From Bacillota bacterium (GTDB lineage Bacteria; Bacillota; DTU025), in assembly GCA_050951805.1 (NCBI GenBank), contig JBMNJT010000008.1:288001-352000 (forward strand): 64,000 nucleotides of DNA. Direction: 5' to 3'. Below, one piece after another: positions 1 through 64,000 of the stretch. The translations under genes were made by a program, and so were the position numbers. Under the pieces are notes generated by a model that was given only the letters and a program-made list of their open reading frames with translations, had not been told where the DNA came from and searched no databases. Numbering within the stretch: the stretch's first letter is position 1; the number at the start of each line of letters is the position of its first letter.

Positions 1-640
1 ATTCCTGCTCTATGACCGTATGGTGGCGTATCATATTATGAATGGAATAGCTGTTCCATTGGACGCAACAGACTTTTATAAAGGCTTGGACGAAAGGTTC
101 TTGAAGCGTGACGGGATGTACTTCCTGGCTGACCAAGTCAACGAATATGATACGGCCCGTATTGTTAACGATGTGGAGCCGGTTCAGTTTGAGCTTTTTG
201 TCACCAATGAGAAGTCTGCCATTGCATGGCTTTACCAGCAGCTTGAGACACCGCAGACATATGCCGAACTCCAGCCGAAGTTTATGCAGGAAATAAAAGC
301 CTGGGATAAGTTTGAAGTAAGGCCTGAGCTGGCAGTATTGCTTGAAGAAAATTTCTTGCAGGACGATAAGGGCAGGTGGTATATTCCGGACATTACAAAG
401 GCTGCCGATGTGGCCAAGCTCCGGGAAAAGAAATTGCTTAAAGAATTCGAGGGCTATTTAGCTACCAAAGGCAAGCTCAAACTCTTTCGTACGGAAGCAA
501 TAAGGGTGGGCTTTGCAAAGCTCTGGGCTGATAAGAACTATAAGCTAATTGTCGAAACCGCGGAACGCTTGCCAGAAAATGTTATCCAGGAAGACGACAA
601 GCTGCTTATGTACTATGATATCAGTTTAGGAAGGATTTGA
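1..640 (+). CDS. pglXI: C-terminal part of BREX type 3 DNA methyltransferase (PglXI-like), 5'-truncated by the window edge
   Basis: Frame is open from the window start. It lies immediately upstream of brxHII-pglZ-brxA, the type 3 BREX gene order. Catalytic motifs are outside the window, so the call rests on synteny and recalled similarity. Confidence 0.7.
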   Translation, partial: FLLYDRMVAYHIMNGIAVPLDATDFYKGLDERFLKRDGMYFLADQVNEYDTARIVNDVEPVQFELFVTNEKSAIAWLYQQLETPQTYAELQPKFMQEIKAWDKFEVRPELAVLLEENFLQDDKGRWYIPDITKAADVAKLREKKLLKEFEGYLATKGKLKLFRTEAIRVGFAKLWADKNYKLIVETAERLPENVIQEDDKLLMYYDISLGRI

Positions 641-649
641 GGTGGCTCA

Positions 650-1210
650 ATGATTACCTGGTTAAACGCAAATCAAGGCTTTGTAATGTGTTTGCTTACA
701 TTTGTATATGTTCTGGCAACAATTGCAATTGTAGTTATGAATAATATGACCATTAAAGAGATGAAAGAAGCGAGAGCCGCTGAGAGCCGCCCTTACGTTT
801 TTGTAAGCCTTCATAAAGATCCCAGAGATGTGTGCTTTTATCTACGTGTGAAAAACCACGGAAAGACCGGTGCAATAATAAATAGGCTACAAATTACACC
901 TATTATCAAACTTGTGGATATTGAAGAAAAGAGTAATTTCTTAGAAAGAAGTATCTTGGCTCCAAACCAAACGCTTCAATTTATTGTTTTGGAAAAATGG
1001 GAAGAAACTTGTGAAAAGGATTATAACGTGGAAATTGAATATACAATGGTCGGGGATGCAAATAGTAGCTTTCACGAGCAGTATGCTTTGGTGGTTCAAT
1101 ATGCACATCAAATGGGATATACAGACAGGAGCAATAGCAATCTTAGTAACTCGGAGAACTCATTAAAAAGTATTGCGGAACACTTGGATTCAATTAGAAG
1201 TAAACTTTAG
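650..1210 (+). CDS. Hypothetical protein with single N-terminal transmembrane helix, inserted in BREX operon
   Basis: 186 aa ORF with RBS GAGGTGG; hydrophobic segment GFVMCLLTFVYVLATIAIVVM followed by E..RPYV and a beta-rich domain. Confidence 0.75.
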   Translation: MITWLNANQGFVMCLLTFVYVLATIAIVVMNNMTIKEMKEARAAESRPYVFVSLHKDPRDVCFYLRVKNHGKTGAIINRLQITPIIKLVDIEEKSNFLERSILAPNQTLQFIVLEKWEETCEKDYNVEIEYTMVGDANSSFHEQYALVVQYAHQMGYTDRSNSNLSNSENSLKSIAEHLDSIRSKL

Positions 1211-1230
1211 TATTATGAAACGCAAAGGAA

Positions 1231-3906
1231 TTGAGTATGAAGAATATTGGAGATTACGTTTTTGATAAAACTAAAAATGAGCGTGTGCAGGTATTGGAGA
1301 TCAGCGAAGTATGGGGCTTTGTGTCTTACAAGGTGTTTAATGCTTCTACCGGGACAGTTTATAAGTTATCTGCTGAGGACATTTGCGCCGAAGCACCCGA
1401 AGAAAATTTTAATGAGAGCTATCTCCGATATGTTGCCCTGCTTTCAAAAATCAAGAACGAAACCTCCGCAGGCATCCTGTCAAAACTATCGAGCGGTATC
1501 ATCCCTTTGCCGCACCAGTTGCACGTCCTTAACCGGGCTTTATCAAACAATAAGGTGAGATACATATTGGCGGATGAAGTGGGTCTCGGAAAAACTATTG
1601 AAGCAGGACTCATTATTAAAGAGTTAAAGACCAGGGGACTTATCAAGCGGATACTGATTGTCTGCCCTACCGGTCTGGTAACCCAATGGAGTCTGGAAAT
1701 GCAGGACAAGTTCAACGAGAAGTTCCATGTTATCCTGCCGGAAGATTATGATGCCATTCGTAAGATAACTGGAAATGAGGATGTTTACGGGCAGTTTGAT
1801 CAGGTTATCTCACCTATGGATTCGATCAAGCCCTTGGAAAGACGGGTTGGCTGGACGGAAGAAAAGATTGCCCAATACAATGAGGAACGAATTTATTCCA
1901 TCATTAACAGCGGCTGGGATTTGATCGTGATAGACGAGGCCCATAGGGTTGCCGGGAGCTCGGGGGAAGTAGCCAGACACAAGCTTGGCAGACTCCTGGC
2001 TGCAGCCAGCCCGTATCTTTTGCTATTAACTGCGACACCTCATAATGGCAAAACGGAACCGTTTTTGCGGCTAATACGACTGATTGATGAAAAGGCCTTC
2101 CCCAATATCAATGCTATTGTTAAGGAGCAGGTAGCTCCTTATGTTATAAGGACGGAAAAGCGTGAAGCCATAGACAATAACGGCAATAGGCTTTTTAAAA
2201 ATCGAACTACCAGGGTTATTGAATTGCACTGGGACGAACGGCATTCCATGCAGCGCAGGCTGTATGAAATGGTGTCGGATTATGTCTCCCGAAATTATAA
2301 TAAGGCCATGCGCAATCGAGGCAAAAACATGTGGTTCATATTTCTGCTCATTATGATGCAGCGTCTGGTCACCAGCAGCACAAGCGCGATCCGGGAAAGT
2401 ATGGAACGGCGAGTGAAAGTCCTGGAAGAGCAGGCATTCAAATATCAATCCATGACCGAAGAAGAATTTGCCGAGATGGAATTGGAAGAAAACATGGAGG
2501 ATGCCATTGCTGCCATTTCTCTGGACATCAAGGAAGAAATTGCCCGGCTTAACGATATTATTGCGGTTGCCAGGCAGGCAGAGTTTCAATATCTTGATGT
2601 CAAAGTTGAGCCGTTGCTTGAAATTATCGACGACCTATTTGCTGAGGACCGGCAAAGAAAGGTTATTATTTTTACGGAATTTGTGGCGACCCAAAGCTAC
2701 CTTGTCAAGCTGTTGAAAGACCGGGGGTATTCAACATCCATTCTCAACGGCAGCATGAGTATTGAGGAACGGAATGCCGTGCTGCAGGAGTTTAAAACGG
2801 AAACGAACATCCTTATTTCGACCGACGCCGGTGGTGAGGGCCTAAACCTGCAATTTTCCAACTGCATTATTAACTATGACCTGCCCTGGAATCCAATGAA
2901 GATAGAGCAGCGTATCGGGCGCGTTGACCGTATCGGGCAGCAAAGAGATGTGATAGTTTATAATTTTATTCTGGCTGATACTGTTGAAAGCCGTGTAAAA
3001 GCTGTGTTGGAAGAAAAGCTTTCCGTTATCCTGAAAGAGATTGGCATCGACAAGTATTCTGATGTACTGGACAGCGAAGCTGCTGAGCTTAACTTTACGG
3101 ATGCTTATATGAAATCAATCCGCAATCCTAAAAACATTGAGTTGAACATTCGCCCGGTTGAGGAGGATTTGAAAAAGCAGGTTCAAAACACCATGCGCAT
3201 AAAAGACCTCATCAAGGAAGAAAAAGACCTTGCCTCAATGATTGGGACAGGATCTGCTTTTGACTTTGAAGCTGCATTGCGGCAGATGGTCGCGTACTAT
3301 GAAAACTATAAGGGCAATCCCTACTTGCCTATCGAGCATCTCAGCATTAATGACCCTGTGATTGTTGGCCATCTGAACAAGGAAATCGAGCAAGACTTGG
3401 GAGGTCAGCTTTTCAATGTTTCAATAAAAGATTTTCCCAACGAAAAGGGCTTCTTTATGCTGTGGCGGATATCACTTACTCTTGACAGCCAGGGGCAGAA
3501 GATTATCCCCATTTTTATTAACCAGGATTTTATCCTGCGTCCCATGGCGGGCAAAAAGATATGGGAGGCTATTCTTGACCAAGAAAGGGTTATTACTGTT
3601 CGCGACGGGGAAAAGATCGATATAAAAACTCAGAATAAGCTCCTTACAGCGTCACAGGAATTTGCTTACGACACTTTCTTAACGCTGAAAGCTGAACTGG
3701 AAAAAAGAAATGAAGAAACATACCGAAAGTATTTGTATGCTTTGAACCTGCGCATTGAGGCCGCGCAGCGAATAGGGATCGAAAATATCAGGAAGCACAA
3801 ACTTATGGTCTTAAGCCGGGAAAAGGCAGATATAGAAGCTAACTATCAGGCGGGCAAGAAATTCTGCCCTGACTTTAAGCCGGTATTGATAGTACATATG
3901 GAGTGA
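1231..3906 (+). CDS. brxHII: SNF2-family helicase BrxHII (BREX type 3)
   Basis: ILADEVGLGKT Walker A, DEAH box, LTATPH, STDAGGEGLNLQ and EQRIGRVDRIGQ motifs; directly upstream of pglZ. Confidence 0.85.
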   Translation: MSMKNIGDYVFDKTKNERVQVLEISEVWGFVSYKVFNASTGTVYKLSAEDICAEAPEENFNESYLRYVALLSKIKNETSAGILSKLSSGIIPLPHQLHVLNRALSNNKVRYILADEVGLGKTIEAGLIIKELKTRGLIKRILIVCPTGLVTQWSLEMQDKFNEKFHVILPEDYDAIRKITGNEDVYGQFDQVISPMDSIKPLERRVGWTEEKIAQYNEERIYSIINSGWDLIVIDEAHRVAGSSGEVARHKLGRLLAAASPYLLLLTATPHNGKTEPFLRLIRLIDEKAFPNINAIVKEQVAPYVIRTEKREAIDNNGNRLFKNRTTRVIELHWDERHSMQRRLYEMVSDYVSRNYNKAMRNRGKNMWFIFLLIMMQRLVTSSTSAIRESMERRVKVLEEQAFKYQSMTEEEFAEMELEENMEDAIAAISLDIKEEIARLNDIIAVARQAEFQYLDVKVEPLLEIIDDLFAEDRQRKVIIFTEFVATQSYLVKLLKDRGYSTSILNGSMSIEERNAVLQEFKTETNILISTDAGGEGLNLQFSNCIINYDLPWNPMKIEQRIGRVDRIGQQRDVIVYNFILADTVESRVKAVLEEKLSVILKEIGIDKYSDVLDSEAAELNFTDAYMKSIRNPKNIELNIRPVEEDLKKQVQNTMRIKDLIKEEKDLASMIGTGSAFDFEAALRQMVAYYENYKGNPYLPIEHLSINDPVIVGHLNKEIEQDLGGQLFNVSIKDFPNEKGFFMLWRISLTLDSQGQKIIPIFINQDFILRPMAGKKIWEAILDQERVITVRDGEKIDIKTQNKLLTASQEFAYDTFLTLKAELEKRNEETYRKYLYALNLRIEAAQRIGIENIRKHKLMVLSREKADIEANYQAGKKFCPDFKPVLIVHME

Positions 3907-5357
3907 ATTTTATGATAGAGAAACGGATAGCAGAGCTTTTTTCAATTCAATATGAAAAGCGGTTGCTGATATTTGATGCCGGTGGATTTTGTGCTGCCTT
4001 TGATTATACCAGGCTGCTTATTTCTCAGAATTTTGAGGTTATCCGGTATGAGGATATTGAAGCATTCCGGCTAAGGTATGAGCAAGAAATAAGGAATTCT
4101 GATAATAAATATGCGGTTATTGTTTGTTCCGACATATATGTGCCGTACGATATAAGGAAACAGTTTTTTGAGGTTGAAATTTCTCTAAGAGGCATCTTTC
4201 CGAAACTTCATGAAGATACGGTACGCCGGTATATTAAAGACATTGACTTGATTAGCTTTGCCTATGGGGAGCTTTATTCGTCCTGTGACACCAGGGAAAA
4301 GACGGAAATATTTATTTCAGATACGGTCTTTTCAAAGGGAAATATAAAAAACTATTGTGAGCTAATGATAAAAAACCTTTTGCCTTCCGGCGACAAATCC
4401 GGTATTACTGCCAATGGCTGGATTGAGATTGCCCGTAAAAAGGCCTTGATTGATTATTACGCTGCCAAAGCAAATATCTCGATCGATACGAGTTTTGTTG
4501 ACGCGGAATTTGAAAAGTTTATATTTGATGGCTATCAAAAGCTTTCCGGTGAGACCAAAAAAGAGGCTCCTGCTATCTTGCCTAAAGTAATTGATTTTAT
4601 AGCGCATGGTAAGACTGCACTTATTGTCGTCGATGGGATGTCGTTATTTGACTTTGAGATAATCTCACGATATTTGGAAGGCATTGACTATGAATACCAT
4701 TGTACTTATGCCCTAATACCAACGACGACGGCTATTTCAAGGCAAGGCCTGCTCAGCGGGAAGTATCCGCGTGAGTTGGAAAATCCTTTTACTTTAAGCC
4801 AAGAAGAAAAGGGCTTTATGGAGGCTGCCAAGAACAGGGGATATACCAAACAGCAAAGCTTATATGCAAAGGGCTACAATCCGCCCATTAGTCATTTTAC
4901 AAGGTTTGCGGCTATTATCATTAATGATATAGACGATTTAGTTCACGGTCAAAAGCAAGGCCGTGTAGGGATGTATAATGACGTTTCGTTATTGGCAAAA
5001 AGCGGCAAGTTACAAACATTAATACAAGATTTATATTCACAAGGATTTAATATTTATATAACATCCGATCATGGCAACACTCCCTGCATCGGAGCAGGAG
5101 CTATCCGCAATGCTGGAGTCGAGGTGGAAACCAGATCCAAGAGGATGTTTGTACTGAAAGATTTTGCGGAAGAAAAGGATTCTTTTGGAGACAAAGTCGT
5201 GACTTATCCGGGATATTACTTGGATAAAGACTATAAATACTACGTCTGCGAGTCAGGTGTTTCTTTTGATAATAAGAATGAAGAAGTAATGACACACGGA
5301 GGCATCTCCATTGACGAGGTAATTGTCCCATTCATTAAAGTAAAGGCGGTAATTTAG
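3903..5357 (+). CDS. pglZ: PglZ alkaline-phosphatase-domain protein (BREX)
   Basis: VVDGMS, PTTTAISR, ITSDHGN and THGGISIDEVIVP PglZ motifs; overlaps the brxHII stop. Confidence 0.9.
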   Translation: MNFMIEKRIAELFSIQYEKRLLIFDAGGFCAAFDYTRLLISQNFEVIRYEDIEAFRLRYEQEIRNSDNKYAVIVCSDIYVPYDIRKQFFEVEISLRGIFPKLHEDTVRRYIKDIDLISFAYGELYSSCDTREKTEIFISDTVFSKGNIKNYCELMIKNLLPSGDKSGITANGWIEIARKKALIDYYAAKANISIDTSFVDAEFEKFIFDGYQKLSGETKKEAPAILPKVIDFIAHGKTALIVVDGMSLFDFEIISRYLEGIDYEYHCTYALIPTTTAISRQGLLSGKYPRELENPFTLSQEEKGFMEAAKNRGYTKQQSLYAKGYNPPISHFTRFAAIIINDIDDLVHGQKQGRVGMYNDVSLLAKSGKLQTLIQDLYSQGFNIYITSDHGNTPCIGAGAIRNAGVEVETRSKRMFVLKDFAEEKDSFGDKVVTYPGYYLDKDYKYYVCESGVSFDNKNEEVMTHGGISIDEVIVPFIKVKAVI

Positions 5358-6062
5358 ATGGCAAAAATAATTGGACTGTCCCGTTCCATTAGATTGGAAT
5401 GGCTCAATAAAACTGTAGAACTCGTACTGGAGGGAAAGAACGAAACGCAAATTAAAGACGAATTGAACGAATACTTGTCCTTTGAAATAAAGAGCCCGAC
5501 TGTTCTGAGAAAAACACGGGAAATCCTCATGAATATATGGGTGAGGACTCCTGAGGAACTTTCAACTTTAAAACAGCAAGCTTTAGAAGCTTATAAGGAT
5601 GAGAAGTCGAATAAACTGGCATTGCATTGGAGCATGATGCTGGTTGCATATCCTGTATTCTCTGATGTGTGTGCTTTAATAGGCAAGCTCACTAACATCC
5701 AGGATACATTTGCGGCATCCTGGCTTAAGGAAAAGCTGTTTGAAATGTGGGGAGAACGGACTACGCTGTTTCATTCCAGTGATAAGATATTGCAAACCTT
5801 GAAGCAAATTGGAGCTATTGAAAATGAGAAAGTTGGGGTATATCGCATAAAAAAGTACCCGGTTACCGATGTGAAAACCATACAGGTGTTGTTATTGGCC
5901 ATCCTTCACTTAAGGGAAAGAGCCTACTATGAAATTGCAGAGCTTTCTTCGGTACCCCAGGCTTTTCCGTTTGAATACACTGTTTCACTCGAATGGCTGC
6001 ATGACTCGGATTTATTTACGTTAAGTAACTTTGGCGGCAAAATTGTGTTAACAGTGGATTAA
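5358..6062 (+). CDS. brxA: BrxA-like protein (BREX type 3 terminal gene)
   Basis: 234 aa, abuts pglZ; size and position match type 3 BREX brxA. Confidence 0.7.
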   Translation: MAKIIGLSRSIRLEWLNKTVELVLEGKNETQIKDELNEYLSFEIKSPTVLRKTREILMNIWVRTPEELSTLKQQALEAYKDEKSNKLALHWSMMLVAYPVFSDVCALIGKLTNIQDTFAASWLKEKLFEMWGERTTLFHSSDKILQTLKQIGAIENEKVGVYRIKKYPVTDVKTIQVLLLAILHLRERAYYEIAELSSVPQAFPFEYTVSLEWLHDSDLFTLSNFGGKIVLTVD

Positions 6063-6381
6063 TTAGCAGTGGAGAAATTATCTTCTCTCCCTAGTATAGA
6101 AGGAGTTGTATTAGGAGATTCACATATAAAAGGTACACCAAATTTATGATGCTGATTGCAACTGCAAGGAAAGATTGAAGAAAGTAAATTGGTAATGTAT
6201 TATAGAAAGAGTTAATGAAAAGAAATATCATTATGTTTTTGTTTATTCAGTTTTATTTTTATTCAATTATTGCCATTACAAGGTATGCGATTATAACACT
6301 ATTAATTGTAATTTGTGTAATGTTTAAATGTTTGACCCTGAAATGACGTGAACATAAAAATCCAATAAAATCTATAGTCAT

Positions 6382-6404
6382 TAACACCCAAACGGGTGTT
6401 TTTT
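6382..6404 (+). terminator. Rho-independent terminator
   Basis: AACACCC-AAAC-GGGTGTT hairpin followed by a T tract. Confidence 0.55.
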
Positions 6405-6514
6405 ATTTATATATAATTAAGTCTGGTTTATAAACCCCAGACAAGGAGGTGATGCCTATGCTTGTACTGATAAAGATATTCTGGCTTTAATAACAACCAA
6501 AGGAGGAAATCAAA

Positions 6515-7985
6515 ATGATCGGCATCGAACAATACCGAAAAATCCAGGAGTACAAAGCACTTGGACTTGCTCAGACAAAAACCGCAAAAGCACTGGGGAT
6601 AACCTATTCTTCTGTCAGCAAATACTGGAATATGAGCGAAGAAGATTATGTAAGGAAGCTGAAAAGGAAAGGTACCACATGGATAACTATCGTCAGTACA
6701 TACTGGAACATCTGAAATTTGCCCACAAATGAGGGATACAAACATCTATCTCAAATTGGTGGAGGCCTTCCCTGATCTACAAGTTAAACGAGCTACATTC
6801 TACCGCTATATGAAAGCCTTAAGGGAACAGCACGGGTATCCGCATGCCAGTAAACGTAAAACCTCACCCCGTGAAATTTCTCCGCCGGGATATGAAGCGC
6901 AGGCGGATTTTGGTCAATACAAACTTAAGGATATGTACGGGCGAATTGTACGAATATATTTCTTTTGCATGGTTCTGAGTTATAGCAGAATGAAATTTGT
7001 TTATTTTTCACCGGATCCCTTTACAACCAAAACAGCCATTAAAGCTCATAACTATGCATTCCAATATTTTGGAGGAAGAACACAGACTATTCTTTATGAC
7101 CTTGACCGTGTCTATGTAGTCAGTGAAAATCTGGGGAATATCATATTCGTACCCACATTTGAAGAATATGTTAAGCGTATAGGTTACAGTGTTTCGCTAT
7201 GTAGACCAAGAGATCCTCAAAGTAAAGGCAAGGTTGAAGAGGTGATTGGATACATAAAGCAAAGTTTTCTTGAGGGCAGGATATACACCGGAATTGATAG
7301 CCTTAACAGTGCTGCCCTTGCATGGTTAGATAGGGAAGGCAACGGGCGAATACATACTGTGACCAGAAAAGTGCCGCGTGAAATGTTCATGGAAGAGCAA
7401 AAATACCTGCTCCATGTCAAACCTTATTCCGAAGTATCAAGCACTGTTGCCTCCTTTGATAAGGATGGAGTGGTAAGTTATAAAGGCAACCGTTATCAGA
7501 TTAATACAGGTATGATGGATGCTCATAAACGCATTCGCATTGAAGATGATGGTGAAATGCTTTTGTTCTATGATGCTGAAACAAATGATTTATTGGCTAA
7601 ATATCCAGTCACAGAAGATACCGGGCAGTTGTTCAAACCAGAAGAAAATTACAGCAGAGACAGGGTTTCTTTAACCATCATAAAACAATATTTTGCAGAA
7701 TACGAAATAGCTCAGGAATTCATCCGGCTTATGGAGTTACAGCAACCCAAATATTTTAATTCCCATTGTATTCGAATAAACCGGATGACGAAGTTTTATA
7801 CAATTGGACAATTGCTTGATGGAATAGAATACTGCATTGATACTGAACGCTGCAGTGCCTATGAGCTTTTGGCTTATCTCATGTATCAGTACGGAGAGCA
7901 TATAGCTAAGAAGTTTTTGCCGAATCAGCAGTATTTTAACCATTTGGCGAGGAGTAAAGAAATAAGGAGGGAAATCGATGGCTGA
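6515..7985 (+). CDS. istA: IS21 transposase IstA (apparent frameshifts near 6655 and 6717)
   Basis: N-terminal HTH in 6515..6715 continues in 6729..7985 with PPGYEAQADFG, LSYSR and PQSKGKVE DDE motifs; the breaks fall in A runs. Confidence 0.85.
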
Positions 7986-8664
7986 TATAACAGAAATCCG
8001 TGAATTGGCCCAAAAGCTCAACCTTTGGAATATCGCAAGGGGATATATTGATTTGAATGATGAGAAACTATCAAACCTTGACTATCTTAAGATGGTGTTA
8101 GAAAAAGAATTGGAGATTAGGGTCAGGCAAAAATACACCAAGCTGAGGAAGGCAAGTAAGCTTCCAAACAAAGCATTTGACGCATCGAATTCAAACAAGG
8201 GCTTAAAATGGCAGATTAAACAGTTATCCAACCTGACATGGCTTAAGGAAGAGCAAAACTTAATCCTGCTGGGAAAATGCGGGACGGGTAAGACCGGTCT
8301 TGCAGCGCAGCTTGGAGAAACTGCAATCAGCAATGGATATAAAACCTATTATGCGCCTTTTGATAATTTTATCGCAGTGGCAGAAAAGAAAGCCACAAAT
8401 CCAAAAGCAGAAGCGATCTTTTCTTATATGCAGGAATGTGACTTAATTATTATTGATGATGTCTTTTATGTGGAACCAACCAGGGCAGAACTGCAGGTTT
8501 TCTACCGGGCAGTTACCTTTCTTAATGAAACCAGAAGCATTATTTTTATAACCAATCGTGAACTGTCGGCATGGATAGATGCAGCCGAGGACAAGCACCT
8601 TTGCCAGACTTTATTGGACAGGATGACGGTCAATTGTCAGATTGTTCGTTTGACTGACAAGTAA
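7978..8664 (+). CDS. istB: IS21 helper ATPase IstB
   Basis: GKCGTGKT Walker A, LIIIDD Walker B, ITN motif and LLDR. Confidence 0.9.
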   Translation: MADITEIRELAQKLNLWNIARGYIDLNDEKLSNLDYLKMVLEKELEIRVRQKYTKLRKASKLPNKAFDASNSNKGLKWQIKQLSNLTWLKEEQNLILLGKCGTGKTGLAAQLGETAISNGYKTYYAPFDNFIAVAEKKATNPKAEAIFSYMQECDLIIIDDVFYVEPTRAELQVFYRAVTFLNETRSIIFITNRELSAWIDAAEDKHLCQTLLDRMTVNCQIVRLTDK

Positions 8665-8802
8665 ATAAAAACACTCACTTCTTTTTTAATAGGGGCAAAT
8701 ACCTCGTTTGAAAACAATGCCGAAAAACGGCTTAAAATAGATGCAAAAAATCTCACGAAATTCAAAGAACTGCTTAACTTTTGAGATTTTCTGCAGTTTA
8801 TA

Positions 8803-8895
8803 GGGTAGGGGGGTCTAAATCTCTACCGCTTTTCACCCCGGAAACGGGCGGGGGGTCACGCGCGAAAAATCGCAGTTTCAAACGGGGTATATCCC
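8803..8895 (+). other. Putative cos/packaging-site region
   Basis: G-run-rich non-coding segment (GGGTAGGGGGG...GGAAACGGGCGGGGGG...CGCGCGAAAAATCGC) immediately upstream of terS, where HK97-like cos phages of Bacillota carry cos. Confidence 0.5.
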
Positions 8896-8928
8896 CTGTT
8901 TATTTTTACATGAATCGAGGTGATGTGT

Positions 8929-9481
8929 ATGGCAAAGGACGGTACCAACCGCGGCGGGGCACGTATTGGTGCAGGACAGAAGAAAAAGCCTCTGGCGGAT
9001 AAGATTTTGGAAGGAAACCCCGGCAGACGAAAGCTCATGGTAATGGAGTTTACGGATGCTGCGGAACTGGAAGGAGAGAGCATGCCGCCACCGAGGGATT
9101 ATCTTGCTGCAAAGCAGAAGAACGGAAAAACAACACTGGCGGTGGAAATATACGAAAAAACATGGCAGTGGCTTAAGGAACGCAGGTGTGTTCACCTTAT
9201 CCCTGCGCAGCTTATAGAGCAATATGCCCAGAGTGTGGCGCGGTGGATCCAGTGCGAGGAATGTATCACTGAATTTGGCTTTCTTGCTAAGCATCCGACG
9301 ACTGGCAATGCCATCCCGTCACCTTATGTGGCTATGAGTCAAAGCTTTCATGAAACAGGCCAATAACCTGTGGTATCAAATTTATCAAGTCGTGCGGGAA
9401 AACTGTGCTACCGAATACAAGGGGGCTACTCCTCACGATGATGTGATGGAAAAACTCCTGACAGCCAGGAGGGGTGGCTGA
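8929..9481 (+). CDS. terS: Phage terminase small subunit, P27 family (one frameshift near 9350)
   Basis: MAKDGTNRGGAR start and HPTTGNAIPSPYV motif; continues MKQANNLWYQIYQVVRENC...LLTARRGG in another frame to TGA at 9481. Confidence 0.85.
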
Positions 9482-9663
9482 TGCATAAAACAAATTCAAT
9501 CTTTCTTAGGGAACTAAGAAAATATAAAGACCATTTAACGAAGCAGCAGTTTAAGACTCTGCGGGGACAAGTAATAAACGGAGATTGTGAGGGCGCAAAA
9601 AAGGGTCTTAAGAAAATATTGAACAGGAGAATGCAGCATGAACATACAAAAAATATCTGTTGA
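9481..9663 (+). CDS. Small hypothetical phage protein
   Basis: 60 aa, coupled to the terS stop; LTKQQFKTLRGQ motif typical of this position. Confidence 0.7.
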   Translation: MHKTNSIFLRELRKYKDHLTKQQFKTLRGQVINGDCEGAKKGLKKILNRRMQHEHTKNIC

Positions 9664-10936
9664 AAAACTTAATCCAGCAGCATACAACCCGCGCAAGGAT
9701 TTAAAACCTGGCGATAAGGAATATGAAAAGCTAAAACGGTCAATAGAGGAATTTGGCTATGTGGAGCCTGTTATCTGGAACCAAAAAACAGGTAATGTGG
9801 TAGGCGGGCATCAACGCTTAAAGGTTTTGCTGGACTTGGGACAGACAGAGATAGACTGCGTCGTTGTAGATCTTGACCCGCAGAGAGAAAAAGCGCTTAA
9901 TCTTGCTCTTAATAAGATTCAGGGAGAGTGGGACGAGAATAAACTGGCTGAACTGATGGCTGAGTTGGACGCAGGTGCATTTGATGTTTCGCTTACAGGG
10001 TTTGACGCTTCTGAAATAGACGAACTGCTTAACCGATGGTACTCCAAAGAGGCGATACAAGACAGCTTTGACATAGATAAAGCGCATGAGGAAATTGTGC
10101 AGCGCGAGCCTGTAACGAAGCGGGGCGATATCTGGCTTCTCGGGAATCATCGCTTGATGTGCGGCGACTCTACTAAGGATGAGGATTTTGAGAAGTTGAT
10201 GGAAGGGTGTCACGCACAGATGGCAGTGACTTCCCCTCCATATGGGGTAGGCAAAGAATATGAAAAGGCCGGGATTGAACCATGGTTCGAGACAGTACGC
10301 CCAGTGATTAGAAACCTGTGCAGGTATGCAGATATTGTCTGCTGGAACTTAGGTGATCTCTATGCCACCGGCTCTCAGTTTATTGAACCCACCAGTGTTT
10401 ACAGCGTGAATATGTTCTTGGACAACGGTTACCGCCCTATCTGGATCCGCATTTGGAAGAAACAAGGGCAAAATTTCGGCGTAGGACCTTATCATCTTGT
10501 TTCAAACAAGCCGGTTCAGCAGTATGAGTATATTTCAGCCTTCAGCAATAAAGGAGAAGTTGAGGAATATAACGATCAGGAATATGTATGGCTTTCAGCC
10601 TTTGCGGGACACAGTTATAAATTTGTGAAACGGCTTACAAAGGAAGAACGCAAGAAATGGGGCTATGCTGGGATATGGGAGATGACCACTGTACGGGCAA
10701 ACAAGGAGCATCCTGCAATGTTCCCTGTGGAGCTTCCATGGCGGTGCATCAAAATGCACAGCGACAAGGGCGGTATTGTGCTTGAGCCGTTCTCTGGTAG
10801 CGGAACTACTATAATTGCGGCTGAACAGACCGAGCGTAAATGCTACGCAATGGAGTTATCCCCTGTTTACTGTGATTTAGCTGTTAAGCGCTGGGAGGAA
10901 TTCACCGGTGAAAAAGCCATCAAACTGGAGGGTTAA
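9638..10936 (+). CDS. ParB-N domain + N4/N6 DNA methyltransferase (SPPY)
   Basis: YNPRK...VGGHQR ParB-like N-terminus; TSPPY, HPAMFP and EPFSGSGTT motifs (beta class). Confidence 0.9.
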   Translation: MNIQKISVEKLNPAAYNPRKDLKPGDKEYEKLKRSIEEFGYVEPVIWNQKTGNVVGGHQRLKVLLDLGQTEIDCVVVDLDPQREKALNLALNKIQGEWDENKLAELMAELDAGAFDVSLTGFDASEIDELLNRWYSKEAIQDSFDIDKAHEEIVQREPVTKRGDIWLLGNHRLMCGDSTKDEDFEKLMEGCHAQMAVTSPPYGVGKEYEKAGIEPWFETVRPVIRNLCRYADIVCWNLGDLYATGSQFIEPTSVYSVNMFLDNGYRPIWIRIWKKQGQNFGVGPYHLVSNKPVQQYEYISAFSNKGEVEEYNDQEYVWLSAFAGHSYKFVKRLTKEERKKWGYAGIWEMTTVRANKEHPAMFPVELPWRCIKMHSDKGGIVLEPFSGSGTTIIAAEQTERKCYAMELSPVYCDLAVKRWEEFTGEKAIKLEG

Positions 10937-10941
10937 GATTT

Positions 10942-12195
10942 ATGGATATACTGAAAATACCAACAGAAAAACTAAAACCATCTAAATATAATCCGCGGAA
11001 AGATTTAAAGCCTGGTGACCCTGAATATGAAAAATTACGTCGGTCTATTGAAGAGTTTGGATATGTAGAGCCGGTCATATGGAATAAACGCACCGGGAAT
11101 ATTGTCGGCGGACATCAGCGTTATAAAGTACTTACAGCTTTGGGGTATAAGGAGATCGACTGTGTTGTAGTTGATTTGGATGAACAGCGGGAAAAGGCGC
11201 TCAATGTCGCGCTGAATAAAATCAGTGGTGAGTTTGATATTCCGCTTTTGACCGATCTGCTTATGGATTTAAATGAAGATGGTTTTGACGTTTCTCTTAC
11301 CGGGTTTGATGCTGCGGAAATTGATGAGTTGTTCCGTGATAAAACAACCGCTAATGTCAAAGAGGATAATTTCGATACAGAAAAGGCAATTGCAGAGATT
11401 AAAATTCCGGTTACCCAAAAGGGCGACATATGGGTACTTGGCAGCCACCGTCTGATGTGCGGTGATAGCACCATGCTTTCAGATGTGCAAAAGCTGATGA
11501 ACGGACAAAAGGCGAGATTTGTTTTCACCGACCCACCCTGGAATGTTGATTACGGTTCAGATACCAGGCATCCAAGCTGGAAGCCAAGACAAATTCTAAA
11601 TGACAATATGAGCACCGAAGAATTCGGCGCTTTTTTATTGCGCGCTTTTAAATGCATGAAAGAGGTTTCTGAAGCCGGATGCATGACCTATGTGGTAATG
11701 AGTGCTCAGGAATGGGGCAGTTTGATGAACGTCATGCGGGAGGCAGGGTATCACTGGTCGAGCACAATTATATGGAAAAAAGACAGCTTGGTACTATCAA
11801 GAAAGGACTATCATACCCAGTACGAGCCGATCTGGTACGGTTGGCTTGAAGGAACACGCCTTTGCCCGCTTAAAGACCGTAAACAGTCAGATGTTTGGGA
11901 GATACCCCGTCCTAAAGTATCGGAGGAGCACCCTACCATGAAGCCGGTATCGCTTGTAGCAAAGGCAATGCTCAATAGTTCCCATATTGGAGATTTAACT
12001 CTTGACCTGTTCGGTGGTTCTGGTACGACAATGATTGCGGCACAGCAGACCGGGCGGGTTTGTTTTATGATGGAGCTTGACTCGAAATACTGCGATGTGA
12101 TTGTAAAGCGCTATGTTTCACAATTTGGCGCAGATTCAGTATTCTTGGTAACAGGTAGTGAAAAAATACCTTACGCGGAAACACAGATTGATTAA
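10942..12195 (+). CDS. ParB-N domain + N6 adenine DNA methyltransferase (DPPW)
   Basis: Paralogous ParB-like N-terminus; TDPPW, HPTMKP and DLFGGSGTT motifs. Confidence 0.9.
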   Translation: MDILKIPTEKLKPSKYNPRKDLKPGDPEYEKLRRSIEEFGYVEPVIWNKRTGNIVGGHQRYKVLTALGYKEIDCVVVDLDEQREKALNVALNKISGEFDIPLLTDLLMDLNEDGFDVSLTGFDAAEIDELFRDKTTANVKEDNFDTEKAIAEIKIPVTQKGDIWVLGSHRLMCGDSTMLSDVQKLMNGQKARFVFTDPPWNVDYGSDTRHPSWKPRQILNDNMSTEEFGAFLLRAFKCMKEVSEAGCMTYVVMSAQEWGSLMNVMREAGYHWSSTIIWKKDSLVLSRKDYHTQYEPIWYGWLEGTRLCPLKDRKQSDVWEIPRPKVSEEHPTMKPVSLVAKAMLNSSHIGDLTLDLFGGSGTTMIAAQQTGRVCFMMELDSKYCDVIVKRYVSQFGADSVFLVTGSEKIPYAETQID

Positions 12196-12311
12196 AAATG
12201 TCCTTGCTTTCCCCTCAAAACAGAGCGTTAATGTACCCCACCAAAAAGGAAAGGTGGGATTTTTTATGGGAATCAAAAATGTTTTAGCTTATTTGAGGGG
12301 AGGTGTATGGC

Positions 12312-13004
12312 ATGAGCAATAACAGCTTTCGCTTTTCACAGAAGATTGTCGGTCAGGAGAGAAAAGCCATTGCCTCGGTCATAGCTGAAGCCCTTGAAGG
12401 CCAGGTGCGCTATGCCGGAGCACCGGAGTTTTTGTATGAGATTAAAGACGAAAAATCTGCTGGCAGTTGGACGATTGACAGGGACAGTGTGGTTCACTCA
12501 CCGAAAATCAGTCTCAATGAAATAAAAACCATCCGTTCAGTTATTGACACGTTGAATGTGGAGGGCTTTTCAGCAGAGGGGACCATGACAATTACTCTTT
12601 CGTTGGAGGGCTTTAGCGCGATTAGCCTTGAAAACCTAAATAATATGCTGGCCAGCAAAGAGACATTGATAAAGAAGGCGATGTTGATTGAGGGGGAACT
12701 TGTAGTCTTAGCTGAAAATGATGAGATTTCCTTCCCTTTCTGGAACGCGACTTTAAATGCTGATGAAGTGCAGACCTATATAACGCTGGCAAAGCAGATG
12801 GCAGAACAGGCAAAATTACAGAAGCGAGTACTACGAAAAGAAAAACCAACAGATAATGAAAAATATGCTTTTCGCTGTTTCCTGCTTAGGTTGGGGTTTA
12901 TAGGTGATAACTTCAAAACTGAACGCAAGGTGTTACTTTCAAGGCTGTCCGGTAACGGGGCGTATCGGAAAGGCAGAGCAAAGGCGGTGGACGAAAATGA
13001 ATAA
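12312..13004 (+). CDS. Phage 'virulence-related' conserved protein
   Basis: C-terminal NEKYAFRCFLLRLGFIG...RKVLL.RLSGNGAYR motif, shared with the amidoligase C-terminus. Confidence 0.7.
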   Translation: MSNNSFRFSQKIVGQERKAIASVIAEALEGQVRYAGAPEFLYEIKDEKSAGSWTIDRDSVVHSPKISLNEIKTIRSVIDTLNVEGFSAEGTMTITLSLEGFSAISLENLNNMLASKETLIKKAMLIEGELVVLAENDEISFPFWNATLNADEVQTYITLAKQMAEQAKLQKRVLRKEKPTDNEKYAFRCFLLRLGFIGDNFKTERKVLLSRLSGNGAYRKGRAKAVDENE

Positions 13005-13332
13005 TTTTCATAGCACCGCCTTCTTTGTCAAGCATCCGTTTAGAATAGAGGATTTAAAAGTGCCGCATCGGTATGAGACGAGGAAACGATTTGTAGTTGT
13101 AAAAACTATCGAGCTATCAAAGATTGATTATGATAACTTCGTTGCCGACCTATGTGTTGATCGCATTTTCATTGAGGAAAATAAAGGGCTTTGTCACGTT
13201 AATGAGGATGGAGTGTGGCGTTGCCTGCTGGTTAAGCAGCGGGGACGGTCTGATGGAGTGTTGGTAATGCCGGATGGTAGAGATTACCCAAAGTATGCCG
13301 CATATTATCCTGGAGAGGAGGACGAACTATGA
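12997..13332 (+). CDS. Conserved hypothetical phage protein (DUF6329-like)
   Basis: DYDNF..DL..DR.FI...CLLV...GVLV motif; overlaps the upstream stop. Confidence 0.6.
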   Translation: MNNFHSTAFFVKHPFRIEDLKVPHRYETRKRFVVVKTIELSKIDYDNFVADLCVDRIFIEENKGLCHVNEDGVWRCLLVKQRGRSDGVLVMPDGRDYPKYAAYYPGEEDEL

Positions 13333-13559
13333 GTGCAAGAGGCTTCCCTTCAAAAGAAACAGTCCTTCGCATTAAAGAGCAGTATCCGCCGGGAACACGT
13401 GTTGAGCTTATCTGCATGGATGATCCGTATTCTAAGCTGAAACCGGGAGACCAAGGAACAGTATCTTTCGTGGATGATATCGGAACTGTTCATATCAACT
13501 GGGACTGCGGTTCTTCTTTGGGTGTAGCCTATGGTATAGATGTGATCAGAAAGCTGTAA
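13329..13559 (+). CDS. DUF4314 domain protein
   Basis: YPPGTRVEL..MDDPY...GTV..VDDIG...WD.GSSL motif. Confidence 0.85.
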   Translation: MSARGFPSKETVLRIKEQYPPGTRVELICMDDPYSKLKPGDQGTVSFVDDIGTVHINWDCGSSLGVAYGIDVIRKL

Positions 13560-13700
13560 ATGTACACAATTCAAGATGTGTAAAATTGTTCAAAATCCAG
13601 TGGAAACTCACGCAGAATTGCCTTGCTATCCTGTGTTTTCAATGGCCTAATGTACACTGCCAAAGGGCAAAAAACACAGAGAAAGCGAGGAGAAAGCGCA

Positions 13701-14600
13701 ATGCTTACAACGAGATTTGGAATCGAGGTAGAATTGACGGGGATGACAAGAAAACAAGCGGCAAAAACTGCAGCAGCTTTTCTTGGAGGGAGGGTTGAAT
13801 CCAGCGGAGATTATTACGATACCCAAAAGGTTATTGCACCGGATGGACGGATATGGAAATTCATGAGCGACGGGAGCATCCGGACTCAGAAAAAGGAAAA
13901 CGGCAGGATTGTGGCGGCTGGCCGGGAATATAGCGTCGAGTTGGTAAGCCCGATACTGACATACCGCGAGGACATTGAAACCCTGCAGGAATTGATAAGG
14001 AGGCTTCGCAAGGCTGGAGGTTTTGCAAACACAAGCTGTGGAATTCATATCCATATAGACGGTGCAGACCACACACCGCGAAGCATCCGTAATTTTATCA
14101 ACATTATCGCCAGCAAGAATGACCTTTTCTATAAAGCATTGCAGATTGAGCCGGACAGGATGCGGTTTTGTAAAAAGATGGATGCGGCACTGGTTGAGAA
14201 GATGAATCGGCGTAAGCCCAAAACCATGGCGGCGATTGAGAGCATCTGGTACGAAGGTTACAGCGAAAGCCGAAGCACCCATTACCATAATAGCAGGTAC
14301 CACTTTTTGAACCTGCACAGCTTTTTTAATGGCAATGGGACAATTGAGCTTCGAGGCTTTAACAGCGAACTTCATGCGGGAAAAATTAGAAGCTACATAG
14401 TGCTTGCCCTTGCGTTAAACCATCAGGCGTTAACGCAAAAATGCGCTTCCAGCAAGAAACCACAGGTTGAAAATGAGAAGTTTGCCATGCGGACATATCT
14501 CAACCGCATAGGACTTATTGGTGATGAGTTCAAAAACTGCCGGGAGCATCTTTGCAAACACCTTGATGGTAACGCAGCATGGCGGTTTCGGGCAGCATAG
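13701..14600 (+). CDS. Amidoligase-2 (COOH-NH2 ligase) family protein
   Basis: FGIEVE, DGSI, ELVSP, CGIHIH, SRY..LN and TIELR motifs; RBS GAGGAG before ATG at 13701. Confidence 0.9.
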   Translation: MLTTRFGIEVELTGMTRKQAAKTAAAFLGGRVESSGDYYDTQKVIAPDGRIWKFMSDGSIRTQKKENGRIVAAGREYSVELVSPILTYREDIETLQELIRRLRKAGGFANTSCGIHIHIDGADHTPRSIRNFINIIASKNDLFYKALQIEPDRMRFCKKMDAALVEKMNRRKPKTMAAIESIWYEGYSESRSTHYHNSRYHFLNLHSFFNGNGTIELRGFNSELHAGKIRSYIVLALALNHQALTQKCASSKKPQVENEKFAMRTYLNRIGLIGDEFKNCREHLCKHLDGNAAWRFRAA

Positions 14601-14661
14601 ATAGACAAGCGCAGGGGTGGATCTCCGCCTCTGCCTTGGTAAATACAAGGAGGATGATACG

Positions 14662-15129
14662 ATGAGCAAAGAAAAAGGAACCATATATTTAGCATACGGA
14701 AGCAATCTGAACTTAAGGCAGATGGCATACCGCTGCCCAACGGCAAAAGTGCTGGGGAGTGCAAAACTCACAGGATACCGGCTGTTATTCAGAGGAGGGA
14801 ATGGCGGCGCAGTAGCGACAATAGAAAAACAAAAAGGTGAAAGTGTACCGGTAATGCTTTGGAGAATCATGCCTAATGATGAGAAGGCGCTGGACAGATA
14901 TGAAGGTTATCCGCATCTATACCGGAAAGAAACGGTTAAGGTACGTTTCAAAGGGCAGTGGGTACCCGCAATGGTGTATATCATGAATGAAGGTAGACCT
15001 TTGGGAGCACCGGGTCGTTACTATTACGAGGTGATTCGGCAGGGCTATATAGATGCGGGTTTTGATATTTCGTTTCTCAATAAAGCGGTAAGAGATTCAA
15101 TTTCAGCGGCAGAGAAGTCAGAGGTGTAG
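14662..15129 (+). CDS. Gamma-glutamylcyclotransferase family protein
   Basis: YLAYGSNL and LDRYEGYP motifs. Confidence 0.9.
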   Translation: MSKEKGTIYLAYGSNLNLRQMAYRCPTAKVLGSAKLTGYRLLFRGGNGGAVATIEKQKGESVPVMLWRIMPNDEKALDRYEGYPHLYRKETVKVRFKGQWVPAMVYIMNEGRPLGAPGRYYYEVIRQGYIDAGFDISFLNKAVRDSISAAEKSEV

Positions 15130-15132
15130 GAC

Positions 15133-15327
15133 ATGGGTAACGAGAATCTGATAACTGATAAGATTTATCGGCAGATTATGGCCATACGGGACAGCGGTGC
15201 CTGTAATATGTTTGACTTGCCAAGAGTACAGGAAGAGGCATATAAAATGGGGTTTTATGAATTAGTAGTATTTCTTAATGAACACAAGAAAGAATATGCC
15301 GAGTTTATCCTGACAGGCAAACGATAA
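15133..15327 (+). CDS. DUF5049 family protein
   Basis: QIMAIRDSG..NMFD...ELV.F.......Y..FILTG motif. Confidence 0.8.
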   Translation: MGNENLITDKIYRQIMAIRDSGACNMFDLPRVQEEAYKMGFYELVVFLNEHKKEYAEFILTGKR

Positions 15328-15429
15328 CGGTTATAACGTAACAAGTTTCATAGAAATCCACTAAGGAGAGGAACTTCATCCATGAGGTTCCTTTTTTCTT
15401 GCTCAATTTTAGGAAAGGAGGCGGCAAAG

Positions 15430-17033
15430 CTGCGGAAGTTAAAACGGTATAAACCAACCAAGTTTATGGCGGAAGGTTCTCGATATGACAAGGAAGCGGC
15501 TGATGCCGCTGTTACTTTTATAAACTGCCTGAAGCATACCAAGGGTGAATGGTATGGAATGCCTTTTGAATTAATTGACTGGCAGGAACAGATTGTCCGG
15601 GACATATTCGGAATCTTGAAACCTAACGGATACAGGCAGTTTAACACTGCCTATATAGAAATTCCAAAAAAGCAGGGTAAGAGCGAACTTGCAGCGGCAA
15701 TTGCTTTATATCTTACCTGTGGTGATTTCGAGCATGGCGGCGAGGTTTATGGATGTGCGTCTGATCGTCAGCAGGCATCCATTGTTTTCGATGTTGCAGT
15801 AGATATGGTGGAACAGTGTCCGGCATTAAAATCTCGAATTAAACCAATGCTGTCACAGAAGCGGCTGGTTTATAAACCGTTAGGCAGTTTTTATCAGGTG
15901 CTTTCAGCGGAGGCATATACAAAACATGGCCTAAACGTCCATGGTGTGGTATTTGACGAACTTCATGCTCAGCCAAACAGGGATCTTTATGATGTAATGC
16001 TTCACGGATCTGGCGATGCAAGAAAACAACCGCTGTTTTTCCTGATCACAACTGCTGGCACAGACCGCAATTCCATCTGCTGGGAAGTACATCAAAAGGC
16101 TGAGGATATTCTTCAAGGGCGTAAGATAGATCCGACTTTCTACCCTGTTATCTACAGCGCAGCCGATACCGATGACTGGACAAGTGAAAAGGTATGGAGA
16201 AAGGTTAACCCGTCACTGGGCATTACAGTCGACATCGAAAAATTGAGGGTGGCTTGTGAAAATGCCAAGCAAAATCCTGCAGAGGAAAATTTATTCCGTC
16301 AGCTCCGCTTAAATCAGTGGGTGAAACAATCGGTGCGCTGGATGCCAATGGATAAATGGGATAAGTGTGCGTTTCCTGTTGATGCAGAAAAATTGCGCGG
16401 CAGAACCTGTTACGGAGGACTTGACCTGTCATCTACTACCGATATTACCGCCTTTGTGCTGGTGTTTCCACCGCTTGATGAATCTGACAAATATCAGATT
16501 CTACCTTTTTTCTGGATACCGGAGGAGAATATTGATCAGCGTGTGCGGAGAGATCATGTGCCTTATGATGTCTGGGAGAGGCAAGGCTTTTTATATACCA
16601 CTGAGGGTAACGTCGTGCATTATGGCTTTATCGAAACCTTTATTGAGGAACTCGGAATGAAATATAACATTAAGGAAATAGCCTTTGACCGCTGGGGCGC
16701 AATTCAGATGACGCAAAACCTCGAGGCTTTGGGGTTTACGGTTGTTCCATTCGGTCAGGGTTTCAAGGATATGTCGCCGCCTACAAAGGAACTGATGAAG
16801 CTGACACTTGAACAGAAAATCGCCCACGGTGGTCATCCTGTACTCCGTTGGATGATGGATAACATCTACATCAAGACCGATCCGGCAGGAAACATAAAGC
16901 CAGATAAGGAGAAGAGTACAGAAAGAATAGATGGCGCGGTAGCATCCATTATGGCGCTAGACCGAGCCATTCGTTGTGGATCTGTAAGCAGCGGTGAGTC
17001 GGTGTACAATGAAAGGGGCTGCTTATTTTATAA
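15430..17033 (+). CDS. terL: Phage terminase large subunit (C-terminal frameshift in G run near 17015; ORF track runs on to 17163)
   Basis: EIPKKQGKS Walker A, VFDELH, GGLDLS and ERIDG motifs; the expected end ERGLLIL* is one base out of frame. Confidence 0.9.
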
Positions 17034-17061
17034 AAACCTAAATGTTTTTAATAAAAACCGC

Positions 17062-17091
17062 TTGACATTTAATAACATGCAGGTTTATAAT
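17062..17091 (+). promoter_or_regulatory. Consensus sigma-A promoter of moron, flanked by TAAAAACC repeats
   Basis: TTGACA (17062) - 18 bp - TATAAT (17086); TAAAAACC at about 17031, 17052 and 17091. Confidence 0.7.
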
Positions 17092-17128
17092 AAAAACCAG
17101 AACAAGATAAGTGGAAGGTGGTTTTTAT

Positions 17129-17479
17129 ATGTCAAGAGTGGTTCAGGTGTCGTTCACAGATAAGGAATTTGCAGATCTCGAGCGTTTAGCCCAAGAAGAG
17201 GGAGTGACTGTTCCGTTTTACATCAAAAGCAAGGTGTTGGAGGATACCGAGTTCCAACAGTGGTTCCAAGAGTTGCTTATCCGCACTGGCCGAATTCCGA
17301 AAGATACTGCGTTTAACATCAAAGCAGTATTCGGCACCGACTGGATTAGCATCTCCAAGGGTGTTCGACTGGCTCTTGGAAGATCGTTTTATAATTATGT
17401 GAACGCTGGGAAAGTACCAGGTGTAGTACCCACAGAAAAAGACAGTGCAAATACTCAGTGGTACAGAAAGGTGGAATGA
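17129..17479 (+). CDS. Ribbon-helix-helix/CopG-like regulator with DUF1413-like C-terminus
   Basis: N-terminal VVQVSFTDKEFADLERLAQEEGVTV has the strand-helix-helix pattern. Confidence 0.55.
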   Translation: MSRVVQVSFTDKEFADLERLAQEEGVTVPFYIKSKVLEDTEFQQWFQELLIRTGRIPKDTAFNIKAVFGTDWISISKGVRLALGRSFYNYVNAGKVPGVVPTEKDSANTQWYRKVE

Positions 17480-18042
17480 CCTTCATGAAGAATACGGCCA
17501 AGAGGAAAACAAACTTAACTCAGAAGCTTGGCATTGGAAAAGGCGGATTCAAAAAAGCGATTCGTGATGGGCTGCTGCTATCCAGTAAGGATAAAGATGC
17601 CTACGAGTGCGGCATAAAGTTTTTTAATAATCGCTGCGCTTATTGCGGAATGAGCGGTGACGTTATTCAACTTACTGCCGACCATATAGTACCCTCAGCT
17701 AAAGGCGGACGCTTTGTTAAAGGAAATATTGTACCAGCATGCCAAAAATGCAACTCAATAAGGCGTGATCAACCTATTGACGTTTTTATTAATGACCCAC
17801 AGGTGCTAGAGAAGATCAAGGATTTCCAGAGTATGTACCAATTTAAAGAGTCTGAAAAGAGTCTCGATGCTGAGCTTGGTGAAAATGGAAAATTCATACT
17901 CGAACAACTTGATGCTGTTCTCATTATTATACGAGATGTCGCACGGGAAGCTATTCGAGCAAATGAACGAAACGAAATACTACCGTTAGAAGAATGGGTC
18001 AAAGATATTAAGGAAGTAACTAAGAAATACGGGTTGATATAG
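17476..18042 (+). CDS. HNH endonuclease with helical C-terminal extension
   Basis: CAYC...DHIVP..KGG.....NIVPAC..CN zinc-binding HNH motif. Confidence 0.85.
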   Translation: MTFMKNTAKRKTNLTQKLGIGKGGFKKAIRDGLLLSSKDKDAYECGIKFFNNRCAYCGMSGDVIQLTADHIVPSAKGGRFVKGNIVPACQKCNSIRRDQPIDVFINDPQVLEKIKDFQSMYQFKESEKSLDAELGENGKFILEQLDAVLIIIRDVAREAIRANERNEILPLEEWVKDIKEVTKKYGLI

Positions 18043-18067
18043 CATTTAAAAGAATAGGTCAATTTAT

Positions 18068-18094
18068 AGGCATCGCTTCGGCGGTGTCTTTTTC
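18068..18094 (+). terminator. Rho-independent terminator closing the moron
   Basis: GGCATCGC-TTCG-GCGGTGTC hairpin followed by TTTTT. Confidence 0.7.
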
Positions 18095-18119
18095 ATGCCA
18101 TTTTTCGGAGGTGATCTAC

Positions 18120-19439
18120 ATGAGTATATTTTCAGGTTTATTTCGATCACGTGATAAGCCTAAAAATCATATTGGCAGTGCATTTTCGTTTCTGTTTGGC
18201 AGCACTACTAGTGGAAAGACAGTCAACGAACGGACGGCAATGCAATCAGCTGCAGTGTATGCCTGTGTAAGGATACTTGCAGAAGCCATCGCCGGGCTTC
18301 CGCTTCATGTGTACCGCTATAAAGAAGACGGTGGCAAAGAAAAAGCGTTGACCCACCCGCTCTATTATTTACTCCATGACGAACCAAACCCTGAGATGAC
18401 TTCATTCGTGTTCCGAGAAACACTGATGAGTCATCTTCTTTTATGGGGAAATGCTTACGCTCAAATTATTAGGGATGGTTCCGGACGAGTGCTGGCGCTT
18501 TATCCACTTTTGCCAAACAAAATGACGGTAGACAGGGCTCCAAACGGAGAACTGTTTTACACTTATCGGCGCGACAGCGATGAGAGCAGGGTTAATCCAA
18601 AAGCAGGCCTTATATACCTACGAAGTGATGAGGTTCTTCACATCCCGGGACTCGGTTTTGACGGTCTTGTAGGATACTCCCCTATTGCTATGGCCAAGAA
18701 CGCCATAGGCATGGCTATTGCCTGTGAGGAGTATGGTGCATCCTTTTTTGCCAACGGAGCAAATCCGGGTGGCGTTCTGGAACATCCCGGCGTATTAAAG
18801 GATCCGGCAAAGGTGCGAGAAAGCTGGAATGCTGTTTATCAAGGAAGTGCCAATGCTCATCGCATTGCAGTTCTGGAAGAGGGAATGAAGTTTCAACCAA
18901 TCGGCATTCCACCCGAACAGGCACAGTTTTTAGAGACAAGAAAGTTTCAGATAAATGAAATTGCTCGGATATTCCGAGTACCTCCCCATATGGTTGGAGA
19001 TCTTGAAAAGTCAAGCTTTTCAAACATCGAACAGCAATCTCTGGAATTTGTTAAATACACGCTTGACCCGTGGGTGGTGCGTTGGGAACAGGCTCTCCAA
19101 AAAGCGCTGCTTTTACCATCAGAGAAGCGGGCATACTTTGTCAAATTCAATGTAGATGGCCTTCTGCGCGGTGATTATGCAAGCCGCATGAATGGTTATG
19201 CTGTAGCTCGACAGAACGGCTGGATGTCTGCTAACGATATCCGCGAGCTTGAGGACATGAACCGGATTCCGGCGGAGTTGGGTGGAGATCTGTATCTTGT
19301 TAACGGTAACATGACCAGGCTTGCCGATGCAGGTGCCTTTGCAGGCAAAAACAATGCTAAAACGGAGGGATCAAAAGTTGAACAAATCACAAAAACCAAA
19401 ACCGGTTCGCCGCTTCTGGAACTGGATACAAAACGATGA
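18120..19439 (+). CDS. HK97-family portal protein
   Basis: AVYACVR, PNPEMT, LLWGNAY, VLHIPG and EIARIFRVPP motifs. Confidence 0.95.
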   Translation: MSIFSGLFRSRDKPKNHIGSAFSFLFGSTTSGKTVNERTAMQSAAVYACVRILAEAIAGLPLHVYRYKEDGGKEKALTHPLYYLLHDEPNPEMTSFVFRETLMSHLLLWGNAYAQIIRDGSGRVLALYPLLPNKMTVDRAPNGELFYTYRRDSDESRVNPKAGLIYLRSDEVLHIPGLGFDGLVGYSPIAMAKNAIGMAIACEEYGASFFANGANPGGVLEHPGVLKDPAKVRESWNAVYQGSANAHRIAVLEEGMKFQPIGIPPEQAQFLETRKFQINEIARIFRVPPHMVGDLEKSSFSNIEQQSLEFVKYTLDPWVVRWEQALQKALLLPSEKRAYFVKFNVDGLLRGDYASRMNGYAVARQNGWMSANDIRELEDMNRIPAELGGDLYLVNGNMTRLADAGAFAGKNNAKTEGSKVEQITKTKTGSPLLELDTKR

Positions 19440-20103
19440 TGGCAGCCGGACATTATATATTGACGGCCCAATAGCTGAAGAAAGCTGGCTGGGAGACGAA
19501 GTAACTCCCAAACAGTTCAAATCAGAGCTGTTGTCCGGAGAGGGTGATATAACGATCTGGATCAACAGCCCTGGCGGAGATATATTTGCAGCTAATCAAA
19601 TTTACAACATGCTTATGGATTACAAAGGCAAAGTGACGGTAAAGATTGACGGTATTGCAGCCAGCGCCGCTTCGGTCATAGCTATGGCCGGAGGTGACGT
19701 CTTTATGTCACCAGTCAGCATGATGATGATTCACAACCCTATGACAATAGCCATCGGTGATACGGAAGAAATGGAGAAAGCTATCGCAATGCTGGAAGAA
19801 ATAAAGGAATCCATCATCAACGCTTATGAGCTGAAAACCGGACTTTCCAGGGCAAAAATATCGCACCTAATGGATGCAGAAAGCTGGTTTAACGCAAGAA
19901 AAGCGGTGGAACTTGGCTTTGCCGATGGAATCTTGTTTATGGAGGATGAATCATTCCCATCCGAATTTGAAGTATCAGGAGGAATGATCTTCAGCAGGCA
20001 GGCAGTAACAAATTCCATCCTGCAAAAGCTTAAACCAAAAGAAAAACCAAAAGGAACACCAATTGAGTCGCTTGAAAAGCGGCTTTTTTTATTAAAACCT
20101 TAA
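19378..20103 (+). CDS. ClpP-like prohead maturation protease
   Basis: INSPGG, GIAASAAS and MMIHNP motifs. Confidence 0.9.
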   Translation: MNKSQKPKPVRRFWNWIQNDDGSRTLYIDGPIAEESWLGDEVTPKQFKSELLSGEGDITIWINSPGGDIFAANQIYNMLMDYKGKVTVKIDGIAASAASVIAMAGGDVFMSPVSMMMIHNPMTIAIGDTEEMEKAIAMLEEIKESIINAYELKTGLSRAKISHLMDAESWFNARKAVELGFADGILFMEDESFPSEFEVSGGMIFSRQAVTNSILQKLKPKEKPKGTPIESLEKRLFLLKP

Positions 20104-20116
20104 GGAGGATTTGATT

Positions 20117-21319
20117 ATGAGCAAAATACTGGAACTGCGTGAAAAACGCGCTAAAGTATGGGAAGCTGCTAAAGCTTTCCTCGACAGCAAACGCGGGAAC
20201 GACGGACTGCTTTCACCGGAGGATACCGCTACTTATGAAAAAATGGAAGCCGACGTTATTGCGCTGGGCAAAGAAATAGAGCGTCTTGAGCGTCAGGCTG
20301 CCATAGATTTGGAACTGTCAAAACCGTTGAATATTCCTATTACAGACAAACCCACTTCCATATCTGGCAACAATGAAAAAACCGGACGTGCCAGCGATGA
20401 GTACAGGCAGTCTTTCTGGAACATGATGCGCGGCAGGCGCAAATATGACGTACACAACGCGCTGCAGATTGGAGAGGACACCGAAGGTGGATATCTTGTT
20501 CCCGACGACTTTGAGCGTACTCTTGTGGAAGCACTGGAGGAGGAGAATATCTTTAGGCAGATTGCCAATGTTATTACCACGTCCAGCGGTGACAAGAAAA
20601 TTCCTGTGGTGGCAAGCAAGGGTACTGCATCCTGGGTGGATGAGGAAGGCCAGATTCCCGAAAGCGATGACTCCTTTGCACAGGTATCCATCGGCGCATA
20701 TAAGCTGGCTACTATGATCAAGGTGTCAGAGGAGTTGTTAAACGATAGTGTATTTAACCTTGAACAGTATATAGCCAAAGAATTCGCCCGCCGAATCGGA
20801 GCAAAAGAGGAGGAAGCATTTTTTATCGGTGACGGATCTGGCAAGCCAACCGGTATCTTGGCGGATAACGGCGGTGGCGAGATAGGAGTAACTGCGGCGA
20901 GCGCAACAGCCATTACCCTTGACGAGATCATGGACTTGTTCTACAGCCTAAAGTCTCCGTACCGCAGGAACGCTGTATTCATTATGAATGATTCGACAAT
21001 TAAAGCTATAAGGAAGCTCAAAGACAACAACGGTCAGTATCTCTGGCAGCCTTCTGTAACTGCTGGAACACCGGATACTATCCTCAATCGTCCAGTTAAA
21101 ACTTCTGCATTTATGCCAGCCATTGCCGCTGGAGCAAAAACGATTGTATTCGGCGATTTTTCTTATTACTGGGTGGCAGACCGTCAAGGCAGGATTTTTA
21201 AGCGGCTTAATGAGTTGTATGCTGCGACCGGACAAGTTGGATTCATGGCAACCCAGAGGGTTGATGGAAAGCTGATTCTTCCAGAATCGATTAAATATCT
21301 GCAGATGAAAGCTTCCTAA
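20117..21319 (+). CDS. HK97-family major capsid protein
   Basis: Coiled-coil delta domain, GGYLVP, ASWVDE, VSEELLND, KLKD..GQYLW and R.DGK motifs. Confidence 0.95.
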   Translation: MSKILELREKRAKVWEAAKAFLDSKRGNDGLLSPEDTATYEKMEADVIALGKEIERLERQAAIDLELSKPLNIPITDKPTSISGNNEKTGRASDEYRQSFWNMMRGRRKYDVHNALQIGEDTEGGYLVPDDFERTLVEALEEENIFRQIANVITTSSGDKKIPVVASKGTASWVDEEGQIPESDDSFAQVSIGAYKLATMIKVSEELLNDSVFNLEQYIAKEFARRIGAKEEEAFFIGDGSGKPTGILADNGGGEIGVTAASATAITLDEIMDLFYSLKSPYRRNAVFIMNDSTIKAIRKLKDNNGQYLWQPSVTAGTPDTILNRPVKTSAFMPAIAAGAKTIVFGDFSYYWVADRQGRIFKRLNELYAATGQVGFMATQRVDGKLILPESIKYLQMKAS

Positions 21320-21334
21320 GTTAGAGTTAGGCAG

Positions 21335-21619
21335 GTGAGGGTTTTGGCGGTTTCTTTGGAGGAAGCAAAGCTTTATTTGAGGGTTGATGGCGGTGAGGAG
21401 GATGCGCTCATCGCCGCCCTTATAGAAACGGCAAGTGAGCTGTGTGAAGGGGTGCTCAGAATGAGCCTTGAGGATTTTGAAGAAATCCCCAAATCGGTAA
21501 ACCAAGCGATACTGTACATCACCGCAAACTTGTACGAGCATCGAGAAGAACTTGACATGAAGGTAGTGGAGGATGTTGTAAAAAGATTGCTGTCTCCATT
21601 TCGGAAAGAAGGTTGGTGA
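21335..21619 (+). CDS. Head-tail connector (HK97 gp6-like)
   Basis: SLEEAKLYLRVD..EED.LI...LYEHRE motif. Confidence 0.9.
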   Translation: MRVLAVSLEEAKLYLRVDGGEEDALIAALIETASELCEGVLRMSLEDFEEIPKSVNQAILYITANLYEHREELDMKVVEDVVKRLLSPFRKEGW

Positions 21620-21623
21620 TTGT

Positions 21624-21947
21624 ATTAACATCGGCGATCTTAGACACAGGATAGCTATCCTGGAGTTCACAACCTACATGGATGAATGGGGGAATCAGAT
21701 TTCAGACTGGATTGAGACTGATCATCTTTGGGCTAGGGTTTCTAACATTCATGGCCGGGAGTACTTTGCAGCAGCTGCAGTCCAATTAGAAAAGATGCTT
21801 GTTTTTACCACTAGATACAGAGAAGGTTTGGATGAATCGATGCGGATACGATTCCAGGGACACGATTATGATATCAAGTTCGTTGATAACATTAAATACC
21901 AAAACAGGTATATGGAAATCAAGGCTATGTTGACCGATGCCCAGTAG
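21624..21947 (+). CDS. Head closure / head-tail adaptor (SPP1 gp16-like)
   Basis: NIGDLRHRI...WA.V....GREYFAA...FT.RY...MRI.F.G..YDI pattern; start codon appears to be ATT or is mutated. Confidence 0.8.
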   Translation: MNIGDLRHRIAILEFTTYMDEWGNQISDWIETDHLWARVSNIHGREYFAAAAVQLEKMLVFTTRYREGLDESMRIRFQGHDYDIKFVDNIKYQNRYMEIKAMLTDAQ

Positions 21948-21996
21948 ACAATCGAAAACATACCGGTTGTGACCGTTTAAGAAGAGGTGGTGAAGA

Positions 21997-22398
21997 ATGG
22001 ATCTATTGGTGGAGCTAACCAAGCTTGTGCTTCCCTTTGTGGGAGTCATGTTGAGTTTTGCTGTGGCCTACGGTGCAGAGTTTTTCAGACAGAAGTCAAA
22101 GAGTGAGGTAGCAAATCGGGCAATCAACTCTGTCGAAAATATAGTACAGGCGGCGGTGCTTGAAGCGCAACAGACTGTGGTTGATAACCTAAAAGAGTTA
22201 AATGGCGGCAAACTTACCGATGAGGAAAAAGTGCAGATTAAGAGTAGTGTGCTGGCTGCTGTAAAAGCTCGATTGACTGAGGAAACGATTAATGAGTTAA
22301 GAGGAATAACCGCTGATGTAGAAGGGTATCTGACCAGCTTAATTGAGTCCCGTGTCCATATTCACAAAGAATTCCGTGGTGTTATTGGGGGAAAGTAG
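21997..22398 (+). CDS. Holin-like protein (LL-H type), single N-terminal TM
   Basis: TM helix, AV..AQQT, and LIES.V near the C-terminus. Confidence 0.6.
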   Translation: MDLLVELTKLVLPFVGVMLSFAVAYGAEFFRQKSKSEVANRAINSVENIVQAAVLEAQQTVVDNLKELNGGKLTDEEKVQIKSSVLAAVKARLTEETINELRGITADVEGYLTSLIESRVHIHKEFRGVIGGK

Positions 22399-22628
22399 CA
22401 GGGCCTTCGCTTTCACTTGGTCCGATTGCAATTAGAACCACTAGCGATGGTGGATTGGGTATCCAGTATGAATCAGGGAATTTGCTAGATGGGCGATTGC
22501 TGGCGGCCATATCTGTGAGTAGGGAGCGAGGTCCTAACTTTGGTTTTCAATGGAAAAAAGTATTTTGAGGAACGTCTGTTTTCGGGCAGGCGTTCTTCTA
22601 TTTTGCCCACGAAAGAGGTGGTTTAGGT

Positions 22629-23048
22629 TTGCGGGAAATATGCAAGCATCTGCAATTTATGTTTGCAGGTCTTGGTGCCTGGTTGGGGTGGTTCTTAGGC
22701 GGCTATGATGGCTTTATATACACTTTAGTTGCGCTGGTGACCATCGATTACATTACTGGTGTCATGCGAGCTTTTGTTGAGAAGCAACTATCAAGCGAAA
22801 TCGGGGCGAGGGGTATTGTCAAAAAGGTGCTCATATTCACTCTCGTGGGCATAGGGCACACCATAGACAGTCAGGTACTTGGCGGCGGCAATGCAATTCG
22901 TACTGCCGTCATTTTCTTTTATCTAAGTAACGAGGGAATTTCAATTCTTGAGAATGCAGCACATATAGGACTGCCCATTCCTGAAAAGCTGAAGAACGCA
23001 TTGGAACAACTGCATGGCCACTCAAATGAGGAGGATGAAAAGAAATGA
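22629..23048 (+). CDS. Phage holin (phage_holin_4 / toxin secretion type)
   Basis: [25 protein letters not shown] and GLPIP motifs. Confidence 0.9.
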
Positions 23049-24049
23049 AGCTTTTTACTAAATACATGACGCGAAACGATTGCTATACAGCAGGCCGCAA
23101 AATCACGCCTAAAGGAATCATGGTACATTCGACGGCTGTGCCGGGTGTAATGGCGGCTGAGTGGTTTTCCCGTTGGAACAAATCTTACAAGGCCGGCGAA
23201 ATAAATAGGCAGGTATGTGTTCACGCTTTTGTAGACGATAAAGAGGTTTGGCAATACCTGCCTTGGGATCATCGCGGGTGGCATGCGGGAGGAGCAGCCA
23301 ACAATACCCATATTGGCTTTGAAATCTGTGAGCCTGCTGGGTTTTCGTATAAATCCGGGTCGGTAATGGTGGGTTATGATGCAGCAAAGCAGGAAGATTA
23401 TTTCCGTAAAGCGTGGCAGAATGCTGTTGAACTCTGCGTTATGCTCTGCAAGAAGTACGGTCTTAATGAGAATGACATCATCTGCCACTCCGAAGGATAT
23501 AAGCTCGGTATTGCCAGCAACCATGCTGATGTGATGCACTGGTTTCCCAAGCATGGGGAGAATATGGACACTTTCCGTAAAGCAGTAAAAAAAGCGCTGG
23601 AGAACAGTACAGATATCAATACTGATATTGGAATTGGAGATATGGTGGAGTTTAAGGTCAGTGTAAAGAATTACTACCCCGGCAGTGTGGAAGTTCCAAC
23701 GTGGGTCAAAAATGACTATTACCACAGGGTCACACAGACTTTATACAAAGGCAAGCCGGTCATAAAAGGCGGCAAAGAATGTGTATTGCTTGGCAAAAAG
23801 GTTAAGAAATCCGGCGGTCAAGAGATTGCAGGCATAAACACTTGGGTAGCAAAAGAAAACCTTGTAATTGTAAACAGCATTCCTGATAACAAGGGCAATA
23901 GAACCTATACAGTGCAAAAAGGCGACACCTTATGGAGAATAGCGGAAAAAGAACTCGGTAGAGGAACAAGATATCCGGAGATTAAGAAACTCAATGGCCT
24001 GACTTCAGATACTATTTACCCCGGACAAGTTCTCAAATTGCCGGAATAA
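23045..24049 (+). CDS. Endolysin: N-acetylmuramoyl-L-alanine amidase with C-terminal LysM
   Basis: GIMVHST, GWHAG, IGFEICE and ICHSE amidase-2 motifs; [10 protein letters not shown]...IYPGQVL LysM. Confidence 0.9.
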
Positions 24050-24102
24050 CGATAAAGGACAGCCAATCGCGGCTGTCCCAAGTTTTTATAGGAGGTGCTT
24101 GA

Positions 24103-24321
24103 ATGATAGAGGCGGCTAATCATTTACCATATAACCCGCAGGAAACGAACTATACAAAGATAACACAGGAGGAAATTCAAAGAGAGGTTGATTACTGGCG
24201 GGCATATAAAATCCTGCAAAAGATGCTTAAGGCGGGACTGATTTCAGAGGAAGAATTCCACAAAATCGACAAGTTAAATCTTAAAACTTTCTCTCCGATG
24301 TACGCACAGCTTATGGCCTAA
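24103..24321 (+). CDS. SHOCT-domain small protein preceding the recombinases
   Basis: ML..GLISEEEF.KI motif. Confidence 0.75.
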   Translation: MIEAANHLPYNPQETNYTKITQEEIQREVDYWRAYKILQKMLKAGLISEEEFHKIDKLNLKTFSPMYAQLMA

Positions 24322-25076
24322 TTAGCTTGCTATTAGCGGCACACAGAGGTAACATGTCACATACCCAAAGGAGGTGAAAACAGTGAGAAAGGTAACAAGG
24401 ATTGATGGAAACAATGCTCTCCAAGCTTTCAAGCCAAAGGTGAGAGTAGCGGCTTATTGCAGGGTTTCAACCGACAGTGATGAGCAAATGGCAAGCCTGG
24501 AAGCACAAAAAGACCATTATGAATCCTATATAAAAGCAAATCCTGATTGGGAATTTGCAGGGATTTACTATGATGAAGGCATTTCAGGTACAAAAAAGGA
24601 GAACCGGACTGGACTTTTAAGGCTGCTTGCAGATTGTGAAAACAAGAAAATTGACTTTATTATAACCAAGTCAGTCAGCAGATTTGCCAGAAACACAACC
24701 GACTGCATTGAGATGGTGCGAAAACTTACCGATCTCGGTGTTTTCATCTATTTCGAGAAAGAGAATATAAACACGCAGCGCATGGAAGGCGAATTGGTGC
24801 TGACAATTTTGAGCAGTCTTGCAGAAAACGAGTCATTATCCATTGCAGAAAATAGTAAGTGGTCTATCAGGCGCAGGTTTCAAAACGGAACATACAAGAT
24901 TTCATATCCTCCCTATGGTTACGATTATGTGGATGGAAAGCTATTTATCAATAAAGAACAGGCTGAAATCGTAAAGCGGATTTTTTCCGAGGCTTTGGCC
25001 GGTAAAGGCACACAGAAAATTGCAGATGGGCTAAATTCCGATAAAATCCCAACAAAGAGAGGTTCGCATTGGACAG

Positions 25077-26684
25077 GGTCACGTCTTGTCAAGTGGTGTA
25101 AATTGTCGCCGTGATTCTCCTCGCAATTGAGGTTCCTTAGTATTATTGGGTAAGCTTGTGCTTACGGTTTTCGGTGCTGCACACGGCGCATATGAGGTTA
25201 TTCAATGCCACGGCCCTCAGTTTCGTCCGGTGGGCGCCGCCGCCTAGGAGCCACATTGGGGGCTCCTTGCCGGCGGCGGCGCTGTGCAGCATGCGCTTGA
25301 ATGGACAGTTTGTGCCGAGCTTCAGAAGAACGCAAGTTTTGGCGTATGCCTAATCAACCGGAGGAAGCGCCATCGTTGCATCAGTCGGCGGCAACAGTTT
25401 GCTCATAGACTCCTGGCTGAAATACCTGCGCAATACGATCCACTCGTCGTTCTGCTCCATCATTACTGCTCCCAGAAGCCTTAGCGCGGACTCGTCGTTG
25501 GGGAATATGCCTACTACATCAGCGCGACGTTTGATCTCCTTATTCAGCCTCTCAAGAGGGTTGGTCGAATGAATCTGTCTGTGATGCTCTTTCGGGAACG
25601 CCATGTACGCGAGAATGTCATCTTCACACTCACATAGCATCTGCGCAACTTTGGGAAACCTCTCTTCCAGGGTGGCTGCAACTTGCCGCAGTTGGGCCTT
25701 GGCGGTCGCCTGATCAGGTTGGGCGAATATTGTTCGAATGTAGGCGGCGACCATTTGCTGAGCTCCTCGCGGTACATGGGCCAAAGCGTTTCGCATGAAA
25801 TGCACTGTGCATCTCTGCCATGATGCCCCCAGCAGAGCCTTCCGTATTGCATTCTTAAGCCCTTCATGGGCGTCGCTTATCACAAGTTGTACTCCGCTTA
25901 GACCCCTTGATGTCAGATCCTTGAGGAATTCATACCAGAATGGCTCGCTCTCACACGGACCTATGGCGAAGCCCAGGATCTCGCGTTCGCCGGTCATCTT
26001 GACGCCTAGAGCTATTACCAAGGCTTTGTTCACCACGCGGTGATTCGACCTGATCTTCAGATATGTCGCATCCAGCCATAGATATGGATACGGCCCTTCA
26101 AGCGGTCTGTTGCGGAATAGGTTCACTTCCTCATCCAGTTCCTTTGCAATCCTCGAAACCTCGCTCTTGTCGATGCCATCGAGGCCTAAAGCTCTTACAA
26201 GGTCATCTACCTTGCGTGTGCTAACACCGTGAACGTAAGCTTCCTGAACTACTGATAGGATAGCTTTCTCAGTCATCTTGCGAGGCTCTAGAAAGCTGGG
26301 AAAGAAACTTCCTTCTCTGAGCTTGGGTATCCTCAGATCGAGCTTGCCAACTCGCGTTTCCCATGACCTGTCCCTATACCCATTCCGGCTATTGCATCTT
26401 TCCGGTGTTCGCTCATATCTATCCGCCCCGATCACTGTTGCAGCTTCCAGCTCAATGAGCCTTTGAGTTAAAAGCTGCGCGCCTTCCCTCAGAAAATCTG
26501 TGTCCGCGTCCATCCCTATCTGGTGTAGAATGTCCAAAAGTGATATGTTTCTCTTAACAGCTGCCATCGTGGTTACCTCCTCGGTTTGTTTTGGTATTAC
26601 ATCCGAAGAGAATCACATGGCGGCTGTTTCGTCAATACCCCAAAATCCTTCTGCCGAATTTACACCACTACTTGAGACTCTAAC
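25077..26684 (-). mobile_element. IS256-family element
   Basis: 8-bp target duplication TTGGACAG (25069-25076, 26685-26692); terminal IRs share AGTGGTGTAAATT. Confidence 0.95.
25350..26567 (-). CDS. IS256 transposase
   Basis: RNGYR, GVSTR, YLWLDA, ISDAH.GL, WQRC.VH and STN.LER motifs. Confidence 0.95.
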
Positions 26685-27794
26685 TTGGACAGCGACAACT
26701 ATCCGCGGCATTTTAAGCAATGAAAAATATACTGGGGATGTCCTTCTGCAAAAAACCTATACAGATGAGAATTTTAAGCGGCATTATAATCATGGGGAAA
26801 AAGATCAATACATGATAAAAGATCATCATGAAGCCATTATATCCCATGAGGAATTTGAAGCCGCCCAAGAGATATTAAAGCAAAGAGGAAAAGAAAAAGG
26901 TGTAATTAAGGGAAGCAGCAAGTATCAAAAACGCTACCCTTTCTCTGGGAAAATCAAATGCGCAGAATGTGGCAGCAATTTTAAGCGTCGAATTCATGGC
27001 AGCGGTGACCGTAAATATATTGCATGGTGCTGCACAAAGCACATAAAGGACGCATCAAGCTGTTCCATGAAGTTTGTCAGAGAGGATGCGATCCATCAGG
27101 CCTTCGTTGTAATGATCAATAAGCTTATTTTCGGTCATAAATTCATTCTAAGGCCATTGTTGCAAAGCTTAAAGAAAACAAATTACTCAGATAATCTAGC
27201 GAAGATTCAAGAATTGGAAACAAAAATCAAAGAAAATACAGAGCGAGTTCAGGTGATTATGGGACTTATGGCCAAAGGATACCTGGAACCCGCTCTTTTT
27301 AATACACAGAAAAATGAGCTGCTCAAAGAAGCGGTTTTATTAAAAGAACAAAAAGAAGCCATAAAACGCGCAATCGATGGGAGTCAGACTATCCTTGTTG
27401 AGGTTGAGAAGCTTCTTAAATTTACATCGAAGGCTGAAAAGCAGATTGATGCATTTGATAGCGATATATTTGAGAATTTTACCCGTGAAATCATTGTGTT
27501 TTCACAAGAAGAAATAAGTTTCAAAATGAAATGCGGGTTGAACTTAAGAGAAAGGCTGGTGAAATGATGAGCCATATACCTTTTGGATATACCATTCAAA
27601 ACGGCAGGGCTGTCGTTAATGAAGAGGAAGCAGTTAAGATTGAGAAACTATTTGAGTGTTTTCGGCATAATAGAAATACAGAGAACGGCAGCCAAAATGT
27701 CACAGGAGAAATTGAAGATTAAGAAGGCATAACCACCACGCCACAAGAATACCTCCCTAGATTTGGCTGTGACCAATAGGGGAGGTAACGTGGA

Positions 27795-29318
27795 GTGATC
27801 GCTATGCCTGTACAGTATTATATCAAGCATGCCTTCGAAAACGAAGGTGCATCTATCAGCGAAATTGCCAGGAAAGTCGACGTGTGTTGGAGAACGGCGG
27901 CAAAATATGCTTACAAGGAGGACTGGAATGAATCGCCGCCTACGGTTAGAAAGAAGCGTAGGCCTGTAATGGATCCCGTGGCAGACATTGTAGATACCTG
28001 GCTGCTTGAGGATCAGTTGCTGCAGAGAAAGGATCGGCGCAATGCTGCAGCCATCTATAGGGAGCTGCGAGATAAACATGGCTTTAAAGGCAGTGAACGC
28101 ACAGTTAGGGAGTATGTTCGAAATCGGCGGAAAGAGTTGCTCAAGGAAGAACCCGAACCCACGGCCTACGTTGAACTCGTGCACGAACCTGGAGAAGCCC
28201 AGGCGGATTTCGGAACAATCCGCTGTGTTCGGGATGGAAAGATCGTGGAAGCCAAGGCGCTTGTTCTTTCGTTTCCATGGTCAAACGCTGGCTTTGCGGT
28301 TCCAATGCCATCAGAGAACGGTGAGTGCCTTCTGGAGGGTCTTCGCCTTCTGTTTGAGCAGGCAGGGGGTGTGCCGCAGAGGCTAGTATTGGACAATGCG
28401 ACGACTATGGTAGCAACCATAGGGAAGGGCGAAGAACGCACGCTTACGGAGGCGTTCATGCGCTTTCAGCTCCATTATCGCTTCGATGTTGATTTCTGTG
28501 CGCCGGCTCGAGGCAACGAGAAAGGAAATGTTGAAAACAAGGTAGGATACTCACGCCGGCAATGGCTATGCCCTCTTCAGCCCCTCAACAGTTTCGAGGA
28601 GCTCGGCGAACAACTAGCAATTAAGGCTATCCGCGACATGGATCGCATTCATTACAAGAAGGGCAGGACTATAGCCGACATGTGGCGAGAAGAGCAATCA
28701 GCGTTGCTGCCGCTCCCAAGCGTTCCATTCGAGGCTGTGCGGCTTGATGCTGCAGTATTAAACAACTATGCTCAATTCCGCTTCGAGTCGGAAACCTATT
28801 CAGTGCCACAGGGGAGACCACGGCAGAAGGTTTTGCTCAGTGTGTATTGGGATCGCATCGAGGTGCGGAACCGGGAAGGCGAAGCGCTCACAACGCTGCC
28901 AAGGCACTACATGCTCAAAGAGCAACCAATTGACTGGCTGGCCCATTTTGAGATCTACTCACGTAGGCCACGAGCTGCCGTGCATTCAGCTATGTTCCGC
29001 TATCTTCCGAAGGCGGTCCAAGCCTACCTCAAGGAGGCGAATGCATCGGAACGGTCAGCTAGAGTACGGTTCGTGAGAGACATGCTGAAGATGTATTCCA
29101 TAGACGAAGTAGCTGAGGCGCTTGAGGCGTTGCCAGCCGATAGGCGCGCCAACCCCGCGAACGTTGAGCTCAAGCTGTATGCGCTTAACCCCGAAAACGG
29201 GCTTCCCGAACCTATTGCCGAGGGATACACGCCAATTGAAGTAGCAGCTTACAATCCAGATTCCGCAGTCTACGACAAGCTCTTGCCTGCACGGGCTGAA
29301 GGAGTGGTCAAGGCATGA
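27795..29318 (+). CDS. istA: IS21 transposase IstA
   Basis: PGEAQADFG, GGVP...LDN and GNEKGNVEN motifs. Confidence 0.95.
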   Translation: MIAMPVQYYIKHAFENEGASISEIARKVDVCWRTAAKYAYKEDWNESPPTVRKKRRPVMDPVADIVDTWLLEDQLLQRKDRRNAAAIYRELRDKHGFKGSERTVREYVRNRRKELLKEEPEPTAYVELVHEPGEAQADFGTIRCVRDGKIVEAKALVLSFPWSNAGFAVPMPSENGECLLEGLRLLFEQAGGVPQRLVLDNATTMVATIGKGEERTLTEAFMRFQLHYRFDVDFCAPARGNEKGNVENKVGYSRRQWLCPLQPLNSFEELGEQLAIKAIRDMDRIHYKKGRTIADMWREEQSALLPLPSVPFEAVRLDAAVLNNYAQFRFESETYSVPQGRPRQKVLLSVYWDRIEVRNREGEALTTLPRHYMLKEQPIDWLAHFEIYSRRPRAAVHSAMFRYLPKAVQAYLKEANASERSARVRFVRDMLKMYSIDEVAEALEALPADRRANPANVELKLYALNPENGLPEPIAEGYTPIEVAAYNPDSAVYDKLLPARAEGVVKA

Positions 29319-30106
29319 CAGACTCTTTGCTTCAGAAGCAGTGTAAGATGCTCAAACTCGGTTCGGTGAGCCAGACCTACAATGAAATACCCTTTGAAAG
29401 CAGAGAGCAATTCCTGACTGATCTATTTGCAGAAGAGCTAAGAAACCGAGAGAAGAATCGAAACCGGCGAAGGTTGAAGCGTGCAGGGTTTCCGCAAACC
29501 AAGACGCTGGAGGAGTTCTCCTGGGACAACATCATATTGCCGCCCCAAACCACGATAGAACATCTAACCGAACTGAGGTTCATCGATGAGAAGGAGTCCC
29601 TGATTTGCATGGGCGGCGTGGGGACAGGCAAAACTCATCTTGTGATAGCGCTGGGGCTTAAGGCTGTCCTCAGCGGAAAGGAGGTCCGATTCTTTCAGAC
29701 AGTTGATCTGGCAAACCGCTTGCTGGAGAAGAACGCAAAAGGGACTCTTGGAAGCTTAATACGCGATCTCGAATCATGCGATCTGCTTATCGTGGATGAA
29801 CTGGGCTTCCTACCTCTACCCCGTCACGCAGCAGAGCTCTTGTTCCAAGTAATCGCCAGCTGCTATGAGCGCCGAAGCGTAGCCATCACTACGAACCTTG
29901 AGTTCGGACAATGGAACACGGTAATCAACGACAGCCGGCTCACTGCCGCGCTCATTGACAGGCTTGTTCATCACGGACATGTGCTTGCATTCACAGGGGA
30001 GAGCTACCGTCTACGGCACGCCCTCTCCCAATTGCATGTCCCAGATGACGTTGGAGGTGCCCACCCCCAACAAAACACTATTTACAAAAACGACCCGGCC
30101 CAATAG
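29315..30106 (+). CDS. istB: IS21 ATPase IstB
   Basis: GGVGTGKT, LLIVDELG, ITTN, DRLVHH and GESYR motifs. Confidence 0.95.
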   Translation: MTDSLLQKQCKMLKLGSVSQTYNEIPFESREQFLTDLFAEELRNREKNRNRRRLKRAGFPQTKTLEEFSWDNIILPPQTTIEHLTELRFIDEKESLICMGGVGTGKTHLVIALGLKAVLSGKEVRFFQTVDLANRLLEKNAKGTLGSLIRDLESCDLLIVDELGFLPLPRHAAELLFQVIASCYERRSVAITTNLEFGQWNTVINDSRLTAALIDRLVHHGHVLAFTGESYRLRHALSQLHVPDDVGGAHPQQNTIYKNDPAQ

Positions 30107-30481
30107 GGCCCTGAGATCCGACCCCGGGCGTGGTGGTAGCCTATGCATTTGAGGCTTATCTTTCCGGGCTTTCTTTAACCGAAGCAGCCCAAAAAGCGGG
30201 CATTAAGCGCTACCACACATCTATTGCAAGAATGCTTTCAGATAAACGGTATGTTGAGGACAAATTTTATCCGCCAATTATCAGCAAGGACACATTCGAA
30301 AAAGCACAACTGGAAAGACACAGGCGAGCTGAGGCGCTTGGCAGGATTTATGAACATAAAGGAAATGAAAAGAAATGCCTGAATTTTAAGTTTCATGCTT
30401 CAATGCCAGATAATCTATACGATGATCCATTTCAGCAGGCAGAGTATGCTTATAGTCTTATTAAGAGCGAGGTGATTTTAG

Positions 30482-32053
30482 ATGACAACCAGGAATGTTA
30501 CGGTAATTCCTGCCCGTAAGCGAATCGGGAATAGTGCAAAGGCCGAGGAATTGCCTAAGCTTCGGGTAGCAGCTTACTGTCGTGTTTCTACGGACAGCGA
30601 GGAGCAGGCAACCAGTTATGAAGCGCAAATTGAGCACTACACAAACTATATCAAAAGCAATCCCGAATGGGAGTTAGCAGGTATATTTGCAGATGAAGGT
30701 ATTACCGGAACTAACACAAAAAAGCGTGAAGAATTTAACCGGATGATAGAAGAATGCATGCAGGGCAAAATCGATATGATAATTACAAAATCTATCAGCC
30801 GTTTTGCAAGAAATACGCTTGACTGCCTGAAGTACATAAGGCAGCTTAAAGACAAGAACATCCCAGTTTATTTTGAAAAGGAAAATATAAACACAATGGA
30901 TTCCAAAGGGGAAATCCTGCTGACCATCATGGCATCTTTAGCACAGCAAGAAAGCCAATCGTTAAGCCAGAATGTAAAACTGGGGATTCAATACCGATAC
31001 CAGCAAGGAAAAATCCATATCAATCACAACCGGTTTCTTGGCTATACAAAGGATAAGGATGGCAATTTAGTTATCGTTCCTGAAGAAGCTGAAATTGTTA
31101 AGCGCATTTACAGAGAATATCTTGAAGGATCCAGTATGCTGCAGATAGCAAGAGGTCTGGAAGCTGACGGAATTCTGACGGGTGCAGGCAATCACAGATG
31201 GCATACCAGCACCATCAATAAGATTTTGAGGAATGAAAAATACATCGGTGATGCGCTGCTGCAGAAAACCTATACGGTAGATTTTTTATCGAAGAAAAGG
31301 GTACCCAATAACGGTATAGTTCCACAATACTATGTAGAAAACAGCCATGAGCCTATAATCCCGCGTGAAATCTTTATGCAGGTTCAGGAACAGCTTGTCA
31401 AAAGAAGATGTGTGCATATAAGTAAGAACGGAAAGAAGAGAAACTATAGCAATAATCATCCTTTATCACAGATGGTCTTTCTGCGGCAACTGTCATGAAA
31501 TATTCCGCAGGGTTCATTGGAATAACCGAGGGAAAGAAATCAATCGTATGGAGATGCGTCAGCCGATTGGAAAACACCGGTTTGTTTTGTACCGCTTCCA
31601 CTATACTTGAAGATACGCTTAAAGAGAAAATTGTAGAAGCCATCAATGTAGCGGTCAGCGGAAAAAACTCTTTTCTGGCCATACTGAAGAAGAATATTGA
31701 AACCGTATTAAGCGAGGATTTGGATGAGAGTACATCAGATATTGATAAAAGGCTGGAAGAACTCCAAACCGAGTTGATCCGAAAAGGCAAATTCAAAGGA
31801 AGCATACGATAATATTGTCAATGAGATTTACCGTTTGCGGGACTTAAGGCAAGAAACCCTTTCGAGAAACGCTCTCCGCAAAGATAAGAGGGATCGGATT
31901 GCTGAGATGACTGATTTCCTTAACACGCAAACCGGTGATATTACGGAGTTCGATGATAAACTGGTCAGAAGACTGGTTGAAAAAGCAACGGTATATGATG
32001 ACAGGTTAATGGTAGAGTTTAAGTCGGGATTAGAAATAGAAGTGAATCTATAA
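30482..32053 (+). pseudogene. Large serine recombinase 3 (frameshifted near 31480 and 31780; may be assembly indels)
   Basis: AAYCRVST catalytic domain in 30482..31498; zinc ribbon and coiled coil continue in 31495..31812 and 31835..32053 (VEFKSG end). Confidence 0.85.
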
Positions 32054-32068
32054 GATTGTAATAAGATT

Positions 32069-32112
32069 GCCGCCAGTTGAGGAGGAAACCTTCTTAATTG
32101 GCGGCTTTTTTA
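32069..32112 (+). terminator. Rho-independent terminator after recombinases
   Basis: GCCGCCAGTTGAGGAGG...CCTTCTTAATTGGCGGC stem followed by TTTTTT. Confidence 0.8.
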
Positions 32113-32114
32113 TT

Positions 32115-32169
32115 TTTATACAAATGTATAAACAAATATATAGACAAATAAATATTTTTCATATATAAT
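32115..32169 (+). promoter_or_regulatory. Sigma-A promoter with upstream palindrome
   Basis: TTTATACA-AA-TGTATAAA (32115-32132); TAGACA (32141) - 17 bp - TATAAT (32164). Confidence 0.65.
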
Positions 32170-32188
32170 TGTAATGAGGTGGTGAATT

Positions 32189-32590
32189 ATGGATATTAGA
32201 ATAGACAGCTTAATTCCCTTTGATTCATTGAAAACCAATATAGACCATGTATTCTCTGTTGTTGATAAAAACGGAAAAGTTGTTCTGCTTAAAGATAATA
32301 AGCCGGTTTATATAGTCTTAAAATACGATGAAAATAATTTAACTGATGTAGGAATTAGCATGAGCGAAATGCCTAACTATACGCTTCATGAAGCTATGAG
32401 AATTGTCTTATCAGAGGCGGAAAACAAAACGATGCATGCTGCTGAACTTGCCGATGAGATATATAGGCGTAGGCTGTATTTAAAAAAGGATGGCAGTAAG
32501 GCGGAATATACACAGATAAGGGCAAGGTGCGGGCATTACCCTGATATGTTTGAAGCATTGCCGGGAAACCGTATCAAATTAAAAGATTAA
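32189..32590 (+). CDS. Phd/YefM-like domain fused to winged-HTH domain
   Basis: N-terminal ...VFSVVDKNGKVVLLKDNKPVYIVL (Phd-like); C-terminal TLHEAM..VL......MHAAELADEI (wHTH-like). Confidence 0.6.
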   Translation: MDIRIDSLIPFDSLKTNIDHVFSVVDKNGKVVLLKDNKPVYIVLKYDENNLTDVGISMSEMPNYTLHEAMRIVLSEAENKTMHAAELADEIYRRRLYLKKDGSKAEYTQIRARCGHYPDMFEALPGNRIKLKD

Positions 32591-32634
32591 AGTATAGCGC
32601 TAAGCATGAGGAGAAGCTATGGAAAGGTGATAAT

Positions 32635-33369
32635 ATGGCGGAACATTTGCTTGTAACAATAGGAAAAGCACGATTTAGTGATTCACAAAGACATCTTATT
32701 CCTTTTGTTAATGACATAGAACATGATAAATTTCTTAACGATATTGAAAACACGCCCCATGCTTTTGTTTTAGCCTGCTTGATGGATAGGCAGATTAAAG
32801 CGGAGCGAGCGTGGTCAATTCCCTTTAGAATAAGGGAGATTATAGGAAGCTTTAAAATTGATGATTTAGCCAGCGTTTCACTTGAAGAGTACAAGAATAT
32901 TTTTAATAGAAATGTCTTGCATAGATTTAACGATACAATGGCAGAAGTGTTTTATTCTGCAGTTCAGGATATTAAAGTAAAGTATAATGGGGATGCTTCG
33001 CGAATATGGAGCAACAACCCTAGTAGCGCAAAAGTGGTTTATGAATTCTTGCAGTTTAAAGGAAGCGGCAAAAAAATTGCCACAATGGCGGCTAATATTC
33101 TTGCCACACAATTTAAGATCCCGTTTTCTGATTATTACTCAATTGACATATCACCAGATGTGCATATTCTAAGAGTAATGCGACGGACAGGTTTGGTTGA
33201 CAATAACGCTGATTTAGATTCAATTATCTATAAGGCAAGAGAGTTAAATCCTGAGTTTCCTGGGATTATAGATTTTTCATGCTGGGAGATCGGGCGAACC
33301 TGGTGCAGGCCGAGTAATCCTAATTGCAACGAATGTATTATTAATTCTGAATGCAAGAAGAGGGTTTAA
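32635..33369 (+). CDS. HhH-GPD / endonuclease III-like DNA glycosylase with 4Fe-4S loop
   Basis: FKGSGKKIATM HhH, PDVH catalytic Asp, and C-x6-C-x2-C-x5-C cluster motif. Confidence 0.85.
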   Translation: MAEHLLVTIGKARFSDSQRHLIPFVNDIEHDKFLNDIENTPHAFVLACLMDRQIKAERAWSIPFRIREIIGSFKIDDLASVSLEEYKNIFNRNVLHRFNDTMAEVFYSAVQDIKVKYNGDASRIWSNNPSSAKVVYEFLQFKGSGKKIATMAANILATQFKIPFSDYYSIDISPDVHILRVMRRTGLVDNNADLDSIIYKARELNPEFPGIIDFSCWEIGRTWCRPSNPNCNECIINSECKKRV

Positions 33370-33425
33370 ACAATTTTTACATAATAAGATATATTTTGCG
33401 GCAGTTTGCCTTGGAGGTGATATAG

Positions 33426-33971
33426 TTGAAACGTATAAGTGTTCTACTTGTAATAGGACTGGTAATTATAATCCTTGCTGGCTGTGGAGGGGTAGAAACA
33501 CGAGAAAAAATATTACCGGATGGTAGGAAACTTATAATTGATGCTGCTGGAAAAATCATATCTGATAGTAATCCTGAACCACTTGAAGGGTATACCTATG
33601 ACGAACAGATAGGACGGTATGTTAATGAAACTACCGGCATTTGGTATATCGTTGAAAATGGGCAAAAGGTAATACCGCCCGAAGAATACTTTGATCCTGA
33701 TGAAGTAGGCATACCCAGCGGTATAAATATTTCAAACCGTCCCGACGATGTATGGGAACTTAAAGAGGTACGTGAGGTAACCATTCAATCAGGAGATACG
33801 CTGGTTGATATTATCAACCCGTACTTTATGAATGAACATTACAGAATGAATTATGAATGGTATGCTAAACAGGTTCTGGAACTTAACAACATTACCGAAC
33901 CTAACTTTATAAAAGCGGGAGAAACTTTAAAGATACCGATTTATATTGACAAAGGTGCAAAAGTGAACTAG
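33426..33971 (+). CDS. Lipoprotein with C-terminal LysM domain
   Basis: Lipobox ILAGC; IQSGDTL...LNNI..PNFIKAGETLKIP LysM. Confidence 0.8.
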   Translation: MKRISVLLVIGLVIIILAGCGGVETREKILPDGRKLIIDAAGKIISDSNPEPLEGYTYDEQIGRYVNETTGIWYIVENGQKVIPPEEYFDPDEVGIPSGINISNRPDDVWELKEVREVTIQSGDTLVDIINPYFMNEHYRMNYEWYAKQVLELNNITEPNFIKAGETLKIPIYIDKGAKVN

Positions 33972-34083
33972 TGAGTGGTAGCATGAAACAGTTAAAAAAC
34001 GTGTTGCTGTTCTCTGCCTGGTTTCTATAAAAGACCGGAACAGGGTATTTTTATTATTGTTAAGCTGAAAGGGATGATAAAGA

Positions 34084-34557
34084 TTGGCTCAAATACAATC
34101 ATTGATGCGGGCTGTAATAAACTTTTATAATTTTAACAACAGAAATGCTCCCGTAGTAATCACAAGAGTAAAAGAACACGACAGTGAAAGAATGTGCATG
34201 GACAGACTAGAAAGAGCGATTTTTGACTCATGTGATGAAGAATGCAAGGCAACTCCATCAAGATATGCAATATGGGGAGAAGACATCCGTAGCCTTAGTA
34301 TTTCTGCAAAAGAAGCAATGAAAAACGGGAACATCGAACAAGCAGAAAAATTAATGAATCAAGTTATTAATAGTATGGGCGCATTTATAGACGCTCAATT
34401 GATACTCAGCAATTTGCCTGGAAACATCAGCTTTGTAAAATCCAAAGATATTATTAAATCCTATATTGCCAGACTGCAAGAGAACAGCGAGGTGTCAGAT
34501 TCTGAAAAGGACTATTTAATTGACAGCATGAAAGAGATAATGATTAGCATTGAGTAA
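34084..34557 (+). CDS. Hypothetical protein
   Basis: 157 aa ORF with RBS; no recognised motif. Confidence 0.6.
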   Translation: MAQIQSLMRAVINFYNFNNRNAPVVITRVKEHDSERMCMDRLERAIFDSCDEECKATPSRYAIWGEDIRSLSISAKEAMKNGNIEQAEKLMNQVINSMGAFIDAQLILSNLPGNISFVKSKDIIKSYIARLQENSEVSDSEKDYLIDSMKEIMISIE

Positions 34558-34843
34558 AAGGATTGATTAACTGATGAGTTATTCATCATGCAATCGGAAT
34601 CCGGATTCGAATTCCTTATGAAATATAGTTTGCGATATAAAGGTCTTCAAACCTGATGCCAAAAAACCTTTAATAATTAAATTTTATTATAGCAAAAGCT
34701 TCGAACATCGCTCTGGTAGTTATGAACATAGCTTGAAGTCTGAGAAAAGACTTGATGTTAACAATCATTTGAATAATTGGGACATGCTGAAATAGCGCAT
34801 GTTTCGATTTGTTTAAGATTTAAATTATAGGTGGCGAACAAAA

Positions 34844-36235
34844 ATGAAAATTGCTTTGATTTCTTGCACAAGTAGGAAAAAATCATATAAATGCCAAGCA
34901 AAAGATTTATATTCAGAAAGCTCGCGGTTTCAGCTGGCCTTTTCTTTTGCAAAGCTTATTGCAGATAAAATATTTATCCTTTCTGCAAAATATGGCTTAA
35001 TACCAGAGAACATGATTATCGAACCTTATAATGAAACCTTGAAAGATAAAAGTACTCAGGAACGCCGTGCATGGGCAGAAATGGTGCTAAACGAATTAAG
35101 AAAGGTTTCAGATCTAGAGCATGATGAGTTTATTGTTTTAGCTGGTGAAGTTTATCATGAAAATTTGTTGCCCCATATGAATCATTTTTGGCTTCCTTTG
35201 AAAGGTAAACGTCAAGGGGAATGGATTCCAGAGTTAGAGAGATTGATTAAGCTTGAAAAAGAATCGGATAAAACAAAGGTTCTTCATATGCTTTTTAATA
35301 GTTTGCCTCGTCTGGATTGGTCAATAATTAACAGTATTCCTTATAAAAATGGTATATATATAATGTTTGAAAAAGGCGAGAATTATCATGGTATGGATAG
35401 AATAGTCAGAGTAGGTACCCATAGAGGTCAAGACCGTTTGTTGCAAAGATTAAGAGAACACTTTGTGAAAGAGGATGCTGACGGTAGTATTTTCCGTAAA
35501 AATATCGGTAGGGCTTTTTTGAAAATGGCATCGGATCCATATTTACAAGTGTGGGAAATTGATATGCATAATTCTGAAAACGAAAGAAACTATGGACACT
35601 TAATAAATGAAGGGCTTGAAACTGAACTTGAGGCAAAAATTAGCCGATATTTAAGAGATAACATCACCTTTGTTTGTTTTCCGGTTGATAAAGAAGCTGA
35701 GCGATTGAGGTTAGAAGAAGGTATTATTGCATCACTAAACAGGCATTCATCATTTGGCCCGAGCAGCAATTGGCTTGGTTTGCATAGCCCTGTGCCTGAG
35801 ATTGCAAACAGTGGCCTTTGGAATAGACAGGGTTTGCTGGGACAACCTTTATCTGATGAAGAATTAGAGCGGGTTGTGTGGCTTGCCAGATTTGGAAACG
35901 ATAGTTACAGAAACAATACGGGGCATAGAGCACGTGTACAAAGAGCAAAAGATAGTGTCAGGGTGGCTGTTGAAGCTACGGGTTCACAAGGGAAAACAGC
36001 CGATGATGTAAGGCAGTATATAGAAAAATTGTTACAGGAAGCAAAATTGCGAGGCGAGGACTATATTGATTTGGTTTCAGGGGATATTCATAAGCAGATG
36101 GGTATGAAAAACAGGATGCCGCAGATATGCAGGATTATGTATGAGAAAATGATGCCTGGTGATGAAGTTTTACATACTACTCCCAGCGGTTATAGTTCGA
36201 CTATAAAAATCAGGTATGACCTCAGAAATAGATAA
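34844..36235 (+). CDS. DUF6884-like domain + GIY-YIG-like nuclease + C-terminal DNA-binding-like domain
   Basis: LISC...K.....AKDLY.S...ILSAKYGL (DUF6884-like); GIYIMFE...RVGTH....RL..RL.EH (GIY-YIG-like); C-terminal SGDIH....NRMP..C..M domain. Confidence 0.7.
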   Translation: MKIALISCTSRKKSYKCQAKDLYSESSRFQLAFSFAKLIADKIFILSAKYGLIPENMIIEPYNETLKDKSTQERRAWAEMVLNELRKVSDLEHDEFIVLAGEVYHENLLPHMNHFWLPLKGKRQGEWIPELERLIKLEKESDKTKVLHMLFNSLPRLDWSIINSIPYKNGIYIMFEKGENYHGMDRIVRVGTHRGQDRLLQRLREHFVKEDADGSIFRKNIGRAFLKMASDPYLQVWEIDMHNSENERNYGHLINEGLETELEAKISRYLRDNITFVCFPVDKEAERLRLEEGIIASLNRHSSFGPSSNWLGLHSPVPEIANSGLWNRQGLLGQPLSDEELERVVWLARFGNDSYRNNTGHRARVQRAKDSVRVAVEATGSQGKTADDVRQYIEKLLQEAKLRGEDYIDLVSGDIHKQMGMKNRMPQICRIMYEKMMPGDEVLHTTPSGYSSTIKIRYDLRNR

Positions 36236-36290
36236 GGCAAAGAAGTAGTGGATTAATAATGACTGCTATGTAGCAAAGAGGTGCGGAAAA

Positions 36291-36863
36291 GTGGCTGTTA
36301 ATTATAAAAAATGCCCTAAATGCGGGTCTAAGAATTCGGTTAAAATTGTATATGGCATGCCGAGTTTTAAGCTTTTTCAGGAAGCTGAAGCCAGAAAAGT
36401 AAAATTGGGCGGTTGTTGCATTATAGAAGGCGGTCCGGAATACTACTGCAAGGATTGTAAAAATGAGTGGAACCGGGAGCAGGTGCTTGACATCATATAC
36501 GGTCAGATTAAAGGGCTTAAAGCATCAGTGGGTGGTTACTTTGGCGGGTATTATCATGTAGATATTGATTTGAAAAATCTTAAAACTACATGGCTGTTCA
36601 AAGAGGGTGGTTCTGAAAAAACCAGTACAAGATCCATCCGAAATAAAACTGCAGAAGAATTCATTAAGAGTTTAAAAGAGATCAATCTGCTGAACTGGAA
36701 AGCAAAATACGTAGAACCCGGAGTCTGTGACGGGACTCAATGGAGCGTTGAAATAATTACAGACGGGAGAACCGTCAGAAAATATGGCGACAATAAGTTT
36801 CCAGAAGAATGGAGGCAGTTCTGTAAAGTGATTAAAAGAATAACGGGAAAGGAATTCAGGTGA
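36291..36863 (+). CDS. Hypothetical protein with N-terminal Zn ribbon
   Basis: CPKC...IVYGMP...GGC...CKDC; C-terminal DGTQW....G.N.FP..W domain. Confidence 0.7.
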   Translation: MAVNYKKCPKCGSKNSVKIVYGMPSFKLFQEAEARKVKLGGCCIIEGGPEYYCKDCKNEWNREQVLDIIYGQIKGLKASVGGYFGGYYHVDIDLKNLKTTWLFKEGGSEKTSTRSIRNKTAEEFIKSLKEINLLNWKAKYVEPGVCDGTQWSVEIITDGRTVRKYGDNKFPEEWRQFCKVIKRITGKEFR

Positions 36864-37513
36864 AAGTGATGAAAGCCTTTCAGATAAAAATCGAATTAAT
36901 TGATTCCGAACCACTAATATGGAGAAGGGTAGTTATCCCGGCGGATGTTACCTTCAGACGCCTGCATGACACAATACAATTTTCAATGGGTTGGCGGGAT
37001 TATCATCTTTATGAATTTGAGTTTCCGCAGGAGAAACTCAGAATTACAAATGACGAAGAATCCTATGAGGTATTTAAATTTTACTCTGCCAAGTACAAAA
37101 GCAAAAAGCCAACAAGAAAGGAAGACCCTCATGGCATTATAGCCAGGATAATTGAAACAACCGTTAGACAGCCTCAAACGGTCAAAATTGATAACTATCT
37201 GGAAAAATATAAGACCCTTGAGTACATTTATGACTTTGGCGATTATTGGAGACATAAAATTGAACTGGAAAAAACCATTGAAGATTATGAGTTTGGTTAC
37301 CCTATAATACTTGCAGGCGCGGGGGCTTGTCCGCCGGAAGATGTAGGTGGTTTTGGCGGTTACAAAGAATTTCTTGAAGCATGGAATGACCTTAAGCATC
37401 CGGAACATGAATCAATGCGGCAATGGGGAGAAAGCCAGCATTACAGGGAATTTGACATTGACTTTAGGAATGATCTGCTAAAGACATGCTTGAAAATCAA
37501 AAAAGTAAAGTAG
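36860..37513 (+). CDS. Plasmid pRiA4b ORF-3 family protein
   Basis: P.IWRR, LH..IQ..MGW...HL..F, YDFGD.W.H and PPEDVGG motifs. Confidence 0.9.
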   Translation: MKVMKAFQIKIELIDSEPLIWRRVVIPADVTFRRLHDTIQFSMGWRDYHLYEFEFPQEKLRITNDEESYEVFKFYSAKYKSKKPTRKEDPHGIIARIIETTVRQPQTVKIDNYLEKYKTLEYIYDFGDYWRHKIELEKTIEDYEFGYPIILAGAGACPPEDVGGFGGYKEFLEAWNDLKHPEHESMRQWGESQHYREFDIDFRNDLLKTCLKIKKVK

Positions 37514-37696
37514 TGGAGGAAGACGACTTATTCCTCAAGAGTCATATTTTAGGTTTCAATGGGCTATGCTGATATACTTCCTGCGTAGATATGTTCCCGT
37601 GAACAGCGATTTTTCAAAAATGTCCGAAAAACTCATTGACATGTTCCCGTAAACGTAAGGTTCAAAAAATTAGCCCAAGACATCAATCCGAGCGGC

Positions 37697-37741
37697 TCGT
37701 GCCATATTGAGGCAGTAGCGCGCCTGGAACGACCAGATTAG
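37697..37741 (+). other. attR: displaced 3' end of rlmD/rumA (23S rRNA uracil methyltransferase)
   Basis: Reads SCHIEAVARLERPD*, the typical RlmD C-terminus after DMFPxT; coincides with the composition shift to GC-richer DNA. Confidence 0.7.
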
Positions 37742-37967
37742 GCGAGTCTATGCCCTGGACGACTATTCTGGTCCTACTGGCGCTGTGAGGAGTGCCCTGT
37801 TCTACTGCATTGACAGGTCAACCTCCAAACGACAAAATCGAATGGCTTGGTTTTCTTGGATTCTTGGGCTTTATGGGTTTCCTGAAATCGTATATGGGCG
37901 AACCGCAGTACATCTTCTTTGCTCCTCCGTTCATTTCTTATCTACTACTACGATCAGGTAGAGTAAG

Positions 37968-38195
37968 ATGGCCAAATTCAGGTGCAATCTGAAGAAATAC
38001 AGACAACTGGCGAACTTGACTCAAGAAGAGCTTGCTCAGATGGTAAACGGCTGTAGAGAAACTATCCAACAGTTGGAAGCCGGGAAATACACCCTATCCT
38101 CGAGGCCGGCAATCGATATTTCAAGAGTTGTTAAGGCTCCTATCGAAGATATATCTATTCTTGACCGAGGTTCTCGCGCCTGGCATTTATCCTAA
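37968..38195 (+). CDS. XRE-family HTH transcriptional regulator (possibly decaying)
   Basis: LTQEELAQMV...RETI..LE.GKY motif. Confidence 0.7.
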   Translation: MAKFRCNLKKYRQLANLTQEELAQMVNGCRETIQQLEAGKYTLSSRPAIDISRVVKAPIEDISILDRGSRAWHLS

Positions 38196-38460
38196 CAAAA
38201 AGGGCATTTACCCAGTCGGCTAGCGTAAGCCGCCCCACCAACCCGTTCGGAGACATTAACGAGGTTGGGATAGGGAAAAGGACGGATTCAGGCGGCAACG
38301 GAGGAAATCCGTCATGCTGCAGCTTCTATGGTATGAATACAAGAGTTCTGCAGCATAAATGGCAGACTGCGTGCAAGAATGGTAGTCTCTTATCTGTTGG
38401 AACCTTGTTGCTCATCTTGCTGCCTGTGATTGGATTAAAAGCTCACAGAACGTGCTAATC

Positions 38461-38514
38461 AGTGGGTGTATGGGCGCAGGCTATTATTGTCTTGCCTGCG
38501 CCCATACACCCACT
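38461..38514. repeat. Perfect 21-bp inverted repeat (hairpin)
   Basis: AGTGGGTGTATGGGCGCAGGC - 12 nt - GCCTGCGCCCATACACCCACT. Confidence 0.85.
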
Positions 38515-38762
38515 CTGCTGATACTACATAGAGTGCTGCGCCTCATATCCGAACTGGCCATCGCCCGCGGAGACCGATCATGCTGGTCAGACTCTCCGAG
38601 ATACGTTTGCTTGTCCTGAACAAGTGGAAAGCAGGAGATATTGCTTTGCGTCGCGCCTCGCTCCTACTCGATCAACCGGGGGCTTGCGGGAACCACTGGA
38701 TTCTTTGCTCCGGAACGGGTAGACGGTTTTTAGTGGCATACGCAATGGCGGCACTTGGCCAG

Positions 38763-39608
38763 TCATTGATCAGCTGGCATCCACGCTACTCCCAACCCGG
38801 TTGGCCCGACATGAGTTCCTATTACTGCTCCGCATTGCACAAGGTAGGCTTCCTTGCATACAAAAGCGCCCTGGACCGCGGTAAACCACTCCCTGGCGCG
38901 GTCGTGTGTGTTGGTATGGATCACTGCCACTTTTATGGCGCCATTTCCCACGTCCTTGCGTATGCATTCCATCACGCGTTCTAGAACCCGCTTGGATCCC
39001 CTTACTTTGGCCATTGGAGTCAATTCGCCGTCTTCCAGAGCTATGATGGGTTTGACTGAAAGTAAGGATCCAAACATCGATGCGGCTTTCCCTATTCGCC
39101 CATTTCGCATCAGGTGTTCTAGCGAGTCGACCGTAAAGGCTAGTCTGGTGGTATCCATGGCCTTTTGAACTGCATGAAGCACGTGTTCGCGGCTTGAGCC
39201 TGCTGCTGCGGCTTGCAGGGCTTCCATTGCAATGAATCCTTGTGCCATGGATGCCGCTCTCGTGTCGATCACTTCGATTCTGTTTGGACTGACAGCGTCT
39301 CGGGCAATACAAGCAGATTGGTATGTGCCGGAAAGCTTCTCTGAGATGTGGAGCGAAATCACTGCGTCGTGCTTTTTGAGCAAGATTTCATATAGGTTGA
39401 TGAAATCTGCTGGAGAAGGCTGGGATGTGGAAGGAAGAACCCCCGATGTATTCAGCTTGTCAAAGAATTGCTCGGGTGTAATATCTACCTGATCCCGGAA
39501 TTGATCCTCGCCGAAAAGGACGCGAATTGGTACAACATGAATCTGTCCAGCTTCTCGAACTTCATTTGGCAGGTCTGATGCAGAGTCAGTCACCACGGCT
39601 ATCTTCAT
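38763..39608 (-). CDS. DegV family fatty acid-binding protein
   Basis: MKIAVVTDS, TSQPS, LSGTY, GRIG and IGTHVGP motifs. Confidence 0.95.
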   Translation of the reverse strand: MKIAVVTDSASDLPNEVREAGQIHVVPIRVLFGEDQFRDQVDITPEQFFDKLNTSGVLPSTSQPSPADFINLYEILLKKHDAVISLHISEKLSGTYQSACIARDAVSPNRIEVIDTRAASMAQGFIAMEALQAAAAGSSREHVLHAVQKAMDTTRLAFTVDSLEHLMRNGRIGKAASMFGSLLSVKPIIALEDGELTPMAKVRGSKRVLERVMECIRKDVGNGAIKVAVIHTNTHDRAREWFTAVQGAFVCKEAYLVQCGAVIGTHVGPTGLGVAWMPADQ

Positions 39609-39959
39609 TTCGTCACCCTCAAACGGTATTTTCGGATGCTGACTGTATAGGGCGCCATTCGAAAAGCGGGGAAATCGGGCTGTAGGGGCCGGAGGCGCTG
39701 TTAGGCTATTGAAGCTGTCGGCATCCAAAAAGTATTTTGTACATCAAACAATATGATAAACAAATCATATAATGCCGTTTCGTGTTTGTCAATTAGTTTG
39801 GAATACCGGAGCTTGAGCTGCTGTAGCGTTGGGACCAGCAGAACAGTCAATTCCAAGGTGTACCGCTCTCAGACGACTGGGGGAGGACCGCCTGTCCCGT
39901 GCAGGCTTGTAGTCACTTGCTGACATACTGACGATGGCCATTACGGACAAAGGGGCGCT

Positions 39960-40095
39960 TTGCGTAGTCAACATTGAGCCTCTACAGAAGAGTTACAGCA
40001 ATGAACGCGAGGTTACACACGTGTTGCGCGACATTACTCTGTACGTATGCGCCGGGGAGCGTTTTTCCGTGATGGGCCCGCTGGGCTCGGGCATG
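39960..40095 (+). pseudogene. ABC ATPase N-terminal remnant
   Basis: LQKSY....THVLRDI.L.V..GE..SVMGPLGSG, then truncated. Confidence 0.55.
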
Positions 40096-40484
40096 CGATT
40101 GCCAGCAGGCTTCTCTGCTCCGAGGCTTGGGTGGATGCGGTTCAACTACGAGCCTTTTTGGGGGTGAGACTCGGTCGGCGGTGCTTTTTCTGCTGTCTGC
40201 TTTTCCAGTAGGCTGCTCTTTTGGCGTCTAGCCTGCAGCAAAACTGCCAGACTCAACCAGGTAGAATTCCTTGGAAGTGAGTGGCAGGGGGAACAAGTGA
40301 AAGACCTGGATGTCATGTCTGTGCCATGCCCTAGACGGAGGTTAGCGCTAGGAGTTTGCCCGTCGAGTGTCATCGCAGGCAAAGCGAATATGGTATATAA
40401 TTTGGATTGTGGCTTAGAAATGCTTGTAGCAGCGTTTTTGTTGGCTTTGATGTTGAACTCGATGCCAATGGCGGTGATTTGCAG

Positions 40485-41012
40485 TTGAAGTCAGGCAATC
40501 TGCAGCGACAAGTGCAGCTGGCAATTTTGACAGCTGTAGCTCTTGTCCTTCACATGATAGAGTCCGTGTTGCCCCCGCTGCCAGTGCCGGGAGCGAAGAT
40601 AGGCCTTGCGAATGTTGCGACATTAGTATGCCTGCGCCATATGGGATTTTGGCCTGGCGTTGCAGTTAGTGCAGTTCGTAGCATACTTGGAAGCATGATA
40701 TCCGGCAAGTTCTGGGGTTTGGGGTTCTGGATGAGCTTTGTGGGCGCAACTGCGAGTGCCGTGGCCATGGGCATTAGCCTTCAAGTTGTTGCCAGTGGAA
40801 CATCGCTCGTTTGGACTAGCGTCGTCGGAGGAGTAGTCCATGCCAGTTGCCAGTTGATCATTGCTGTAGCCGCTATGAGACAACCTGCGCTCCTTGCTGG
40901 TGCTCCGGTTTTGCTAGGGCTTTCGATAATCACTGCCGTTTCGATCGGCTTGGTATGCGATAATCTTGATGCGCCTGTCCGGCGTCTGATACAGGCAAAC
41001 AAGAGAAGGTGA
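40485..41012 (+). CDS. Gx transporter / heptaprenyl diphosphate synthase component I family membrane protein
   Basis: IES.LP..PVPGAKIGLAN and S..GG..H...Q motifs. Confidence 0.85.
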   Translation: MKSGNLQRQVQLAILTAVALVLHMIESVLPPLPVPGAKIGLANVATLVCLRHMGFWPGVAVSAVRSILGSMISGKFWGLGFWMSFVGATASAVAMGISLQVVASGTSLVWTSVVGGVVHASCQLIIAVAAMRQPALLAGAPVLLGLSIITAVSIGLVCDNLDAPVRRLIQANKRR

Positions 41013-41019
41013 TGCATAC

Positions 41020-41376
41020 ATGAGACGCAGGGCATTGCCTATCCTGCTTGTTTTGGTGTTCGGTGTAGCGCTAGTGGCTTTCGGAATGTATGAGCAGAAA
41101 AAATCCCCCGAAGGCTCGGTGGTGGTTGTAAAGTCCATAGGCGAAGATTACAACAGGATAGTCGCCCGACAGCCTCTATCATCGGATGAGAAAGTGATTA
41201 TCCCGGTTGAAGGACCGTTGGGCACTACCGTAGTAGAGGTTGTTGGAGGAAGGGCTCATGTGGTCTCGTCACCCTGCCCTGACAAGATATGTGTGCGAAT
41301 GGGCTGGCTGAAACGTGTAGGCGACTACAGCGCATGCCTTCCCAATAGGGTTCTTGTTGAAGTAGTTGATGAGTGA
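41020..41376 (+). CDS. NusG domain II-containing protein (Lin0431-like)
   Basis: N-terminal TM; S.CPDKICV..GW.......CLPN.V motif. Confidence 0.9.
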   Translation: MRRRALPILLVLVFGVALVAFGMYEQKKSPEGSVVVVKSIGEDYNRIVARQPLSSDEKVIIPVEGPLGTTVVEVVGGRAHVVSSPCPDKICVRMGWLKRVGDYSACLPNRVLVEVVDE

Positions 41377-42199
41377 GCTTTTGCATGGGGGATTGCGAGG
41401 CTTGTAATGATTGAGGGACTGGGACAGAGGCAGCAAGGCGGGAGAGCTCGAACTTGGTTGATCCCGCCTTGCTATTTCTAGTGGTCAGGACCCTCTGGGC
41501 AATAAGTGGCTCTTCGAACACCAAGTGTAAATAAATGGCTGCGATTGCGCGTGGCTCAGGCACCTCGATGGCTACCATTACAGTATCTACTGCCACGTGC
41601 CGTTTAGGAATGTAGCGAAGTATGTAGATGATCTGCCAGTTGCCTTGTTGGGCAGTGCCGACTGTGTAGTGGACAGATGGGTGAGGCTTGGGGAGAAGGA
41701 GCCTTTGTTTTGCTCCTAGGCTGCGGTATGCCCCGGACGAATATGAAACATTGAGCTATCATGGCTGTCGACCACGAGCATGCCATGTCACAAGTTGGAG
41801 GTGAATGGCACGGTCCTGTAGCCAAAGCCGTATGCGGGAACGAAGCATGGGGTGCCGGTCTCCTGTGGGCCTCGCACTTTAGCGCGCCCGATATCGCGGT
41901 TACGATCGCCGGCCAGAAAGCCTCTTGACTTTTGCTAGTACGTCCGTTTGACGCTTGGATTGGGTTGCAAGCTAACTCTGTGAATGTGAATCCTGTCACT
42001 ATGGACGATGATTTTGTGAAGTGATAAGCTTGGATAGAATCAAGCCCTGCTTCAGAAAGGGAAATGAAAAAGGCGGCATTGGTTCGGGATGTAATTCGTA
42101 CAAGCCTTGTTCCACCGGTTGCTTGATCTTCAAGCGGTTGGGCTGTCTAGAAGCCGATTGTATAGTCGGGTACATCACGTCTATTGTGAAATCCAAGGG

Positions 42200-42501
42200 G
42201 CTTTCGGTTATCGCTAATGGCAAGGGTAATTGCTCCGGCAGCTTAGATCTGCACTACCATCGCCTAAGCGGTATTGGGTAAGGACTGCACAGTTGTTGAT
42301 GCGATCATCGATACAGTTGAGACAAAAGTCGATTTTGGTGAAGATTTCAAGGCAGGCTCTGATCTGACTGCTGAGTGCAAGACCAAGAGAGGAACATACG
42401 GCATGAAGAAGGCCTCTGTCATCAAGAAAGAATGGCACAGGCAGATTGTGGAGATTGAGAAGTGGATGGCCGGCAAGACTATTGCAGACATCAGGCTATG
42501 A
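42200..42501 (+). pseudogene. Remnant of extracellular FMN-binding (flavinylated) protein
   Basis: IDTVETKVDF...DLTAECKTK...YGMKKAS.I.KEW..Q....KW..GKT motif; stops upstream and no intact start. Confidence 0.65.
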
Positions 42502-42758
42502 AGGTTAAAAGCGGCGTGAGGCCGTTTATACCGGATTGCTACGTGCTCCTGAGCTCATTTCTCACGTTGCTGTGAGTGTCGAAGATTACATCGCTACTGT
42601 TGCAAAGGCCTACAAGAGCGCAAGATAAGGGTAGGACAGACTTCTTGATCCATTTGGCTGATCACGCACCTCTCTCATCTCAGATGGGGGAGGTTTCTCT
42701 CAGTCTTTTCGTGCTAAATAGGCAGTGTACTGGTGAATATAAGCGAGTGGTGGTGCCG

Positions 42759-43859
42759 ATGACAAAGACTGCTTCAAAGTGCATGGCACTGATTTTAGCA
42801 GGCGTTTTGCTGGCATTTGCGGTTGTGACCTGCCAGAAGGCCAAAAACAGATATACCAAGTATACCGACACCTTCTTCGACGCCTTTGATACTCTGGTGA
42901 CAGTTGTGGTTTATGTCCAGAGTGAAGAGGAATTCGATTCGTACTATCAACAGATCCGCGCGAGATTCCTTGAGCTTCATAGGCTGTATGACAAGTATAA
43001 CGAGTATGAAGGGATCAACAACATAAAGACGATAAATGATAATGCTGGAATAAGGCCTGTCCAGGTAGAACAGGAGATAATCGATCTTATCCTTTTTTCG
43101 AAGGATTGGTGCGCACGCACAGGCGGGAAGACAAATATTGCCCTCGGTTCGGTGCTCGAGATTTGGCACGAATATCGGGAACAAGGCCTGTATGATCCGG
43201 CCAGCGCGAAGCTCCCGCCCATGGAAGATCTGCTCGAGGCTGCGCAGCATATTGACATAGACAAAGTGATAGTAGATGCAGAAAACGGCACAGTATTCCT
43301 GAGCGATAGTGAGATGAGCCTGGATGTAGGCGCTGTAGCGAAGGGTTACGCGACTGAGGTAGTTGCCAGAGAGATGATGGCTGCTGGGCTCAAGTCGGGC
43401 ATGATAAGTGCAGGCGGAAACGTTCGGGCGATTGGGAAACCACTTGACGGCGTTCGCGAGTGCTGGGGCGTGGGAATACAGAATCCCGTTGAGTCCATCG
43501 TCGCCGATGACGGCGTGCTCGATGTGGTATTCGTCAACGATGCATCCGTAGTGAGCAGTGGCGACTATCAGAGGTATTATGTTGTGGACGGAACGGTCTA
43601 TCACCACTTGATAGACCCGGCGACGCTGATGCCTGCGCGATACTATCATGCAGTTACAGTAGTAACGGAGGACTCTGGGGTAGCGGATTTCCTGTCCACC
43701 GCAGTGTTTCTCTTGCCATACGATCAGAGCAGATCACTCGTCGAGAATCTCGATGGGGTAGAGGCTCTGTGGGTTATGCCCGATGGGAAAGTGGAAGCAA
43801 CTAGCGGCATGAAGAGGATAATGAGGAGCCATGGCGCGTCGGGGACAAAGGCCATGTAG
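42759..43859 (+). CDS. apbE: FAD:protein FMN transferase ApbE
   Basis: FDT, LDVGAVAKG, SAGGNV, SSGDYQRY, YHHLIDP.T and ADFLST motifs; signal peptide. Confidence 0.95.
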   Translation: MTKTASKCMALILAGVLLAFAVVTCQKAKNRYTKYTDTFFDAFDTLVTVVVYVQSEEEFDSYYQQIRARFLELHRLYDKYNEYEGINNIKTINDNAGIRPVQVEQEIIDLILFSKDWCARTGGKTNIALGSVLEIWHEYREQGLYDPASAKLPPMEDLLEAAQHIDIDKVIVDAENGTVFLSDSEMSLDVGAVAKGYATEVVAREMMAAGLKSGMISAGGNVRAIGKPLDGVRECWGVGIQNPVESIVADDGVLDVVFVNDASVVSSGDYQRYYVVDGTVYHHLIDPATLMPARYYHAVTVVTEDSGVADFLSTAVFLLPYDQSRSLVENLDGVEALWVMPDGKVEATSGMKRIMRSHGASGTKAM

Positions 43860-44684
43860 TATTTGGGCTTTTCGGCATGAAACAGTTGATCATGCCGGAG
43901 AATCACAATGTGCCACGTAATCCTTCAATTCCTCGATGGACTCACCAGTAGGTGTTCGAAGTCCGTTTTCCGCCAGCAATGTTTGGCAGTTCTTGGTCCT
44001 ATCAACCTGCTTCAGGTTCTCGATTTGCACTTTCTACTCTCGCAATCAAAGGGAGACAATGCAGATACTTGGGGCTTCGTTTGAGTTCAATCTTGCCTAG
44101 GTCAAGGAGTATCGACAGAACTAAGAAAGGGACTGGAATATGTTCATCGAATGAGGCGCCGGCATGTGCGGTGACATGAATCCTTTTCGTAGCCTTGGCG
44201 CAATCGCTAATGGTGTGGGAGTGGAATCGGGCTCATTGACGGCGCTGATGCAGCGGTGAAAATCGTCTACAAACGGATCCGTGTCGCGGGCAAAGTTGGG
44301 CTAGCCATGTGTACGCTTCCTCTCCTGGTGTGACACGTTAGTATTACTTGCATACGGGCTGAGCTTTTGATTTTGTGGTAGTGCGTGAATTCTCCGGTCA
44401 CAGCGGGGAGCGCATCATGCTTGCTGCACCTGCCTGTTCTTGGGGAGCAGACTCCTGGCGGTTTTCCTCCTTTCTTTAATGCGTCGGCGATGCGTGTTGA
44501 TTTGATAGGATGGAGCGATTAATGCGGGTCGGACTCCGCTGTTGCCTGCGAAAGCCTGTGTTGGTTGCTTTGTGTGAAGGCATGCGGAGCGTTGCTATGC
44601 CGGGACATAGGCTGCTGCACAGGACCAGTGTTTTGCAGGAAAGCATGCCACTTGAATTTGTTCACGAATGGCTGAAATTGATTC

Positions 44685-44713
44685 TTGGCAAGGCGGGTCG
44701 GCTTTGATATAAT
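44685..44713 (+). promoter_or_regulatory. Sigma-A promoter of T-box leader
   Basis: TTGGCA (44685) - 17 bp - TATAAT (44708), with extended TG. Confidence 0.75.
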
Positions 44714-44736
44714 AACAGCCAATAAGCATACAGCAC

Positions 44737-45030
44737 AAAGACGATGACCGAGAAGAAGTAGGACATGACGTAGGCCCGACAGAGAGTTCCCGGCTGGTGT
44801 GAGGGGCGGGGTTGTTATGTCTGAATACATCTTGGTAGTCGCTCACCCAAAGGCGCATTGACGCCCGGTAGGCTGAGACGGATTCACCCGTTACAGTGAT
44901 AGAGTATCGCGCACTATTAGCGCCGTACTTGAAAAGGCCGGCAACGCGAGTTGTCGGCAAATTGAGGTGGTACCACGGGATTTGGCGCTCGTCCTCTTGC
45001 TAAGGCAGGGGACGGGCGCTTCTTGCTTTC
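44737..45030 (+). ncRNA. T-box riboswitch, Tyr (UAC) specifier
   Basis: Stem I pairs GGACATGAC/GTTATGTCT and ACCGAGA/TCTTGGT; AGTA, AGAGAG and GGTGTGAG motifs; specifier loop GAA-TAC-A (44826-44828); T-box AATTGAGGTGGTACCACG (44960-44977); terminator GGCGCTCGTCCTC...GGGGACGGGCGCT plus U-rich tail. Confidence 0.92.
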
Positions 45031-45090
45031 CCCGCAATATGGGCGTGCTGGCGCCAAAGGGCACTCCCAAGTTAAAGGAGTGTATTTTTG

Positions 45091-46539
45091 ATGGCAAACG
45101 TAAGGTTCTTCACAGATCAGCACTTGCCCCTGGAGATGCACAAGGTGCGTATCGTACAGAAGCTGAATCTTCCTCCTATCGAGCGCAGGCTAGAGGCTAT
45201 CACCGAGGCAGGAAACAACACATTTCTTCTTCAGAATCGGGACATCTTTCTGGACATGCTCACAGACAGCGGGGTCAATGCCATGAGCGATCAGCAGTTG
45301 GCGGCGATGATGATAGCTGACGACAGCTATGCAGGCTCTGAAACTTTCACCAAGTTGGAAAACAAGGTGATCGAGCTTTTCGGCATGCCTCACTTTCTCC
45401 CTGCCCATCAGGGACGTGCCTGTGAGCATATTATTGCGTCAACCTTGGTTAAGCCCGGCAATGTCGTGCCGATGAACTTCCACTTTACTACCAGCAAAGC
45501 GCATATTGTTAGATGTGGCGGCATCGTTCGCGAGCTACTGATCGACGAGGGCCTCAAGCCTACAAGCGAGTTTCCGTTCAAGGGAAACGTTGACCTGAAC
45601 AAGCTGAGGCAGGTAATTGAGGAGGAGGGAGCAGGCAACATACCATTTGTTCGGCTGGAGGCGGGCACAAACTTGATTGGCGGGCAGCCTCTCTCGTTGG
45701 AGAATGTCCGCGAGGTTACGGCAGTCTGTCACTCCAACGGCATCCCAGTCGTACTCGATGCCAGCCTTCTTCAGGACAACTTGTATTTCATCCACGAGCG
45801 TGAGGAAGCATGTAAAGATATGAGCATACGAGAGATCACCCGTGCACTCGCCGACGAGGTGGATGTCATCTACTTCTCCGCGCGCAAACTAGGCTTTGCA
45901 AAGGGCGGAGGGATCTGTATCCGCGACCGTGTCATGTTCGAGAAGATGCGGGAGTTGGTACCCCTCTTCGAAGGTTTCTTGACATACGGCGGCATGTCAG
46001 TGCGGGAGATGGAGGCGATTGTGGTCGGACTTGACGAAACAATGGATGAGGATGTAATCTCCCAGGGACCACAGTTCATCCAGTTCATGACCGATGAGCT
46101 TCGCAGGGCCGGCGTGCCGGTTGTCACCCCTCCTGGAGGGCTGGGATGCCATCTAAATGCAATGGAATTTCTGCCTCATGTAGAGCAAGGCCAGTATCCC
46201 GCCGGCGCACTGGCGTCCGCGCTCTACATTGCTGGTGGGGTGCGAGGAATGGAGCGTGGAACCATGAGCGAGGCGCGCGAGCCTGATGGCAGAGAGGTTT
46301 TTTCTCAGATGGAACTGCTGCGTCTTGCGATGCCGCGACGCGTCTTCACACTCTCTCAGGTTAAATATGCGATCGACCGCATCATCTGGCTCTACGAGCA
46401 CCGGGATCTGATCGGGGGGTTGACCTTTGTTGAAGAACCGGCGATCCTCCGCTTTTTCTTCGGCAAGCTGAAACCCACTTCGGATTGGCAAACTGATCTG
46501 GCGAAGGCTTTTCGAGAGGACTTCGGGGACAGCTTGTAG
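45091..46539 (+). CDS. PLP-dependent beta-eliminating lyase, tyrosine phenol-lyase-type (TnaA/Tpl family)
   Basis: DMLTDSG, DDSYAGS, HQGR, MNFHFTT, SARK (PLP Lys), MERG, LRLAMPRR and LRFF motifs. Confidence 0.88.
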   Translation: MANVRFFTDQHLPLEMHKVRIVQKLNLPPIERRLEAITEAGNNTFLLQNRDIFLDMLTDSGVNAMSDQQLAAMMIADDSYAGSETFTKLENKVIELFGMPHFLPAHQGRACEHIIASTLVKPGNVVPMNFHFTTSKAHIVRCGGIVRELLIDEGLKPTSEFPFKGNVDLNKLRQVIEEEGAGNIPFVRLEAGTNLIGGQPLSLENVREVTAVCHSNGIPVVLDASLLQDNLYFIHEREEACKDMSIREITRALADEVDVIYFSARKLGFAKGGGICIRDRVMFEKMRELVPLFEGFLTYGGMSVREMEAIVVGLDETMDEDVISQGPQFIQFMTDELRRAGVPVVTPPGGLGCHLNAMEFLPHVEQGQYPAGALASALYIAGGVRGMERGTMSEAREPDGREVFSQMELLRLAMPRRVFTLSQVKYAIDRIIWLYEHRDLIGGLTFVEEPAILRFFFGKLKPTSDWQTDLAKAFREDFGDSL

Positions 46540-46852
46540 TGGATTGGATATTTCCACATATCCTGGGGCCAAGACGGGTTCGGGATACCCGGATGTGCAC
46601 GTCCCAAGGCTGTTAGGAATCGATTGGGCTCCACCGCGGGGGAAGGCTTGGTTAACAGCCGAACTCTTGCAGGCCACGGCAGGGAAGGGGCGGGTTCTGT
46701 GCCTTGAAACTAGAGGATGTGGCACCTGAGCTGAAGTGGGCGTACATGCATCGATCAATCTGGGGGCGTGAACCATGCGGAGTTCGCGCCCCCCAGGGTA
46801 GGTTCAGCTGCCACAAGATCTCGGCTGCTCAACTCTGCACTGCACGTAGAGA

Positions 46853-47389
46853 CTAGAAACAGTATCCAAGGCTGACGCCGTATACTATTCCGCCTTCCTC
46901 CAGCTTCTTATCGATTATGAAGGCTTCATATCCGACCTCGCCTGCAAAGCGTATCTTGTTGAACATCATCTCCAGACCAGCAGTGGCCTGTAGACCAGGG
47001 AGTGTTGCCGAAGCGCCCATTGCATTGGCGATGAGGGCGGTTCCGCTGACCCCGACGTAAGGATTGAAATCTCCGAGCATGACATAATACCTGGCTCCGA
47101 GAGCGGCACTGTACAGACCAATGTCGACGGTAGGCCCGTCATCTACTTCCGCCTTAAGGAAACCAGCGGTGCATGCGGCAGCGATCGCAAACCCGTTATC
47201 GAACCTGTATTCCAGCTCGAGACCAGCATTGATGCCAGGATAAGCTAAGGCAAGGTCGCCAACGGCTCCCTTGTACTTTGCGCCGATAAAGGTGCGGCTG
47301 TTTGCCGACGCTGAAGTGGCCAATCCAAGAAGAAGGACCAGTGACAGGGCACATGACACCAGTAGTGTGCTGCGAGACTTCACTTGCAT
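46853..47389 (-). CDS. Outer-membrane beta-barrel-like protein (OmpW/OmpA-membrane-domain-like)
   Basis: Signal peptide ending ASA; alternating beta strands (LELEYRF, LGARYY, FNPYVGV); C-terminal YGVSLGYCF beta-signal. Confidence 0.7.
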   Translation of the reverse strand: MQVKSRSTLLVSCALSLVLLLGLATSASANSRTFIGAKYKGAVGDLALAYPGINAGLELEYRFDNGFAIAAACTAGFLKAEVDDGPTVDIGLYSAALGARYYVMLGDFNPYVGVSGTALIANAMGASATLPGLQATAGLEMMFNKIRFAGEVGYEAFIIDKKLEEGGIVYGVSLGYCF

Positions 47390-47969
47390 GACCTCCCAAA
47401 TAGGTAGTTGGTAGGATTGTCTAGGTTTCAAGAATCCAACAAGCTCTTGCGCTGGGCTGATGCAGACCGACTGCTGGTCTGTCCGCTAGCCCTGCGTCAA
47501 TACTACATTCTGCAATCACCTCCAGAATTCACGAATTATGGATGAAACAGAAGCAGTATATGTATGCCAATGCAATTCGGCAAAAGGGTTCCCGAACCTC
47601 CCGCACATGCGGCCTATAAATCGCCAGATGCATGCCAGGCATTCCCAGAAGCCATGTATAGCTGGCGCCCGTCGGAATACGTCAAATAGCGCGATAATTG
47701 GGGCAGCAGGATTGGCGGTGTGATAGCTCAAAAGACTCGTCTGGAGGTCCACCGGGTGAAGGGCTTGGATTCTGAGCTGATTGGAAAAACGCTACCGGAT
47801 TCATTCTCTCGTGTGGTGCGGAGGGGTGGCCCGAGACTTCATACGAACTAGGCAGGGCGATTCTGCAACTGCAGAGAGCAAAGAAGCGTGAATTCAATGA
47901 AAGGCAATTGAGTGTCTCATTGAGTGGAAGACGAAGAAAATACGGTGACGGACAATTATTAGACGGTCC

Positions 47970-48680
47970 TTGGTGGCAGTCGCCCGGTCCGACCTGGCAT
48001 TTGACACTCCGGTCGCCATGAAATCCTCTGGCGCGGCAGCAACCGGGAGCGATCGTCCGGGATACTCCTACTACTTTGCGTACTGTGCCTATGCGCTGCT
48101 TGCCATGGTCATGACGGGCGTAAGCTCCATCATGATGTCGTTCAATAGGCCCGATCTCTACTTGCGCAACTTGTGCGCGCCATTGCCGGGCACGAGCATG
48201 AGCCTGCAGTTGGCTGCCGGACACGCGGTGTTTGCCCTGGGTTGCTGGGCCATACTCGTAGTAGGCAGCTTCGTGCTGCACGGCGAAAGCTTGGTGTCGT
48301 CGGGGTTAGCAGGGCTGTATTCCCTCAACACGTTGGCATTCGCAGCGGTGAGTGCGTGCATAGGTTTTCTCGTGGGCGGCTCCGTGAAGAGTAATGGCGC
48401 ACAAGCGGGAGCGATCAACGTCATCACTCTTGGCATGACCTTCCTGTGTGGTGTGTTCGTACCCCAGTCAATCATGAGCAAGTCGGTGCTGTCGTTCGGA
48501 AGGTTTTTGCCAACGTACTGGTTCATCCGGGCGAACGATGCCATAGGGGAGATTTCGAGCTTCACTGCGGATAGCCTGCGTCCCATCTATGGCAGCATCC
48601 TGATCCAGCTGGGGTTCGCTGTGGCCATATTCTCGGTGACGTTGCTTCTGAGCAGAGAGCGAAGGCTGTCGCATCTCTAG
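47970..48680 (+). pseudogene. ABC-2 transporter permease, C-terminal fragment
   Basis: Multiple TM helices, FLCGVFVP and FLPTYW motifs; no N-terminal part or RBS. Confidence 0.7.
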
Positions 48681-48856
48681 GGCCAAGCCGCCTACGCAAT
48701 GCAGGTTCCAAGAGACTGGACGAGCCAACGCCGCCCGGATTATCGTGACGCGGGTGGCGGCATGTTGAGACATCAGTGGCTGCCTGATTGTGCTAAGATG
48801 CTTTTGGAGCATCACACATGTTGACGCTTCGGACGCAATGCTTGGGAGGAACTCAG

Positions 48857-49699
48857 ATGAGAACTGAGCAGGAGATGATGGGCCTGATTCTCGGCGTAGC
48901 GGCGGCCAATGAGCGCGTGCGCGCGGTGGTCATGAATGGTTCGCGCGCAGACCCCAACGCTCCCCGGGATATCTTCCAAGACTACGATATTGTCTACTAC
49001 GTGACAGACATAGATTCATATGCAGAAGACAGAAGCTGGGTCGACATCTTCGGCGAGCGAATGATAATGCAGATGCCCAAGTCCGATTGCTGCCTTGTCT
49101 ATCTCATGCAGTTCACAGACGGAAACAGGATCGATCTCACTTTGGTGCCTCTGTTCGAAAAGCAGGAATTCAGCACAAAGGACAAGCTTGCAGTGGCCTT
49201 GATGGACAAGGACAATGTTCTTCCACCATTGCCTTCGCCCACAGATGAGGATTACTGGGTACGACCGCCGTCCCGTCAGGACTATGATGAGTGCTGCAAC
49301 GAGTTCTGGTGGGTGGCTGTTTATGTGGCGAAGGGGCTGTGCAGGCGGGAGATTCTTTATGCCAAATGGCGCCTGGATAGAATCGTAAGGGAGATGCTCC
49401 TTCAGATGTTGGAGTGGGAGGCCGGCATAGCGACTGACTTCTTGGTGAGCATGGGCAAGTGCAGGAAGCGCCTCGAGGCGCATTTACCTGAGGAACAATG
49501 GCAGGCTCTGTTGCTTACGTATGCAGACGGAAGCTATGAGGGCACATGGAATTCGCTGTTTGCAGCGTGCGATCTGTTTCGTCAGACGGCGAAGTTCGTG
49601 GCTTCGCACTTTGGCTATGAATATCCGGGCGGCGACGATCAACGCGTCGGCAAGCACTTGGAGTGGCTACGGGATCTCTGCGCGTCTTCCGGCGTGTAG
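48857..49699 (+). CDS. Aminoglycoside 6-adenylyltransferase family (AadK/AadE-like)
   Basis: MRTEQEM, NGSR, D.FQDYDIVY, DGNRIDL and NEFWW motifs. Confidence 0.9.
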   Translation: MRTEQEMMGLILGVAAANERVRAVVMNGSRADPNAPRDIFQDYDIVYYVTDIDSYAEDRSWVDIFGERMIMQMPKSDCCLVYLMQFTDGNRIDLTLVPLFEKQEFSTKDKLAVALMDKDNVLPPLPSPTDEDYWVRPPSRQDYDECCNEFWWVAVYVAKGLCRREILYAKWRLDRIVREMLLQMLEWEAGIATDFLVSMGKCRKRLEAHLPEEQWQALLLTYADGSYEGTWNSLFAACDLFRQTAKFVASHFGYEYPGGDDQRVGKHLEWLRDLCASSGV

Positions 49700-49834
49700 G
49701 GACCGCTCTTCTGGCAGTTCGTGATGTATTGACTACCTCCAGCCAGCCGAAGAACGCGAGTCCGCTCGCGACATTCGACTTGCAGAAACCCTGGGCACCG
49801 TATCGCAATCTCAGCACAGCACAAGGAGGGATTT

Positions 49835-50668
49835 ATGATGATCGAGTTGCCCGAGGCCACGACAATTGCCGAACAAGTGTGTACAGCTCTTACAGGCAAG
49901 AGGATCGAGAGCGTCACCGCAAACCACTCTCCGCACAAGTTCGCCTGGTTTTACGGCGATCCCGGTGAATACGATAATCTGCTCAAAGGCCAGACCGTTG
50001 AGAATGCGATTCCCTGCGGAGGCTTGGTGGAGATATGGGCTGGCCCCGCGCGGATTCTCTTTGGCGACGGTGTTAATCTGCGCTACCATCCTGCAGGAGA
50101 GAAGGCGCCGGCAAAGCACCAGCTTCTCATCGAATTCTATGACTCATCATCACTCAGTGGCTCTGTGCAGATGTATGGAGGGTTGTGGGCGTTTCGCGCC
50201 GGGCAGTTCGATAATCCATACTACCTGGTCGCTCAGGAGAAGCCCTCGCCTCTGACAGATCAATTCAATTACTCTTACTTTGAATCCCTGCTGGAAGGGG
50301 AGAAGCGCCAACCCCTATCTGCAAAGGCCTTTCTTGCGACAGAACAGCGCATACCTGGGCTCGGGAATGGAGTCTTGCAGGACATCCTGTGGACGGCCAG
50401 AATTCATCCGAAGCGAAAAGTGGCGGCCCTGTCCGACGAAGAACTCCATGTCCTCTTCGGCTCGGTCAAGTCTGTGCTCAAACAGATGGCAGCTGAAGGT
50501 GGCAGGGACACCGAGCGCGATCTATATGGCTGTCCGGGGCGATACAAGACGATCCTTAGCAGAAACACGGTAGATAAGCCATGCCCGGCCTGCGGGAGCG
50601 CCATCAAGAAGGCAGCATACATGGGCGGGAGCGTGTACTACTGTGAAGGGTGCCAAGGCAGGCATTGA
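49835..50668 (+). CDS. Fpg/Nei-family DNA glycosylase-like protein
   Basis: IELPE N-terminus, H2TH IPGLGN...DIL..A.IHP, and zinc finger CPAC...CEGCQ. Confidence 0.85.
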   Translation: MMIELPEATTIAEQVCTALTGKRIESVTANHSPHKFAWFYGDPGEYDNLLKGQTVENAIPCGGLVEIWAGPARILFGDGVNLRYHPAGEKAPAKHQLLIEFYDSSSLSGSVQMYGGLWAFRAGQFDNPYYLVAQEKPSPLTDQFNYSYFESLLEGEKRQPLSAKAFLATEQRIPGLGNGVLQDILWTARIHPKRKVAALSDEELHVLFGSVKSVLKQMAAEGGRDTERDLYGCPGRYKTILSRNTVDKPCPACGSAIKKAAYMGGSVYYCEGCQGRH

Positions 50669-50817
50669 TACGGTGGAATGAATGAAGCCAGCGGTGATCG
50701 CAATGTCTCGCTCAACGGAAATGCTTGGCGTTGTGCAGAACGACAAGGCGCGCCTAGTCAGCGGATTGCAGAGGGATTGCCACTGGTTCTGTTCCCTGTA
50801 GGGAAAGGCTGATGACG

Positions 50818-51408
50818 CTAGATCTCTAAATGGACAGGAAGTCCATAGAGTCGGACTGTACACCTGTTCTCAGTGATGATAGGGGCTTCCGAATCCCAGC
50901 GGGGCGAGAGCATCATTCCTCTATCTGGGATGTCACAAAACGGCGATGGCTGCTCATAAAGGTTGTTCATTATGGATGCCTCAAGCCTTTCAAGGATCCG
51001 TGGCTCAGTTCCCACGTCCGCAGCAAAGATGCGAAACCCTTGAAGTTGCTCTCTGGCAGCGTTAAGGATCTCTTGCCTTCGCTTTTCAAAGTCCGCCCGT
51101 TTTTCCGGGGACCACCCCCATCCATGCCATATCTCTTTTCGAATACCCTGCTGCATAGCGGCGATGTCTAGGACTGTGTAATCCCCGCTCATGTACTTGC
51201 GAGTATGTTCACGGAATCGTATCGGAATCGAACGGCGCGTGAGCCCGGCTGCGTAGATCAGATAACCATCCTGGTATTCAACTGTCTGCAGATAGACACC
51301 TGGCTGTTTTGGAAGGGGACGCGAATTACCCTCAGTCTCGAATTGCGGCCAGCAATATGGGCCGGTCCACGTAATCTGGATTAAGGGCGCATACCGGGTT
51401 ATGCACAT
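50818..51408 (-). CDS. GIY-YIG-like hypothetical nuclease
   Basis: PGVYL...LIYAAG.T.R....RF.EH pattern. Confidence 0.55.
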   Translation of the reverse strand: MCITRYAPLIQITWTGPYCWPQFETEGNSRPLPKQPGVYLQTVEYQDGYLIYAAGLTRRSIPIRFREHTRKYMSGDYTVLDIAAMQQGIRKEIWHGWGWSPEKRADFEKRRQEILNAAREQLQGFRIFAADVGTEPRILERLEASIMNNLYEQPSPFCDIPDRGMMLSPRWDSEAPIITENRCTVRLYGLPVHLEI

Positions 51409-51600
51409 CTCTGACCACCTCGAACTCCTCATCAAATTGGCTCCATCGGCCCACATAATCTTGATTCGACGCTGACTTCCTGGTTTCCTATGCCAGATAG
51501 CCCGCTGGAAACGCTTCAACCCAGTCAGTCAGAATCGTGCAGTTTGTTGGGCCAGCTGGCGTCAGATGACATAATAGAAAGGGAAGGAGGCGACTCTTCC

Positions 51601-51925
51601 ATGAGCATCGGCAAGATCCAAGCTGAGGTTCTTAAGCTCCATCCAAGTGAACGGGCCAGGTTAGCTGAGGCATTACTGCTAAGCCTGGAGGAACTTTCGG
51701 ATGAGGAGAATGAGCGTTTGTGGGCTGAGAAAGCCCGGCGGCGGCACGAAGCCCTCGTTGCTGGAAGGGCTAGCGAGCGCATTGCTGCAGACGTGTTTCG
51801 CGACGCCCGCGGGCGGCTATGGGCTATGATTGTTGAGCGTGTCATATTTCATGAGCTGGCCGAACAGGAGCTACTTGATATTGCGAACTATTATGAGAAT
51901 CAGAGCGCAGGCTTGGGCTTTGATC
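51601..51925 (+). pseudogene. Addiction-module antitoxin read-through fused to truncated ParE-like toxin (degenerate copy)
   Basis: Near-identical to 56511-56825; antitoxin stop lost by a small insertion and toxin truncated after AGLGF. Confidence 0.75.
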
Positions 51926-52168
51926 TGGGGCTAGGCGAGAAGAACTCGCTTCGGGTAGAGAAGGAAACCATATGTACCATGTGTTTGTTGGACAAGGCGT
52001 GCACAGCTTGGACGCTTTCTCCCGATGCACGGATCTGAAGATACTGTTGGGAGCCATAGTTGCGCGCCTATATCGAGCGGTTGGCTGTTCACTTGAAGAT
52101 GTGGCAAGCTGCAGATATTGTGCACATCGCCCGGCTCACGCTTGTTCGCGTTGAGAGCCAGACAGGGT

Positions 52169-52549
52169 TCATGTGATCCTGTGATCTATGATCCACCTCA
52201 GGATCCTGTCTGAGTTCATAGTCCCGTCGGCAATGCCTAGGCCAAGCTCAACGAGTTCTTGTTGTTTGAAGTGCAGCTTCACTCCATTCATATCCAGAAA
52301 AACCAGCATGACGAAGAGTCCGGTTCGCTTGTTGCCATCTACGAACGGATGGTTTTGGACTATCGAAAAGCATTGACGAGCAGCCTTTTCTTCTACTGTG
52401 GGGTACAGATCCTTGCCGTCAACTGATGCAAAAGCGTGATTGATAGCCGAGTCGAGTGCGCCCTGGTCGCGCACGCCTGAGGTCCCCCCTGTGACCGCAA
52501 TCATCTGCTGATGAAGGTGAAGCACTTGCTTGCAGTTGAGTCGGATCAC
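52169..52549 (-). CDS. doc: Doc (death-on-curing) toxin
   Basis: HPFVDGNKR Doc-type Fic motif. Confidence 0.9.
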   Translation of the reverse strand: MIRLNCKQVLHLHQQMIAVTGGTSGVRDQGALDSAINHAFASVDGKDLYPTVEEKAARQCFSIVQNHPFVDGNKRTGLFVMLVFLDMNGVKLHFKQQELVELGLGIADGTMNSDRILRWIIDHRIT

Positions 52550-52797
52550 TTTGCCAGCTCCGAAAACGCTGGGAGATTCTCCTTCAAGATACGGGCAGCC
52601 ACCGATTCCAGCCGCTCGTCTTCAGATTTGGATAACCCCTCGAAGTGGTCAAAACTGAGCACGACGTACTTGGGCACGTTGTTCTTCAGAATGACCACTG
52701 CTCCCTGCTGGTCCGCTGCACGTGCCACTTTGGAGAAGTTCCTGTTGGCATCAGCTAAAGGGATCATCTGTTTGGTGTTTATTATCATGTCGATCAC
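52546..52797 (-). CDS. phd: Phd antitoxin
   Basis: ANRNFSKV...VVILKNN.P.YV motif; overlaps the doc start. Confidence 0.9.
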   Translation of the reverse strand: MIDMIINTKQMIPLADANRNFSKVARAADQQGAVVILKNNVPKYVVLSFDHFEGLSKSEDERLESVAARILKENLPAFSELAK

Positions 52798-52818
52798 CTC
52801 ATCCCCAGTATACTCAAT

Positions 52819-52842
52819 ATGTAGGCAAGAATAAACCTACAT
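52819..52842 (-). promoter_or_regulatory. Palindromic operator of phd-doc
   Basis: ATGTAGG-N10-CCTACAT just upstream of a TATACT -10 on the minus strand. Confidence 0.6.
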
Positions 52843-53419
52843 TTGCCCACTGCTATTACGCAGCTGTTTCGTTGCGCTTCAGCAAAGTAGTTTGATTAGC
52901 CCTTCCACGATTCCTCGGTTTCCGCTCCGAGCCTTCCGCTAAGGCCACCAGGGAGGAAATAGATATTTACACAGTGAATGTGGAAATCGTGGAGGACGGG
53001 TGGATGACTCCGAGCGAGATCAAAGCGCGGGTACGTGTAGCAACGGGCAAGTAGGGCGCCCAAGCTGATTGGCTGGAGTTGCTTCTGTGATATGAACGGG
53101 TGGCGTGCTGCCGTATCAGGAAGGAGGCGAGCTGTGTGATGATTCGCAGGGCCTGTGCTGTTTTCGCTGCAGCTGTGATTCTAGGGCGTGTGTTGATGCC
53201 GGTCATGGTCGCGAAGGCATGGGCTACGGAGCCCGGGCACCGAGGATACGTGCGCATGGTGACTCCTTGATGATACTTGCTGTTAACTGTGCCTGTGGGT
53301 ACCCTGCTTTCGTCTGGACCAGGTGAGCGATTTCACCAGGATACGAAGTTCGGGAGTCGCTGGCTTCCACGGGCGACGTTTTTCTGCAATCGGGGCGCCT
53401 TCTCTGCGTTCTGCGGGAG

Positions 53420-54320
53420 AATCCAAAATTGGCAGGGGCGACGCGGGTTATGTGTTGCCTCCATAACCGGCCGCTGGATTCATTGCATGGTTGTCCAAGG
53501 GCCATGGAGCTAAAGGAGCAATCATAGCAGAGAAAGGCTGTAACAGCGACGAAGACATCAGCCCCAGAAAGAAAACGCTATTCCCGATTCAGCGCATCTA
53601 CGAGGTGTATTGTGACGTGGCGGCAGAACGCAGAACACTGAGAATAGGCATATGCGAAGACTCACTTCCCGATATGGAACTTATTGAGGGGTACCTTTTT
53701 GGGATGGGAGGCCGGAGTCAATAGCGGAGACAGTTCGCAAGCGGCCATTCCTGATGGAGTCGAGCTTCGCATTTCTGAATTCTCCGGCGCCGAAGAGTTC
53801 TATTTCAATTACCCCGACAAGCCGCGCTTCGATGTTTTGCTGTTGGATATCCATATGGGAGACAGACGGCGAGCTGTGCAAGATCTATCAGGAAGACATC
53901 TTCCATTTTGAGTCTGTCGGGCACATGATAACTGCGGGCACGGCCGATGCGAGTGTCGAGAGCAGGATGAGCTGGGCGGAGCTGGAATCTTTGATTTCGC
54001 ACGACATGTTCGCGCGCACACACAGGTCGTATATCATAGGGCTGGGTCACGTTGATGTGCTCGGGAAAACCGAGGTTACCCTGGACAGCGGAACTGTTTT
54101 GCCTGTGAGTCGCAGGCTTGAAAAAGAGCTGCGGGAGAAATTCGTGGGGTTTCATGTCGGGTGCGATGCGGTGTGGTTCCCGTGATATCTTTGAGCTATG
54201 CGCATCTTGCGCTCATCATCGTCGCCCTGATCGCATTTTTCTGGTGGTTCTACAAGGTGGCTCTGACCCGCACCGTGGATCGCCGCATACGCAATTACCA
54301 GAAGGACCTTCTGGAGCGGG
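53420..54320 (+). pseudogene. Degenerate duplicate of LytTR response regulator and histidine kinase 5' end
   Basis: Highly similar to 58150-59267, with a frameshift, an internal deletion joining two ATGGGAGAC motifs, and truncation after DLLER. Confidence 0.85.
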
Positions 54321-54748
54321 ATCCTAGCATCAAGCAACATAGTATTCGCCTGTGCCGAAGATGGTTCCAAGGCAGCGTCGGCGAACGGCAAAGCTAGCAG
54401 ACTGAAGATTCAACTCCGATACGGCAAGATCCGTGCTCGTATGATCTTTAAGTTCGCTTTTCGCATGTGGGTTTTGCCATAATATCATTTCTCCTCGAAT
54501 GGATTCGGGCCGATGGCTGCGTGGAGGGTATTATCCCATTCGCATAACACGCGCCAAATTGAACCGGCTTGGACCCATATTGCCGTCCGAAAACCTATTG
54601 TTCTTAGGGCTTGCCTTTTACGTAGGGATTCTGCATGGCCCAGAACGGGTGTTCTTAACCGGTCATTGATAGGCAGCGACGAACAGCGGGTTCTATATAT
54701 CAATAAGGGAAGGACTAATAGTCGTGATGGGCTGCGATGCCTACAACA

Positions 54749-56441
54749 GAGCCATTTTCGATGTAACGAAAGCCCACGATAACGCGGGTTTGAAAGGCGG
54801 CTAAAAGATCGTTTCCCCCATGGGAAAAGCCCGTTTTGCGGCGAGAAAAATGAAGGCAACCAGCCCAAAGTGTCGAATGTTGTAAGTAGCGCTAACAACG
54901 GAGACACAGGGGGTTACCTTCATGGCAATTATACCACAGAAGCAGCTGTTCAAGTGGGACGAGGTCGAGGAATTGGGCGATTTGGAGCGGTTGAAGCTTG
55001 TTATAGATTACCTGCCTGATGAAGAGTTGATGCAGGCGCTAGAGAACGAACGGGCCAATGGCAGGAATGACTATCCGGTCAGAGCAGTATGGAATTCAGT
55101 ATTGGCAGGCATTGTGTTCCAGCATCCAACTATCGAGAGCCTTCGCAGGGAATTATCGAGAAACGCACAGCTCCGCCAGGTTTGTGGCTTTGACATCACC
55201 CTGGGCGTAGAAGGAGTCCCTTCATCATCGGCGTACACGCGGTTTTTGAGGAGACTGATGACGCACCAAAAAGAACTCGATGAGATGTTCGATAACCTGG
55301 TAAGGATGTTATGCGACGAACTCCCGGACTTTGGGGAGACGCTTGCTATAGACGGGAAAGCGCTGGAGAGTTACGCAAAGCCAAGACGTGCCGAGAGCGA
55401 AAAACCTTATGATGGCCGCCGGGACATAGATGCGAATTTCGGAGTGAAAACATATAAAGGCAAGAACAAGGATGGCAGCGTATGGGAGAAGACCATGAGC
55501 TGGTTCGGATATAAACTGCATCTTATTGTGGACGCCAACTACGAGCTGCCTATAGCTTTTCGGGTTACACAGGCGTCGAGGAGCGAGATAAAGGAGGCGC
55601 GCACTCTCGTAGACGAAATGGCGCTTAGGCTGCCGGAAATCGTTGACAGGTGCATGTATCTCACGGGCGACAAAGGCTATGACGACACCAAGATGACGAC
55701 CAAACTGTGGGACGAATACAGAATCAAGCCTGTCATCGATATCCGAAACGCCTGGAGAGACGGGGAGGAAACAAAGCTGGTTACCGGCAGAGAAAACGTG
55801 GTCTACGATTACAAAGGGACCGTCTACTGCTACTCACCCGAAGACAATAGAAGGCGCGAGATGGTTCCGGGGGGCTTTGAGAAGGATCGTGACGCCTTGA
55901 AGTGCCTCTGCCCTGCCAAATACTATGGTGTGGAATGCCGGGGCAAAGACGCCTGCCCAGTCAAAAGTGGAGTACGGATCCCATTATGTGAAGATAGAAG
56001 GGTGTTCACTCCGGTTGCGAGGCCAAGCGCCAAGTAGAAAAAGATTTATAACAAGCGCACCGCAGTGGAACGGGTAAACAGCAGGATAGACCGGGTCTTC
56101 GGTTTTGAAGACCATTGTGTCCGCGGGCTTAGGAAAATGAACCTCAGATGCTCACTAGCCCTTATAACAATGCTTGCAATGGCTTTGGGCAGGATAAAAA
56201 CGAAACAAGGGGACAAACTCCGTAGCCTTGTCCAGGCTGCATAAAAGCAGCCTTTGATGAACTGAACAATGAGATGCCAGTGCGGTTAGTTTAAGGTGCC
56301 CATTTTTCCCATAGCGAGCTGAAAACAGCCTGTTGACGCCTACCTCGGCAAATGAGACTGCTTCATTGCCAGGGAGGAAGCTGCTTTTGACAAATTATGC
56401 AACGGGCATGCGCGAGAAATCGGCTACAACGCAAATGCCTC
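54749..56441 (+). mobile_element. IS element (IS1182/IS5-like DDE transposase)
   Basis: Imperfect IR GAGCCATTTTCGATGTA / GAGGCATTTGCGTTGTA; 7-bp target duplication TACAACA (54742-54748, 56442-56448). Confidence 0.85.
54922..56244 (+). pseudogene. DDE transposase with premature TAG at 56035
   Basis: AIDG, WFGYKLH and GDKGYD motifs; frame continues KKIYNKRTAVERVNSR after the stop, so the catalytic E is lost. Confidence 0.85.
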
Positions 56442-56510
56442 TACAACATGGCCTGTATTGGGCCGGCTGGCGTCAGATGATATAATAGGAAAAAAGGAGG
56501 CGGCTCTTCC

Positions 56511-56732
56511 ATGAGCATCGACAAGATCCAAGCTGAGGCTCTTAAGCTCCATCCAAGTGAACGGGCCAGGCTAGCTGAGGCATTATTACTAAGCCTGGAG
56601 GATCTCTCGGATGAGGAGAATGAGCGTCTGTGGGCTGAGGAAGCCCAGCGCCGGCACGAAGACCTCGTTGCTGGGAGGGCTAGCGAGCGCACTGCTGCAG
56701 ACGTGTTTCGCGATATCCGCCAGCGACTATGA
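56511..56732 (+). CDS. Addiction module antitoxin component
   Basis: ALKL..SERA.LA..LL.SL...W..EA.RR motif. Confidence 0.85.
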   Translation: MSIDKIQAEALKLHPSERARLAEALLLSLEDLSDEENERLWAEEAQRRHEDLVAGRASERTAADVFRDIRQRL

Positions 56733-57028
56733 TTATTCGGCATGTCACCTTCCATGAACTGGCCGAACAGGAGCTACTTGATGCGGCACACTACTATGAA
56801 AATCAGAGCGCAGGCTTGGGATTTGCATTCCTCGAAGGAATAGAACATGCGGTTGCGCAGATTTGTGAGCATCCTGAATCGACCCACCAAATATCCCCGC
56901 TTGTTCGGCGCAAGATTGTGCGCCGGTTCCCCTATAGTATCATGTAATCAGTTCAGGACGATAGGATTCGGATCCTCGCTATAGCTAATCAAAGACGGCG
57001 TCCTTTCTATTGGCGTGGGCGTCGGTAG
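56729..57028 (+). pseudogene. ParE/RelE-family toxin with premature stop at 56945
   Basis: FH.LAEQEL..A..YYE....GLG..F...RFPYSIM*SVQDDRIRILAIA....RPFYW. Confidence 0.8.
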
Positions 57029-57093
57029 GTATGAGAATCCCTAACACACGAGTTTGCCCAGTCACCTAAACTGCGCCCCTAAAGGGTTTGATG

Positions 57094-57126
57094 TGGCGCG
57101 TTGGCAGGAATCGAACCTGCGGCCTC
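57094..57126 (-). tRNA. tRNA 3' fragment (T-arm, acceptor, CCA); att-like scar, possibly tRNA-Arg
   Basis: Reverse strand GAGGCCGCAGGTTCGATTCCTGCCAACGCGCCA; no 5' half present. Confidence 0.7.
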
Positions 57127-57197
57127 GAACCAGGAGTAGCCTATTCGATAAGAGTGTCCATTGACGCTACGCTATTGATAGCTGATATAGTAGTATC

Positions 57198-57257
57198 GAG
57201 GGATGAAGCTCCCCTCTGGAGTAATCCGAACCGCTGACGACAACTGATGGCTTCTAC
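57198..57257 (+). ncRNA. Fluoride riboswitch (crcB motif)
   Basis: GGGATGAAGCTCCCC...AACCGC...CTGATGGCTTCTAC matches the consensus; pseudoknot GAAGC/GCTTC; lies upstream of a cation/H+ antiporter. Confidence 0.8.
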
Positions 57258-57315
57258 AATCACACGTAGGAACCGTCGGCTTTTGTTTTTGGGTATCGGT
57301 TCCAGGGGGGATTTT

Positions 57316-58034
57316 GATGTCTATAGGCCTTGCTGCTGCAACAATTGGTGGATTGCTTGGATACGCTCTGTTCAGTAGAATCAGAATGCCTGGTCTGCTT
57401 GGGATGCTACTTGCAGGCATCGTGCTTGGGCCGTATGGGTTGAACTTGATTTACCACGAATTGATTGCAGTGTCGGCAGATCTGCTCTTCTGATGAGTCT
57501 GTTGCCAGCTTCGTTTGAGCTTCTAGGTGTAATAATTCTTGCGCCGAAACTGCTAGGAGTAAGCACTTTGGAAGCAGCGATTGGTTTGGGTTTGGTATGG
57601 TTTTTCGGGCGAGTGCACATCCGCGACACAGTCAAGGCCTTGACAATCATATCCTTGGCCATAGTCATGGTCTGGCTGGAGAGCTTGCTGGCGCCAGTAT
57701 GCCTATGTCCGACTTGCTTGCCGTCATGGCAATGGGTGTAATGCTCCTGGAGCGCGATGAGGCCCTGGCAGAGCGCTTGAGGGTCAGATTTGAGAAACTG
57801 TGGGTTGAGTTGATCGGTTCGAAGCTCAACTTCCACGAAAAGCTATTCTCCATGATGGCATATACTCCCAAATCCACAGTGCAAGCCGCCATAGGCGCGG
57901 TGCCCCTGGCCGTCGGCGTCGAAAGCGGCGAGCTAATCTTGGCCGTGGCTGTGCTGTCAATATTGATAACTGCCCCACTAGGCGCAACTGCCATCAAACT
58001 GACCGCGACGCGTTTGCTAACAACTGATGGCTAG
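57316..58034 (+). pseudogene. Cation:proton antiporter (Na+/H+ exchanger) with internal deletions and frameshifts
   Basis: PGLLGMLLAGIVLGP N-terminus; AYTPKSTVQAAIG...ILITAPLGA C-terminus; middle fragmented. Confidence 0.8.
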
Positions 58035-58311
58035 ACCGAGCTCTTGGGTGAGTTCATATCGACACCCCAGGACATCCGGGAGAGGCAAATCGTTGACACA
58101 GTATGGGCCACAGGCAGCTGCTATGGTGCGTCGCTTGTAGTTTGCGCGGAAGAATCCAGAACTTGCAGGGTCGACGCGGGTTGTGTATTACTTCCATAAT
58201 CCGGTCGCTAGATTCATCGCATGGTTGTCCAAGGGCCATGGAACCGCAGGAGCGATCATGGCAGGGAAAGACTGTAACAGCGACGAAAACACAAGGCGCA
58301 GGAAGAAACCT

Positions 58312-59133
58312 ATGTTTCCGAACGAGCGCGTCTGCGAGGTGCATTGTAACGTGGCGGCGAAGCCGAGAACACTGAGAATAGGCATATGCGAAGACTCAAT
58401 TCCCGATGTGGAACTTATTAGGACGTATCTTTCCGGGTGGAAGGCTAGAGTCAACAGCGGCGACCGCCCGCAAGCAGTCATTCCCGCTGGCATTGAACTT
58501 CGCATCTTTGAATTTCCCGACGCCGAAGCGTTTTATTTCAATTACCCCGATAACCCGCGCTTCGATGTTCTGCTGTTGGACATCCACATGGGAGACATGG
58601 ACGGCTTCGAGCTGGCCAAAAGAATACGCCAAAGAGACCGCAGGATTGCCGTGGTTTTCATCACCGGCGACCCTGATTACGCCAGCAAGGGTTATGATGT
58701 GGACGCCGCAGGGTATCTCATAAAGCCTGTGCGCCGGGAAGAGCTTTACGCCGTCATGGACAAGTGCATTCTGTCGCTCAAGAGGGGCAGAATGGAACTA
58801 CTATGGGAGACAGACGGCGAGCTGCGCAAGATCTATCAGGAAGACATCCTCTATTTTGAGTCTGCTGGGCACATGATAACTGCGGTTACGGCCGATGCGA
58901 GTTTCGAGAGCAGAATGAGCTGGGCGGAGCTGGAATCTTTGATCTCGCCCGACATGTTCGCGCGCACGCACAGGTCGTATATCATAGGGTTGGGTCACGT
59001 TGATGTGCTCGGGAAAACCGAGGTTACTCTGGATAACGGGATTGTTTTGCCTGTGAGCCGCAGGCTTGAACGAGAGCTGCGGGAGAAATTCGTGGGGTAC
59101 TACAGCGGGGGCGATGGGGTGTGGTTCCCGTGA
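58312..59133 (+). CDS. LytTR-family response regulator (start uncertain)
   Basis: IGICED, LLDIHM, FIT and YLIKP receiver motifs; LytTR F.R.HRSYII, LPVSR. Confidence 0.9.
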   Translation: MFPNERVCEVHCNVAAKPRTLRIGICEDSIPDVELIRTYLSGWKARVNSGDRPQAVIPAGIELRIFEFPDAEAFYFNYPDNPRFDVLLLDIHMGDMDGFELAKRIRQRDRRIAVVFITGDPDYASKGYDVDAAGYLIKPVRREELYAVMDKCILSLKRGRMELLWETDGELRKIYQEDILYFESAGHMITAVTADASFESRMSWAELESLISPDMFARTHRSYIIGLGHVDVLGKTEVTLDNGIVLPVSRRLERELREKFVGYYSGGDGVWFP

Positions 59134-59900
59134 TATCTTTGAGCTATGCACATCTTGTATTCATCGTTGTCGCCCTAATCGCATTTTTCTGGTGGTTCTA
59201 CAAGGTGGCTCTGACCCGCACTGTGGACCGCCGCATACGCAATTACCAGAAGGACCTGCTGGAGCGGCACTTCGAGGAAGTGAACGAGGTATACGGCAAA
59301 ATGCGCGGGTTCAAGCACGATTTTCACAATCACGTGCAGGTTATGGAAGCATGCCTCGAACTGGGGAAATATGACGAGATGGCTGCCTACCTCTCTCAGC
59401 TTTCCGAAGATCTTGAAGAGATCGATTGGATAATCAGGACTGGCAATCTCATGCTGGATTCCATACTCAATGTGAAGCTTACCCTGGCAGAGAAAAGGGG
59501 CATAAACGTGAATGCCAGGGCTTCTGTGCCCGAGGCTTTGACCGACAGGGGCGGGACGATTATTACAGACGTGGAGCTTTGCACTGTGATAGGCAACCTT
59601 ATGGATAACGCCATAGAAGGCTGTCTTACTCTGGATGATTCGGAAGCGCGCTTCATACGCCTCTTGATACGCCCGATGAAGCGCAACCTTTACGTATACG
59701 TGAGCAACTCCTACGGCGGGGAGCTCCGCCGCAAAGGTGACGCCTACGCTACCACAAAAGAAGGCCACGACCACGGGTTCGGCATACGAAGCGTCGACGG
59801 CATAGTTGCCAAATACGGCGGTTCGGTCAACCGCCAGAGCGAACCCGGTGTGTTCGCCACCGAGATACTGTTGCCCTTGGGCGACACTGGCCCATCATGA
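59121..59900 (+). CDS. GHKL sensor histidine kinase (AgrC/VirS-like, short)
   Basis: FKHDFHNH, NLMDNAIE and TTK....HGFG motifs. Confidence 0.9.
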   Translation: MVPVISLSYAHLVFIVVALIAFFWWFYKVALTRTVDRRIRNYQKDLLERHFEEVNEVYGKMRGFKHDFHNHVQVMEACLELGKYDEMAAYLSQLSEDLEEIDWIIRTGNLMLDSILNVKLTLAEKRGINVNARASVPEALTDRGGTIITDVELCTVIGNLMDNAIEGCLTLDDSEARFIRLLIRPMKRNLYVYVSNSYGGELRRKGDAYATTKEGHDHGFGIRSVDGIVAKYGGSVNRQSEPGVFATEILLPLGDTGPS

Positions 59901-60051
59901 TTCACCCCGCGTCGCATGACGCCCTACGATTTCACAGCTTTCCCGTCATGGATATTTACTGAAGGCAGCTTCTCAAACAGGTGCTTTGGATGGTTGTACG
60001 GGGTGATGGCTCTACTGTCCTTGCCTCACGTAAACCACGTCCCGTCTTCTG

Positions 60052-60118
60052 CCGTTCGTGACGAATATGATACCGCTCATGTCACATACGATTTATCTCG
60101 CATTTTCCATGATATATT
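60052..60118 (+). promoter_or_regulatory. Putative LytTR-binding direct repeats and -10 of the ABC operon
   Basis: CCGTTCGTGAC (60052) and CCGCTCATGTC (60073) with 21-bp periodicity; TG-a-TATATT at about 60110. Confidence 0.55.
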
Positions 60119-60162
60119 GCTTTTGGCGTTCATAGATCACTCAGCGGCAGGAGGTGCGTACC

Positions 60163-62109
60163 ATGGAAGCAAACGAGGCAAAGGGAGCACTGTCCGAAAA
60201 AGCGCCGAAAAGATATTCGTCGTGGCAGAACATGGGCTATCTGCTCAAGAACATAGCCCGCACCGACAAATGGTATCTCACGTTCATGATACTGATGGCG
60301 CCTGTACAGATAGTCGTCATAGCGTTTGAAGCCTACATACCCAAGGCGGTTATAGGCGGTATCGGTCAAGTGACGACACTGCAGGCATACCTTTGGAGCA
60401 TATTCTATCCCGTGCTTGCACTTCTGGCTGCCAAATGTTTGTCCGTGATTCTGGATTCTCAATTAGTAAAGGGCGGCGCTAATCAACGAGCCCTCTATAT
60501 GAGCGACGCTTACACCAAGAGCATGGATATGGATTATCAGTTCTTAGCATCTGACCAAGGGCAGGCCATGGTAGATAAAGGTCTGACGCTTCTGGACCAG
60601 GGGGACATGACCCTTATCGTCAAGTTCGGGCAGCGTTGTTCCGGTCTCTGGGCTGGACTGGGCGGCATAATCTTTTTTGCGGGCCTGGTAGTGAGGATAC
60701 ATCCCTGCCTTTTGATTTTCATAATAGTTTCCGGTATCCTCCAGTATTATTACGGGAAACACGTGGCGAACTTCAAAGAAAAAATGGTGGGTGAAACCCG
60801 GGGGCTCAGGGCCAAGATGAGGTACATGCGTTTTCGTGCAGGCAATTACGAATACGCCAAGGACATGCGCATGTATAAGATGGCGGACTGGTTTTCTGAC
60901 GTGGACAAGGAACTAGAAGATGAATGGAGTTTATACAGAAGAGAAGAGAAAAAACGGGATTACGGCGGATTCGTTCTCACAGCCTTCATGATCTTCTTAA
61001 GGGACGGTCTCACCTACTTTTATCTGGTGGCCATGTTCCTGGCAGGCAGTATCGAGGTTGCAGACTTCGTGTTTCTTCTTGGTATAACCCGAGGAATTTC
61101 AGGGTGGCTCATGGACATAATCGCCGAGGTCACGGCCATTCACAAAGACATGGCTCCCCTAAACGATATGCGCGAGTTTTTCGAGTACAAGGACGCGCTT
61201 AACCGAGACAAAGGCGTTCCCGTGCCTTGCCGGCACGATATACAGTTCAAAGATGTGTGGTTCAAATATCCGGGTTCCGAGGACCAGGCGATAAAAGGCA
61301 TGAATTTTCACATAAAAGATGGCGAAAAGCTGGCCATAGTGGGCGTCAACGGCGCGGGAAAGAGCACTATAGTCGGTCTCATCATTGGGTTTCTTCACCC
61401 AGATAAAGGTGAAATACTCATCGGCGGAACCAACGCCGAGAAAATGAACATTTATGACCGGTACGCCCTGTTTTCGGCGGTGTTTCAGGATGTGCACGTG
61501 TTTCCGGATACGGTGGGCAACATCGTGATGGGCAATGATTATGAAGCATTGGATTTCATGCAGAACACGGGGTTAGGAGCCGCGTCCGACTCCAGGATGG
61601 TTTCTGCGGATACTGATGCTAGGCGTAAGAGGGTTGAGGAGGCTCTGGAAAAGGCGGGGCTGATGGAAACGGTGAAGGCGCTGCCACACGGCATCGACAC
61701 GTATCTCAACAAGATGTCCAGACAGGGCGCTGTGGACCTGTCGGGCGGACAGAATCAAAGACTCATGCTGGCCAGGGCCATTTACCGTGATGCCCCCATA
61801 ACGGTGTTGGACGAACCTACCGCCGCATTAGATCCAATAGCTGAAAGCGAAATATACGGAAGTTACAGCCGGATGGTGCGTGGCAAGACGGCCGTGTTCA
61901 TATCCCACCGCCTGGCATCCACCAGGTTCTGCGATAGAATTCTGTTCATAGAGGACGGACAGATAGCAGAAGAAGGCAGTCATGAAGAGTTGATGAGACT
62001 TGGCGGCAAGTACAGAGAGATGTTCGACATCCAGGCCTATTACTATCAGGATAACCTTGGTGACGAAAGCGGAGTCGCCGCATCGGCAGCGGGAGGTGAA
62101 ACAGCATGA
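60163..62109 (+). CDS. ABC exporter, fused TMD-NBD subunit 1
   Basis: GVNGAGKS, LSGGQ, LDEPT and SHRL motifs. Confidence 0.95.
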   Translation: MEANEAKGALSEKAPKRYSSWQNMGYLLKNIARTDKWYLTFMILMAPVQIVVIAFEAYIPKAVIGGIGQVTTLQAYLWSIFYPVLALLAAKCLSVILDSQLVKGGANQRALYMSDAYTKSMDMDYQFLASDQGQAMVDKGLTLLDQGDMTLIVKFGQRCSGLWAGLGGIIFFAGLVVRIHPCLLIFIIVSGILQYYYGKHVANFKEKMVGETRGLRAKMRYMRFRAGNYEYAKDMRMYKMADWFSDVDKELEDEWSLYRREEKKRDYGGFVLTAFMIFLRDGLTYFYLVAMFLAGSIEVADFVFLLGITRGISGWLMDIIAEVTAIHKDMAPLNDMREFFEYKDALNRDKGVPVPCRHDIQFKDVWFKYPGSEDQAIKGMNFHIKDGEKLAIVGVNGAGKSTIVGLIIGFLHPDKGEILIGGTNAEKMNIYDRYALFSAVFQDVHVFPDTVGNIVMGNDYEALDFMQNTGLGAASDSRMVSADTDARRKRVEEALEKAGLMETVKALPHGIDTYLNKMSRQGAVDLSGGQNQRLMLARAIYRDAPITVLDEPTAALDPIAESEIYGSYSRMVRGKTAVFISHRLASTRFCDRILFIEDGQIAEEGSHEELMRLGGKYREMFDIQAYYYQDNLGDESGVAASAAGGETA

Positions 62110-63974
62110 TCGCAGAGGCAAATGTGGAGAAAAACGAACGGAGCGGTGTAGCCGGAGTGCGACAAGGCATTAGGCTTTTGGGGAGGCTCGATGATACGCT
62201 GGCCAGAACTTCCGTGATCCTGGGGATTTTCGAGGCGGCGGTTCCTCTTGTGGCGGTGTACATGGGGAAAAGGGTCATAGAAACGCTTTCCTCAGGCACG
62301 GGCGAAGTCATGAGGGTCGTGTTGTGGGCCATCTTTCTCAATCTCGGGCTTACCCTCGTATCCAAATGGCTGCAGGTGCAGTTCAGCTACGGTCAGGCGG
62401 AGATGTGGCGCAAGAAGGATATTGCCGTCAACAACAAGCTGATGGAAGTCGACTACGAAGCGGTGGAGGATCCGCGCATCCACGAAAAGCTGGCATGGCT
62501 GCAGCAAACAGAGAAAATGTTGGATCGCGGGGTGCCCGCCCAGGCCGATTACCTGAAAAACATGGCAAGAGGGACTTTTACCCTGGTGGCAGGACTCGTC
62601 ATGTCCCTTGGAGTTTTCTCTGTTCCCCTGCCGGGTACCGACATGCCCCTCTTCTTGCAGAACACCTTGTTTCTTGCTTTGATAATCGCTTTGCAGCTCT
62701 ACTCTCTGTGGGCTGGGGCGCGCAATGCGCGGGGGATAAATGAGATATCAGAGTCGGTGACGCTTCCCATGAATATGCTGTTCAGCGCTTACTGGCCGCA
62801 CTGGCAGGAATATTCCTATGGCAAAGACACCAGGCTCTACACTGGGAAAGCGCTGAACAACGCTCTTCGGCAGATGCCTGCGGTGTTTGATCGGATATAC
62901 GACGCTTTTATGGGTAAGTACACAAGCATTGGTGTAAGAACCGTGGCAAACGACATACTCACTATGGGGTTGGTCTATGGCTTCGTCGGCGTCAAGGCGT
63001 ATTACGGCCTCATTACTCCGCCGGACATCGTGCTCTACGCCGGCACGGTGACTTTGATGATGTCAGGGCTTACGAATCTTGCCCAGAATTACAGCAAAGC
63101 TGTGAGGAACATACCGTACCTGACGGTTCTTGGCGATTTTCTGGACATCGAAAGCGAGCGGTATCAAGGCACGCTTCCTGTAGAGAAGCGGGATGATAAC
63201 GATTACGTGTTTGAAGTCAAGAACGTGAGCTTCAAGTATCCTGGTTCTGACAAGTATGCGCTCAAGGACGTGAACCTCAAGCTCAGTGTGGGCGAAAAGC
63301 TGGCCGTGGTGGGCATGAACGGCAGCGGCAAGACCACGCTAATAAAGCTGCTCACCAGGTTTTACGACCCAACGGAAGGGGAAATCACGCTCAACGGGGT
63401 AGATATCCGAAAGTTCAACTACGATGAATATCTAGAGCTGTTTTCCGTGGTGTTCCAGGATTTGAAGCTGTTTTCTTTCGACATAGCTCAGAACGTTGCC
63501 GCCGGAATATCACCTGACGAAGAGCGGGTGACAGAGGCTTTGCATATGGCGGGGTTCGATGAGAGACTGGCAGAGATGCCCGAAGGGATACACACTTACC
63601 TTTACAAGAATTTTGCCGAAAGCGGCGTGGAAATCTCCGGAGGCGAGGCGCAGAAGATAGCCATGGCGCGCGCTTTATACAAAGATGCGCCTTTCGTAAT
63701 ACTGGACGAACCCACCGCGGCGCTTGACCCTATATCCGAATTCGAGATATATACCAACTTCGACAACATGGTGCGGGGCAGGACTGCGGTCTACATCTCT
63801 CACAGGCTTTCGTCGTGCAGGTTCTGCGACGATATCGCGGTGTTTGACGAGGGCCGTATGGTGCAGAGGGGCAGTCACGACGAGCTTCTGCGGGATACCG
63901 GCGGCAAGTACTACGAGCTTTGGAACGCCCAGGCCCAATACTACAAACAGGAGGAGATAGACGCTTTGCTGTAG
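62106..63974 (+). CDS. ABC exporter, fused TMD-NBD subunit 2
   Basis: GMNGSGKT, ISGGE, LDEPT and SHRL motifs; overlaps the subunit 1 stop. Confidence 0.95.
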   Translation: MIAEANVEKNERSGVAGVRQGIRLLGRLDDTLARTSVILGIFEAAVPLVAVYMGKRVIETLSSGTGEVMRVVLWAIFLNLGLTLVSKWLQVQFSYGQAEMWRKKDIAVNNKLMEVDYEAVEDPRIHEKLAWLQQTEKMLDRGVPAQADYLKNMARGTFTLVAGLVMSLGVFSVPLPGTDMPLFLQNTLFLALIIALQLYSLWAGARNARGINEISESVTLPMNMLFSAYWPHWQEYSYGKDTRLYTGKALNNALRQMPAVFDRIYDAFMGKYTSIGVRTVANDILTMGLVYGFVGVKAYYGLITPPDIVLYAGTVTLMMSGLTNLAQNYSKAVRNIPYLTVLGDFLDIESERYQGTLPVEKRDDNDYVFEVKNVSFKYPGSDKYALKDVNLKLSVGEKLAVVGMNGSGKTTLIKLLTRFYDPTEGEITLNGVDIRKFNYDEYLELFSVVFQDLKLFSFDIAQNVAAGISPDEERVTEALHMAGFDERLAEMPEGIHTYLYKNFAESGVEISGGEAQKIAMARALYKDAPFVILDEPTAALDPISEFEIYTNFDNMVRGRTAVYISHRLSSCRFCDDIAVFDEGRMVQRGSHDELLRDTGGKYYELWNAQAQYYKQEEIDALL

Positions 63975-64000
63975 GCTTGCCTGCTCTGTGGTGCTATTTG

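Follow-up and report, generated by a model that had tools for sequence, protein, structure and literature searches.

A tyrosine-specific T-box precedes a third clade of the tyrosine phenol-lyase/tryptophanase family that probably supplies tyrosine

In the window, that is, the whole stretch of 64,000 nucleotides that was analysed, a complete tyrosine-specific T-box stands directly upstream of a gene for a PLP-dependent lyase that is neither a canonical tyrosine phenol-lyase (TPL) nor a tryptophanase. The clade to which this enzyme belongs, predicted to be switched on by tyrosine shortage, is probably a tyrosine supplier within the TPL/tryptophanase family, most likely working from phenol and a three-carbon unit; we infer from sequence both that phenol is the substrate and in which direction the reaction runs. 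The features of the locus, in window coordinates, are as follows.

44685..44713, + strand: sigma-70-type promoter, TTGGCA-17-TATAAT with extended TG; 11/12 positions match
44735..44999, + strand: T-box leader (Stem I, Stem III, T-box sequence, antiterminator), RF00230
44826..44828, + strand: specifier codon UAC (Tyr), followed by A; from the cmscan alignment
44968..44971, + strand: T-box bulge UGGU, pairing with ACCA of tRNA-Tyr (A73); from cmscan and the tRNA ends
44984..45029, + strand: intrinsic terminator hairpin with the run UUCUUGCUUU; RNAfold z -3.8; 5' strand also in the antiterminator
45075..45080, + strand: ribosome-binding site AAGGAG, read from the sequence, 10 nt before the ATG
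45091..46539, + strand: PLP-dependent beta-eliminating lyase, 482 aa, third clade beside TPL and tryptophanase; ORF, PF01212

The leader was examined using cmscan against Rfam, which gave a match to RF00230 of 106.9 bits (E 1.3e-22) over model positions 1-219 of 219; this is above the gathering score of 93 bits at full model length and makes the leader a member of the T-box family. In the alignment, GAA-UACA-uCUUGGUAG of the window lay on the consensus GAAauucaCCcugGAG, which places UAC at the codon position with a purine after it. The T-box sequence was GAGGUGGUACCACGG, so that the bulge is UGGU. According to ARAGORN the genome has a single tRNA-Tyr(GTA) and a single tRNA-Trp(CCA), with 3' ends ...CTCTCC-A-CCA (A73) and ...CCCCT-G-CCA (G73), respectively, and because of these discriminators UGGU, a matched UGGN bulge, fits tRNA-Tyr and not tRNA-Trp, exactly as the initial annotation had proposed. 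RNAfold of 44920-45050 showed a hairpin, GGCGCUCGUCCUC...GGGGACGGGCGCU followed by UCUUGCUUU (-63.1 kcal/mol, z -3.8), whose 5' strand was the 3' strand of the antiterminator in the cmscan alignment; the hairpin itself occupies 44984-45020 and has a U-rich run, and antiterminator and terminator are mutually exclusive, as in T-boxes of the transcriptional type. The -10 element of the promoter ends 22 nt before the T-box. The promoter scan found 1 site versus 1.5 in shuffled sequence, and since shuffles yield as many sites, the argument for the promoter is its position and not its score. The T-box is real, complete and Tyr-specific, and the promoter and complete transcriptional T-box read by the initial annotation were both recovered. 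Contigs assembled from digester metatranscriptomes begin at 44734 and 44738 and run across the terminator into the ORF; the lyase gene is transcribed. The leader contigs exceeded the ORF contigs in word depth in two runs, but contig depth cannot rank the parts of a gene, so this was not taken as evidence, and no meaning was attached to stretches that no contig covers.

The nearest known leader is that of Bacillus subtilis tyrS (RF00230, tyrosine class), which has the same UAC specifier, the same UGGU bulge with A73, and a competing antiterminator and terminator. In contrast to the B. subtilis leader, the window leader controls neither a tRNA synthetase or transporter gene nor a biosynthetic operon, but a lyase from a family known only for degradation. 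Phenol, tryptophanase, tnaA and lyase are all unmentioned in the main text of Wels 2008 (PMC2494555). We found no published description of a Tyr T-box with this lyase clade; the gene tables of the T-box surveys (Vitreschak 2008, Gutierrez-Preciado 2009) and supplementary files could still list the pairing.

The lyase ORF starts at ATG 45091, one codon after a TTG at 45088, and is monocistronic, as initially described, the next same-strand ORF of at least 80 aa beginning at 47970. The protein matched PF01212 with 170 bits (E 9.2e-50) against a curated cut-off of 27, and is a member of that family. It also passed the broad NCBIfam subfamily model PRK13238 (588 bits, cut-off 285), within the family that includes tryptophanase TnaA (EC 4.1.99.1). 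However, it scored 446.3 bits against the TPL equivalog TIGR02618 (cut-off 720.7), and 338.6 and 388.5 bits against the tryptophanase equivalogs TIGR02617 (cut-off 825.8) and NF053783 (cut-off 750). Because these scores are under the equivalog cut-offs on both sides, the window enzyme is neither a canonical TPL nor a tryptophanase. The best PDB matches were canonical TPLs (2EZ1, 1C7G and 9J3U; E 1e-115 to 1e-111), with about 45% identity as estimated by eye from the 2EZ1 alignment. A FastTree protein tree placed the window enzyme and its relatives in a separate, tight clade with support of 100, so the divergent clade that had been suspected does exist; databases often label its members 'tryptophanase'.

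The comparison with TPL (EC 4.1.99.2; Citrobacter freundii, Erwinia herbicola) showed a common PF01212 fold and common catalytic residues. The motifs FTT, GMERG and LRFF were present in the window enzyme, whereas the second homologue in the genome, a TnaA-like paralogue, had FDTT, VELG and LRHF. In the alignment to 2EZ1 the TPL residues Tyr71, Lys257, Thr124, Arg381, Phe448/449, Arg404, Asp214, Asn185 and Arg100 were kept, and Tyr71, Lys257, Thr124, Arg381, Phe448, Phe449 and Arg404 were conserved across 55 clade members. The roles of these catalytic and substrate residues are given in PMC9262865. Thr124, Arg381 and Phe448/449 hold the phenolic OH and the ring in TPL and Tyr71 is the proton donor, and residues binding PLP, the alpha-carboxylate and the phenol ring are retained in the clade. 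The TPL-type specificity residues (FTT, MERG, LRFF) noted in the initial annotation were thus present, but that annotation had overlooked that the clade departs from TPL at conserved active-site positions. Near the cofactor the changes were R217L, K256R, D258L, T216S, E69D, M288F and H343L in TPL numbering, the first three being L226, R265 and L267 of the window enzyme; R217L, K256R, M288F, H343L and E69D occurred in 55/55 clade members and D258L in 96%, so that Arg217, Lys256, Asp258, His343, Met288 and Glu69, which are invariant in 30 canonical TPLs, are replaced. The clade also carries an extra conserved C-terminal tail. Because of the invariant changes near the cofactor, the chemistry or substrate of the clade may differ from that of TPL.

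The tyrosine pathway genes of the organism were also investigated. In the genome, which is 97% complete, PDH_N (tyrA), chorismate synthase, PDT, DHQ synthase and Biopterin_H (phenylalanine hydroxylase) were not found; with no shikimate pathway, tyrA or phenylalanine hydroxylase found, the usual routes to tyrosine are missing. The tyrS of this genome has no T-box, which leaves the lyase leader as its sole Tyr T-box. No phenol source was found in the genome either (UbiD family members and canonical TPL were both absent), so phenol would have to be external. The same finding can be turned against phenol: the enzyme might release or form tyrosine from something other than free phenol, for instance a derivative of tyrosine or a different beta-substituted amino acid, by a clade-specific elimination or replacement. 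The T-box logic requires merely a product that relieves tyrosine shortage, and the invariant or nearly invariant R217L, K256R, D258L, M288F and H343L, together with the C-terminal tail, would suit such a reaction. Nevertheless, Thr124, Arg381, Phe448/449 and Tyr71 are all kept, and we know of no reaction of the TPL/tryptophanase family that makes tyrosine without phenol. We consider this alternative unlikely.

The recurrence of the leader-gene pairing was analysed in two samples, a genome collection (29 loci with upstream sequence) and a sample of 401 genomes of the window's phylum. The clade was present in 62 of the 401 genomes (about 15%), and also in several other phyla. Among the carriers of the phylum sample, a T-box was found in 28 of the 61 leaders examined, with the specifier UAC in 27 of the 28 and GCA in one (L145); 14 of the T-box leaders were motif-only calls, and the GCA of L145 was likewise read without cmscan. 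In the genome collection a T-box occurred at 8/29 loci, all eight with UAC and UGGU in the cmscan alignments. The tally of specifiers upstream of the homologues that the initial annotation had called for thus came out in favour of tyrosine in both samples. The T-box members were scattered over the protein tree, where well-supported branches force at least six changes. Recurrence in 8/29 collection loci and 28/61 phylum carriers excludes chance. The initial annotation had also allowed that the leader might be a relic, to be recognised by homologues without Tyr T-boxes. On this reading it would have stayed behind when a tyrS or transporter gene was lost and would have no adaptive link to the lyase, which the T-box-less tyrS of the genome favours; yet many families show the pairing, in widely separated parts of the enzyme tree, the promoter, specifier, bulge and terminator are intact, and RNA contigs bridge leader and ORF. 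With a Tyr T-box that is conserved within the clade and turns up on scattered branches of its tree, the leader is not a relic, and we give that origin a negligible probability.

Canonical TPL genes of the same phylum had no T-box (0/30). Two genomes of the window's family carry both enzymes (L072/L076 and L069/L077), and in each the canonical TPL is without a T-box and the third-clade gene has one. According to PMC10170061, L-Tyr induces canonical tpl by way of TyrR and the gene is regarded as degradative, whereas the T-box would switch the clade gene on at tyrosine shortage; the initial statement that characterised TPLs are catabolic and substrate-induced is in line with that source. The same paper describes all characterised members of the family as degradative, and the clade enzyme might accordingly be an ordinary degradative TPL-like lyase whose T-box serves another need, for example release of pyruvate and ammonium, removal of a toxic analogue of tyrosine that keeps tRNA-Tyr from being charged, or breakdown of cysteine or serine as a side reaction. 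Many carriers with a full tyrosine pathway, and the one T-box reading GCA, for Ala (L145), would agree with this. However, destroying tyrosine during tyrosine starvation would be self-defeating in a genome without tyrA, and 27/28 phylum leaders and 8/8 collection leaders were Tyr-specific. The absence of T-boxes from canonical TPLs, even where they coexist with the T-box clade, also speaks against it, as does an alternative leader that the clade has in common with a HutP-like/chorismate mutase operon (described below). A degradative role is in our view decidedly unlikely.

The presence of tyrA was compared across carriers in the phylum sample. PDH_N, the tyrA domain, was not found in 17/28 T-box carriers, 8/33 other carriers and 74/339 non-carriers; tyrA was thus missing about three times as often in T-box carriers as in other genomes of the phylum. 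This association rests on related genomes: three contrasts between T-box and tyrA loss were independent on well-supported branches, and a sign test (p 0.25-1) was not significant. A naive Fisher comparison (15/6 versus 4/33) used interim counts and ignored relatedness. The enzyme also occurs outside auxotrophs: tyrA was present in 11/28 T-box carriers and in 21/21 non-T-box carriers of the collection set, including Thauera, Azonexus and Thiopseudomonas. The initial annotation had proposed a bypass of TyrA and a check for missing tyrA and aro genes in carriers; tyrA and shikimate genes were both missing from the window genome, and tyrA from 17 T-box carriers, and a bypass could apply to these, but not to the 11 that keep tyrA or to the non-T-box carriers of the collection.

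We analysed the leaders of carriers without a T-box as well. In other carriers the clade gene is preceded by a GGUAG-repeat leader, with repeats every 8 nt (GGUAG plus 3 more), and the same type of leader precedes an ABC binding-protein gene. In G139 it clearly precedes an operon in which a HutP-like gene stands together with chorismate mutase, and in L036 the repeats lie 3' of the Tyr T-box in one leader and abut the ribosome-binding site. At 11 loci with GGUAG-repeat leaders, no Rfam family matched the leader even in a permissive scan (E up to 0.1). A HutP-family gene was present in 13/13 genomes with repeat leaders; the HutP-like gene adjoins chorismate mutase, and in some genomes also DAHP synthase and tyrA. 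The arrangement resembles TRAP and HutP targets in having triplet repeats containing UAG upstream of a terminator or beside the ribosome-binding site. It differs in that the repeats are spaced every 8 nt, whereas HutP has spacers of 4 nt and TRAP of 2-3 nt, and in that the HutP-like gene is beside chorismate mutase (in some genomes DAHP synthase and tyrA) and not hut genes. TRAP was considered as the reader of the repeats; PF02081 occurred in only 7/10 genomes with repeat leaders, as well as in 3 with T-boxes, and fits less well than HutP (10/10). The GGUAG-repeat attenuator and the HutP-like gene suggest a second putative control, unrelated to the T-box, that also points to tyrosine supply. 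Among ten neighbouring ORFs in non-T-box genomes, Pfam showed nothing conserved or tyrosine-related. Tyr-rich leader peptides, sought as short ORFs with at least three Tyr or YY in 500 nt upstream of 21 non-T-box loci, gave weak cases only: L025 MDSIYYTL, L035 MKIFENPCYYL and L033 MIYYIK.

In the proposed mechanism, uncharged tRNA-Tyr can base-pair with the specifier UAC, and its free ACCA end can do the same with the bulge UGGU; this pairing would stabilise the antiterminator by the established T-box mechanism. RNA polymerase would then read through the terminator at 44984-45029 and transcribe the lyase gene, which would be switched on by tyrosine shortage through this antitermination. The enzyme would join phenol, supplied by neighbouring organisms, to a three-carbon unit to give L-tyrosine; the donor could be pyruvate plus ammonium (the reverse TPL reaction) or serine or cysteine (beta-replacement). 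The TPL reaction is reversible (PMC13578870), which agrees with what the initial annotation had said of it. Since no shikimate pathway, tyrA or phenylalanine hydroxylase was found, phenol salvage would be the only route to tyrosine of the window organism besides uptake. The inverted regulatory logic and anabolic reading put forward initially fit the conserved Tyr T-box, the 0/30 canonical TPLs with a T-box and the missing tyrosine routes of this genome; the proposed bypass of TyrA would extend to only part of the carriers. An engineered tyrosine synthase (TyrS, from TrpB) carries out the same net reaction as proposed here, phenol and a three-carbon amino-acid unit giving tyrosine (PMC13578870). 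That enzyme is of fold-type II and laboratory-made, whereas the window protein is a natural relative of the fold-type I lyases with a predicted activity. More tentatively, the clade could be a natural dedicated tyrosine synthase using environmental phenol, wired to tyrosine shortage by the Tyr T-box and a putative HutP-like/GGUAG-repeat attenuator, with phenol cross-feeding a normal route to tyrosine in anaerobic communities that would have allowed lineages such as that of the window to lose the shikimate pathway.

If the enzyme does make tyrosine from phenol, this would be a third bacterial tyrosine route besides prephenate/arogenate dehydrogenase and phenylalanine hydroxylase. The label 'tryptophanase' is wrong for a gene that occurs in 62/401 genomes sampled from the phylum (about 15%) and in several other phyla. 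On the proposed reading, gut and digester models in which the clade gene counts towards phenol or indole production would have its direction reversed, and auxotrophy predictions made from a missing tyrA would have to be revised. In canonical TPL, synthesis is traded against breakdown (PMC13578870), and for biocatalysis a natural enzyme adapted to synthesis at low phenol concentrations would offer a useful point of departure. Should the GGUAG-repeat and HutP-like system be confirmed, it would add a new protein-dependent attenuator to the controls of aromatic amino-acid supply.

The leader of the lyase gene in the window was analyzed with Rfam models, a promoter scan and an ORF search. The initial annotation had described a complete tyrosine-specific T-box behind a promoter and directly before a monocistronic lyase gene, and its observation proved correct in all details that could be tested. 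The features are listed below.

Ending 22 nt upstream of the leader, + strand: near-consensus extended -10 promoter (promoter scan)
44735-44999, + strand: T-box leader RF00230, matched over the full length of the Rfam model (106.9 bits; gathering score 93)
44826-44828, + strand: specifier codon UAC, followed by A, at the specifier position in the Rfam alignment
44984-45020, + strand: strong terminator hairpin, then UUCUUGCUUU; its 5' strand is common to the antiterminator
45091 (ATG) to 46539, + strand: lyase ORF of 482 aa, with AAGGAG preceding the ATG

The bulge within the T-box sequence GAGGUGGUACCACGG was UGGU. The single-copy tRNA-Tyr(GTA) of the window's genome ends in A-CCA and the single-copy tRNA-Trp(CCA) in G-CCA, so the bulge suits tRNA-Tyr. 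Both the T-box and its specificity for tyrosine are certain. The window ORF search found no same-strand ORF of at least 80 aa downstream of the lyase before 47970, in agreement with a monocistronic gene. Parts of the window occur in metatranscriptome assemblies of anaerobic digester and sludge samples, and RNA contigs from four runs in three studies were compared with it. Two of these runs, both from one study, gave contigs that started at 44738 and 44734 and extended across the terminator to 45272 and 45413; this fits a start at the predicted promoter and read-through of the terminator, and speaks for the presence of the transcript rather than for its regulation. Elsewhere in the window, a fluoride riboswitch (RF01734) was found at 57190-57263 on the + strand (35.1 bits; gathering score 34).

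The window protein was a beta-eliminating lyase (PF01212). Its only passing NCBIfam score (588 bits) was for a broad subfamily model that carries the label 'tryptophanase'. The protein fell short of the equivalog cut-off for tyrosine phenol-lyase (TPL; 446 against 720.7 bits) and of both cut-offs for tryptophanase equivalogs (338.6 bits, cut-off 825.8; 388.5 bits, cut-off 750). The closest solved structures were canonical TPLs (E about 1e-115). The best 120 matches among 5.8 billion proteins were 71-100% identical, nearly all of 482 aa, and named 'tryptophanase' or 'tyrosine phenol-lyase' in their sources; only two of the 50%-identity representatives were close (61% and 49%), the others being at most 43% identical or fragments or fusions. 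A FastTree analysis of 108 sequences placed 55 clade members and three representatives on one branch (support 100), and 30 canonical TPLs from the same phylum with two representatives in a separate clade (support 98). The alignment with canonical TPL showed that Tyr71, Lys257, Thr124, Arg381, Phe448/449, Arg404, Asp214, Asn185 and Arg100 (TPL numbering) were retained in the clade, including the TPL-type specificity residues noticed initially (Thr124, Arg381 and Phe448); PMC9262865 gives the roles of several of them in TPL. Positions invariant in canonical TPL were replaced in the clade (Arg217 by L, Lys256 by R, Asp258 by L, Thr216 by S, Glu69 by D, Met288 by F and His343 by L), and a conserved C-terminal tail was present that is absent from TPL. 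By equivalog score, tree position and changed invariant residues, the clade forms a third family branch and by membership is not a TPL; its standing as a distinct clade is well supported.

Clade members at 61-72% identity were also found in Proteobacteria (Thauera, Azonexus, Thiopseudomonas, Chromatiaceae and Rhodomicrobium), Spirochaetes, Ignavibacteria and Thermoleophilia; loci outside the phylum include L017, L020, L022, L039 and L044. This occurrence suggests that the clade has spread widely by horizontal transfer. No conserved leader or neighbor gene was found at the clade loci in these four groups.

In addition to the window, the upstream regions of homologues were analyzed. The genome-collection search gave 30 clade loci, of which 29 came with their upstream region; in six of these a T-box exceeded the gathering score, in another two it reached 83-86 bits, and all eight showed UAC and UGGU in the cmscan alignments. 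The T-box loci include Halothermothrix, Dethiobacter, Bacilli, Christensenellaceae and Oscillospiraceae. Among 401 evenly sampled genomes of the window's phylum, 62 carried the clade (E < 1e-150), and the leaders of 61 were examined, leaving out G179, whose match lacks the 5' end. A T-box was present in 28 leaders (the window itself, 12 by Rfam, L080 by motif and 14 others by motif alone), and 27 of these had a specifier context read as UAC. The two sets share at least one contig, that of L076 and L016. By manual alignment rather than cmscan, the T-box upstream of the lyase at locus L145 (G357:C4) read GAA-U-GCA-G, for Ala, and had UGGU in the bulge, a case that runs against the Tyr pattern; L143, from the same genus, had UAC. 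The T-box members were dispersed over the protein tree, with at least six changes forced by well-supported branches. The leader in the window is thus not an isolated relic, since homologues do have Tyr T-boxes.

Canonical TPL was present in 31 of the 401 genomes. None of the 30 canonical TPL loci scanned had a T-box at the Rfam threshold, and their leaders gave only three weak motif matches, with two mismatches. Two genomes of the window's family carried both enzymes (L072 with L076; L069 with L077); there the third-clade lyase had a T-box and the canonical TPL had none.

The window's genome (97% complete) was searched for tyrosine biosynthesis genes, and no prephenate dehydrogenase domain (PDH_N, the marker for tyrA), chorismate synthase, prephenate dehydratase, DHQ synthase, phenylalanine hydroxylase or UbiD decarboxylase was found. 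It had no T-box upstream of tyrS, and none of its other ten T-boxes was Tyr-specific by eye. The occurrence of PDH_N in the two sets is given below.

Genomes without PDH_N
Genome collection, T-box carriers: 6/8
Genome collection, non-T-box carriers: 0/21
Phylum sample, T-box carriers: 17/28
Phylum sample, non-T-box carriers: 8/33
Phylum sample, all: 99/401
Phylum sample, non-carriers: 74/339 (derived from the other phylum-sample rows)

The enrichment of tyrA loss among T-box carriers is real as raw counts and comes from few families (f1, f23, f51, f69 and others), but it is not statistically established, because well-supported branches gave just three independent contrasts. Eleven T-box carriers of the phylum sample had tyrA, and the enzyme would therefore substitute for TyrA in some lineages and supplement it in others. 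The bypass of TyrA proposed initially would hold for the window's genome and other carriers without PDH_N, but not for these eleven.

The window's genome had a second family member (G000:C8:190708-192054, + strand), 38% identical, with the tryptophanase-type motifs FDTT, VELG and LRHF and without a T-box. On the same contig, a Trp-type T-box (by eye GAG-UGG-G, with a UGGC bulge fitting G73) lay at 111741-112016 on the - strand, upstream of a gene for a putative periplasmic binding protein, a candidate that may serve tryptophan uptake in this aromatic auxotroph. The leuS T-box leader (G000:C2:1489274-1489614, - strand) was 341 nt long and contained, after the Stem III region and ahead of the antiterminator, a complete tRNA-Ala(GGC) gene (ARAGORN, c[1489358,1489433]).

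In the phylum, many carriers that lack the T-box had GGUAG-type repeats every 8 nt upstream of the lyase, such as GUAGGACAGUAGAACGGUAGGACGGUAG, followed by an intrinsic terminator. Loci with this leader type include L082, L085-L087, L090, L091, L098-L100, L045, L126 and L130. About ten such leaders and L045 were recognized by eye. The exact triple TAG-N5-TAG-N5-TAG occurred in 5/37 non-T-box, 1/22 T-box and 0/30 canonical TPL leaders. GTAG-N4-GTAG-N4-GTAG gave 10 matches in five genomes, in comparison with 0-1 for the reversed control; six lay in the lyase leader, one, again with this kind of terminator, upstream of a PF04392 ABC binding-protein gene, and one upstream of an AMP-binding enzyme gene; two resembled simple repeats. 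No Rfam family matched these leaders. In L085, L098, L099 and L100, RNAfold predicted pairing between the repeats and the terminator's 5' strand, and therefore a protein bound on the repeats would promote termination. In L036 (1979-2500), a Tyr T-box and terminator were followed about 190 nt on by UAG repeats adjoining the lyase RBS; one control apparently acts after the other, which would be sensible only if T-box and repeats open under one condition.

A HutP-family gene was present in all 13 genomes with GGUAG-repeat leaders and in none of the six genomes of the window's family searched. Pfam analysis showed chorismate mutase directly downstream of the HutP-like gene in all four genomes tested, followed in G267 by DAHP synthase, TyrA and EPSP synthase. 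The same repeats and a terminator lay upstream of the operon with the HutP-like gene and chorismate mutase in G139; among nine genomes, the repeats before this operon were partial in two and absent in six.

A review (PMC10170061) describes tpl as induced by L-Tyr through TyrR and considered degradative, in accord with the initial statement that characterized tpl genes are catabolic and substrate-induced. A literature search found no related paper joining a T-box with tyrosine phenol-lyase, the sole match being unrelated, and none joining a T-box specifier with tryptophanase, supplementary tables lying outside its scope. By title and abstract, the literature on tyrosine phenol-lyase, auxotrophs and shikimate consisted of engineering studies or reviews, and the passages checked on HutP, tyrosine and antitermination held nothing relevant. 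The main text of Wels 2008 (PMC2494555) lacked the terms 'phenol', 'tryptophanase', 'tnaA' and 'lyase'. The best reading is that the lyase is predicted to supply tyrosine, and supply of any kind is rated above synthesis from phenol, the route proposed initially, which we predict with a modest balance in its favor. The repeat leader and the HutP-like gene may form a second control system of the lyase; if so, an independent regulator would handle the lyase as it does tyrosine-supply genes.
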